Below are positions 1-64,000 of a stretch of DNA of 64,000 nucleotides, one piece after another. The notes beneath the pieces were generated by a model. It searched no databases and was not told where the DNA came from. It worked only from the letters and a program-made list of their open reading frames with translations. Numbering within the stretch: position 1 is the stretch's first letter; the number at the start of each line of letters is the position of its first letter. The stretch spans positions 3,286,001-3,350,000 of the forward strand of contig OX597821.1 of the NCBI GenBank assembly GCA_951406725.2. Reading direction: 5' to 3'. Source of the DNA: Octopus vulgaris. Its lineage: Eukaryota. The translations under genes were made by a program, and so were the position numbers.

Positions 1-34
<34 letters not shown>

Positions 35-36
<2 letters not shown>

Positions 37-670
37 ACAAAATATTAAGGAAAGACCCTTACAGGTCATTCGACTCGCTTGAAAAGAGCAGCCAAAACTC
101 AAACCGCAAAAATAGTAGTAATTCTGAAAGCTAAAGGTGAAATAAAAACATTTATCCCTTTCCAACTTGAATTTTTGCTACCCTATATTGATAAATTCAT
201 AATTTTTGACTAATTCTGAAATTGTATCAGCAGTTTATATTTGCTGCTGAGTAGTTGGTGCGGTTACGTTGGATTTCGAAAAATTAGGATATATACACTC
301 AGGGCTTCAGCGGTATCGCCTCGTGTGTATATGTTCGCCTTTTCTTTTGGGACTTTGCTGATGAAACAAACCAATCGTACACGGATTTAATTTAATTTAA
401 TTAAGTTCGATTGCGTAAAAATTGTTGAAACCTTGCAGGGTACAAAGTTGGAAAGGGATAAATGTTTTTATTTCACCTTTAGCTTTCAGAATTACTACTA
501 TTTTTGCGGTTTGAGTTTTGGCTGCTCTTTTCAAGTGAGTCGAATGACCTGTAAGGGTATTTCCTTAATATTTTGTTGAATATATTATATAGTCTGTGAC
601 TATTTCTATTTTCTCACTTGACCGCTGGTTGCAAAATTTTTCTTGAATTTTTGCTACCCTATATTGATAA

Positions 671-672
<2 letters not shown>
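35..672 (+). mobile_element. Non-autonomous hammerhead-bearing PLE/retrozyme-like element in a (TA)n tract
   Basis: 35-168 is a 134-bp inverted copy of 445-578 (2 mismatches seen). A 31-bp direct repeat CTTGAATTTTTGCTACCCTATATTGATAAAT lies at 166-196 and 642-672. An HHR is internal and (TA)n flanks both sides. Confidence 0.75.
351..449 (+). ncRNA. Type I hammerhead ribozyme (long stem II)
   Basis: Stem I ACTTTG/CAAAGT; core CTGATGA (358-364); stem II AACAA...TTGTT with nested CAATCG/CGATTG; GAAA (427-430); stem III CCT-TGCA-GGG; cleavage triplet GTA (440-442). Confidence 0.85.
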
Positions 673-715
<43 letters not shown>

Positions 716-733
716 CATACATACATTCACATA

Positions 734-898
734 TAGGTGTAAGCATGGCTGTGGTGTATGAGACTTCTTTCCCACCTCATGGTTCCGGGTTATGTTCAAC
801 TACGTGTTACCTTGGACAAATGTCTTCTACTATAACCTTGGGCCGGTCGAGGCCTTGTGAGTGGATTTGGGTGACGGAAACTGAAGGGAGCCCGTCGT
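734..898 (+). mobile_element. tRNA-derived CORE-type SINE, 5' part
   Basis: tRNA-like head followed by CCTTGGACAAATGTCTT (CORE-like). Homologous to copies at 7097, 29655 and 32551. Confidence 0.75.
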
Positions 899-1589
899 GT
901 ATTATATATATATATATATCATGAATCCAACACTCCAACCACTATACCACACGCCCTTACTGCCGATTTCTTTCAACATTTAAAAATAGAATCCAGCATG
1001 AACCAGTCGATATTGGTCGCATGATGCCAACATTAAATGTATAGCAAGTATTATGTTTTTGGTCTTTATGGGGACCGTTGTAAAATATATTTAAGGTATA
1101 AAATGAACAATACTGAATATGCTTTTCCAGTAATAACTTAAAGTGAGCTATGCAATCTAGATTCCTTGTATCTATCACAATGATATAACAGGGGTAGATT
1201 ATGTGAAACTCTTATGCCTGGAGGGGTACTTCGTTGCAGGTAGAAAAGACTAAGCATTTTTTCTAATAGAATATAAATACTATTTATACTCACTATCGAC
1301 AGATAAATTTTGTGTGAGCAATCCTATCGTCCAAATTGACCACACTTTATTCATCCAAGATTTGTTTCAGGTTTAATATATCTAGATCTATTGGGTTTTC
1401 AGATGAGTTCGTTCATTTTTCTCCAATGTTGTTTCATTTCGTACGAAACATATGTCTATCGTAGTGTTTTACGGTTTTCTGTTCTTTTGCTCTTTTTCCA
1501 CAACTTATGTGTATCGTTTAGAAGTTTTAATAAGCTTTTCCCCGTTTAATACATGCAGATGGAGTATGGAGTGCTCACTAGGAAAGCAT

Positions 1590-2158
1590 GAGCATTTTCA
1601 AAAACTGTTTATCCTTACGAACAAAAGCTGTCAAAGTCTACGAGAAGGCTTGATTACACATTGAAATGCACAAAAATAATTTTTACGATTCAAGGAGAGG
1701 ACAATTGACACAGTTTTTCTATGTTCTGGCGGCCTTATATCGTTAAAGGAAAATCGATTGAGCGATCTTATCCATGAGGATTCCACTAGGAAACTGGCTT
1801 GGTGATGTGATGCTTTAATCATACGCATATTCACTCATCTTCACTCAATGAACAATGCTGCTGAAAAGACCCAAATCGCAACATAGTGTGCTTAGGAAAC
1901 ACTTGCACCTACAATGCTATTAAAGATTTCTGTTGTGAAGTTCTCTCGCACTCATCGTATTTTTCGGCCGTTCTCCAACGTCAGCGAAGCGTTTCATTGA
2001 GCAACAAAACCCGAAATATTGACAAGCTAGTAGAACGTTTGCCACATATTCGTGAACAATGAATGGGAATATATTTTTCACTGATTTGATTAAATTTATG
2101 TGAACTAAAAACATCATTAAATTGAAAAACCTGAAAGTTACCTGACAAACTGGTGTAT
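1590..2158 (+). pseudogene. Possible highly decayed mariner transposase relic
   Basis: EVLSHSSYFSA at about 1937-1969 resembles the mariner EVLPHPPYSPD motif. Boundaries uncertain. Confidence 0.25.
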
Positions 2159-2281
2159 GATGCTAGCGAAATATTACTTTATTAAATGAGGTTCAGGTGC
2201 AAATATAGGTGGAAATAAACTTCACATTTAGTATTTGAAGTAAAGCTATACAGAAGGGTGACATACATCATATTCCATATG

Positions 2282-2849
2282 TAGTGTTTTGTCCGGAAAG
2301 TTCGTGCCGATTTATAGTAGCTTACCTTTCGACTTATTTTAGAACATGATTGAGTCCATAAAATAGGATTTGACTAGACTTCCATTTAGAGCACATTTTA
2401 AGCTATCTTTTCGTGGAAGAAGGTTTATATTCCTATAACGTGTGGGAATTTTGTAACCCTTTAAAATGGAAGATAAGAAAGTACATTTTCGGCAGTTTGC
2501 TTTGGGAACCAGACAAAAGTTGCTGCAGCTCGACTGGGATGTGTTACCCCACCCTCCATATTCAACAGATATTGCTCCTTCGGATTTCCTCTTATTCAGG
2601 TCCCTATAGAATAGTCTTAATGGTAAAAAATTCAATTCCTTGGATGACGTAAAAAGATACCTTGATGAATTCTTTGCCATGAAACCACCTCAATTCTGGG
2701 AAGAGGATATTTTGAAGTTAAAGGAAAGATGGAGACGCATTGTGCAACAAAATGGTTCATATTTGGTTGATTAAAAATGTAATGACAAGTATTTATTGAC
2801 CTTTTTCTTTCCTTTAAATATCAGCACTAACTTTCCAGACAACCCAATA
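2282..2849 (+). mobile_element. Internally deleted mariner DNA transposon
   Basis: About 30-bp imperfect TIRs (TTGTCCGGAAAGTTCGTGCCGAT / ATCAGCACTAACTTTCCAGACAA) with TA ends. Encodes WDVLPHPPYSTDIAPSDFLLFRSL*...ERWRRIVQQNGSYLVD*, the mariner C-terminus. Confidence 0.85.
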
Positions 2850-2900
2850 ATTTGCTTTATATGTAAAAAGCAAGTCCGATTGTTAAGGTGGTATTTCATT

Positions 2901-3138
2901 GGCGGCGAGCTAGCAGAAACGTTAGCACGCCGGGCGAAAGCTTAGCCGTATTTTGTCTGTCGTTACGTTGTGAGTTCAAATTCCGCCGAGGTCGACTTTG
3001 CCTTTCATCCTTTCGGGGTCGATTAAATAAGTACCAGTTACGCACTGGAGTCGATGTAATCGACTTAATACCTATGTCTGTCCTTGTTTGTCTCCTCTAT
3101 GTTTAGCCCCTTGTGGTTAATAAAGAAATAGGTATTTC
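2901..3138 (+). mobile_element. tRNA-derived SINE with Nin/Deu-like central domain
   Basis: GGCGGCGAGCT head, B-box-like GAGTTCAAATTCC, core GGTCGACTTTGCCTTTCATCCTTTCGGGGTCGAT...AAGTACCAG. Many copies in this window. Confidence 0.8.
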
Positions 3139-3693
3139 ATGTCGGCTAAGTTTAGACAGTGTAATTAATAATGATCTCATGATATCTAAACTGGTGTATA
3201 AACATCAGTAAATTCATCTAAAAAAATTTAAATCATCATTTCTCTGTGCAGGAAACGATCTTAAGCGAACTCATGATATTACGATTGAGGTATTTCATAC
3301 AAATCTGAACAACAAGTACTTTGTTGATTTAAATAATGACGTTGTGTGATTCCTATCTAAACTATTAAGAAATTTCTGCAAGTAGAAAGCAATTTCATTT
3401 CACTTAACAAATATAAAAATACTTATAATACAACAAGGATTTGGTGAAGGTCTTCGTATTACCAACGTCACAGATAACATTTCTTATAATAGCAGGCATT
3501 TTTAATGGCCAAATAGAAAATAAAAAAAGAATACTTCCAGAAACCAAAATAACGACTTGGTTAGATATAAAATTTCCATTGAGATTGACTATCAACAATC
3601 GATTCAATAATATTTTCTATATGGAGATTCAAACAGAATTTCAGACACCCCCCACACACCATGCACACAAACAACACAAGCACATGCGCATGG

Positions 3694-3799
<106 letters not shown>

Positions 3800-3941
3800 G
3801 CTTACATGCATAAGTATATAACAGCATGTTCATACGTTCCTGCGCATATGCAGCATATTGTATAGAAATATATATATATATATTCGTATGTATATATATG
3901 CCTCCATATAAGTACGTATCTCTCTCTCTCTCTCTCTCTCT

Positions 3942-3978
<37 letters not shown>

Positions 3979-4721
3979 GTAATTCATATTCACACATAAT
4001 ATCCAGAAATTGTATGCCAGTGTGAAAAAGATGTTTACATGATAATGGAGTCATGTTTATGCTATACCGGGACGTAACCCATATCTGCATGCATGCCTTA
4101 TTATTTAGGCTTCACGTTTAACTGTGATATTTTCAATTTCCCTCCTAATATCAACAATAGAAATTGGAAGAAAAATTGAGATGCATTCATGTGTAAACCT
4201 CTCAGAAAGCAATATATTATGCTAGTCTGTGAGTCCATCGTAAACATCAAAGTGAAATATACAATGGATCATCCCGAATATTACACCTGAATAAAAATTT
4301 CAAGGATAAGGCTTATATATTGGAATATAAAATTAGTTTCTCGGAATATTAAGTGAAAAATTCCAACATAATATTGAAAACATGAAAAAATTTTATGTAT
4401 ACTATAAACAAACGTATCTGTAAAAGTGCGCATGAATGTGTGTGTGTGAATTTGTGAATACATCGTAGGTATATACATATATATGAATATAAATGTATGT
4501 ATCTATTTATACATATTTTTGAATACATGTATGCATTTAAATATGTATCTGCATATATGTGCATATATGCATGTGTACATATGTATGTATATAAGTACGT
4601 ATATGTGTGTATGCATATTAAAGCAAGTAAATATGTAAATATCTTTGAAATATAAATATATACCCATATATATGCTTATACAACTATATATTTTTATCCA
4701 TAAACAATATATTCATGAAAC

Positions 4722-4775
<54 letters not shown>

Positions 4776-5187
4776 GTGTGTGTGCGTTTGTGTGCGTGTA
4801 TGTTTTTATATATATATGTATGTATATACATATGTATATGTGTATATATGTATACATATATATACATGCATATATGGAAACATATATATATATGTGTGTG
4901 TGTGTGTATGTGCGTATCTATGCATATATCTATACTGAGAGGGATATATTTGCATATATAAATACTCAGAAACACTTCTCCCCTGCCCGCTGAAAATGTT
5001 CCGAAATAATCCTTAGATCATTACTTAATTCTTTTGTGGGCAAGGGTAGTGTTTTTTCCTCATCTCATAATCACCGCAAATGCAAGTGAAAAATTGATGT
5101 GCATTTGACTAAAAGATTCTTTTGAATGATTCATAATTTATAGCTCTTTAGAGAAGCAGTTGAATGAATCACACTTTATATTTTCAG

Positions 5188-5281
5188 AATTACTCCCTTC
5201 ATTTTATTCATTGGGTTTGGTATCACTGACGGCTACTAAATAATACCTAACTGAATTCAGAGTTATAAGTACAGATTTATG
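5188..5281 (+). other. Candidate non-coding (5' UTR) exon ending in ATG
   Basis: TTTTCAG acceptor at 5181-5187 and ATG|GTAAGT donor at 5279-5287. Stops in all three frames. No other support. Confidence 0.15.
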
Positions 5282-7096
5282 GTAAGTATTGACACTTTAT
5301 TTTATGTTACTGGTACCAAAATATAAGGGACACTGAGACAAAACAATCAACGAATCAAGATCGCAATATTCTAACGTCTTTTCAAGCACTATTTCTAAAT
5401 CTTCTTTTAACTCTATTTTAAATCTTATACGAGTATTATTTATGTATAATAAGTTCAACTCCAACAGAAACAACATATATTTTCTTGGAAACATCTCCTG
5501 AGAAATTTATTACATCTTGTCATATAAACATTTCGTAGTCCTAGGTGTAACGGCAAATACATTTCTCCACAGAGGAAATCGTGAGGCTGAGGTACAAAAA
5601 GAGCAATGACACCTTATGCGTTTCGTTAGTACTGATGGTTATATTTATTTCACTTATTCAGTATGAAGTGGTGAATAAATGTTTTAGCTAGACATAGGAC
5701 GACTCTAGTGTTATGCGTTCAGAAGGAAAGTAGTAGGGGAACAAATATCACCTTACGGTTAAATGGTAGTAAATATAGCGTGAGCAAATACAGGCAGTGA
5801 GGACCGTTCCTACAGGTAGAAATCTGTAATTTGATTAAGTTGTGTAGAGAGAAAGTTCGAAGTCTCAGGGAGTATGCTGCACTGCTTCAAGGGCAGGGGT
5901 TCAAAAAGAAATCTATCGTAGTGTCTCCAGTTTAATTGGTAGCATCCAAGAGCACCTAGGAAACGTTACCCTTCGGTATTTCTTTCTATCCTTTTCATGT
6001 TGATTACAAAGTTCGTCTTAAATAACTTCTACTCAAAATCTGTATCGGTAAGGTATATTTCACGTTGTATTTTATTGTCAATATAATCAGGTAAATAATA
6101 CTCTATATTGTAATCTTTTGCTTAAGTTTACAGTTTAATATTGTATTGCCTGTATAGCCGCCATTCGCATGGAAGTACAATTTGGTAACAGGGACCATGC
6201 TTTCGCTAAATAGATGAGGGAACTAAAATGTTTTAGGCAGATATAGACCAAGTTTCAACGAATACATTCTTGCCCAAGCGGATAACCAAGCATGGCAGCT
6301 GGATTGAGAAACTTTTAATAAAGCACTGACCAGGTCCTCATTTAATCTGAGTAGGCAAAGGTAACGTGCAATACATTACTAAAGAAGAATCAAACCAACA
6401 GCCTTAAGATCTTGACCGCAACATCGCTAAACGGTAAGCCACGGTCAATATTTCATATACGATTCAACGGTAATTTATTTGTTTGACCTGTGAAAGTATT
6501 CACCGCGTAGAATTTATTTAACTTTAATACGTGGACATTCAGTTTACACAGCAAATATCTTGGACACACCATAACTGTTATATAATAGCATGTTTTGTTG
6601 TTGTTCCTATAAAAGTTACGAACGAATGTTATTGCACACAGAAACGTTTACATAAGACCTGTTTTAATCATAGGACTATACTGCTTTGATCTGCCATTAC
6701 AAGGGAATATTAGAATTGCTGATAGTTTATCCGCGTTAGTGCATAAATGAGAAACATTTGAACAATTCCCATTCGCTCTAATTACATGCTTCTGTCATAA
6801 TGCCAATAATAACTAAACCTAATAGATACTAATGATAGATATTATTGGACTAGAAGACTGGAAGTTACTAATGTTGACTATATATTACTGGCGGCTTCAC
6901 GTTTGAAACAAAATTTTGCACAATAAAAACCACTATTTATTGTTGTCATTTGATATTATTTACGTTTAGGCCAATTCTCGAGGCACAGACTTATGTTTAA
7001 AGGCACTCCGCTCGTGACCTTCGCGATTTAATTTGGCTTACCTATGTTGTCTTATGTAGCCTCTTTAATGTAAAATAGTTTATATATTTTCATAGA

Positions 7097-7149
7097 AAAG
7101 CCTTGTGAGTGGATTTGGTAGATGGAAACTGAAAGAATCCCGTCGTATA

Positions 7150-7194
<45 letters not shown>

Positions 7195-7397
7195 GTGTGT
7201 GTATATATTTGTGTGCCTGTGTTTGTTCCCCCAACAGCGCTTGACAACCGATGTTTAGCGGTTCGGCAAAAGAGATCGATAGAACAAGTACTAAACTTAC
7301 AAAGAATAATTCCTGGGGTTTATTTGCTCGACTAAAGGCGGTGCTCCAGCATGGCCACAGTCAAGTGACTGAAACAAGTAAAAGAGTAAAAGAGAGA
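7097..7397 (+). mobile_element. CORE-type SINE, 3' portion with internal (TA)n
   Basis: Matches the reverse complement of 32551-32969, including the tail GGCGGTGCTCCAGCATGGCC...GACTGAAACAAGTAAAAGAGTAAAAG. Confidence 0.8.
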
Positions 7398-7561
7398 ATA
7401 ATAATGTAACTGTTATTTCTATGTAATAAAATTATTTTTGTTATAATTAACGGATTATCTGTGAAGCATATTTTATCAGTGAAACTGCTTATGTTTGAAG
7501 CTAAAGCATAAAAGTTCAACTATCGAGCGAATACAAAATTACAATATGTGTTTGCAATGTT

Positions 7562-7732
7562 CTTTCTTACTCCTAGCACAAGGCCCGAAATTTTGGGGGA
7601 GGGTGCCAGTCGATTAGATCGAACAAAGTACAGAATTTATACTTAATTTATAGACCCCGAAAGGGTGAAAATTAAAGTCGACCTCGGCTGAATTTGAACT
7701 CAGAACATAAAGACAGACGAAATACCTATTTC
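7562..7732 (-). mobile_element. Nin-domain SINE, terminal unit
   Basis: Reverse-complement homology to 2901-3138 (AAAGTCGACCTCGGCTGAATTTGAACTCAGAAC). Confidence 0.75.
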
Positions 7733-8569
7733 TAGCCAGTGATGAAATCACAATACTTGGGCAAAGTTGGTCTACCCGTTTGTCAAATATATCGACAATG
7801 CTACAAAATGTATTATTAATTTCACAGACAGGACATGTGTTTATGTTACTAATGTTATTCAGTTAAAAATTGTAGCTTTAATAGGTAAATTTTCTTCCAA
7901 GAAATAGCAAACACTTTTATTGCCAATTTAAAAGTAAAGGCAAACTTGGAGAAGGAAGTGAATGAAGAAATGGGGGAAGACATTCAAAGAATTGTTATGT
8001 CTGGAACGTATGGATTCACACGACAACTTGATCACATCGTAAAAAAAACTATATATACGTGCAAACTGTATCAGGGGCTATCATTAAAATAAATATAAGT
8101 GTGTGAGTGTACACATATATATATATATATATATGTTATGGCTGCCCCCTCGTTATCGAGTATGGCGATTACACGAAGCTTAACTGTTACTGGTGCTGTG
8201 ATCGAATGTGACTTTTTAGCCCAGCTAAAGATCTACAATGTCTCGTACAAATATATATATACGTATGTATATATATTGTTATTTATTATTCTATTCTAAT
8301 GTTACCTCCTATTTATTTCTGTATGTGATTGATTCTTTCACAGCATTAACTGTTCAAATGTTACTATATCTTTTGTTGAAATTATTACAACGTTTATTAT
8401 AATGACTCACGCCAGTGACATCCTAAGTATACGGATGTGAGTGTCGGTGTGCCTGTGTATGGTGCTATAAATATATGCATTCACACATACATACACACCT
8501 ATATGTATATATAATTTGATATATATTTATATACACAAACAAACGCACACACATATATATACATATATG

Positions 8570-8676
<107 letters not shown>

Positions 8677-8698
8677 ATATATACATATACATACATGT

Positions 8699-8758
<60 letters not shown>

Positions 8759-10471
8759 GAACGCATGTATTTATTAGTCTATGTGTGTTGATTATCTATG
8801 TTTGTCCTTCAGAAAATAATTGTATTCTTCGATATTATTATGCATTATGTCTCCAAATTAAATGTATTATGTTTTGTGTACTTCATTTGTGAATACCCGA
8901 GGGAAATTCCTAGATGTTTTCATCTAACTACATTTAATATCTTCTAAAGTTTAATAACTTATGAACCAATCAATATATTCTGCGATAAAGAATGTCCATT
9001 TCTTTGAATATATATAAACAAGAAATCTTCTAACATTACCATGGGAAATTAAATAACAATGGGTTTAATTAAACGCGAAATAATAATTTCTTTAGTTAGG
9101 TACAGTGAAATTTAGTTGTTGAAACATAATGCCCGAATAAGATTACATAAACTCCAGTATAAACTAGAGTTGGATTTACTGGCTATAAATTATTCAATAC
9201 AACTCATATTACAACTACTACTTCTATTTGTTTCGTAGTCTAATGCGTAACGATAGTGCATGTCGAGTGCAGCAGTATGTTCTTTGCTCTCAATGTATAC
9301 TAAATGTCGGTGCTTGTTTTATTTCTCAGCTACTGGTTTGTATTATAAAATTGTTTTCGCGTTAATGGTTATTACAAAAATTGTAAATCGTAGTATAATA
9401 ACAAAGTTAATGGTCTAGATAATGTGACTAGCACATCTAAAAGCTATAGAGTGTGAATTAGGTATAGTAGCATTATCAGATAGACACTGCATCTCTCTCT
9501 GTCTCTCTCTCACTCGCTCTTTATTCTTATCAGGGTTCCTTCTCTTGCAACGCTCTGTTCCTCTTCATCTACAAGCCTCTCTCTATTTTTTATTCCACAT
9601 TAAAACGTTAATACTGTAGGGGAAATTACGTTTCCTTATCTTACATTAATGATATTTATACACGGTTAATTACTTATTGTTCACTTTATATTTTCTTGGA
9701 GGCTGAGAATATATTAAAAGATATTGTGTTCATAAGATTCATAAGGATATACGCAGCATGAAGGAACTGTATTTCCTTTGTCTGAAAATTCAATAGGCCC
9801 ACTCATGTTACTCGCTGTTTGCGTTGCTTTATTTAAGCCTTATAGTTATTGTTTAAAACGTAATTATGTTTTTAAAATATCATCGTCGCACTTATATGTC
9901 TAACCAAGACCAAGCAGTAAGTTACTCTACCTATCCGTCCGTTTCTGGAACTATATATACATTGTTTTTTTGTCGTTGTTGCTCTAAACTCCAAAGGGTA
10001 TAGTTACTAGGTGCAAAACGAATGAGCTAAGTCTACCATCTGATAGTAAAAGCAATTTGTGTACTACAGAGGAATGTAAATATGCAAGAACATATATGTT
10101 CGATACACATTTAAATAGATAATTTTTCAGGAATATTGATATGTATAATAAATACAGTATATATAAAAGTAAAATTTCATATCAGCTAATCTTTCCGCAT
10201 ATAATATCCATTTTAAAGGTGAATGTTATTGATTTAAAAAAAAATGTCCTTATGAAGTCCAGATAACTACTTTGTCACCGGCTCTAAGCATTTTGGTAGT
10301 CTTTCATAGATTTGTTGCTGTTATACACAGCCTGCGCACACGTAGATACATACACATGTATATGTGTATGCGTATATGTGTATATGCGTATGTGTATATA
10401 TGTGTATATGTGTATGTGTGTGTGTTTGTGTGGTTATGTATGTATATTGTGTGAGCATGTGCGTGTATGTC

Positions 10472-10760
10472 AAGGCGCATAGATTAGTAGTTAGAACATG
10501 TGACACACGATTTTGCGATAGTCAGTTCGATTCTTGGCAGCGGGCTGTACCTTTGAGCAAGACACTTTCTTTCATCTTATTCCGGTCCACTCAGCTGGTA
10601 AAAATCAGTTGTACCAACAATTCAAAGGGCAAATTCTTGTTACATTTTGTTTCATGGTAAATCTCCCTCAGAACTAAATGTAGTTACGTGCATCTGAGGA
10701 ATGCTCCGTCACTTGATCACTAATTCATGAGCAGGTTGTGTGTTGATGAGAATTTTATAC
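10472..10760 (+). mobile_element. Degenerate tRNA-derived SINE
   Basis: B-box-like GTTCGATTC and CORE-like CTTTGAGCAAGACACTT. 3' part similar to the tail of 37609-37993. Confidence 0.5.
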
Positions 10761-11778
10761 TCACCACCATATCAGCTCACCTGTATAACACGTATAGACA
10801 TTGTTTACTCCTCAGACTAAGTTAAGTACCCGATAAAAATCTCGGAGTGTAAATTCAAATAATTTGGGACACTACTTCGTTTTCTATATTGGGCATCACT
10901 GAATCTCACCAGCTGACTATATATGCTCGTGTATGTGTATGTGTGTGTGATAGAGTTTGGAATGAGAGATCTCGATGCAAATACAACTATAAAAAACGGC
11001 GTCTAAATATTTGATTTTTAAAAATATGTCGGAGCTGCCTGCAAGGCCCGAACATGCATGGTTTGTAAACATGACATATGTTCTACCATTAGACCAAAGC
11101 AATCCTTCACATTACTTTTAACATCTTTCTAAAAGACTAGTTGTTTTACATCCTCTTCAAGTTTATATGATCTTATGACGTCAACAACATACAACTTTCG
11201 CTGGTAGCACTATATTGATAGATATATTGGAAACATTGATCCAACTGCGGTTCGCGAGTCATTTTTAAAATGTTGTGGGTTCGAAACCAAGGGCTTGCCT
11301 TCAACTTTTTCCTCCAAGCATATTTTTTACCAAATATTTGCAGGTTGTTATTTATAAGTTTATCGGCTTCCAGATATATCCTCAACAAAACGTTTTACTT
11401 AGAATACTCACAATGTCTAAACTCCTAGATATCAACAATATGTATGTATGTATGCACACACACATATATATATATGTATATATGTATATATTTACATATA
11501 TATATGACTGTGATCCTCGTGACTGACCAGGCTATTAGATGTTGCTACACATCACTGATCACAATGCGCTTCACATCCTTCAAAACTTCCATGCTTCCTG
11601 AGATTCGCCAACACTACACCTGATTTTTGTCCCCTCCATACACACACAATCATGTATCTGATTCATAAATTGTTCGCTTTCCAGAGATTTGAACATTACT
11701 GAATATATTTTATACGCACTTTCTGACAAGTTGTGGTGCACCTGAGCAATGTATACAATAATTTCATTATTATATATT

Positions 11779-11810
<32 letters not shown>

Positions 11811-11817
11811 TATGCAT

Positions 11818-12102
11818 GGAGGCACAATGGCCCAGTGGTTAGGGCAGCGGACACGCGGTTGTAGGATCACGGTTGCGATTCCCAGACCGGGCGTTGTGAG
11901 AGTTTATTGAGCGAAAACACCTAAAGCTCCACGAGACTCCGGCAGGGGATGGTGGTGACCTCTGCTGTACTCTTTTGCCACAACTTTCTCTCAATCCTTC
12001 TTCTGTTGGCCTGCTCGCTTAGCCAGCGTGGTGGAGTCATTTAAAGGCTAAAACAATGTGTTGCAACATTTGATAGCCTGATCAGTCACGGGGATCACGG
12101 TC
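11818..12102 (+). mobile_element. tRNA-derived SINE (GGAGGCGCAATGGCCCAGTGG head)
   Basis: A-box TGGCCCAGTGG and B-box-like GGTTGCGATTCCC. Same head as 37609, 41313 and 52498; same tail as 52498. Confidence 0.8.
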
Positions 12103-12143
12103 ATATATATATGTAAATATATACATATATACATATATATACA

Positions 12144-12198
<55 letters not shown>

Positions 12199-12238
12199 AG
12201 TCAAATTGCGATAAAATAAAATTAATTATTATCGCTGG

Positions 12239-12311
<73 letters not shown>

Positions 12312-12549
12312 ATATATGTATGTATGTATGTATGTGTGTATGTATATGTGCATGTGTATATATATATATATATGCAGATAATGAGACAAATAAACAATTT
12401 ACCTCAGTATTTCCCCTTATAGGAACTCTTTACTTTGTGGACTTAGTCCTCGATAAAGATTTTCGTGTGGAACTTCAGATCATTGAGGGACTACTACGTG
12501 TTTTCTATATTGGGCATCTCCGGATTTCACCTACTTGTTGTATATGTTC

Positions 12550-12582
<33 letters not shown>

Positions 12583-14769
12583 GGAATGGTATAAGCGTGT
12601 GTTTTATTTGACACCCAGCGAGGTCTTCTTAACAGTTACTGAAATCTGAAAAACCGAGCGCTGTATTTTACACAGAAAACAGTAGATAAGCGTTGCAATT
12701 GTTTCTCTCTACTTTCTGAAAGAAGTCGCTAACATATCTTGGGATCAACTTCTCATGCACTCTGCTTGAGTCTTCCATATAGAAATTTCAACCTGAAACT
12801 GCTACATTCACTTATGTAAAATTTGTGCTTATACAGTACATGTTATTAAATGCCATATAAACATAAGAATGCGTCTAATTCAGAAGTGCAGGCAATGCAC
12901 ACAATTGGTTTCTGTGTTACAATTGAGACATCCAACACCGGTGATTCAACAACTTTATTGCGGCGAAATTCCACTTACTTAGGTAACCCCTTAACTAAGT
13001 AATACGTAAAGAAGTTAATGGAAATACACAATCAGTACGGTCGAAGACGTACTTTTTAGTATTACGGTAATATACTCTACATCACGTGTAAGACACATGC
13101 TATATTACTTTAAAGACTAGACAAGTTTCTTCTGTTATATTAGAAAGACAATAATGAATAATTGTTAGTCCTAGATTTGAATACCTCAACCATACAATCA
13201 ATTAGGCGTATTATATGTTCGTAGATATATCGATTCGTTAATAGTACAAACAACTGACAATTTATCAAAAATAAAGCTCTGGACGTGAGCCCACCAAAGA
13301 GACGTTTGAATCTGAAACTACTACAGACAGTGATATGAAATTCACGCTAATACACTAAGTATTCCGACGGCAAGATCTTAAGATAGGTCGAATCATATGT
13401 GGAGTAATATATACAGAGGTAATGTAGATAAATATGAAATAGTAGTGTTAAGTAACAGACCTTTCTGTGGCGGTTAAATGCTGCACCTAAATTGTATTAA
13501 TGAAATTACAAAAGATAAACAACGAAGAAAAAGCTTTATATGGAATTGTTTACGAAAAGAATCTGGAGATTTGACAACAGCTCAAATTGGCTAGAAATAG
13601 TACAAGGAAAATTTATCATTATTGCATTGTCTTACTCTATTAAAGTTCGTTACAAACGAAATGATATTGACTGCCAACTTCATCGAGATATAAATATTAA
13701 AAGATTATAAAAAAAATGAATTAAACGGTTTGTATTTAGCATAGGATGGGTAGGACAATAAAGATATACTTAATTTGTTTGTAGAATTACATTTATATTA
13801 TTTTGTTTCATAATACAAAATTGTGCATTTTTGAAATAATACAGTTTATGGGAGTGTCGCGTATATGAATACATATTTTAGCTTTATGTAAATATAATAT
13901 GTAAAAGTGTATACCTTTTAGAGTATTTTTCCCAAAATTCCATCGTAGGTCATCTGAAATCACCCTCCGTGTCACTGTTGCTATCCGTGGTGTAGCTTTT
14001 CAAGCATTGGAGCATCTTGAGATGGCGAGAACACTTTACACTCGATAGGTGAAAAAATACATAATTCTAAGACCCGAAACATGATGCAACACAACTACAC
14101 CGATAAAAGTTCTCAGATCTTACTCATGATCTTTAACTGGGTCCCATATATTTCCTGTCCCATCAGATCCTACATACTACATCTCTATAAATTATCTCCA
14201 ATATTTTTCGTCGACTATTTTCCTACCATATTTACAACTATTTAGGAAATCGAAGACAACTTTAAACGACAATTTTCTACGCAGTCATTCAAGAATATAT
14301 ATTATGAAGTTTTTCTATTTTATTTTGAATTAGTACGTATTGTTACATGCAGGACCTTGCTACTGATATAAGTTTCTACTTATTTAAGTTACTATTACAT
14401 CAACATTGTATACAGGACGTGTATTTCATTGAATAAACTTTGGCTAATATTATAGTTTAAATATAACTGTGTATATGACCAGACAAAATATATCCTCTAG
14501 CCAGTCATATAGGAGGAGATGTAGACTCTGAAGTCCACTTATAATAATGGAAAGTACTTGATGTAAGTACTAAAAATGTAAGCGCTAAAAATAAACTAAA
14601 GCAAAAATTAAAATTTCGGATATTTCCAGCGATGACTGAAAGCCTATGTCTTCTGTAAGACCTTGATCGTTAAAATATATGGATACATATTCGGGAAATT
14701 ATTTGTCTACAGAAACATAATAAGCTTTTGGTTTGTTGGAAATCAGATGCTTTAGAGAAGAATCTTCAC

Positions 14770-15559
14770 TCGATGGAATGGTCCAGAAGTACGGAGCAAG
14801 GGTTGCGCATGGTTTAAGTTGATTTCAAAAATCAACGAGCCACAATCTCCGCTGGTTTTCTTGCTCGTCACCGCTCAACTCATGGACACAAGCAACGATT
14901 TCTTTACCGAATCGTTACTGGCGAAGAAAAATGGTGCCAGCACATCAATATGAAGCAGCGTAAGGAATGGCTTAGACCCAGTAAACAGGGACACCGCGCG
15001 TGAAGGAAGATCTTCATCCTATGTTGTGCTTGTGGTGGGATTGGGAAGAGATTACCGATTACGGATTTCTTGAACGGAACCAAACGGTCAACGCGGAACG
15101 CTATGTTCAACAGGTGGAACGACTCAAAACGGCTATTCAAGAGAAAAAGACCTAATCGTTGGCATGGAGTTCTACTGCTGCACAGCAGGACCCGCCCTCA
15201 TATCGCCAATATGAACGAGGAAGCCATTCAAATACATGGTTGGGAAGTGTTTCCACACCCACCATACTCTCCTGATTTGGTACCAACGGATTTCCACCTT
15301 TTTCGATCTCATTCAAATGCTATGCTTGGAGCGTCGTTCACTGCTGATGCAGAATTGAGAGTTTGGCTGGATGAATTTTTCGAGTCGAAATCGGGTGATT
15401 TCTACCAACGAGATATATAAAATCTTGTTGAACGATGGGAAAAAGTTGTAAACACCAAGTGTGAATACATTATGGATTAATTAGTCGTTATGTTTTATTA
15501 AAACTTTCAAAAATTTTGAATTGAAAAAGAACGGCGGGACCTTATTTGCCAACCCAATA
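14770..15559 (+). pseudogene. Mariner transposase pseudogene, 3' half, with right TIR
   Basis: FLYRIVTGEEKW, WEVFPHPPYSPDLVPTDFHLFRS and LVERWEKVVNTKCEYIMD* motifs, with frameshifts and stops. Ends ...TTTGCCAACCCAATA like the TIR at 2849. Confidence 0.85.
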
Positions 15560-17979
15560 TATTAATACCGTAACTTTGGATCATATTATTTCAGGATTTT
15601 GCACGGCAGCAAGTATGTCAAGATTCTGATATTGGTAAAATACCTTATATTTAGGGAGAGAGATATATTAGGCAGTCGTCAACCTCTAGGGAGCGTGGAC
15701 CTGCACTCGAAGAAATTTTGTCCGTTGCTGATGGTGGTGCAGCGTCTAGTGTGTCTTTAGAGGCCCACACGTGAGTGACAGTCACGCAAACAGCGACTGG
15801 GTTTGAAGGAGCTCCCTACCGACACTTCTGGATTTTCTTTTCGTTGTGTGCGCTTTTGTTTGATAGCAAAGAGTATTCGACCGTAATTGTGGCTCATATC
15901 ATTTCAAGATTTAGAACAGAGACAAATATGTAACATTTTCTATATTGGCAAAATAGCATATATTTAGGGAGATAGATATAAGCAACATAATATTTTTCAA
16001 AAAACTTATTTCCTTGGCGGAATAGGTAGTAATGTTTTTGAGGTATTAGTGTCGTTCCCACATAATACTCAACTAGTGTTTTAACAAGGGATAGTATTTT
16101 CCCAAAGATCTAATTATTGACAGTAAATTACATCTACTTGAATGTATTTATTAATACTTACTTTTCTAATTTATTTTCGGCAACATAATAAATACTGTGG
16201 CAGGAGAGGCTGGGGCATTAGAATGCAGTAAACTTTTTATCAAATTGTTGGTGTGCTAACCTCTGTATACTGTATTAATGTATTTTAATGCTTGCTATTT
16301 CAGATAAAACTTTTCCTAGAATGGACCAATAAGTCAAAATATTCAGTTTTGATCGAAACTAAAGTACCATGGAACTGCAGAATAAAATTATTATCACAGA
16401 AATTTAGGGACGCTTATTTTAACCTATATGAATATATTGCGTTGAGAAAATTTGAATAGAGCAATTTTTGCTTAATGAAGATGTTAAGGAAAATTTTAGT
16501 AGTCACGAACATAACGCCTGTCCATGCAAGATAAACAGAATGTTTATGAATGAAGGTGAAATATTTCGGTGGATAGCGTGATCAGAATGCTGAATTGGAA
16601 ATTTAAGTAAACACGCAATGTGTGAGAACTGTGAAAAGAATTCGCCAGAGGTAACCGAATGCCATAAAATTTGGATTTTGATCTCTATGACTGAAGAACA
16701 ATTTCCTGATGCTTTCATTACTAACCTTTGTATTTGCCTAGAAGCATATCCAAATGAATTCCCCAATTTCGAATTGATTCAATACACCTTACACCCCTTG
16801 CAAACTACGTATTTCGGATGAGAGATAAATGTATATTTATGCTGTCAAAAGAAATTTACTACGACAATACAGGAAGATACAGCTCCATATTCGAATATCT
16901 AACATATTTCCTTCACAATAAGAAGCCTTTAACTTCATATCAGACATATATGTTTTGTGTGTAGGTATGAGTATGTGTCTGAGTGAGTGTGCGCATGTAG
17001 GTGCGTGAGAGATAGGGAGAGTGCGTGTCTGGGCGAAATACTTCAATGCAAAAAAAGGGGGGAAATGGAGACACAAACTATCTCGTAAAAGCAATCAATT
17101 TGTGCTCATATTTTATATTTACTATTGTGCAAATGTGGGCGAGGTCTCTTTAATTGAAAAATTGCTAATATCAACCTAAGATGATTTGTCGGGAGCACAA
17201 CACTCAACAAATCTCAGCAGGTGTTAGACTTTATCAATTGACATACTAATAGATACTGCTAAGATTAAACTATTTTCAATAAATACATTGTACATGCACA
17301 GAAATATGAGAAATATGTAGAATGGTAAAACCTTTAAGAACCATATATATGTGTGGGTGTATATAGATATGCATATGTTTATTGAGATGCCTGTGTGGGT
17401 GTTTGCATGAGCAAAATATTATATATATATACTTTTGCAGAGAACGATAGGTTAATAGATTGAGAGGCAAAAGCACAAAAGTTAAACGTGGTGGAAAAAG
17501 CGTAGAAAATTAATATGAAGTAATAACTATCAATCAATATCGATATGTGTATGACTTTGTGTTTACTTGTCTGTGTTCGTGAATTTCTGTAAGAGTGTCT
17601 GTATGTTTGTGGGTTTGTGCTTGTGTGTGTGTGTGTACTTGTGTGCCTGTGTTCAGGTATATATGCTGGTAGTTTTATAGATAGCTATATAGATAGATGG
17701 ATAGGATGGTAGATGAATACATAAATACACAGTGGAATAAATATATTTCATACATCGCCTATTTTTCAACTCTTGTGCTTTAAAGTGTACAATATATCAT
17801 ATCTTTCTAATTTGTTCTACTGATGCAATCATTCTCCATCTACATAAGCACTTACATACTTCCATACCTATATTAGTGTATGCCTATACATATGTATATA
17901 TATACATATATATATACACATATGTATATATATATACATACACACACACACATATATATGCGTATGTGTGTAGGATTGG

Positions 17980-18019
<40 letters not shown>

Positions 18020-19581
18020 GTGCTTGGCTGCATGTGCGTGAGAGAGAGAGTTGTTAACTTTTGTATAAAAGAAAGTTTTCCAAGCGTAATTGCTGAAACT
18101 AATGAATCGGCGAAAAAACGAAATTTGATCAGGAGATTTTGAAAGAATTTAATGAATCCTGAAGTCATTTACTAAGTTCTGCAATTTGAAAATTATTTCA
18201 ATATTAATTTTCAACATACGAAAAGACAAATTGTTGCAATTAATATTACGTAATTAAATGATTATCTTGGGGCGTCAAGTGTAATTATCTTTCTATATAT
18301 ATAATTTCGTTTACCATTCGTTTCTGCACTGACAAAATCACTCTACGAAATATAAAGTTTAGGTGGTACTTGACAGATGAAAATAAAAAAAAGACATTTC
18401 TAGTTACGTACATATCTACAGTAGTTCAAATGAATTTAAAAGTATATACAAGAATTTGTAATTTTGTAAGTTTTTTCTTAATTCATATAATTTGCTGAGG
18501 TCATAAGAATATTAACTGGACAGCGTATAAAGGTGATAGAATCAAGCTGTGAATATAACTAGTTATTATTTCAATAGACATCCACTTTATGGAGTTGTGA
18601 TTAATGGAGATAATTCAATCAGTTTGAATATTAAATTTTGTCGTTCCAGTTGCTGTTGTGGTTGTTGATGTTGCTCCTACAGCTGCTACATGTGCAGCTG
18701 CTGCTTAGCCCGATGTCAACCCTGAGAAATAAGAATTTTATTAAAATCGATAATTTCGTTCTATGTTGCCTTTACTTGTTGTGCAGATATCTACTTTGTT
18801 AATGTCTGCTATTTCACCACAGTATTATTTCATGTGCTTTCGTTTTATTTTTTGGGAGAGTAAGTAGCAACATTACTCTCTAATTTGGCTCGCAAAATAA
18901 ACATAAATGCAATTTTAGACCCGTATACGACTCCCTAGATTTTATATCAATTTCTTCTTTTGAGACATATATTAAAGCGGATCATATTTAACCACTATTC
19001 ATACGAGAGAATATTCTACTTTTTAAATTTGCCTTTCAACACTAAGTCAGTTCTAGGATACCGTCTTGAAGTTATTTTATCTAATAAATAGGCCCCAGTA
19101 GTTAATTTCTAAATACCTGGTGCTTCATTTTCCAATCCCCACATAATCGCTAACATTATGGCAAAGTACATAATAGAACTCCAGTTGTCAAGCGATGTGT
19201 CCAAAAAGATGCTGAAATACAGATACATGCACACCTACATATACCCTCACACACAAAGCTGTAGCGCACATTGGGAGTGGACCCCACAACGAGCTTCTTA
19301 ATTAATACAGCTACATCATATCTTCGCCTATAATCATATTAAACAATTTTATTTTGTACTTCACATATTATTTCCAAGAAGTTTGGCTAATATTACAATT
19401 GCGTAGAGGTTCCTCTTTTGGTAGGTAGTTAATGATATTACTGAGAATGTAGCTGTTTTGTCACTATGAGCTCTAATTGAAAAGTTTTATAGAACGCAGA
19501 TTATCTCCGAATGACACGTTAAACTCATATTCCTGTACCAAATTATACTATATCTGTTCTATTTATCCGTCTATCTATCGA

Positions 19582-19893
19582 GGAGACACATGACCTAGTG
19601 GTTGGAGCAGCGGACTCGCGGTCGAGGGATCGTGGGTTCGAAACTCAGACCAGGCGATGTGTGTGTTTATGAGCGAAACACCTAAGCTCCACGCGGCTCC
19701 AGCAGAAGGTAATGGCGAACTTCGGCTGACTCTTTCGCCACAACTTTCTCTCACTCTTTCCTCCTGCATCTTGCAGCTCAGCTGCGACGGACCGGAGTCC
19801 CGTCCAGGTGGGGAACCAGTACGCCAAGGAAACCGAGAAACCGGCCCTAATGAGACAGGCGTGGCTCGAGAAGGAATAAACAAAAACAAACAA
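19582..19893 (+). mobile_element. tRNA-derived SINE, related head with V-domain-like 3' module
   Basis: Head homologous to 37609. 3' part GCGACGGACCGGAGTCCCGTCCAGG resembles the V-SINE domain (from memory). Confidence 0.7.
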
Positions 19894-20513
19894 CTGTTTA
19901 CTCCAGTAGGTAGTGATGAAACAGCTGGCGCTTGCTAGTCATGTCCTGCACAGTCAACTTTCATATACTCATGTTCGTCTGGGAATTCTATTAATAACAT
20001 ACAGGAAAATAGAACAAAGGGAAATTCGTGAATGCATTACAATTGTTCTTTATCTGCTCTAGTTAGTGCTTGGAAACAGAGTACTGTGCTTGTGGTTATT
20101 GTGTCTGTTGACATTGCAATTATTTATACGTACTTGTTTATAATTGAAATGATCATTTTCTTAAAGGTTATTCGCGTAGTATTCTAAACTGCTGTATATA
20201 TGGTAGAAAAGTGTAGTGTTTATTTCCATATATCCCCAATATGCATTTTCGAAGCGTGTGGACGTGACTTGTATTAGACCTAATTGCTAAGACATTGTTA
20301 CATGATATCAGATAAAGAGATTTCGGTTCTTTTGTCTCTATCAACTAGAAACACTGTTAACAGCAGAGAATGTATTCTTTTACTTCAAGAGCACTAGTTT
20401 AAGACACGATATACCATGGAAATATCTTTAGTAATTATAATATTTCTCCTAGCCTGAAGATGCCCTACAAATGAAGCTTATAGGAAACACATAGATTGTC
20501 AGCCTAACATATA

Positions 20514-21028
20514 CCGTAAACCCTCGAGTATAATCCGCCCTTAAGTATAATACGCAGGGGATTTTTAGGAGGCTGTACTTCAGAAAAACCTAAACCTTGT
20601 GTATAATACGCACCCCTTCTCTAACTTGTGTCGTGCGTAATTACGCCAGCAGCCCCTAATCGAAGAAACACTTCCGCGTATGCGTAATACAATAATGGTG
20701 ATGTTCTTAACTGTTATATAGGAATGAAAATACGTTTGCAAATTGTTTTTGTTACACGTGTGTTCCGAATATTTTTATTTTAATAAATGTTGTTTACTGC
20801 AAGTTATAGATGATTCTTTTATGATTTTTTTGCTTTCAGGTTTAGTTGAAGGTACTTTCGCGCTCGACATCACAAAATGCGTCTGAATAAACATTGCCGG
20901 ACAGCAAATAAAGACTCGCACATTTCTTAGAAAATATTTTTCATTTTTTACCTCGTATTTATTACGCACTAGGGATTTTGATCTTTAAATTTGCGGAAAA
21001 AATGCGGATTATACTCGAGGATTGACGG
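20514..21028. mobile_element. MITE, Tc1/mariner superfamily (Tc2/pogo-like CCGTA ends)
   Basis: 25-bp TIRs CCGTAAACCCTCGAGTATAATCCGC / GCGGATTATACTCGAGGATTGACGG (2 mismatches), TA on both sides, no coding capacity. Confidence 0.85.
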
Positions 21029-22504
21029 TAGTCATAATGAATAGGCCTAATTGTCAACAATAGTGTGCCTTCTTTTTTGTAGATTGTAAGACTTCACACA
21101 AGTACCTGTGTGATATCAATCCTTATATATGTGATGAAAATATGGCCGTATTAGATTTTAGATGCTCTCCACACTATGTACTGTTTATATAGCTATGTTG
21201 CTCCTAGTCTTTTGTAATGGTGAAGGAAAGCGGAATGGATACATGATATCTGCAGTTATTCTATAATTATATTTGACACCGTGCACCGAAGTAATATTAT
21301 TAATGTTTAATAAGATGTTATTGTTGTTTACTCCGAATACGGCCTTAATTGTCTAGACATGTGATGAAAAAACTGTCTTCATTCACTCCAGATAGTGTGC
21401 ATCCATTGCGACATTATCGAATGTTTCAATTCCCTTATGAGACACAGACATATTATTTCTAGGATGTTTGGCAAATATTTCAAGTAAATACAACAATTGC
21501 GTAGAGGCTCCTCTTCTGGTAGGTAGTTAATGAGGTTACTGAGAATGTCGCTCTATTGTCACTATGAGCTTGAATATATTTCACTGTGCGATGCACTATG
21601 TGCAGTTGATACAGTATGTGTTGATAAATCTCATCATTTGCTGGTAATTGCAAGTATATGAGTATAAAACTTTTAAGAAAAAAATTTAGATATGTTTGGG
21701 ACAAAAAGTGATACAAGTAATGTCTAGATTAATAGGAGCAACTGGTGTGTTCAGCTATTGTTAAGTGATTTTAACCACGTTTTTTAATATCGTGGCCCAT
21801 TCAAATAGGAAATGATCCATTGAAGTAGGTAGTATGAATAAGACTTCTATAATAAGGATAGAAGCGATAGAGAAAGTTTATGTGATGTACGTGTGTGCGC
21901 ATCATATAAGTTAAACCAGTGGTTTCCAAAGTGGGCGATACGGTTTCATACCCCTGAAAGCGATGGAAAAATTCATGAGATGTGTTTCAACACATCTCGA
22001 AATGTGTAGCGATAATGGAGTGATGATAGAATAGCGAAAAGGGAGCGATGGATGTAAAGCTAAACTCAATAATGAGCCAATTAAGTTAAATTTTATTTGC
22101 GAATACTATTGCTTTGAATTTGATACAGAAAATAGCCTACGATTGTAGTGGGTGTAGGGACACTATGGGACAATGAATGTGGCCCGGGTGCCCAGGGAGA
22201 AGCAGCGCGAAAAATATTTGAAATCATAGAGCGAAGCGAATCGTTATGAAATTCTGGGCTATGAAGAGGATGCAATAAGTTCATAGTCAGAAGCATATTA
22301 CATGTACTTAATAGAGATGCATAAAGCGTTTAAATATTCCATCCAAGAATTATTACTATCATTACTATAGTTATCCTACATGATATCGCTACAGTTTGAT
22401 GCAACTCCCAAAAACGGGTTCGCCGGTCAGCATCTTTAGACTGTGGCCGGTATAATGGAATAGGAGTTTATTTGTATATTCAAAACGCTTCTCGTATACA
22501 AATG

Positions 22505-22541
<37 letters not shown>

Positions 22542-23630
22542 GGGAAACATACGTGACTTACATCCACAATGAACATTACCATCTCACTATTTTCCTTTTT
22601 TACGTACACAGACACACACATATACATGCAGACATGGAGCCAAAAGGTAAATCTAGACACTGTGCACTTTCTGCTATTAAACACAAGATAAGTGTTTATA
22701 TTACTCATCATAAAAACAAAACACGATAGTAAAATACTTTACGTATAACTTTGCATACAGAGATAAAAAGACAAACGAAAGAAATTTTAATGATCGTATT
22801 AATGTAAGTTCATTAATATATAAGTAAAGGCTAATAGGAGTGTACGATAAAAGAATTACAGATGAAAGAATAGGTACGTTTTCAGTAACGGACCATTTTT
22901 TTCTTTTAAACATAGCAATGAGAAAAAATGATAACGATGATATCAAACACTAATTGGGTTGGCATAATATCAATATCATGAAAATCAACTAATTGAAGTA
23001 GAGCACACTGGAAGAATTTGAGAAATACAGTGTTCGATTCTATTTTAAGGCTTGATGGCCAATTTCACATCACAAAATAGGGACAACGGTTACTTGTCTG
23101 AGAAAAAAGGGATCCGCGAGGTGGAATCACTGTTGCAGCGAGTGTTGCTGTTCATCCTCCGCGGCAACGTCATCGGGATATTCAATGCGGGGAGCGGTTG
23201 AGTACACTATTTCTTTTGTGTTTTATGTCCTATCTCTCTTCCCTGTCTCCTTTCCGCTGCTTAAAACCTTTTAGTTATCTTTTTCACTATACTAACCTGT
23301 AAAACCAGCCGCCACATCACGTAACGCCAGTCGACACACATCACTGCAAAGCCAGTAAATGTTACTATTAGTTTAACACCAGGGAGATTCTCCGCCAGCT
23401 AGATATCGGTGCAAATCTGCATCCTTTATGTTTGTACTTAACTTGTATGACAACTGTCGGTTGTCACTCGTGATGTAAATTCATTCTGTGTTCGCTTCTC
23501 TGGATGGTAATATTATCTGGAATGTATATTTGCAATATTTATAACGATAGAGAATCAGGAGACTTGTTCATCAACTAAATTTATTTCCCCTCAATTTAGA
23601 ATTTCTGCTAAGATATATATATATATATAT

Positions 23631-24143
23631 ATATTGTTATATTTCGGAATGGTCATTTTGCCAGTTTAGCCAATAAAAACACACGCACTATATATTTGGT
23701 GTTACTTTGCTTCAGTGTTATTTATTTTTTACATTAATCTTAATCTTACTTCGGCCAGAGTTCTTTCGTCACACTCCTGTGACCGCATCAGTGGTCCTTT
23801 GTTTTCTTCTCACTTATTTGTGTCTCTCCTTACTAACCGTCAGTCATTTTGTATTTCTATTGTATGTCTTCATTTGCGCATGCTTATATCTCTATGTGCG
23901 TTTATGTTTATTTAGTGTGTGTATGTGGGGATGCCTGTAATATTTGTATCTTCTGTTTATATATGTTCATGTAATTTGTATTTTGTATTTTGTTTTTTGT
24001 TTTTGTTATTTTTGTTTATTCTTATTTTGTTCATGTGTTTAGATCCACCCATTATTATCATTACATATGCTTGTATGTATGTATGTATAACAACAATGCT
24101 AGTAATAATAATAATAAATTGAATCGAAAAAAAATATATATAC

Positions 24144-24218
<75 letters not shown>

Positions 24219-24574
24219 CACACATATATATACATATAGTTATTTATTTATTTATTTGTGTATTTATTATGTTTTCAGGATCCTCTATCGTCATATGTCG
24301 TGGTGTGTGTTAGTGCTCCATTCTAGTTTTCTATTCAGGCTAGGTTTATTTTCCATTATGTGTGTAGCTTCTGTAATTTGTCTAATTGTTGCATCTGATC
24401 TATGTGTGGATAATATTTTAATTTATATGTTATTGATTGATCCCCCGAAATAAGATTAAGATTAAGATTAATGTAAAAAATAAATAACACTGAAGCAAAG
24501 TAACACCAAATATATAGTGCGTGTGTTTTTATTGGCTAAACTGGCAAAATGACCATACCGAAATATAACAATAT
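23631..24574 (-). mobile_element. Non-autonomous hammerhead-bearing PLE-like element with 118-bp inverted repeat
   Basis: 23631-23748 is inverted at 24457-24574 (1 mismatch seen). Adjoins (TA)n, has an internal (TA)n tract, and carries an HHR-like fold at 23753-23797. Confidence 0.7.
23753..23797 (-). ncRNA. Minimal hammerhead ribozyme, variant core
   Basis: Minus strand reads GGACCA CTGATGCG GTCACA-GGAG-TGTGAC GAAA G-AA-C TC TGGCC. Confidence 0.6.
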
Positions 24575-24627
24575 CTGTTTCAACACACGACTTCACATAA
24601 AAAATCTTGCACAACAAATATTTAAAC

Positions 24628-24662
<35 letters not shown>

Positions 24663-26479
24663 CATTTATATATACACATACATATATACATACATATACA
24701 CGCACTCACGTATTTATATATATATATATATATATATACGTTATATGCATGTATGTATGTGTCTGAGTGTGTATGCATATTTACATACATACATACATAC
24801 ATATACATACATACGTACATATAGACAGTAATATAAATGATGATGTGGCTAATACACTTTATAAAAGAGGCTACGACAACTCTAATAGTATAAGGGTAAT
24901 TTCTAAGTTTAGCAGAAGTCTTTCATATTTTCTCTGCAGGAATATTAGTTTCTGTTGACGGTAATTGAATAGTTCACAGTTTTATCGAACTCGAATTATT
25001 GTAGTGGGACGCAAAGTCATAGTATTATTGTCTGTAACTAAATGGCGGACTAAATATTTTCCAATGCCTTATAGTAGATGGCAAACTTCAGCTCCCCTCT
25101 TAATATTGAAAATAATGAACAATTATTATGAACGTACAATTTTATGTGAAAACTAATACATTGTAAAGTTAGTTGCATAAGACAAAATTCTGTTCACGTC
25201 TGTAATGAATCTTCAACGAAAATATCTTTCTCATTAGATGTACGTGTGGTTTCAAAAGAAATCGATGATACAAATCATTGTTTACTGTCCCCAATCGATC
25301 TATGAAACAGTTTATATTTTCGGATGCAATCTAAGTCAAATATAAGGAATTTTGCTTCTGCTTATATACATATATATGCTTACGTATGTGTCTGCGTGTA
25401 CCTGTGTAAGGCTATATATATATATATATGAAAATTTAATTAGAGTTTCACCTCAGGCTGGGTTAGTCAAGACTTAATAGCCCAGCCAAGATTGACATAT
25501 TTGATGGTCAAATTTTCATATAATATACATTTATATAAAAGTTTACTCGGAATTGGAAGTATATATCAGATACGTCTTGCATTTTGTAACAAAAATGTAA
25601 TATAACAATGTACTTATATTATGACACACACGCACACATAGCCACAGATACAGGCACTTTTATGATATATATGTTCCTGTGTGTGTGTGTCGATGTATGT
25701 GTAGATGTTTCTGTGCGATTATATGTGTGCACTTATTTGTATATATAAAAGTGATAGATTTGTAGGTTTTGTTTCATTTACTACACTACTTGGTGGTTTG
25801 AACTATTAAATATGTTTTTGCTTATCTTTACAAGGAAAATCATAAATATACCTGAACTCATTCACCAGCCATTTTCTAGAAAAGTATTCTGTGCCAAGTA
25901 AGACCTGGAACCAAAACAATAACTATATACATATATGTGATAAATAAATATATATGATATACGTTACCTATTACAAGTTGGCGATGATAATAATTAGGTG
26001 GAGAAAGAGAAAAAGTCAAATAATAATGATTTCTCCTTCGTTGTCCGCAAAATTACTAACAATGAGAACATATATGACTCTATTGTCTTACTCTACACTG
26101 TTTTATTTATTCATACTGTTTCAGCCAGCATAACATTTATTGCTTTATTTTGTACGTTGAATATATCAAAAATACATCGAAGCCGTTGTAATACTATCCT
26201 GAATTCTTTTGGATCCAAAACCTGTTCAGCAAGGCATTAGTATAAAAACGAAACTATGCCACGGTCTTATATTTAATGATATTCTCAGGTTATTTACGAC
26301 ATAGGTTCCATTACCGAGACTTGTAGCGTTTTTCTTTTGTCTTTGCACTTGTCTTTATACTTGTTTTGCAAGTATAATAAAGCAACATTTGCTGTTACTT
26401 CATTCCGCAGATTAAAAATTTTATACCAACAAACTTTGGAGGTAAAACGTTTTACCTCCAAAGGGCAATCACAACCGTC

Positions 26480-26900
26480 AGTTGGGTGTCTTGAATGAAC
26501 CATTATCATTGATGTCTACCCTTGTAATAAAATATGTGTGATGATTCGCCATGTTTCAGCATCTACCTTCCTCAGATATCTAAAGGAAATTTGCGAATTA
26601 TGAAAATCTTTACAATTTCAGCTAGACTACACCGCGGCATTTTGAAAATTTTGTGTTCATATACTGCCGGATGATACCATGGGATTCCGTTCTTTTTCGA
26701 GCGAAAACATGTATCAACCGTGGGTGATGAGGATGCGGAAGCCCTCGATCTCTACTTCATCTTTTTGAGATTTGAGATTAAAATCTACCATGATTTATAT
26801 ATGTTGTGGATTCACTCTAACGCTTGGTCCAGCACGAGTCTCTGATATTTCACCGTCACATCTTGCAGAGTCGTCAGTGCGGCAATTCGTCGGAGATTCT
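26480..26900 (-). pseudogene. Possible decayed non-LTR (RTE-like) APE endonuclease relic
   Basis: Minus-strand peptides IMVDFNLK (GDFNA-like) followed by PWYHP (TW.HP-like) in the expected order. Many stops. Confidence 0.3.
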
Positions 26901-27818
26901 TTCCATCCAACAAGTGTCGAAATCTCTAAAGCAAAGAGTTTTTAAAATTGCTTTTCCTTTCTCAAAATGGGATAAATATACTCACCGTTCTAATTCTGTA
27001 GTACGTATTGCTTTAAATTCTCTATGAGGAAGGAGAAATATCTGAAATAGAAATTTCACACCTCATCACATTTCTGCTAACAGCAAATAAGTTTCTCTTC
27101 GTACACTTATTGACAGTTGTACAGTGTATCAATGAGAAATATCGTGTTGGAAGTAACAAGTCATTCTATACAAAAGGACAGTAAAAACAAAAAGAAAAAA
27201 ACAGCAAAATACAGATACAATTAATTCTGTACTGTAAATATAAATTTAGATAATGTTTATCGTTCTGTGAGCAGTGACATTAGCAAATGCATTTTCAGCG
27301 TGATACAATTCAGACACTGGAAAACAACACTGGCCACAGTAATTTTCCTACTCCCAAAAACATCAATAACAAAATGGAAGATATAATCAAGAAAAAAATA
27401 AACGCTGATAAAGAGTATAAAGGTAGTGGAGTGATGAGTGAGAGGCATGGGAGGGGAAAGAAAATGGATGCCTGCTGTAATTATCGCAAAAGTCATCTGA
27501 AGAAATAAATGCCAAAGACGCGTGTGATAATAGGAACGGACAGCTTACGGAAATGCATTACATGACAGAAACATGCTTAGCCAAGCTTTTCAGGAACGAA
27601 TATTTCGAATTACCTAAAAGGACACAAACAACTTTTCACCAATGTAATTCCAATGCATCACGAAATTTAAGAACGTATTCAATATTAAGTGGAGCCAAAA
27701 CAAAAATGATAAAATTAACTATACATACATACACACATACATACATACATAGTTATACACACATATACATGCATACGATACACAAACACACACACGGACA
27801 CAAGACATATTTATACAT

Positions 27819-27869
<51 letters not shown>

Positions 27870-27882
27870 GAAACATAGTCAA

Positions 27883-27939
<57 letters not shown>

Positions 27940-28523
27940 GGAGAAGATATTTAAGCAAAAATGCTTTCCAAAATAAACAAATTGACAAATCAAATGAAAG
28001 CAAGAGCGTCGATACATATAATCGCATATATATGTATATATATATATATACGCAAACCTGCTTGAATCGAAGCTTACACACATACGCACACAGTCGCTCG
28101 TTTACACACAAGACAAAGGGAAAAAAGTCAGGCAAGGAAATGGGAAAGAAAACAATAAAAATTAAGCACAAAAATAAATCAACGAAACGAAACTATTGAC
28201 TCAATTTAATAGAAGACATACAACACGCAGTTGTAAAGTAACAAATGTTTCCTGCAACAGAACTGATAATGGTTAATAGAAGCAAAGACCCTGGCAAGCG
28301 ATAGACAAAATGAAATTACTGTCATTAAATGTTTTTATCACGAAAGGCGGAAGAAGCGAAATGAACACAATGTCCATGAGTAAAAACAAGGAGAAGAAAA
28401 CGGCAAATAAATGAAATAAAATTAAAAACATAAGAATAAATATCTTCATGCTAAAACGAACAAATATTAAAAGGAACAAAGTAAAAATAATGGCAGTTGA
28501 AGTTATAGGTTCTTGTTGGTGTG

Positions 28524-28526
<3 letters not shown>

Positions 28527-28583
<57 letters not shown>

Positions 28584-28624
28584 CTTTATTATTACTGGTA
28601 GTAGTAGTGGTAGTAGTAGTAGTG

Positions 28625-28710
<86 letters not shown>

Positions 28711-28911
28711 CGTGTTTGTAGCAGTGTCATAACAATGAAATAATGAGCGAAGCAATGGCGAGAAATATCAATAGGAAGACACTGGCCACAAATATGTAAA
28801 ATGTTGCCTTCCTCCTGGATATAAGAAAGCACAGCAAACAAATATGAATTGCCGGTAAAAAATGGCTACTACTACTACTACTACTACTAATAATAATAAT
28901 AATAATAATAA

Positions 28912-28970
<59 letters not shown>
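28527..28970. repeat. Compound trinucleotide microsatellites (ATT)n(AGT)n and (ACT)n(AAT)n(ACT)n
   Basis: Directly visible; source of the poly-T/N/V/L/S ORFs. Confidence 0.95.
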
Positions 28971-28973
<3 letters not shown>

Positions 28974-29494
28974 GCTTCTGATCTTAATTGATTGGAAGTG
29001 TTATAATGTTCATTGTTTTGTTTTGGTGTAAAAGATGGGCTACAGCAAATATTCTGCTCAATACTACAGATTTGCTTGTCAGTTGTATGACCTTAACCAG
29101 TTGAAAATGTCCCTTAGTGGCTGATGATACGTGCTCCTCTGATCACGAGTAGATGTACTGGGGGAGCATCATAGCCATGTGTTGAGAGGGATTCTTTGAA
29201 GTTTAGTTCACATTTGGTAGCATGGGTGTTTCGAACAAGATCCTTAAACAGCCCTTATTCAAGGACCTTTTGAGTGGATTTGGCTACTCGCCATGAAGAT
29301 AATTGTAACTGGCATAGACCTGAAGGGTCATGTGCTGTTTATCTTGATATGAGATCACCATGTCACGCATATACGGTTGTGATGCATGTCCCTGGTGTAT
29401 CCTTATCAGACGGGTGATCATGACGGGTATACTGGGTTTCGTACATTTTACCCCAGTGTCACTTTGATGGCATGCACTGCTCTCCCACTTAATG

Positions 29495-29565
<71 letters not shown>

Positions 29566-29654
29566 TATTATTATTATTATTATTATTATTATAATTATGA
29601 TGATAATAATAATAACAATAATAGTTTTGTATATATTCCATACTATACTCTTAT

Positions 29655-29882
29655 ACTCTCTCTCTCACTCTCTTTTAATTGTCTCAGTCATTTAACTGTG
29701 GTCATGCTGGAGTACCGCCTTTAGTCGAGCAAATCGACCCCAGAACTTATTTTTGGTAAGCCTAGTACTTATTCTATCGATCTCTTCTGTCGAACAGCTA
29801 AGTTACGGGGACGTAAACTCACCACCATCGGTTGTCAAGCGATGTTGGGGGGACAAACACAGACACACAAACACATACACAC

Positions 29883-29930
<48 letters not shown>

Positions 29931-30093
29931 GACGGGCTTCTTTCAGTTTCCGTCTGCCAAATGCACTCACAAGGTTTTGGTTGGCCCGAGACTATAGTAG
30001 AAGACACTTGCCCAAGGTGCCAGGCAACTGGACTGAGCCTGGAACCATGTGGTTCGTAGGCAAGCTACTACCACACAGTCACTCCTACGCCTA
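29655..30093 (-). mobile_element. CORE-type tRNA SINE, full length
   Basis: Colinear with 32551-32969. Head TAGGCGTAGGAGTGACTGTGTGG, CORE CCTTGGGCAAGTGTCTT, internal (TA)n/(TG)n. Confidence 0.85.
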
Positions 30094-30511
30094 TATATTC
30101 TATTTGAATAAAAAGAGAGTGGAAATGACGCATTAGATATGAGTAACATACGATAAGAATAACATGGAATGTGCTATATTAAAGAGCAACTTTGAATCAT
30201 ATGTTTGTGTGTGTGTAGTTATATATAAATATATATGTGTGTGTGTGTGTGTGTATGTATGTGTGTGTGTGTGTATATATATATATTTTGAAGAACATAA
30301 AGCTAAACTGAAAATATTATTTGTTTATAGTGGTGGTGAAATCAATTACTTCTACTGACGTACTGCCGAGTTATCTATCATCCATGAACTATTAACAGAA
30401 TATTCATATTTAAACAAGCTAAGAAGACCATGAGAATAGGCCATGAATAATAATATGTAAATGACAGGGAAAAAGGAAAAGCATTGAAAAAAATCTCTGT
30501 TGAATGAGATG

Positions 30512-30568
<57 letters not shown>

Positions 30569-31020
30569 AAAGGAGAAAAACATGGTGTTCTTCAACATTT
30601 TGAATACATAAGCCGAATCGAACGGCGGAGAGAAATCAAAATTACATTGAGATATATACAGAAGGTAGTGAGTTCCCAAATGATTCACAAGGGAAATACC
30701 ATAATCAGACACAAATGATAAGGAAAAACCTATTTCTTCTGGATGACACAGAAAGTTAATTTGATAAAATGAAAGGTAATTTCTACATAAAATTATATGT
30801 TGGTGTGAAATAAGTATCATACGTTTATTAACGCGTGACACAAAAGATATTTCTGCAAATGGATTTCAAACAATAATACATTTATTCGCTAAGGCTGAAA
30901 AGTTATTTGATCCAGTCTTCAAGAGAAGGATATCTCGTCATTCAGAGAACACTCCTTCATAGTATCATAGTAGCAGGGTGCATGCGTTGTGGATTGCTGA
31001 TAATTGTATCAGCTGATGCA

Positions 31021-31053
<33 letters not shown>

Positions 31054-31057
<4 letters not shown>

Positions 31058-31378
31058 TTAAAACTGTAAGATAACAAAAGAAAGAAAGAGACCTCAATAT
31101 TATGTAAATAGAGCAATTTATCTGTAAATATAATATGTGACAATTATTCGGTAGCCAAGATAAAACTCTGACTTTCAGATGCTGATGTGGAAATCCACAC
31201 CACCATCTCTTCGGTTATCCGGCCATCGGAAAAACGCTATGAAAAATGACCGTTATACAAAGAGCTATTGGAATGACCACTAATTAAGGTAAGTGGGTAA
31301 AAAGTCGATAGTATACGCGTAACCGCGCCTGTTCATACGTACACATGAACCTGCTTGTTCATAGACCTGTCTAAGACA
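31054..31378 (-). mobile_element. Short (TA)n-flanked insert carrying a degenerate hammerhead (PLE terminal-repeat-like)
   Basis: (TA)n on both sides and an HHR-like fold at 31159-31219. Confidence 0.5.
31159..31219 (-). ncRNA. Degenerate hammerhead ribozyme
   Basis: Minus strand reads GATAA CCGAAGA GATG..TGTGGA-TT-TCCACA..CATC T GAAA GTCAGAG TT TTATC. Stem III has a mismatch. Confidence 0.45.
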
Positions 31379-31399
31379 GATATATATATATCTGCTATT

Positions 31400-31825
<426 letters not shown>

Positions 31826-32550
31826 TAACATCGCTTCAATTTAAAAAAGAAACTGCTGTCCTCAGACGCATATGGCCATACATATTTCCAACATAAAGGA
31901 TAACTCATTTTTAGCAAAAAATCACTAATATTGTTGCTCTGTGTTCATACTTGTGTGTTGCTAACAATTTCCGTTTCAAAAATTGGTAACCAATAATCTT
32001 TCATAAAATAGGATGTGTTTGATTGTTGCCTCCCCGAGATATTGTATTGTTTAACTATAAGCATTGTACAAGAGCGAGTGCTAGCAGCCGCGAAATCAGA
32101 CAGACAATTCTAATAAATTTGCAGTTATATTTACAATGCTCCTTAAATTATCATATTTGATAACCATAACTTTTGTAGCTTCAGTGGAGCTAAACTATAC
32201 ACTAATTATCATATCTAAGTTGAACGTCCTTTGTTATAGCTGAGTGCGTGTTCTGAAATAATATGCGAATGGAAAATCTGGGTTACGATTGTGATGTTCA
32301 GTATCTAAACATCCTTTCTACTTTGAGCACAAGGCCTGAAATTATGCGAGAGTGTGTAACCATTGTGCCAGGTTATCACATATTTAGTATCTAATTATCA
32401 GTATTTAAAACCAATCAGAGTTTTATATATTTTCAATTTTTACGAAATCCGCATTCGCTTAGATTTGAATAAGATTAACGTGAGGTCTGTACTTTTCGCT
32501 GTTTTTTCGCGGTGCGACTTCTCTTATATAAATAAAAATTATATATTATC

Positions 32551-32969
32551 TTTACTCTTTACTCTTTACTCTTTTACTCTTTTACTTGTTTCAATCATTT
32601 GACTGCGGCCATGCTGGAGCACCGCCTTTAGTCGAGTAAATCGACCCCGGGACTTATTCTTTGTAAGCCCAGTACTTATTCTATCGGTCTCTTTTGCCGA
32701 ACCGCTAAGTGACGGGGACGTAAACACATCAGCATCGGTTGTCAAGCAATGCTAGGGGGACAAACACAGACACACACACACATACATACATATATACATA
32801 TATACGACAGGCTTCTTTCAGTTTCCGTCTACCAAATCCACTCACAAGGCATTGGTCGGCCCGGGGCTATAGCAGAAGACACTTGCCCAAGATGCCACGC
32901 AGTGGGACTGAACCCGGAACCATGTGGTTGGTTAGCAAGCTACTTACCACACAGCCACTCCTGCGCCTA
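32551..32969 (-). mobile_element. CORE-type tRNA SINE, full length
   Basis: Head TAGGCGCAGGAGTGGCTGTGTGG, B-box-like GGTTCAGTCCC, CORE-like TCTTGGGCAAGTGTCTT, (GAGTAAAA)n tail. Confidence 0.9.
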
Positions 32970-33582
32970 TAACCTTGTTATATACATGGCAAATTTGAGT
33001 ACAGGGAAAAATGTTACTATGAGTGTTAATAATTCACTATCGAATCACAGTAAATATCTTCTCGAGATTGCTAACAAGATGTTTCAACAAACTGCGCTAA
33101 TAGCATTTACAATCTTCCAAATTTTTCATTCCGATTTGAAATTCTCAACTTTATATTGGTTTCATTTGATGAAACTTACAATCGTGTATTCCTAAATAGA
33201 CTGATTTACCAGAATCAGTATCAATGTCAGGCTAGTTTTAAAATTATAAACGAAAAACATAAAAACTGATAAATGGTGAGAAGATTTAAACCTAATGAAT
33301 AGTGAGTAATGTCTCGTTAACGCTTTTCTGTATAGTAATTATACAAAGTAATACATTTCTAGAAGTCTACAAAATAATCAGTAATTATAATGTAAGAGAA
33401 ATTCATTAGATGGTCACTGAATTTTAATTAATTGCTGACTTTCAGTGAACAAATATCAGAGACTGGATTCAACCACCCCACTTAATATGTATGTATGTTT
33501 TGAGTGGTGCGTGTGTGTGGGACAGATGTATGTATATATGTATGTATGTATATATCCATATCTATCTATCTATCTATCTATC

Positions 33583-33638
<56 letters not shown>

Positions 33639-33644
<6 letters not shown>

Positions 33645-34100
33645 ATGGTTGTATACTGTCAATCTAACGTGAACGGGACAGTAGGGGGTTACATCACCGC
33701 TGTTTAGCCCTAGGAAGCATCGACGCCTCCTGATGACTTTGACACATTTTTCCTGTGTCCTTATATACATTTACGAAGGTGAGACAAACACCCCCAGCAG
33801 CCAGGCCTGCATCTAGAGACACGCATGTTTCAGGATCATTGTCCTTCATCGGTCTAGAATAGCAGACGCCCGTCAGCCGTTGATATCTGCCTCGACTCGC
33901 AAATGTATATATCTAACGTTCACGTTAGATTGACAGTATACAACCATTCTATCGCCCCAACACCGTACATATCTCTATGAGAGATTTACAAATTTAATAT
34001 TTCTGATTTTGGTAATCAGTGAATAAACTTCACTGAAATTAGATATATACATTTGCGAGTCGAGGCAGATATCAACGGCTGACGGGCGTCAGCTATTCTA
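33639..34100 (-). mobile_element. Hammerhead-bearing mini-element made of two inverted, circularly permuted pieces
   Basis: 33639-33675 is inverted at 33917-33953, and 33855-33916 is inverted at 34039-34100 (1 mismatch). HHR at 33812-33858. Adjacent to (TA)n(GA)n. Confidence 0.75.
33812..33858 (-). ncRNA. Minimal type I hammerhead ribozyme (CCGAUGA core)
   Basis: Minus strand reads TCTAGA CCGATGA AGGA-CAATGA-TCCT GAAA CATGCGTG TC TCTAGA. Cleavage triplet GTC. Confidence 0.8.
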
Positions 34101-34533
34101 TTTAGGTTACTTAAAATATATTTGACACATTTAGACTTCTGAAGACAAATTCACTGCTGTTACCACGGAGAAAAAATATCTTCTATTGTAAAGTCGTGAT
34201 ACAACTGTCCGGCGCTACTACCTACCAGATTGCAAGATGCATTTCTAGCTCTTTGTGATCACCGGGAAATACCGAAGTGAAGCAACTCTGAACAGAATCA
34301 ATTAAAACCGCAGCTTCAAGTAAAACACACAGAGAAACATTGAGTTTTCTGAAGGGGATTAACTAGATTAAGTAGATTAAATATATTAATCTCCTTTCTG
34401 TCAATACCTCCGATCTAAGATTTCTTCCCTGAAGACGGAAGCTGGTATTATACGACGATGGAATCAATTTAATCATTATTTTGGATCACCAGGCCTCAGA
34501 AACAGCTGCTAGACTCATAAAACTTATTAACCC

Positions 34534-35090
34534 CTTTCATCATCATTGTTCGACCGCGGTCGAGACAGTGGAATTTGCTATGTTACGCCAGACTTCGCAG
34601 TCCATCATAGCATTACGGAAGTCCTGTTGCTGGATGCCTGTATCCCTGGAGATTATATCAAGGTAGGAGAATGTGTGCCCTCTGGTATCGCGAATAGATG
34701 GCTTCCAGAGCAGAAGAGTAGGAATTGCCTCGTTTTCAGCTCTACAACAATGTCCAGCAAACTGGACTCTCCTACCTTTCACAAGAGATGACACAGGTGG
34801 TAGTTTCCCATATATTTGCATTTTGGTTGGATGGCGCTTCCACGAGAGATTTTGAGCTCTCATAAGGAAGCGAGTGTAAGTTCCATCCAACGGCCTCTCA
34901 AGCTTCTTTGATAACGTCCAGGTTTCTGAGCCATATAGTAGGATTGGTTCGACTGTGGCTTTGAAGATTTTAAGTTTGAAATCTCTACTTAGATTTGATG
35001 ACTAGATCTTATGCATATCATTACAGGCTGACCAGGCCATACCCTTTCTATTTAGAAAATCTTTTCCAGATGATGATATGTATGACCCCT
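34534..35090 (-). mobile_element. RTE-group LINE, 5'-truncated 3' fragment (RT C-terminus)
   Basis: YISSSGKDFLNRKGMAWSACNDMHKI*...KIFKATVEPILLYGSETWTLSKK...RRVQFAGHCCR...VWRN, ending in a short (TGA)n tail. Confidence 0.85.
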
Positions 35091-35289
35091 TTAATTCCTG
35101 ATATTTCTTTTCTGTGTAAGTTGGACCTGTTTGTATGTAAACATATAAACATTTTTGTATTAAATATATTCAATATTGTTTGCATATCGACTTGCCTAAC
35201 CTTCTCATCCTTACATTTACTCCTCTACCTGCAGAGGTTTCAACCTCTTCAGCACTACTAAGTGTATTCTATACAGAGAATATCTGTTT

Positions 35290-35345
<56 letters not shown>

Positions 35346-36196
35346 TTGTGTTTTTATGTATAACATGTATCACTTTGAGATTAAAATACTGCACCGACTT
35401 ACCAAAAGCGCTGAATCATAAAATAATGTTCAAATGCAGTAGAAACACATTATTAATAATGATAATTCTTATCAAAAGAAACCGCTATTGATACAAAATT
35501 AAATTGATGAGAAATATAATACACTAAAGAGTGAGATCGATTTTTGTTATGTATAGTTATAAATCCGGACGTATAGCCGTGTTATTAGTCCTCTGTACTT
35601 ATTAATGTGGTTTATTATGTAAAAGATATGCTTCGATAATACAGCAACATTTCGCATTATCCGTCATACTTTTCTTCCTACTGTGTAATTTCTTTAACAA
35701 AAACTCATGTTCACGTTTCAATATAACAGTGTTTTGTGGAGCGGCAGATACCCAGAGTTAAGTAAGGAAGTATTTGATGTGTCCAAACGTTTCAATATTA
35801 TTCCGTACATATAAAATGGAGTAAAATCAAGCGCTTGTAATTACACATTTCCATCAGTGTAGGAAGATTGATTGATCTATGCTGATTCCTAATTTGACAT
35901 TTGCTACATTCACTTTTGCAATTTGAGGTCATAAAATTGAATTGCCTGAAATAAGCTGAAAATACGAGAAATAGTAATACGCTCTCCAAAAATAATTGTA
36001 GTAATAAATGTTGTCTAGACAATCTATCATTGAATTACTAGGGGATCATTTCCACTTACACTATTTATATATTGGATTCTTATGGTATATGTGTGTGTAA
36101 GTGTGTCTATGCATGTACATAAAAATGTATATATATATATATATGAATATAAATAGATACTGACATATACTTTCATACATATATACAAACATATAA

Positions 36197-36274
<78 letters not shown>

Positions 36275-36585
36275 GTACAATTTTAAATGCTGTTGCATTT
36301 TTCTCATAAGGTATTGGAATCTTACATATATACCATTCTGCCTTAAAAATGGATCTACAAATTCGATATCCCTGCATATCTCACATCTATTGTCTTTCCA
36401 CCACCTCACTCTCTATTTCGTATCCTATCTAAATTAACTATTACTTAACCATCCTCTCACACCGTCTCCGATGAAGGGATATAATTAATAAATATCCTTG
36501 AAACAGCTGTAAGAACTTCTATCTAGAAATGTTCTAATATCTACACAGCCTTGGGTTTTTTTATCGCACTTCGCAAAAAATTCTT
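36275..36585 (+). mobile_element. Short (TA)n-flanked insert carrying a hammerhead (solo PLE terminal-repeat-like)
   Basis: About 310 bp of unique sequence between two long (TA)n tracts, with an HHR at 36464-36516. Confidence 0.6.
36464..36516 (+). ncRNA. Minimal type I hammerhead ribozyme (CCGAUGA core)
   Basis: (G)TCT CCGATGA AGGGATAT-AATTAATAA-ATATCCTT GAAA CAGCTG TA AGA. Palindromic stem III; stem I only about 3 bp. Confidence 0.7.
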
Positions 36586-36593
36586 ATATATAT

Positions 36594-36663
<70 letters not shown>

Positions 36664-37014
36664 GACGCCTTGAAAGAACAATCTGATTCCGCTTTATATC
36701 AAATAAACCACCTAAAAACCAACGGATCATATTACTACGCAGTTGCATTAACGTTATACCTTGCCGAGCTTGTATAAGAATGCTTGAACATGATCCCATA
36801 TAAATCTTAATCTCCTGTGTACATATTTGGATGTTTCCTCTCTGGTTTAAGATGTAGGTGTATTTCATTTAAGTTCAAATGTCTTATTCTAAACTATTCA
36901 TTTTACATTTTGAGAAGGGAGCTATATTTAGCAGATCAATCTAAAATGTGTTACTGTTATCATTGTTGATGATCAATTTTTTATTCCATATCAGAGCTTA
37001 GAGAGATAGCTAGC

Positions 37015-37049
<35 letters not shown>

Positions 37050-37210
37050 GGTGAGAGAGAGCAGACCTTTGATACAGTATGACCTTTATAAACTGGATGT
37101 CTGTTTAAAGGCATATTCGGCAGTTTTCTTTTGCGATATGTTGGGTGATTCTGAGAAATATCTGCATCGGATGGTTGGTATTTTAATTAGTTTCAGCAGC
37201 AAATGTAACC

Positions 37211-37243
37211 GTAGTAGTAGTAGTAATAGTAGTCGTAGTAGTC

Positions 37244-37295
<52 letters not shown>

Positions 37296-37354
37296 CAGTA
37301 GCAGTATAGTAGTAGTGGCAGCAGCAGAAGCAGCAGTAGTTTTAGTAGAAACAA

Positions 37355-37393
<39 letters not shown>

Positions 37394-37425
37394 CAGCAGT
37401 AGCAGCAGCAGCAGCGGCAGCTGTA
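37211..37425. repeat. (AGT)n/(AGC)n microsatellite
   Basis: Directly visible. Confidence 0.95.
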
Positions 37426-37608
37426 ACAGCCACAGTTGTAGATTTCCCGACTTTGTCTTACGCTGATTCACAATATCTATGTTTTACATAGAAAATGCAT
37501 TAAATGATTGGTTTCATATAAAGCGTATCTCACTCAGGAGTATGTGTTACAATTTCACATCTCACTTAGGCGTATGTATTATAATTTCACGAACATATTT
37601 TAATGTTT

Positions 37609-37993
37609 GGAGGTGCAATGGCCCAGTGGTTAGGGCAGCGGACTCGCGGTCATAGGATCGCGGTTTCGATTCCCAGACCGGGCGTTGTGAGTGTTTATTG
37701 AGCGAAAACACCTAAAAGCTCCACGAGGCTCCGGCAGGGGATGGTGGTGATCCCTGCTGTACTCTTTCACCACAACTTTCTCTCACTCTTACTTCCTGTT
37801 TCTGTTGTGCCTGTATTTCAAAGGGCCGGCCTTGTCACTCTCTGTGTCACGCTGAATATCCCCGAGAACTACGTTAAGGGTGCACGTGTCTGCGGAGTGC
37901 TCAGCCATTTACACGTTAATTTCACGAGCAGGCTGTTCCGTTGATTCGGATCAACCGGAACCCTCATCGTCTTAACCGACGGAGTGCTTCCAG
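37609..37993 (+). mobile_element. tRNA-derived SINE, full length, with probable TSD
   Basis: A-box TGGCCCAGTGG and B-box GGTTTCGATTCCC. Flanked by ATTTTAATGTTT / ATTTAAATGTTT. Confidence 0.9.
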
Positions 37994-39829
37994 ATTTAAA
38001 TGTTTGTATTGACATGCTTAAGGGTGGGAATAGGAAATTCTATCTCTCTACAAACAGAAACTCTCTTATTTTACTTTGAAATACTGAAGTGGTTTATAAA
38101 TATTCCAATAGCAAAAGATATGAAATTTTATTACCAAGTAGAATCTCAGTAACTTAAATGGAGTGTTTTTTTCTACTCCCCTGTATTCGGAAGACTGAAG
38201 TATTTATTAAATTTCCAGTGCAACATTAGTGTAACGAACTAGATATTATTTTTTAATATTTCCCCTAAAAATATATGTTTTATTTATTACAATAATTCTT
38301 TTAATAATATATATCTGTTAGTAACGTATTAAATTTCGTACATCTTTTGATAATAATCGCACGTTTAAAATGTTTTTTATTCAATAGCGAAAAATACCAT
38401 TACATGGTTGCAAGCATTCCGGTTTGTTCCCTATTTTCAAGATAGTTATCTTCAGCAAATCGGGAGTGCCATGAAAATATGCATTAGCAAACACCTTCTC
38501 TTCGACGAAAAGGGAAATGATGAAGCAAGCAGTTTAACAAAGGACTGTTTGGTTTTTGTTGACTGTAACATATATTCGATTGTTTTGTGGTTCAGGTCAC
38601 ATTGAGCGCCGATTAAGTGCAACTATTATCAAAACTATTTCAACCGACAACGCTGTGGCATAATTAACTGGGACTTCATAATGTTGCCTTTTTTTATGCC
38701 GTACGTCGCTATGTTTTGGACAACTGGGTTGTGTGAGTTCAAGCAGGTAGTACAACTATATATTAAATAAAATCTCTTATCCTCCTTTGATCTTACTACC
38801 CTCTTAATTGGTTCTGAATATTCAGAATAGATACAATTAATAACATATTAAAAGTTTTAACCACTCGGACACAGCAGCACGCAAAATAACTACTTTTCTT
38901 GAATAAGTTAAAGTAGAAAGCGCATGGTAAAATGTATTATCCACTCATAAATTATCTTATATCGAATAGAATATTAGAAAATTAGAAAGTATAATGATGT
39001 TAGCTTTCGGCAGTGAATTATAATGGAAAACAAATATTTATGAGGGTTATTTTTTCTAATAATTATTATTGTCCCTTAATGACCAGCAGCTATTAAAGTA
39101 ATTTGTTAAGTATACTAATGGCTTTATTTTATCTCTTCCAAAGAAGCGAAAAAGGAAAAATAGAAGCAAAAACAAATATTCATTATTATGATTTTGACGT
39201 TAGCAAGTTATTTACTTCAGAAATATAGAAAATTTCCAAGTAATAAAATTAAATTCTACCGTAACTATAGGGCACGTAACTGCAAACCGAGCTGGAATAT
39301 CATTTAATTTTCCATTTAACTGATTAAAGAGACGAGAGGAATTAATTTAATAATCAATACATTCTTATGGCAACATCATTAATGCCAAACATACAAAACT
39401 AATGCTGGACTTGTCGATAAGGTAGCAAGCTATCAGAGAAAACTTCATATCCGGTCACGGTCATTGATGTTTTTCTTCCCTGATATTTTGTGTCTCGCTG
39501 ATTTCACATAACAAGCAGATTGACTGAAATTCACTGATAAAAAATGTCGATATGAAATGATTGATAAATAACTACCATTAATATACAGCTATTCAACATC
39601 TCGTAAAACGTGATGTCTTTCTCACACGTCAGATAATAAGTTAATGCCATTCTAGCTGGTGAGATAGAACCCATCCCGTTCTATTAAATTCGTGTCTGTA
39701 ATACTGTTAATTTCAATCAAAATACAAAGCAATAAGATTGAGCAAGAGTCAAGATTTGACCTGAGATTCCTCATCCGAAACTTACGATTCCAAAATGTGA
39801 GGCTTTTGAAATGAATGTTGCTCTGATTT

Positions 39830-40190
39830 TCATCGATTCAGTCATTGGACTGCGGTCATCTAGCGGCACAACATTGGAGCAAATCGATCTGGATACTTCT
39901 TTCTTTTTCTAAGACTGATACTTATCTGTCGATCACTTATATTGAACCGCTACGTTAAGTGACTGTAAACAATTCAGAGCCAGCTGACAGTAGTGTTGGG
40001 AAAGCACAAACACAATGACATACGTGTGTACGTATGCGTGTCTGTGTGCGTGCGCGCGTGTGCATGTGGACTTTCACGGGAGCATTCAAGAACATCTACT
40101 CAGAAAACATTGGGCGGCTCGGAAGTATGTGGGAGTGAATCCGAAGCTTTATGGTTGAAAAGCATGCACCTTAACCATGCAGATATGACT
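39830..40190 (-). mobile_element. Old, degenerate CORE-type SINE
   Basis: Colinear but diverged match to 32551-32969 (TCAGTCATTGGACTGCGGTCAT, GAACCGCTACGTTA, internal TG tract). Confidence 0.55.
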
Positions 40191-40961
40191 ATATGACTGC
40201 ACCTATTGTATAGTAAATTTAATATATATATATATATATATATATAGTAATAAAGCTGAAGTTCTCTGTGTATGGCAGGTTTGGTATCCTTCAACTAACA
40301 CTATCTCCTCCGAGACCCTGATGCACAAATTAAGCAAAATTACTAGTATTATTGCAGAAGGATTCCTCTTCATTCCGTAGAAAAAATATTCAAATCGGAC
40401 CATGTTAACACCAAAAAGTATTTACATCCAAAGGTGCTTTTTTTCTATGGAAATCCCTATTTTTTTTTTACGATTTTTTGACTGCTGTGTCGCCATTTAT
40501 CGGTGTATTTCAACCAGAAAAATGTTCACTTAAAGATAATAACAAGCTACTGGATCTTTTCTGTCGATGTGTGTAGATTCGAAACGCAAAACACTTTTCC
40601 ATTTTTCCAGAGCGTTAAACTCCTTGTACCATCTAAATTGTACTATTAAAAGAAAAACTGTTTAATACCATATATATCGTGTGCGTGTGTGTGTTTTTAT
40701 GTATATGTGCTTACATTAAAATATAAGAATGCGTGTATATATGTGACAATGTATGTATATATGTGTTTAGATGAATATTAATCAATGTACGAAATTTATT
40801 TGTATACACACAAGCGCGCGCACGAGATATAGTCTTTACGACAAACCAATATGGCGTACGTATTCCACTGGGTACATATCGATAGAATACTTATAGTACA
40901 TATGTCCAAAAGTCTGTGTTTTTAGCATAAATATAGATGTAAATGGATATATATATATAAA

Positions 40962-40993
<32 letters not shown>

Positions 40994-41097
40994 CACGTAT
41001 ACGTATATATGTATATATGTATATATATATATGTATATATGTATATATGTATATACATACATACATACATACATACATATACATGTATTTTTTTTTT

Positions 41098-41313
41098 GTA
41101 CTTGTTTCAGTCATTTGACTGCAGCCATCCTGGAGCACCGCCTTTAGAGTGGTGAAAGAGTACAACAGGGATCACCACCATCCCCTGCCGGAGCCTCGTG
41201 GAGCTTTTAGGTGTTTTCGCTCAATAAACACACACAACGCCCGGTCTGGGAATCGAAACCGCGATCCTCCGACCGCAAGTCCGCTGCCCTAACCACTGGG
41301 CCATTGCGCCTCC
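41098..41313 (-). mobile_element. Chimeric SINE: 37609-type head joined to the CORE-SINE 3' tail
   Basis: 41148-41313 matches the head of 37609, and 41098-41147 matches the tail of 32551-32969. Confidence 0.8.
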
Positions 41314-42161
41314 ACATGTATATTAATATTTATGTGCAAATTTGCAAAATGGACACAGACAAAGATATAACGGCAAATGCATATACTAGTATATCATAAT
41401 TCTTTCTAGATGCCATACACATTTTAACAGAAATTGCGATGGCTTGTTGCTTTAATATTCTGCCAAATTCCGATGTTCTGTGTTTGAGATTCCTCGCTTT
41501 TCTATTTTAGCACTCAATTAAATACTTAAACAAATTCTGCAGTAATTATTTTTAGAAATCTAAAGCCCCAGATGTTACAACTGTAGACAATTATCAATTT
41601 AATATCGGTGCTTCCGATCTCATTTAGCATTTTACAGAATGCTGATGTCGCATCTATTGACTGATTTCGAGTACAGTCCATAGTTTCGTTTCACCATCTT
41701 CTACGTTGTTAGCTCCTGTTTTTTTTCCCCACTGTACTTGATGAGTACGTAAACAGATTGGATGCATGCTTCTCTGGGTTTGGTCAAATTGATTTTGGGC
41801 CATTTTCGTGGGAACCCTATGACATGCAAATATAGATTAGATTTCTTCATCGTAGTTGTTTTGAATATATGGAGAAAAAGGGAAATTAGCCCTATAAATC
41901 TTCTATATAAGTTAGATATCATGTGGACAGTGTCTAATGATTGTGCTAGGACACCGGAAATGTTAATAAATACTCTTTGAGTCGTTCTCAGCGCAAACAA
42001 TTAATAGTAGCACATAAAAACACATTGAATGCATATATGTGTGTTTGTATTGTGTGTGTGTGTATTAATGTATCTGTATTGGTTGTATATCTGCATATAA
42101 ATGAATGCATGTGTTTGCGGAAGTGTATAATTATGTGAGTGTTTGTGAATGTGTTTTGTTG

Positions 42162-42192
<31 letters not shown>

Positions 42193-42275
42193 GGTCCCGG
42201 GTTGATTCGGGGTTAACCACAGTAAGTAAGGTACTCAATACATAGCAGAGTAAAATTAATTTATTATATAGAAGG

Positions 42276-42326
42276 AGCTTCTACAGGACTAGTACTGTTT
42301 CATTCAAGAGAAATCTTCAGGAAGCT
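42276..42326 (-). ncRNA. PLE minimal type I hammerhead ribozyme, copy 1
   Basis: AGCTTC CTGAAGA T-TTC-TCTT-GAA-T GAAA CAG-TACTAGTC-CTG TA GAAGCT. Confidence 0.85.
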
Positions 42327-42770
42327 ATTTAACAAGAATTGTATTAGCATTTATACATTTAGGCAGGTTTAAAGGAGTGGTGGTGGGGGACTTTTTGGGG
42401 GTAGGCATAGCGCAAAATATCATACTCGGGGGAGTGGTCAAGGAGTCAGTGGTAAGTTAGATGAAAGAATAGATAAATAAAATAGATAAATAAAAAAAAT
42501 AAAAATAAAAAATAAAAAAATAAAAAATAAAAAATAAAAAATAAAAAAATAAAATAAAATAAAAAAAAATAAAAAAATAAAAAATAAAAAATATAAAAAA
42601 TATATATAAAAAATATATATATAAAATATATATATATATAAAAAAAATATAAAAAAATATATATATAAAAAAGGGGGGATAGAGTTATAGGTAAATAAGG
42701 AGATTCTCACTTATACCTATACACACATGTATACGTATCTACACACACATACATACATACACATATATAT

Positions 42771-42825
<55 letters not shown>

Positions 42826-43211
42826 CCTACACATACACACATACATACATACAAATATACATATACATATATATATATATATACAATCCAATACAGGCCC
42901 ATTCCCTAATTTTAATTTTATTATCTTCATTTATTACTTTTGTTATCTTTGATCGCTAGGGCTAAGAATCCTGGCAATGGCTGCCTGTCCATTTGTCTGT
43001 CTACTAGAAGGCAAGTACTCATTCCCGCACGCACACTCATTAGCACGTACATTCACCCATTCGTACACTCATACACATACACGTACGCACGCGTTATATT
43101 CATACATACAAACATCTACATACGTTCACGTATAGACACATACCTACTCGCACCTACAGATTCGTGTCTACACTTTAGGAGTCTAGTCTATACATATACA
43201 CCAATAAATAT

Positions 43212-43242
<31 letters not shown>

Positions 43243-43296
43243 CCCGCATATACATACACACACACACATATATATACTCCTACATACAGATACATA

Positions 43297-43350
<54 letters not shown>

Positions 43351-43530
43351 CATACACATACACACATACATATACACACACATACATACACATATATATA
43401 CATACACACACATATATACACACATATATATATACATACACACATACACACATACATACGTATACATACATACATACATCCATACATCCATACTTACATG
43501 CATTTATACGCATACACACACCCATCTATA

Positions 43531-43567
<37 letters not shown>

Positions 43568-43846
43568 TCACACATACATATACAAATCTACGCACACACA
43601 TACATACATACACGTATACGCATACACGCACATACACATATACATGCGTACCCATACACGTGCACACACGCACGCGCATCCATATATATACACACACACA
43701 CATATATATATACACGTGTGCAAGCATACATACATACTCATACGCGCACACATACTTACAAATACATATATGCACACACTTACACACATATATATACATA
43801 CACATATACATGCATACATACATATATGCATACATACACACACGCA

Positions 43847-43902
<56 letters not shown>

Positions 43903-44504
43903 TATATACATATATAGACATATATACACATACATACACATACACATACATACACACATATACACACATATATATATATATATATATATACACATACATA
44001 TATACACATATACATACATATACATACACACACACATACATATATACATATACACTGATACACATACCCATACATACACATGCATATACTTATATCACTA
44101 CATACTCACATATATAAACATATATACATATACACACATACATATATACATGTACATACACATACGTATGCATATATACATATATATATACATATATATA
44201 CACACATATATATATATATACATATATATACACACACACACACACATACATGTACACATATACATGTATACATACGCAAAAATGATACACATATATACAC
44301 ATACACACACACAGACAGATGCATATACATACATATATATATATAAACTACATATCTATATAAATACATACATAATACACATATACACACACATATATAT
44401 ACATTCATGCATATACATATACAAGTATACATACACATACATACACACACACACGCACACATACATATACACACACACATATACAAATACATACATACAC
44501 ACAT

Positions 44505-44545
<41 letters not shown>

Positions 44546-44912
44546 CATGTACACATATACATATGTATATATATATCAACAAGGGAGGGTAAAGTTAATT
44601 AGTTATTAATCAATTTCATCAAGTGTTCAGTATGTAAAGGGACCATTATTATTTTGAGTAAACAATGTTAGAGGGAAAAAAATTCTCTAAGTAGTGGAAG
44701 AGGCTAAAAAACTTTATTGGCTGCTATTTCTAGAAAGTTTAGTATGTGGCAAAGTAATTTATTTTATTTTCCTAAGCCCTAATTATATAATATTTTATAC
44801 ATACATACACATACATAAGCACATACATTTACACATACATATGCATATACATATATACACACATACATACAAACACATATACACATATACACACACACAC
44901 ACATATACAAGC

Positions 44913-44957
<45 letters not shown>

Positions 44958-45195
44958 CAAATATATATACATATATATTTTTTTACATGCATACATACAC
45001 ACACACACACATAATACATGCGTATATTCCTACTGTACCCATGCATTTCTATACATATATACATACATACATACGATACACATATACAAACGTGCACATA
45101 TAATATGTGAAAGGTCTTAGGAGAAAAGGTAATCGGGGGTGCTAGGGGAACAGTGGGGTTGGGGGGGGTTGTAGGGGGGTTGTAGGGGGGTGTCA

Positions 45196-47335
45196 TCAAT
45201 CAGGTTGCCGGGTAGGTCTATAGTTCTTGTAGTTCGCATACTTCTTATGCATACAATTTGGGGAGTGTTCTGAAAATTTGTTAAGGAGAGGGCCTTTGGC
45301 GAACAAGATCTCTAGGCTCTCTGATATGCATAGGTCACAGCAGGTATGTCCTCCTGTGTACGAGCGCGCCTTCTGTAGTAGTTTCCACTTGGTCTTGAAG
45401 GGGATTGAGTTCCTTTTAAGGTACCAGATGTGGGCGGCGAGGGTAGTTTGGTTGGATTTATCCTGTCGCCGGAACGAGTGTGTATGTGCATACCAGCGGG
45501 TCTTAAAGCTGTTTGACGTCATTCCAATGTAGGATTTACTTTTATCGTCAAGGCCTGATCTTACCTCGCATTTATATACTAGGTCCCTCTGTAGGCAGTT
45601 GTTGTTGAGGGGGCAGGTGGTTTTATCATGGCAGTTGCAATTGCTATCGGACGTTGGATGGGCCCCGGAGAAAGTAGATATGTTAAGTTTTTTCACATTG
45701 TTGTTGGCTAGGTTCCTGGCTAGGTTGGGCGTGGTAGAGTAGGAGAGTCTAATAGTGTTCTTATTTAGGATAGTGTAGTACTTATGTTGGGTGGGGAAGT
45801 GTTTCTGTAGGAGAGTGAAAAAGATCTTAGCTACAGGTGTAGCGACCTCACGGTTGAAGGGGGGTTGTACCAGCTAATGTGTCTTCGTCTATTTTTCCTG
45901 GGTTGGCGTGGGGCTATACTAGTGTAGGTAATCTTATCTTTAAAACCACTGCGGGCCAGGGCCTCGTTGTAATAGGGGGCTGCGGCCTTAAAGATATCTT
46001 CCGTGGCGGACAGGCTAGAGATTCTAATTGAGACACTTTTTACTAGGTTATCTAATATATTTCTGGGGTGGTTGGAATTGATATCTATATATCTAAGGGA
46101 TTCATTTGGTTTGTGGTACGGGTAATAAAGTGAGGTTTTTAAGTCGAGGGTGACATCTAGGAAGTTAGCCTTAGTTAAGTTGGATTCTAGGGTAATCCTA
46201 AGGCCTAAGTTTTTAAAGAAGGTGTGAAGATTTTTCCGGAACCCATCCGTGGTCCTGGGGTTTATATTGTGGAGGGCGAAAAGGCCGTCATCTCGGTAAA
46301 GACCACCGGAGAGGCCTGTGAATAGGGTTTTCAGCCTATGGAGGATGAAAAGGCCCACTAGGTCACTTATTTCAGCAGAGTCGTTAGCACCCATGCTGAC
46401 GTCGAAGGGGGTCACAGATTTTTTGTTGATCCAGTGGGATCCGTCATAGAAAAGAAAAGTCTTACGTGCGTGGAGGATCACATCTTGCTCGGCCTCGGTG
46501 ATGGTGGAGGACCTCCTGGCGAAGTTAATCGCATCGATCAGCAAGCTCTCCGATATAGAGGCGTAGTAATCCTCGATATCCAGTTGTAGGAATCGGGTGT
46601 TGCTTTTATCTGGTAAATCCCGGAACCAAGTTATTGCCTCGGAGGTCCTATTCCAGAGTGGAAGGGTGAAGCTTCACGCATTTTTGGTAAAATCCTGTCC
46701 AAGATCTTCTTGCTGACGGATCCGATGTCAGACTTGGTTGGGTTGATCAAACGGACCGACGGTTTATTTTCGAAATGGTCTTTGTGGTCTTTCAGGGTGA
46801 AGTGTGGGGACTTCACCCTCAGGGGTTCTGTTCGGTCGTCGATTTTAAGGGAGGTGGCAATCTCTTTCCCGGCCAAGTTGGTTTCAGTTAGCGCTACGTC
46901 GTCTACTTTCTTGTATTTAGCTGTGATGGCGTTATCGGCTAGTCTATTATAGGTATCCGGAGTCACCGCGTAAATATTTTTTGTCTTGTCCGAAGGGACA
47001 TGGAGGTTCTGGGAGCTTTTCATTTTCGAAAGCTTCGCATTCAGTTCCGTTTGGAAAGGTAAGTTGACTCTCCTGAATTTGATGTTTTTTATCATGAGGA
47101 AGAGGTCTTCTTCAAACGGTTCAAGTAGGCTGTTGGTAGGAGGGGCCTTATTTGATTTGAAGCCGTACTTATCATTACTGGTAGATGCTACATCAGGGTT
47201 GTCGAAGAAGAAAGATCTCCATCGAATTCTTTTGATGAACTCATCAGTCCGTCTAATGAGGGCTTTTTGGTACTGTTTCCTTGGTGGGATAGTAATGTTC
47301 TTCAGGGAAGTGTCGAGGTCGATTCTTGTCAGCAT
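45196..47335 (-). CDS. PLE polyprotein: reverse transcriptase plus C-terminal GIY-YIG endonuclease (about 713 aa; two 1-nt frameshifts as assembled)
   Basis: SDKT, VRLINP, FLQLDIEDYYASI, VSMGA, GLYRDDG (YRDD at 46287-46298), NFLDVTL, SNHP, WYNPP, CNCHDKTTC, LVY...SYIGMT...FKTRW, KW, CDLC, LLNK. Frameshifts at 46664-46666 and 45859-45864. Confidence 0.93.
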
Positions 47336-47466
47336 TTTTCTTGGTGATGGTTATAAGGGCACTAGGGTGTGCTAAGATATGTAGTTCCCGGGTTGATTCG
47401 GGGTTAACCACAGTAAGTAAGGTACTCAATACATAGCAGAGTAAAATTAATTTATTATATAGAAGG

Positions 47467-47517
47467 AGCTTCTACAGGACTAGTACTGTTTCATTCAAGA
47501 GAAATCTTCAGGAAGCT
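47467..47517 (-). ncRNA. PLE minimal type I hammerhead ribozyme, copy 2
   Basis: Identical to 42276-42326. Predicted cut 137 nt upstream of the ORF ATG. Confidence 0.85.
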
Positions 47518-47953
47518 ATTTAACAAGAATTGTATTAGCATTTATACATTTAGAGGAGTGGTGGTGGGGGACTTTTTGGGGGGTAGGCATAGCGCAAAAT
47601 ATCATACTTGGGGGAGTGGTCAAGGAGTCAGTGGAAGTTAGATGAAAGAATAGATAAATAAAATAGATAAATAAAAAAAATAATAAATAAAAAAAATAAA
47701 AAAATAAAAAATAAAAAATAAAAAATAAAAAAATAAAATAAAATAAAAAAATAAAAAAATAAAAAAATAAAAAATATAAAAAATATATATAAAAAATATA
47801 TATATATAAAATATATATATATAAATATAAATATAAAAAAATATATATATAAAAAGGGGGGATAGAGTTATAGGTAAATAAGGAGATTCTCACTTATACC
47901 TATACACACATGTATACGTATCTACACACACATACGCACATACACATATATCT

Positions 47954-48008
<55 letters not shown>

Positions 48009-48472
48009 CCTACACATACACACATACATACATACAAATATACATATACATATATATATATATATACAATCCAATACAGGCCCATTCCCTAATTTTAATT
48101 TTATTATCTTCATTTATTACTTTTGTTATCTTTGATCGCTAGGGCTAAGAATCCTGGCAATAGCTGCTTGTCCGTTTGTCTGTCTACTAGAAGGCAAGTA
48201 CTCATTCCCGCACGCACACTCATTAGCACGTACATTCACCCATTCGTACACTCATACACATACACGTACGCACGCGTTATATTCATACATACAAACATCT
48301 ACATACGTTCACGTATATACACATACGTACTCGTACCTACAGATTCGTGTCTACACTTTAGGAGGCTAGTCTATACATATACACCAATAAATATACATAT
48401 ATAAATATATATATATATATATATACCCGCATATACATACACACACACACATATATATACTCACACATACAG

Positions 48473-48539
<67 letters not shown>

Positions 48540-48734
48540 CACATACATACACATACACACATACACATACACACACATACATACACATATATATATACAT
48601 ACACAAACATATATACACACACATATATATACATACACACATACACACATACATACGTATACATACATACATACATCTATACATCCATACTTACATGCAT
48701 TTATACGCATACACACACCCATCTATATATATGT

Positions 48735-48765
<31 letters not shown>

Positions 48766-49040
48766 TCACACATACATATACAAATCTACGCACACACATA
48801 CATACATACACGTATACGCATACACGCACATACACATATACATGCGTACCCATACACGTGCACACACGCACGCGCATCCATATAAACACACACACACATA
48901 TATATACACGTGTGCAAACATACATACATACTCATACGCGCACACATACTTACAAATACATATATGCACACACTTACACACATATATATACATACACATA
49001 TACATGCATACATACATATATTCATACATACACACACTCA

Positions 49041-49090
<50 letters not shown>

Positions 49091-49149
49091 TATATACATA
49101 TATAGACATATATACACATACATACACATACACATACATACACACATAT

Positions 49150-49192
<43 letters not shown>

Positions 49193-49706
49193 TACATATA
49201 TACACATATACATACATATACATACACACACACATACATATATACATATACACTGATACACATACCCATACATACACATGCATATACTTATATCACTACA
49301 TACTCACATATATAAACATATATACATATACACACATACATATATACATGTACATACACATACGTATGCATATATACATATATATACATACACATATATA
49401 CACACATATATATATATATATATACACATACACACACACACACACACATACATGTACACATATACATGTATACATACGCAAAAATGATACACATATATAC
49501 ACATACACACACACAGACAGATGCATATACATACATATATATATATAAACTACATATCTATATAAATACATACATAATACACATATACACACACATATAT
49601 ATACATTCATGCATATACATATACAAGTATACATACACATACATACACACACACACGCACACATACATATACACACACACATATACAAATACATACATAC
49701 ACACAT

Positions 49707-49741
<35 letters not shown>

Positions 49742-50111
49742 CATACATGTACACATATACATATGTATATATATATCAACAAGGGAGGGTAAAGTTAATT
49801 AGTTATTAATCAATTTCATCAAGTGTTCAGTATGTAAAGGGACCATTATTATTTTGAGTAAACAATGTTAGAGGGAAAAAATTCTCTAAGTAGTGGAAGA
49901 GGCTAAAAAACTTTATTGGCTGCTATTTCTAGAAAGTTTAGTATGTGGCAAAGTAATTTATTTTATTTTCCTAAGCCCTAATTATATAATATTTTATACA
50001 TACATACACATACATAAGCACATACATTTACACATACATATGCATATACATATATACACATATACATACAAACACATATACACATATACACACACACACA
50101 CATATACAAGC

Positions 50112-50154
<43 letters not shown>

Positions 50155-50405
50155 CAAATATATATACATATATATTTTTTTACATGCATACATACACACA
50201 CACACACATAATACATGCGTATATTCCTACTGTACCCATGCATTTCTATACATATATACATACATACATACGATACACATATACAAACGTGCACATATAA
50301 TATGTGAAAGGTCTTAGGAGAAAAGGTAATCGGGGGTGCTAGGGGAACAGTGGGGTTGGGGGGAGTTGTAGGGGGGGGGTTGTAGGGGGGTTGTAGGGGG
50401 TGTCA

Positions 50406-52220
50406 TCAATCAGGTTGCCGGGTAGGTCTATAGTTCTTGTAGTTCGCATACTTCTTATGCATACAATTTGGGGAGTGTTCTGAAAATTTGTTAAGGAGAG
50501 GGCCTTTGGCGAACAAGATCTCTAGGCTCTCTGATATGCATAGGTCACAGCAGGTATGTCCTCCTGTGTACGAGCGCGCCTTCTGTAGTAGTTTCCACTT
50601 GGTCTTGAAGGGGATTGAGTTCCTTTTAAGGTACCAGATGTGGGCGGCGAGGGTAGTTTGGTTGGATTTATCCTGTCGCCGGAACGAGTGTGTATGTGCA
50701 TACCAGCGGGTCTTAAAGCTGTTTGACGTCATTCCAATGTAGGATTTACTTTTATCGTCAAGGCCTGATCTTACCTCGCATTTATATACTAGGTCCCTCT
50801 GTAGGCAGTTGTTGTTGAGGGGGCAGGTGGTTTTATCATGGCAGTTGCAATTGCTATCGGACGTTGGATGGGCCCCGGAGAAAGTAGATATGTTAAGTTT
50901 TTTCACATTGTTGTTGGCTAGGTTCCTGGCTAGGTTGGGCGTGGTAGAGTAGGAGAGTCTAATAGTGTTCTTATTTAGGATAGTGTAGTACTTATGTTGG
51001 GTGGGGAAGTGTTTCTGTAGGAGAGTGAAAAAGATCTTAGCTACAGGTGTAGCGACCTCACGGTTGAAGGGGGGTTGTACCAGCTAATGTGTCTTCGTCT
51101 ATTTTTCCTGGGTTGGCGTGGGGCTATACTAGTGTAGGTAATCTTATCTTTAAAACCACTGCGGGCCAGGGCCTCGTTGTAATAGGGGGCTGCGGCCTTA
51201 AAGATATCTTCCGTGGCGGACAGGCTAGAGATTCTAATTGAGACACTTTTTACTAGGTTATCTAATATATTTCTGGGGTGGTTGGAATTGATATCTATAT
51301 ATCTAAGGGATTCATTTGGTTTGTGGTACGGGTAATAAAGTGAGGTTTTTAAGTCGAGGGTGACATCTAGGAAGTTAGCCTTAGTTAAGTTGGATTCTAG
51401 GGTAATCCTAAGGCCTAAGTTTTTAAAGAAGGTGTGAAGATTTTTCCGGAACCCATCCGTGGTCCTGGGGTTTATATTGTGGAGGGCGAAAAGGCCGTCA
51501 TCTCGGTAAAGACCACCGGAGAGGCCTGTGAATAGGGTTTTCAGCCTATGGAGGATGAAAAGGCCCACTAGGTCACTTATTTCAGCAGAGTCGTTAGCAC
51601 CCATGCTGACGTCGAAGGGGGTCACAGATTTTTTGTTGATCCAGTGGGATCCGTCATAGAAAAGAAAAGTCTTACGTGCGTGGAGGATCACATCTTGCTC
51701 GGCCTCGGTGATGGTGGAGGACCTCCTGGCGAAGTTAATCGCATCGATCAGCAAGCTCTCCGATATAGAGGCGTAGTAATCCTCGATATCCAGTTGTAGG
51801 AATCGGGTGTTGCTTTTATCTGGTAAATCCCGGAACCAAGTTATTGCCTCGGAGGTCCTATTCCAGAGTGGAAGGGTGAAGCTTCACGCATTTTTGGTAA
51901 AATCCTGTCCAAGATCTTCTTGCTGACGGATCCGATGTCAGACTTGGTTGGGTTAATCAAACGGACCGACGGTTTATTTTCGAAATGGTCTTTGTGGTCT
52001 TTCAGGGTGAAGTGTGGGGACTTCACCCTCAGGGGTTCTGTTCGGTCGTCGATTTTAAGGGAGGTGGCAATCTCTTTCCCGGCCAAGTTGGTTTCAGTTA
52101 GCGCTACGTCGTCTACTTTCTTGTATTTAGCTGTGATGGCGTTATCGGCTAGTCTATTATAGGTATCCGGAGTCACCGCGTAAATATTTTTTGTCTTGTC
52201 CGAAGGGACATGGAGGTTCT
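50406..52220 (-). pseudogene. 5'-truncated second copy of the PLE RT-GIY-YIG ORF
   Basis: Matches 45196-47010 with the same two frameshifts. One synonymous difference noticed (46745 vs 51955). Lacks the first 325 nt of the ORF. Confidence 0.93.
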
Positions 52221-52457
52221 TATTTTTTTTATTTATCTATTTTATTTATCTATTCTTTCATCTAACTTACCACTGACTCCTTGACCACTCCCCCGAGTAT
52301 GATATTTTGCGCTATGCCTACCCCCAAAAAGTCCCCCACCACCACTCCTTTAAACCTGCCTAAATGTATAAATGCTAATACAATTCTTGTTAAATAGCTT
52401 CCTGAAGATTTCTCTTGAATGAAACAGCACTAGTCCTGTAGAAGCTCCTTCTATATA

Positions 52458-52463
<6 letters not shown>
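52221..52463 (+). repeat. Inverted PLE terminal repeat (pseudo-LTR fragment)
   Basis: Reverse complement of 42259-42501. Confidence 0.93.
52396..52446 (+). ncRNA. PLE minimal type I hammerhead ribozyme, copy 3 (inverted)
   Basis: AGCTTC CTGAAGA TTTCTCTTGAAT GAAA CAG-CACTAGTC-CTG TA GAAGCT. One loop change relative to copies 1 and 2. Confidence 0.85.
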
Positions 52464-52497
<34 letters not shown>

Positions 52498-52499
<2 letters not shown>

Positions 52500-52790
52500 A
52501 GACAATGTCCCAGTAGTTAGGGCAGTGGTCTCGCGGTTGTAGGGCCACTTTTTCGATTCCCAGACCGAGTGTTGTGAGTGTTTATTGAGCGAAAACACCT
52601 AAAGCTCTACGAGGCTCAGGCAGGGGCTGATGGCGATCCCTGCTGTACTCTTTCGCCACAATTTCTGAGTTGGCGTGCTAGCTTAGCCAGCGAGGTAGCG
52701 TCGTATGAAGGCTAAAACAATGCGAAGCGCATTCTGACGAGTGATGTGTAGCAACATCTGTTAAACTGGTCGGTCACGGTGATCACGGCG
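52498..52790 (+). mobile_element. tRNA-derived SINE (same subfamily as 11818-12102)
   Basis: Colinear homology including the GGCTAAAACAATG...GGTCACGGTGATCACG tail. Confidence 0.8.
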
Positions 52791-52813
52791 ATATATATAT
52801 ACCAACAAAAACG

Positions 52814-52853
<40 letters not shown>

Positions 52854-55800
52854 CCTGTATATATAGAATTTCCTAAGTTATAAGTTATATTTGCTTTTTA
52901 TCACCCTACTTTCATTACAACATTAAATACTCACGATATTCTATCCACGTGACACACCTTATCGTGATTCTAGTCGCTGGTGTATATGACATTGTAGATG
53001 CTTATGGTCACATAACATTCATTTCTTGATTGCTCTGTCTTCTTTTGTTAATTCCCTTCAGATCACTGCATAAGCATACACACACCTTGAACATAAGCAT
53101 ACACACATATTGAGCATAAACATGCACACATCTGCATAATCACACATAATCTGCTTGATTACATATATTTACATACGTGTGCGTGTGTAAGTATGTCTAT
53201 ATGCATTTACATATATCTTATTTCAAATTGTTTTTGTCTGCTTGTCTATGTGTGTGTGTGTGTGTGCGTTTTTTATATGCATATATCAAAAACAAAGAGG
53301 GAAATATTAATGATAAATTGACAGGTTTCATTGTTAAATAAACGTTCATTGTATAAACATGAAGAGATAAATATTTTAAAGCCCTGTCTACATCAGCTTC
53401 CGTTGATAAGGAATAATCATTAGATATATACTTTTTGTTCGTTGATGTTGCCAATAATTGGCTGACGTGAAGTTTTAGTGAATCCGGGCACAAACTAGAT
53501 GAAATGGCATCGGTGAGTGTGCGCATAGCATTGCAAGGAGATTTTTGTTGCTTGAACTTGCATATAAATAACATGGATGTGTGCAAATATTTATTGATAC
53601 ATTTAAATTGTATAGGAGTTAGAAATGTTACAGTTTAGTAGCTTAGAAATTATTACAATGATGAATTGGGGTCAGGAGAGCATGTGAAGTATGGCTAAGG
53701 AATTTGGCAGACATTTTACAGCTTTGTGTATCAATCTTTGTAACATCCATTCAGTCCAGCGTTCTGTAGATTTATAAAATATTAATGGAATCGACAGAGA
53801 GAAAAAGGGAGACGATTGTGATTAATGAAGCCGTCTGACATAATTGATTGCCCTCCTTACTATTGTTACTTTTTTCCCTCCAGAAGGTTTTCCAATAATA
53901 ATCTCTTCATGATATATCAACGAACTCATACAAATTATGCATTTATTTATACACACGCACACAATACCTCGCACTCATTCAGTCACGCACACATATAACT
54001 GTGTAGAACGAGAACAATGTAGAACGTTGATGCGTAGCATAATGTATTTGTACATTCGGCAGAGTAATATACACACATACTCACATACATACTGACATGC
54101 ATGTATATATATCTATATATGTGTGTATATGCTTATCAGTATATATTTGTTTGTTTGTGTGAGTGTATGTATATATGTATATGCATATATCTACGTGTGT
54201 GGAAATAAATATGTGTTTCTGAGAATTGCCAAACATCTGTGTGTGTCTCATTTCAATATATCATAGAAATTTGTAGGGTCTAAGACTAAAATCAAATAAT
54301 TTCGACTGGCCAAATATAGGAAATAAAGATATATGCTGTCTGATGTAAATAAGTAATATATTTAGCAAGACAACACACCAGTTGTGTGAAATGTCTAAAA
54401 TATTTCATAGTGTGAATGCATTATTCTTATAGTATCGACTTGTCTGTTGCTTCGGTCAGGATGTGTCAGATGTTTTACACTGAAATAGCAGCTTATCTCT
54501 CTTTGAAGAATGTCTTTCTTTTTCATGGCTTTCAGATTCATGAAAGAAATATGAATTTAAGAATAATACGAATTAATAAAAGTGTAGAGTTCAGTTCACA
54601 GGACTGATTAAAAGATGTTTCCAACGATGAAAGCTTTTGCTAGCAACAAGAGATAACGTTTTAGTAGACACAAACATTGTTCGTTAGATGGCCATTCTGG
54701 GGTTGACTAAACAAAATATTATCAGAATATAATTTCATTTTCTCACAGTAATGAGTTCTAAACATAGGTACTATATCACACATTGCTCAGGAGGCTTATA
54801 TATTATATCTAACAAACTAGTTGACTTTTTCTTTTCTTTTTTATCGACCGCAGAATAATGAAAAGAATGAACCGAGTCCGTGAGTTCTAAACACAGAAAG
54901 TAAATAAACACAAATATCTGTCATACATCATCTTAACCGACTGTTCCGGCGGTCGCTATTTCTCATAAGAAAACATATCTGAGGTGTATGGTGATTGAAA
55001 AGGAAACGAAAAGAATTAAAACGTTAATTGAATTAAATTGAATTTAAATTGTTTGAAATTGCCAAACATTATACAGAAGAAAATGCATTATATGGACGCA
55101 AATTATATTTTTCCTTTTGATTAATGAAAAACATCAGAGTCAAATATGTTCACTATATTGGAGGAAGAGTTGCATTTATTAAATTATATTTGTAGCTGAG
55201 AGTCACGCTCCAGTCTCTGGCTACAAGCATATTGTCTCTTCTCCCCACAGTTTCTAGTACTACTGTATTGTTATTGTTCCTCAGAGCTGGATGGCTTCAT
55301 GACGCCTTCCCTCAGGTATTCTCCTCCCGTTTACTTTGTCTCCTTTCAATACTTTTGTTTAATCAAAACCGCTGACACACTCTAATCAGTACGCCCAATG
55401 TTCATATTAGAAAATGAATGATCTCTGGATATACACCATATTTAAATATTCTTTTAGGTATTGCACACCCGTTTTAGAGGCTCTTTAATGACAAAAAAAA
55501 AAAGAAAAACAAGAACCATAGGCACTGTGCCTCTCTCTGATTCAACAGGTAGAAAAAGAGAATCAACTTTTCTGTTTATATACACATTTTTGCACCCAAC
55601 AACATGATATAAACTAGAAAATACAATTCCCCTACTTTCTGTTTAATTGTGTATTTGAATTGTGTTTATGTCACTCAGACTATGAATCTTAGTACTGTAG
55701 CATTGTAGATGAATTGAAATGAGGAAAATTGATACGAATGTATTCCACGAGATCAGATAAAATATTTTGCTATGAGAAAGGAAAGTTTCATAACACTTCA

Positions 55801-57345
55801 GGCATTACCCATTGTCATTGAAAACCGGTGAATTGTTTCCTGGCAGTATAATGATTCACTCTGTGAACAATGTATATTTTATATATTTCGATGCAGACCA
55901 TCACAAGGGGTCTTCAAATCTTCCGTTTGCCTTTGACTACTTCCCACCATAAACAGCCATTGGTTTATCAAGACCACTGTATGCGTTTGATTGATGTGCT
56001 ACTTAATTTTATGCAACTTGAGAGATGAGAAGAATCGCTAGTTTAGAAATGATAAATAAATAATTATATAAATAAATAAATGAATTATAAAAAAATTCCT
56101 TATGACTGACGATACGCACGCAAAGCATTGGGCTAATTTTATAGTGCAGTGTCATGGTAAATAAACATTCTAGAGACATAGAGACAATTAAAAATGGATG
56201 CATCAATTTAGATTTTTGCAGGGACATGGTGCTTTTTTAATAAAAATTAATGGAGGTTGTTATAATAACGCTTGAATGTCACATGCACAAAGCTATGCAT
56301 ACACTTGCACGCGTATATATATGGAACCATTCTGCGTGTGCGTATACGATATAAATTTACATGTGGGAAAGTGTTTGTAAATAAGTCAAACATCGTTTTT
56401 AGGTGTGAAAGTACTAGGTACACGGACAGAGATAACTACAAAATGTAGTGCTTTTAGGAATATGCATACACATACATTCAGATATACATATACATACAGA
56501 CATGCATATACATACATATATACATATATACATAAATATGTAGGTACAAACATACATGGATACATACATATTTTAGCTGTTATCAATGAGAAATACCGCA
56601 GCGGAGTAACTCCGATCACATTTTAAGGCCATGGATTCAGTTAAAACACACGCAACATCTGCCACTATGCCGCGCCATGGGACCGCCAGGTCGGGGCAAT
56701 TAAGCAGTATCAGTGTCAAGCAGTTTAGGTTAGTTACAATATATTTGTGTCATATTTCAACTTCTAAAGGCTAATTCAATGCAATTACCGTGGAAAAAGA
56801 TTCCCTTATTGTATTCATATTCACCTAGTACTGTCCCCCTATTGGATTCCCAGGCGCATTTCTAACCCTGTAGCCATTATCAATGTGAAATATCAAATTG
56901 ATGTAAACAGATTTTAAAACCTTACCCAACAACAATGAGTGAGTTGCGCGATAGGGCTCCCAGATAGGAAGAAGTTCAGCAATATTAGCACCAAACATTG
57001 TTTAATCATGAGCAAAAGCTAGGTGAATTAAAATGTCTGCCACATATTTGGTGAGTTAAAATATGTCTGTTACATATTTCAACTGCTAATGGTTTTAGTT
57101 AAAACTATGACTTTAAAATCTGCTCAGAGTTACTCCTCTTCGGTATTTCCCATTGATAACGGCTCTTGACCTTGAAATACATCTGGGAATCTGAAATGGT
57201 GCAGCACTAGACAGATATAGCGTTCGTACAACTTTTACCACAGTAGAATTATTTTTTCTTCACAGCAACTGCATTGAATGTGCCATTAAAAGTTGAAATA
57301 TTTCACAAACATACTTTAACTCACCTAAAGTTTGCTCATACATTC

Positions 57346-57453
<108 letters not shown>

Positions 57454-59232
57454 GTATGTATATAGGTATATATATATGTATATGTATGCATATTGTAAAA
57501 CATTATTATAAAAACTTGTGTGAGCATTTGGTGGTGTCATTCTACTCTGAGAAGAGAGCCAATTTGATTATCACTCTATATTTATATTATTTATATATAT
57601 TCATTGTATGCTAATATGTCGACATATATATGCATGCCTGTATGTGTTTGTTATGTGTCTATTTGCTTGAGCACACACCCAGACGCACGTACACACACAC
57701 ACATGTGAAGGAGAGAAGGAGAGAAAGAGCTATCAATATATATGTAAATGTGGCATTACACTTAGGATTAAATGAAAATGAAGTAAAGTGAATGGAGGAG
57801 GCAGTCATATATTTCAAAATTTGTAGTCATTAATTTGTAGCCATTAGCTGTGCAGTCCAGAGGTTTATTCTTTCGCCAATCGAAATCGATTCACTTAACG
57901 TACAAGTTATATGTCGCGTCCTCCGAGACTATTCATATGATAAATGCCTTGTTTTAATGCTACCAACTGTGTTTTATATTCATGCAAAGTGCCTGCTATT
58001 ACTTCAATACGTTCTTTGATAAAATAGCTAATGGGTGATTTTAAAATCCTGTTTAGTTGTAATTTATCTGGAAGTTTCCCATAATTTCGCGAACACTATA
58101 AATATTTTAGTACGCAAATGAAATTGATTTGATGTAAAATAATCCATTCGATTTACTTGTATTTCTGTCTTATAGTGGAGAGATATTTTCATACATAGAG
58201 TAATCGATTATAAAATGAAAGTTTCTGATAGTAGTACTTAGATGTTTTTAGTCGGTGTGTAGCACCCTAAGTAACTACTAACTTAAGCCGATGTTATTTA
58301 TATTGTTTCTTCGTAAATTTTGATTAGTCGTACATATTAAAGATTATAAGTTCTAAAGATGGTATTTGTGGTGGCTTAGTTTAGAAAATGTTCCATTATT
58401 TATCTTGTATAAAGTGATAAAATTTTATAGCGCATTCCCATGACATGCTTCTACTTCAATATTCATACAATCAAACAAAATTTTATGTGAACAAACGCTA
58501 CACTTTACAAGGATCACTGAAATCGTCCTCCCCTCGTCGATGTTAAAACTAAATCATGTATTTTATATATTACATTGCAAATTTAAGTCAAACAGTGGCT
58601 TAGTGATATAAAATCGTGTTATACATGTTATAATCAATGCTTTCACTACTTACTGAAGCTGGTTATTGCCGCTTTAGGCTTTTATTTTTCAGTGAATTTT
58701 GTTCACAAATTACGACGTTAACAAATTTTATTTTCAAATAACCGCAGAAGATTGTTTTCACGTACTCCAAGGCCAAATTGCGGTCACAGTTTTTTAATGG
58801 CTTATTCATCAGTATATTAGAGGTGAATATGTAAGGTGATAGAATTATAATGAAATTAGTTTACCAAACCGTATTAACAAGTCGTCTTTGGTCCGCACTG
58901 ACTTTAAACACACTCAGGCTCTAAGCAAACACTTTTCTATAATATGAATGTCAGTGAAATAAGGAGCATCTGCCTCATCACAGGATTTACAAAACAGAGC
59001 TATGAATTTACTCTTCATATTCCAGACTAACGTCTTAAACTGCTGTCGACAGCTATTTAAGATAAAGAAATATTCAATAAGGATTTCTCAATAACAACCT
59101 GAATGAAAAGTATAGAGACGATTAATCCTGTGTTCATTTCGTCAGGGCTGACTGGGCTTAACATCAAATGCAAGAAATAAATTAGGCACCATTTCCACAC
59201 TCCAAAGCGATGAAAAATCACAATCATAACAA

Positions 59233-61247
59233 CTCTGGGAGAAGGGGATGATTTGATTACATTGATCCCCAGCGTTCAAAAGATACATATTCTATCGAGC
59301 GCGATAACATGAAAGATAAATTTGACCTCCGCGGAATTTGAAATCAGAGCTTGAAGACAGACGAAATACCTATTTCTTTACAACCAACAAGGCGCTAAAC
59401 ACAGAGAGGACAAACAAGGACAGACAAACGGATTAAGTCGATTATATAGACCCCAGTGCGTAACTGATACTTATTTAATCAACCCTGAAAGGATGAAAGG
59501 CAAAGTCGACCTCGGCGGAATTTGAACTCAGGACATAAAGACAGATGAAATACCGCTAAACAATTTGCTCAGAGTGTTTAGGATTCTACCTGCTCGCTGC
59601 CTTACGTAACATATTATTTTCACATTTTGCTACATGGCCAGCAACATCTTGGGAGAAGGTGAGTTGATCGCAACGACTCCAGTGCTCAACTGGTACTAAT
59701 TTTATCGAACAGGAAATAATGAAAAGTAAAGCCGACCTCGGCGGAATTTGAGGTCAGAAGATAAGAACGGACGAAATGCAGTTAAGCATTTTGCTCGTCG
59801 TGTTTACGATAATGCCATCTCGCCGCCTTACGTAAGCGCTTAAAAAGCACATTCGTAATTAAGAGGGCGAGTAAGTAATACACCGGGAAAATACATAGCG
59901 GCATTCCTTCCGTCTTTAGGTTCTCAGTTCAATTTCGCCGAGGCCAACTTAGCATTTTATCATTTTGAGGTCCATGACGTAGTAGCTAAATACTCAGGTT
60001 GATTTAATCAACTTATCTCCTTCTCCTAAATTTCGGCCATTATGGTAACATTTTAAACCAATATTAATTATAGAAATAAGGTGAATTCCATAATGATTTG
60101 GAGAGTTTCGATAATGAAACATTCTATATTTAATTGGTTTGTCCTTAAATCGCAAATATTGTGATTGAAATGGTAGCTATTATCAGTAGTTTTGCGTAGA
60201 TATATCTATCATGACGGGTTTTTTGTTCTGATTTTATACTTATAACATTTAGAAGTGCTTCACCATCTAATCATGTCTCCAGAAATGGATCTTGTCAACA
60301 AGTTAACTCTAAAAACAGCTGCGTTTAGCGGTCCATTCCTAATAATTGTCAGTTTAGCAAAATATAGTCTACCATAGTCAGAAATCTGCTAAAACTTGGA
60401 GAAATAATTAATATTTATTCTATTGCCTAGTTTTTCTTCACTTTAACGTAACACATGCTTGCAAAAATCTATATATAATTCATATATGAATTATTTGGGA
60501 AATTATGACAAATTTTTCGAAAAACCCCAAACAGTGATCGCTGAAAAAAAAGCATATCTATCCTTTTCTATTCAATTGCAGTTATGAACATCTTGGTTTT
60601 TTGAAAATAATGCATCAAATGCGAATCTGCATGAAATATCAATGAATGATTTTAAAAAAAATTGTTTTCAAAACAGTCAATATTTTTATAGTTCCAAATT
60701 TGCGATTGATGACATAACATGTCCTTTAGAATTAGCCAGAGCTAATATTGGATAAACTTTAAACTACTAAATATTGTTAAAATTACCTCTGCAAAAACAA
60801 TGTACATAAGCAATTCATTTTAATTCCTTTATTGCCCACAAGGGGCTAAACATAGAGAGGACAAACAAGGATAGACAAAGTGATTAAGTCAATTACATCG
60901 ACTCCAGTGCGTAACTGGTACTTATTTTATCGACCCCGAAAGGATGAAAGACAAATTCGACCTCACGGGAATTTGAACTCAGAACGTAGCGGCAGATGAG
61001 ATATCTATTCTTTACTACCCACAAGGGGCTAAAGGAGCTAAACATAGAGAGGACAACCAAGGACAGACAAACGGATTAAGTCGATTATATCGACTCCAGT
61101 GAGTAACTGGTACTTATTTAATCGACCTCGAAAGGTTGAAAGGCAAAGTCGACCTCGGCGGAATTTGAACTCAGAACGTAGCGGCAGAAAAAATAGCGCT
61201 AAGCATTTCGCCCGGCGTGCTAACGTTTCAGCCAGCTCGCCGCCTTA
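59233..61247 (-). mobile_element. Cluster of Nin-domain SINEs (about 59233-59603 dimer, 59630-59829, 59860-60060 on plus strand, 60830-61247 dimer)
   Basis: Repeated AAAGTCGACCTCGGCGGAATTTGAACTCAG units. Minus-strand heads at about 59603, 59829 and 61247. Confidence 0.8.
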
Positions 61248-63164
61248 AAGCGACTCATTTTAAATAAAACGAAACACCGCCAATGAGATTGCTTTTAGTA
61301 GATCCCCAAATGACGCTCATGGCAAGCAGTGGGTTAATTAATAGCGACAGAAGAACTATTAATGACAAATTGTAATAATTATCTCTACTTAATCATAATG
61401 CCGTAACCAGTTGTATCAAGCGCTAATCTTGAAGAAAATAGAAGCTCAAGGAAGGGAGCATGACATGCATTTCTGCTACTTGTGTTCTGTGCGTAATGAT
61501 TCCTGCAACGACGCGGGTTTCGAACTCCAGAAAAATTGTCTTCACTTTGCTCAGCACCGCACGTGTGGTGAAAAGGGAAATAGACAAGAAAGTATGGGAA
61601 AATATTGCGTGAACATGGCTACAAGTAACAAATCCTTCTAGGTTTGCTGGGGCCTTAACTGCTGGAGCAGCGAATTCAGATACTAGAGTCGAAAAATAAT
61701 TTGCAAATGGAAAACAACAATTTGAGTTGATGTCATAGACTGCATGCCTTTGACGTATCTTGACTACATTTCAATATTTGAAATTATTAATGAAGTATAA
61801 GATAAAAAAAAATTACAATTGTTTATAATATTATGACGCACGATCTCCAGCATATGTAGCAGCATTTACGTCATGATATTCCGTAAAAAAACTGCAGATG
61901 TTGACATAGGTAATAATTCTTGTATCGTAATATTAAATAGTTTTCGAAACGCATACATTTGAATATATACATATACATACTTACATACTAACATGCACAT
62001 ACATACGCATATACATATATGTATGTAATATGTATGTATACATAGAATTACATATTACCTCATATAAATGCATGTGTATTTTAGCATATGTTGTTTTTCA
62101 TTTTTGTACATATTTCTAGTGAATGTGTATTTTATGTGAGCACACACAGACACACACACCACACATACGCGCACACAAATACACAAACACATACACACAG
62201 AAACACACATACACACAGAACACGCACAAATACATACACATATAATAAATATAAATATTCACATACACAATCATAGATCTAGATGTGCTTTCACGAAGCA
62301 AGTTCTTGTAAGAGTACAATTATTTTTTTCCTTTTTAATGTACTAAATGCCATTTGTCAGTAACACACACTCTCTACCTCTCTCTCTCTCTCTCTTTCCC
62401 ACTGTCTGCGTGTATGTGTGTCTGTCTGCCTATCTCTCTCTCTTTCTCAATCAGAGTGTTTGTCTCTCTTTCTCACACACACACACACAATCTCCTCTTC
62501 CTCTCTGATTCTCTTCTTTCTTTATCATTCACTATTTCTCACACGCTCTCTACCACTGTCTCCCACATTCTCTAGATTTGTTTGTTTGTGTGTGTCCACC
62601 ACATAAAGAAACTAGTTGAAATTAAAACCTGATATATAGGAAAAGAAAATATATTTTCTACGGAATTACGTTGTAAAATATTTCATAAAAATATATTTCA
62701 TATACTGTAAAGTAAGACAGCCAGTCGGCTAATCAATTACATTATTTTCTATCTTCCCAAAGGCCACTCAATTTGGATTTTATTGTATCCCAGCAATAGT
62801 GTTCATTATGAAATTTGCCAAAGGATTTTCACTGAGTTAACGAAGTATATTTTTTAGGCAACAATATCACATAAAACAATGACTTGTATTTTAGTTCGAA
62901 TTGTAATTTTATTTTTGGTTTTTGTTTTTTCATTTTACACCACCATATTGGTGTAAACACGAGATGTGAATTTAACTTCAAGAAATAAGAAATTTAACAT
63001 GTTGTACTATCGTACATATTTATTCAACTGAAAATATTCTGATCTACAATATTCCAAGTACATGTAAAAAGATTCGATATATCAATCATACTAATTGTTG
63101 GAGGGATATGCAACTGGAACAACAACAACAATTCCATACTTAGCCACAAGGGCTCACATAAAAT

Positions 63165-64000
63165 AGTATTAAATTACATACAGCAACATACAAGACAAAA
63201 ACGGGACAGTACAATGGGTTTTATACCAAGTAAACAATATAAATAACAAAGTTAAACAAATTAAAACTCTCAACAAGGAAGGCGCTTTAACGTCCTCGTA
63301 GAAAACCCCACAAAAGCCACGCGTGACTTGACCATCAGAGCAAGAGCCCTTCTCTTTTAATTCCTTTTTTTTTACAGGTGCCCGCTCAGAATTGGTCCTT
63401 TCACACTGGCCATTATTCCAACATTCACCCACTTTTAAACAAAGTTGCTACAAGGCAACACTTCCCTCTCCACCCTCAACTACCGTTTCAAGTGAAACTT
63501 GAAAAAGTTGATGAAGGCTTCACCAAAGAGGAAAGTGTCTTCTTTAACCCTTTCAGGCGAGTCCACCACGCCACCTCTTTCGCTACAGCCACTAGACAAA
63601 TAAAAATTGCCTGCCCCAACCCGGCCATCTTCATAAAGGATTCAGCTGATAACTGCATCTGTCCTACAGGTGACAGCAGATGTTCGACATAAACTCACCA
63701 GCCTGCAAAACTCGGGGACTGGACTAGGGCGTGCAGAACAGCTTCTCTGTTCTTGGCGCACTTCAGGAAGGACCGGCTGACGGCACTTCCGTGCTTGTTT
63801 ATCCCGAACAGGCAGGTCGCCTCAGTAGCACTGATAGGCAAGGGATTTCTGGAAGTTATCCATATGCACAGGCCCGAAAGTTCTCCGAAGCAAACCAGTT
63901 AGTTGATCTTCATCGACGCCCAGATTTTCCCCGAGAACGCTAGAGTTGAACTACCACCGACCGCATTGCTCTCCTGGCGGAGGTCTGTGAGCGCTGGACG
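63165..64000 (-). mobile_element. L1/Tx1-type LINE 3' end, decayed ORF2 C-terminus; continues beyond the window
   Basis: GC-richer block translating to MDNFQKSLAYQCY*GDLPVRDK...EAVLHALVQSP...AVAKEVAWWTRLKG...INFFKFHL (zf-RVT/CCHC-like region), with frameshifts and a T-rich 3' UTR. Confidence 0.65.

What the first reader, a model, noticed from the sequence alone, without database searches (positions are those of the whole stretch)
33639..34100. Two inverted pieces that close into a circle of about 363 nt containing a hammerhead
Seen: the minus-strand piece reads B'-HHR core-A' (33916 to 33639) and the plus-strand piece reads A'-C-B' (33917-34100). Joining the overlaps gives the circular order B'-HHR-A'-C-B' of about 363 nt. 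Inference: the insertion was copied from a circular or tandem template, as proposed for non-LTR retrozymes of similar size. It has no ORF.
Basis: partly seen in the sequence, partly recalled or inferred. Interest (0 to 1): 0.75.

Follow-up and report, generated by a model that had tools for sequence, protein, structure and literature searches.

The report
Broken two-armed hammerhead retrozyme insertion
This is one damaged copy of a small non-coding repeat with a predicted self-cutting RNA motif that sits at hundreds of places in this animal genome, usually as two back-to-back arms ending at two fixed points, a footprint that likely comes from a Penelope-type retrotransposon enzyme copying an RNA circle, though neither cutting nor circles have been shown.

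Summary
Observation confirmed: the overlaps are 37/37 and 61/62 nt and give a 363-nt unit. True tandem copies (period 363-366) exist elsewhere in the genome, and a 24-nt hammerhead word occurs 296 times. The overlaps are incidental, though. Of 93 loci mapped, 59 are two head-to-head arms (none tail-to-tail), and 50 of those 59 end at unit position ~277 on one side and ~332 on the other. They lie mostly in TA-type microsatellites, and 13 show clear 10-14-bp target duplications. This is the known Penelope 'inverted repeat plus tail' signature. The window copy keeps the 277 end but lacks the right outer end, second ribozyme and duplication, so it cannot itself release a monomer. 116 of 151 arms read through the predicted cut site, so the template was uncut there. 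A circle is favoured over a tandem transcript, but neither is shown. The core carries U4C, fixed in the family. Active Penelope-like elements exist here, but no partner with homologous ends was found. Verdict: new member of known animal non-LTR retrozymes. This scan noted the same two-arm pattern before in other families, two of them in this genome.

The parts
33639..33916 (-). Left arm: unit positions 1-278 (position 1 = 33916), ending at the family's fixed outer end T1 (~277)
   Evidence: nearest mapped relative L011, 2.2% different
33812..33858 (-). Type I hammerhead: stem I 33858-33853 with 33817-33812; core CCGAUGA 33852-33846; stem II 33845-33832; GAAA 33831-33828; stem III 33828-33819; C17 33818; predicted cut 33818/33817
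   Evidence: stem pair 64:100 is G-C in 81 and A-U in 37 of 121 units
33752..33916 (-). Predicted long rod hairpin (unit ~1-165) with the hammerhead at its tip
   Evidence: circular fold of the 363-nt unit, z -6.4 against 60 shuffles; natural L091 unit z -10.2
33917..34100 (+). Right arm: unit 242-363 then 1-62; stops inside the 5' strand of stem I, with no second ribozyme, no fixed outer end and no target duplication
33954..34007 (+). The ~55-nt 'tail' between the two fixed ends T1 (~277) and T2 (~332); internal in this copy
   Evidence: outer-end tallies of 151 arms
33561..33638 (.). (TCTA)n(TA)n(GA)n microsatellite, the likely target at the intact end
   Evidence: 71 of 93 loci have a low-complexity flank on at least one side by a crude test
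34101..34343 (-). Abutting older repeat of another family (65-84% over aligned stretches of 15 relatives, mostly 65-77%), whose relatives carry a U3-A8 hammerhead-like motif; not part of the insertion

Best explanation
The stretch is a truncated copy of a dispersed 363-365-nt hammerhead-bearing repeat family whose insertions are mostly two head-to-head arms ending at two fixed points, and it was likely written into the genome by a Penelope-like (RT + GIY-YIG) enzyme copying a likely circular RNA from both ends of one DNA cut. Steps. (1) Inferred: a locus with two or more tandem ribozymes is transcribed, cut into a monomer and ligated into a circle, as shown for coral, mussel and axolotl retrozymes. 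(2) Inferred from the footprint: the endonuclease makes a staggered 10-14-bp cut in TA-rich DNA. (3) Shown as a pattern, inferred as chemistry: one DNA end primes reverse transcription at unit position ~277 and the other at ~332. (4) Shown: each arm runs a variable distance (median 332 nt, up to 1223 nt), straight through the ribozyme cut site. (5) Inferred: the two cDNAs join in the middle, often at short palindromic microhomologies. (6) Inferred: this copy lost its right outer end, most simply by a deletion reaching to the end of an older neighbouring repeat, so it is a dead end with one ribozyme. Odds: retrozyme family with Penelope-type insertion about 0.87; circle rather than uncut tandem RNA about 2:1.
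For: 296 exact matches to a 24-nt core word, against 0 for the reversed control. 93 distinct loci mapped: 59 head-to-head, 0 tail-to-tail, 33 single-orientation, 1 complex. 50 of 59 pair a T1 end with a T2 end, 1 is T2/T2, 0 are T1/T1, and 8 have an off-site end (p 2e-14 for 50 of 51). Clear 10-14-bp duplications at 13 of 93 loci, e.g. L003, L026, L082, L099. The same architecture is described for PLEs (PMC3846280, PMC8557442 passages), and a purified PLE extends both strands and starts at two internal sites that bound the tail (PMC11167929). Two intact PLE families in this genome (781-aa frame with RVT_1 and GIY-YIG hits; 775-aa frame, all 76 scored matches listed at 100% identity) also have two ends about 31-36 nt apart followed by (TA)n. 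Template uncut: 116 of 151 arms cross the cut site, and inner ends are not enriched there (6 against 4.6 expected). One source per insertion: 37 of 37 classifiable loci are of one subfamily; arm-to-arm mismatch is 374/15448 against 18137/227967 for random pairs; L091 shows 0 of 474 arm-arm and 0 of 597 tandem mismatches. For a circle: both subfamilies have multi-ribozyme arms, yet no array longer than 3.4 units was among the 40 best of 2053 candidates. Junction overlap >=2 nt in 28 of 59 loci against 100 of 396 simulated (p 0.001).
Against: No autonomous element with ends homologous to this family was found among 100 PLE-type loci (the one weak hit was an adjacent, related retrozyme), and no intact PLE ORF joined to the repeat in 160 loci. 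The tail is ~55 nt, against 30-40 nt in the literature and ~31-36 nt in the two PLE families seen. The core has U4C in 124 of 128 units, a change reported to lower activity in vitro considerably (PMC3088659 passage), and 8 of 9 Xenopus retrozyme dimers did not cleave in vitro (bioRxiv 2026.07.22.740005). In the Anolis PLE, uncut RNA was the dominant substrate and cleavage was not needed, which favours a linear template. Within-locus mismatch (2.4% arm-arm, 2.9% tandem) is no lower than the distance to the nearest other locus (2.1%), so identity alone does not separate circle from tandem. A long master array could be collapsed in the assembly or missing from the 40 scored candidates. This copy has no duplication and its junction has no microhomology, so steps 2, 5 and 6 rest on the family, not on this locus.
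Confidence: 0.6

Rival explanations
1. Same Penelope-type double priming, but the template is an uncut linear tandem (read-through) transcript. The weak U4C ribozyme rarely cuts and circles play no part.
For: U4C core. Uncut RNA is the main substrate of the Anolis PLE. Tandem loci of 2-3 ribozymes exist to supply such RNA. No call shows a circle.
Against: Arms copied from a linear array can only be as long as their parent, so arrays should shrink, yet both subfamilies have 2-3-ribozyme arms with all pieces of one type (37 of 37 loci). No long master array among 40 scored candidates. The core and a compensatory stem I pair are kept across subfamilies.
Confidence: 0.27
2. These are terminal repeats (pLTRs) of an autonomous Penelope-like element, left as truncated, partial-tandem and inverted pieces, not an independent non-coding element.
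For: The architecture is that of PLEs, and retrozymes are proposed to derive from pLTRs.
Against: Arms pass from the tail directly into the next unit for up to 3.4 units with no ORF. tblastn of two PLE proteins against 160 loci gave only an adjacent PLE at L191 and a 58-residue piece in the flank of L003.
Confidence: 0.06
3. LINE-type twin priming on one RNA: an ordinary 5' inversion in which the inverted piece begins where the direct piece ends. This is.
For: In this copy the right arm starts 37 nt from the left arm's end, and RT-like LINE frames lie nearby (family label recalled).
Against: Across 50 loci the inner end of one arm lies within 15 nt of the other's outer end in 4 and 4 cases, against 4.3 expected. 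Both outer ends are fixed, there is no poly(A) or tandem 3' tail of the element's own, and duplications are 10-14 bp.
Confidence: 0.04
4. DNA-level inversion or duplication of a satellite, or an assembly artefact.
For: The copy lies beside microsatellites and other old repeats, and no read spans it in the runs laid.
Against: 59 to 0 orientation bias, fixed paired ends and target duplications at dispersed loci on many contigs.
Confidence: 0.03

Closest known systems
Animal non-LTR retrozymes (Cervera and de la Pena 2020, PMC7229834; mussel 350-390 bp, axolotl 330/350 bp, coral 220-245 bp)
   Same: Non-coding 363-365-nt unit, 43.5% GC, one type I hammerhead per unit, tandem copies, strongly self-paired predicted fold, duplications longer than 4 bp, PLEs in the same genome.
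   Different: Dispersed, short (at most 3.4 units seen) head-to-head insertions with two fixed ends rather than plain tandem arrays ('inverted' occurs 0 times in that paper's main text). U4C core. Cleavage and circles not shown here.
Endonuclease-containing Penelope-like elements (PMC3846280, PMC8557442, PMC11167929)
   Same: Inverted 5'-truncated arm, tail at only one end, head-to-head orientation, (TA)n targets, duplications of about 8-14 bp, hammerhead in the repeat.
   Different: No RT or GIY-YIG ORF; tail ~55 nt rather than 30-40; ribozyme with full stems I-III rather than a minimal one; both arms are pure repeat.
Retrozymes as non-autonomous PLE derivatives (Li, Clavereau, Pollet 2026, 10.64898/2026.07.22.740005)
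   Same: Same proposed relationship.
   Different: That work rests on co-occurrence and pLTR homology in Xenopus. Here the link is the insertion footprint, and pLTR homology to a PLE was looked for and not found.

Membership tests
Animal non-LTR retrozyme | Tandem non-coding unit of 150-450 nt with one type I hammerhead per unit | tested here: met
   Period 363-366; 8 arms with 2-3 full ribozymes among 93 loci. Met by the family, not by this single copy.
Animal non-LTR retrozyme | No LTR, PBS, PPT or coding ORF; GC below 50% | tested here: met
   GC 0.435; no conserved frame; no tRNA primer-binding site was searched for specifically.
Animal non-LTR retrozyme | Conserved hammerhead core and stems | tested here: inconclusive
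   C3 128/128, C17 130/130, compensatory pair 64:100; 117 of 125 complete cores intact if C4 is allowed, but only 4 have U4. Positions 67-90 are biased by the search word. No Rfam match.
Animal non-LTR retrozyme | Self-cleavage of the transcript | not testable with these tools
   Needs in vitro transcription.
Animal non-LTR retrozyme | Accumulates as a monomeric circular RNA | not testable with these tools
   Only contigs of runs guessed to be RNA were available.
Animal non-LTR retrozyme | Target duplication longer than 4 bp when present | tested here: met
   10-14 bp at 13 of 93 loci; absent at this copy.
Autonomous Penelope-like element | RT plus GIY-YIG ORF between pLTRs | tested here: not met
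PLE-type insertion footprint | Inverted head-to-head arm, tail at one end only, TA-rich target | tested here: met
   59 to 0 orientation; 50 of 59 T1/T2; 71 of 93 with a low-complexity flank.
PLE-type insertion footprint | Sequence homology to the pLTR of an autonomous partner | tested here: inconclusive
   None among 100 PLE-type loci, out of 6136 first-look GIY-YIG candidates.

The most novel reading that the evidence does not exclude
A Penelope-type enzyme dimer primes both ends of one DNA cut on a single closed 364-nt RNA, one subunit at each of two fixed sites 55 nt apart, and rolls past a deliberately weakened (U4C) hammerhead that keeps the circle shut. The strict one-of-each end rule would then be a genomic record of rolling-circle twin priming, explaining the PLE 'tail plus inverted repeat' and naming the mover of animal retrozymes.
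Probability: 0.35. Interest if true: 0.7.

Novelty: new member of a known kind. Interest (0 to 1): 0.45.

Why it matters
That PLEs mobilise animal retrozymes from circles has been proposed since 2014-2020 without a mechanistic footprint in the papers I read. Here an ORF-less ribozyme repeat follows a near-strict rule (one arm from each of two fixed sites, head-to-head, one subfamily per locus, reading through the cut site). That gives exact RNA start sites and candidate enzymes for an in vitro test of circle against linear template, and of how PLE tails and inversions form. The copy in the window is itself only a broken example.

Tried and rejected
Rfam: no match at gathering score in the window, and only chance microsatellite-like hits at E<=10. 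RNA: no listed holder is on record as RNA. Contigs of runs guessed to be RNA lie on most of the unit (25, 25, 24, 27 of 30 bins of the window stretch; 27, 23, 28, 7 of 30 bins of L091) but cannot show strand, level or circularity, and related families contribute; not used as evidence either way. Partner search: 50 GIY-YIG loci and 50 more PLE-type loci gave no homologous pLTR. Remainder of the right arm: not found elsewhere in the window (a 27-nt hit at 58687-58713 looks unrelated). Chimeric co-insertion with 34101-34343: rejected because that piece is old (mostly 65-77% to 15 relatives) while the two arms differ by 1 of 99 nt. Negative correlation of arm lengths (rho -0.52, n 32): reproduced by selection alone (p 0.09-0.29), dropped. 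Spacing of the two inner ends is uniform (KS p 0.55). Inner ends cluster at 59-60 (7 of 151), probably palindrome microhomology plus selection; not pursued. A 91-nt fold of the ribozyme alone is not better than shuffles (z -0.9) and does not give the hammerhead fold. Short hidden second arms at the 33 single-orientation loci: only about 2 plausible (L015, L074). Seven duplicate loci were dropped before counting (100 mapped, 93 distinct); loci L001-L030 were chosen by score and lean towards inversions, and the position-chosen set alone gives 38 head-to-head of 66, 33 of them T1/T2. Look-up of earlier findings by sequence was empty.

Full report
Observation. The two inverted overlaps are real: 37/37 and 61/62 nt, giving a 363-nt unit. 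A type I hammerhead lies on the minus strand at 33858-33812 with the predicted cut at 33818/33817. Its core is CCGAUGA rather than CUGAUGA, and Rfam does not detect it, so the call rests on motif anatomy and family conservation.

The family. The window lies in a 2.8-Gb genome of 227 contigs; from size, AT content and microsatellites I guess a cephalopod, which no call of mine shows. A DNA search gave 2318 first-look candidates, 40 scored. A 24-nt core word has 296 exact matches (148 per strand) and 0 for the reversed control. I mapped 100 loci on the unit (30 chosen by score, 70 by position from the 100 listed matches); 93 are distinct.

Architecture. 59 of 93 loci are two arms head-to-head, none tail-to-tail, 33 have one orientation and 1 is complex. 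Outer ends fall at unit position 268-280 (T1) or 318-342 (T2) in 142 of 151 arms, with peaks at 277 (48) and 332 (46). Of the 59, 50 have one T1 and one T2 end, 1 has two T2 ends, none has two T1 ends, and 8 have an off-site end. Inner ends are spread over the whole unit, and their spacing is uniform. Thirteen loci show clear 10-14-bp target duplications; 71 of 93 have a low-complexity, mostly (TA)n, flank where a duplication cannot be judged. Junction overlaps of 2 nt or more occur in 28 of 59 against 100 of 396 simulated junctions, often at CTAG-type palindromes.

This is the footprint described for Penelope-like elements: an inverted 5'-truncated copy, a tail at only one end and microsatellite targets (PMC3846280, passages; PMC8557442, passages). 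A purified lizard PLE cuts and extends both strands and starts at two internal RNA sites that bound the tail (PMC11167929, parts 1-2 of 4). This genome has young intact PLEs: a 781-aa family with RVT_1 and GIY-YIG hits and a 775-aa family whose 76 scored matches are all listed at 100% identity. Both end at two sites about 31-36 nt apart before (TA)n (11 long and 9 short among 20 copies of the second). LINE-type twin priming does not fit: the inner end of one arm is near the other's outer end in 4 and 4 of 50 loci, 4.3 expected. Against the reading, no PLE with ends homologous to this family was found in 100 loci.

The template. 116 of 151 arms cross the cut site, 10 of them two or three times, and inner ends are not enriched there (6 against 4.6). 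The RNA copied was therefore continuous across the ribozyme. All pieces of a locus belong to one of two subfamilies in 37 of 37 classifiable loci (9 diagnostic sites). Arms of a locus differ by 2.4% and tandem units by 2.9%, against 8.0% for random pairs and 2.1% for the nearest other locus. Rare alleles are shared in 27/15448 arm-arm and 25/9387 tandem comparisons, against 22/37428 for nearest loci and 13/227967 for random pairs. Both arms thus come from one source, perhaps one molecule. A circle is favoured by inference: both subfamilies have multi-ribozyme arms although the median arm is under one unit, and no array beyond 3.4 units was among 40 scored of 2053 candidates. A linear uncut tandem RNA is not excluded; it was the main substrate for the lizard PLE. 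The unit folds far better as a circle than shuffles (z -6.4 for the window-derived unit, -10.2 for L091).

The ribozyme. C3 is kept in 128 of 128 units and C17 in 130 of 130 (both outside the search word). Stem I pair 64:100 swaps between G-C (81) and A-U (37), and stem III can extend to 4 bp. Position 4 is C in 124 of 128. U4C is said to lower activity considerably in vitro while allowing viroid infectivity (PMC3088659, passages). A slow ribozyme would suit a circle that must stay closed, but it equally suits a template that is never cut; this is inference.

This copy. The left arm ends at T1 against a (GA)n/(TA)n tract. The right arm runs from 242 to 62 of the next unit and stops in stem I, with no T2 end and no duplication. 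It abuts an older repeat at 34101-34343 within a few bases of what looks like that family's natural end. A deletion is the simplest cause; aberrant priming is possible (9 of 151 arms have off-site ends). With one ribozyme it cannot release a monomer. The A and B overlaps are a by-product of where this junction fell.

Comparison. It fits animal non-LTR retrozymes (PMC7229834, passages and parts 2-4 of 6; PMC7761336, passages), whose circles were shown in coral, mussel and axolotl and whose mobilisation by PLEs was proposed. PMC4209133 (parts 1-2 of 4) already noted paired ribozymes on opposite strands 100-700 bp apart in Schistosoma and proposed circular PLE templates. The 2026 preprint (parts 1-3 of 5) links retrozymes to pLTRs by homology. 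I found no paper describing paired fixed ends in retrozyme insertions or this family in five searches; most subscription papers, Repbase and Dfam were not searchable, and supplements were not read. Earlier notes of this scan describe the same two-arm pattern in other units, including 355-nt and 490-nt units in this genome. I saw them after reaching my reading, and did not check them.

Verdict. A real, broken copy of a new family of a known kind. The value lies in the family footprint, which makes the PLE-and-circle hypothesis directly testable. Interest 0.45.

Noticed in passing
L129:1-300, L191-L210: A young related family (about 61-65% to this unit, period 362, copies 95-98% alike, 2734 first-look candidates) with the same head-to-head arms and two ends; its hammerhead has the U3-A8 core covariation.
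   Followed up: partly
L161-L190, L212-L214: A second related family (69-86% to this unit, period about 350; 250 exact matches to a 19-nt word) with ends at the same T1 and T2 positions. My motif scans found no hammerhead in it; not resolved.
   Followed up: partly
L141-L156: Young 781-aa Penelope-like family whose ~1-kb terminal repeat holds a minimal U3-A8 hammerhead-like motif ending in the same GAAACAUG as the retrozyme, with an optional ~36-nt tail.
   Followed up: partly
L248-L277: Very young 775-aa Penelope-like family, tandem period about 4270 bp, head-to-head pairs, ~31-nt tail; likely still active.
   Followed up: partly
window 34101-34343: Old repeat (one relative shows a period of about 237) whose relatives carry a U3-A8 hammerhead-like motif and some inverted pairs.
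   Followed up: partly
window 34386-34540: Another repeat family (75-86% to its relatives, some as inverted pairs) whose relatives carry a CCGAUGA...GAAAC motif with a long stem II; three ribozyme-like repeats thus lie side by side.
   Followed up: partly
window 34543-35001 (-): 152-aa frame resembling the C-terminal end of a LINE (RTE-like) reverse transcriptase; label recalled, no Pfam hit.
   Followed up: no
window 46011-46634 and 51221-51844 (-): Two equally scoring weak RT-like hits 5.2 kb apart, suggesting a tandem or duplicated retroelement.
   Followed up: no
L071:2336-4021: A copy of the family split by a ~1.66-kb secondary insertion with a 14-nt overlap at unit 34-47; L092 also ends at 48, so this may be a target site for another element.
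   Followed up: no
L291:2554-3286: A further relative, 70-77% to this unit, again in two orientations.
   Followed up: no
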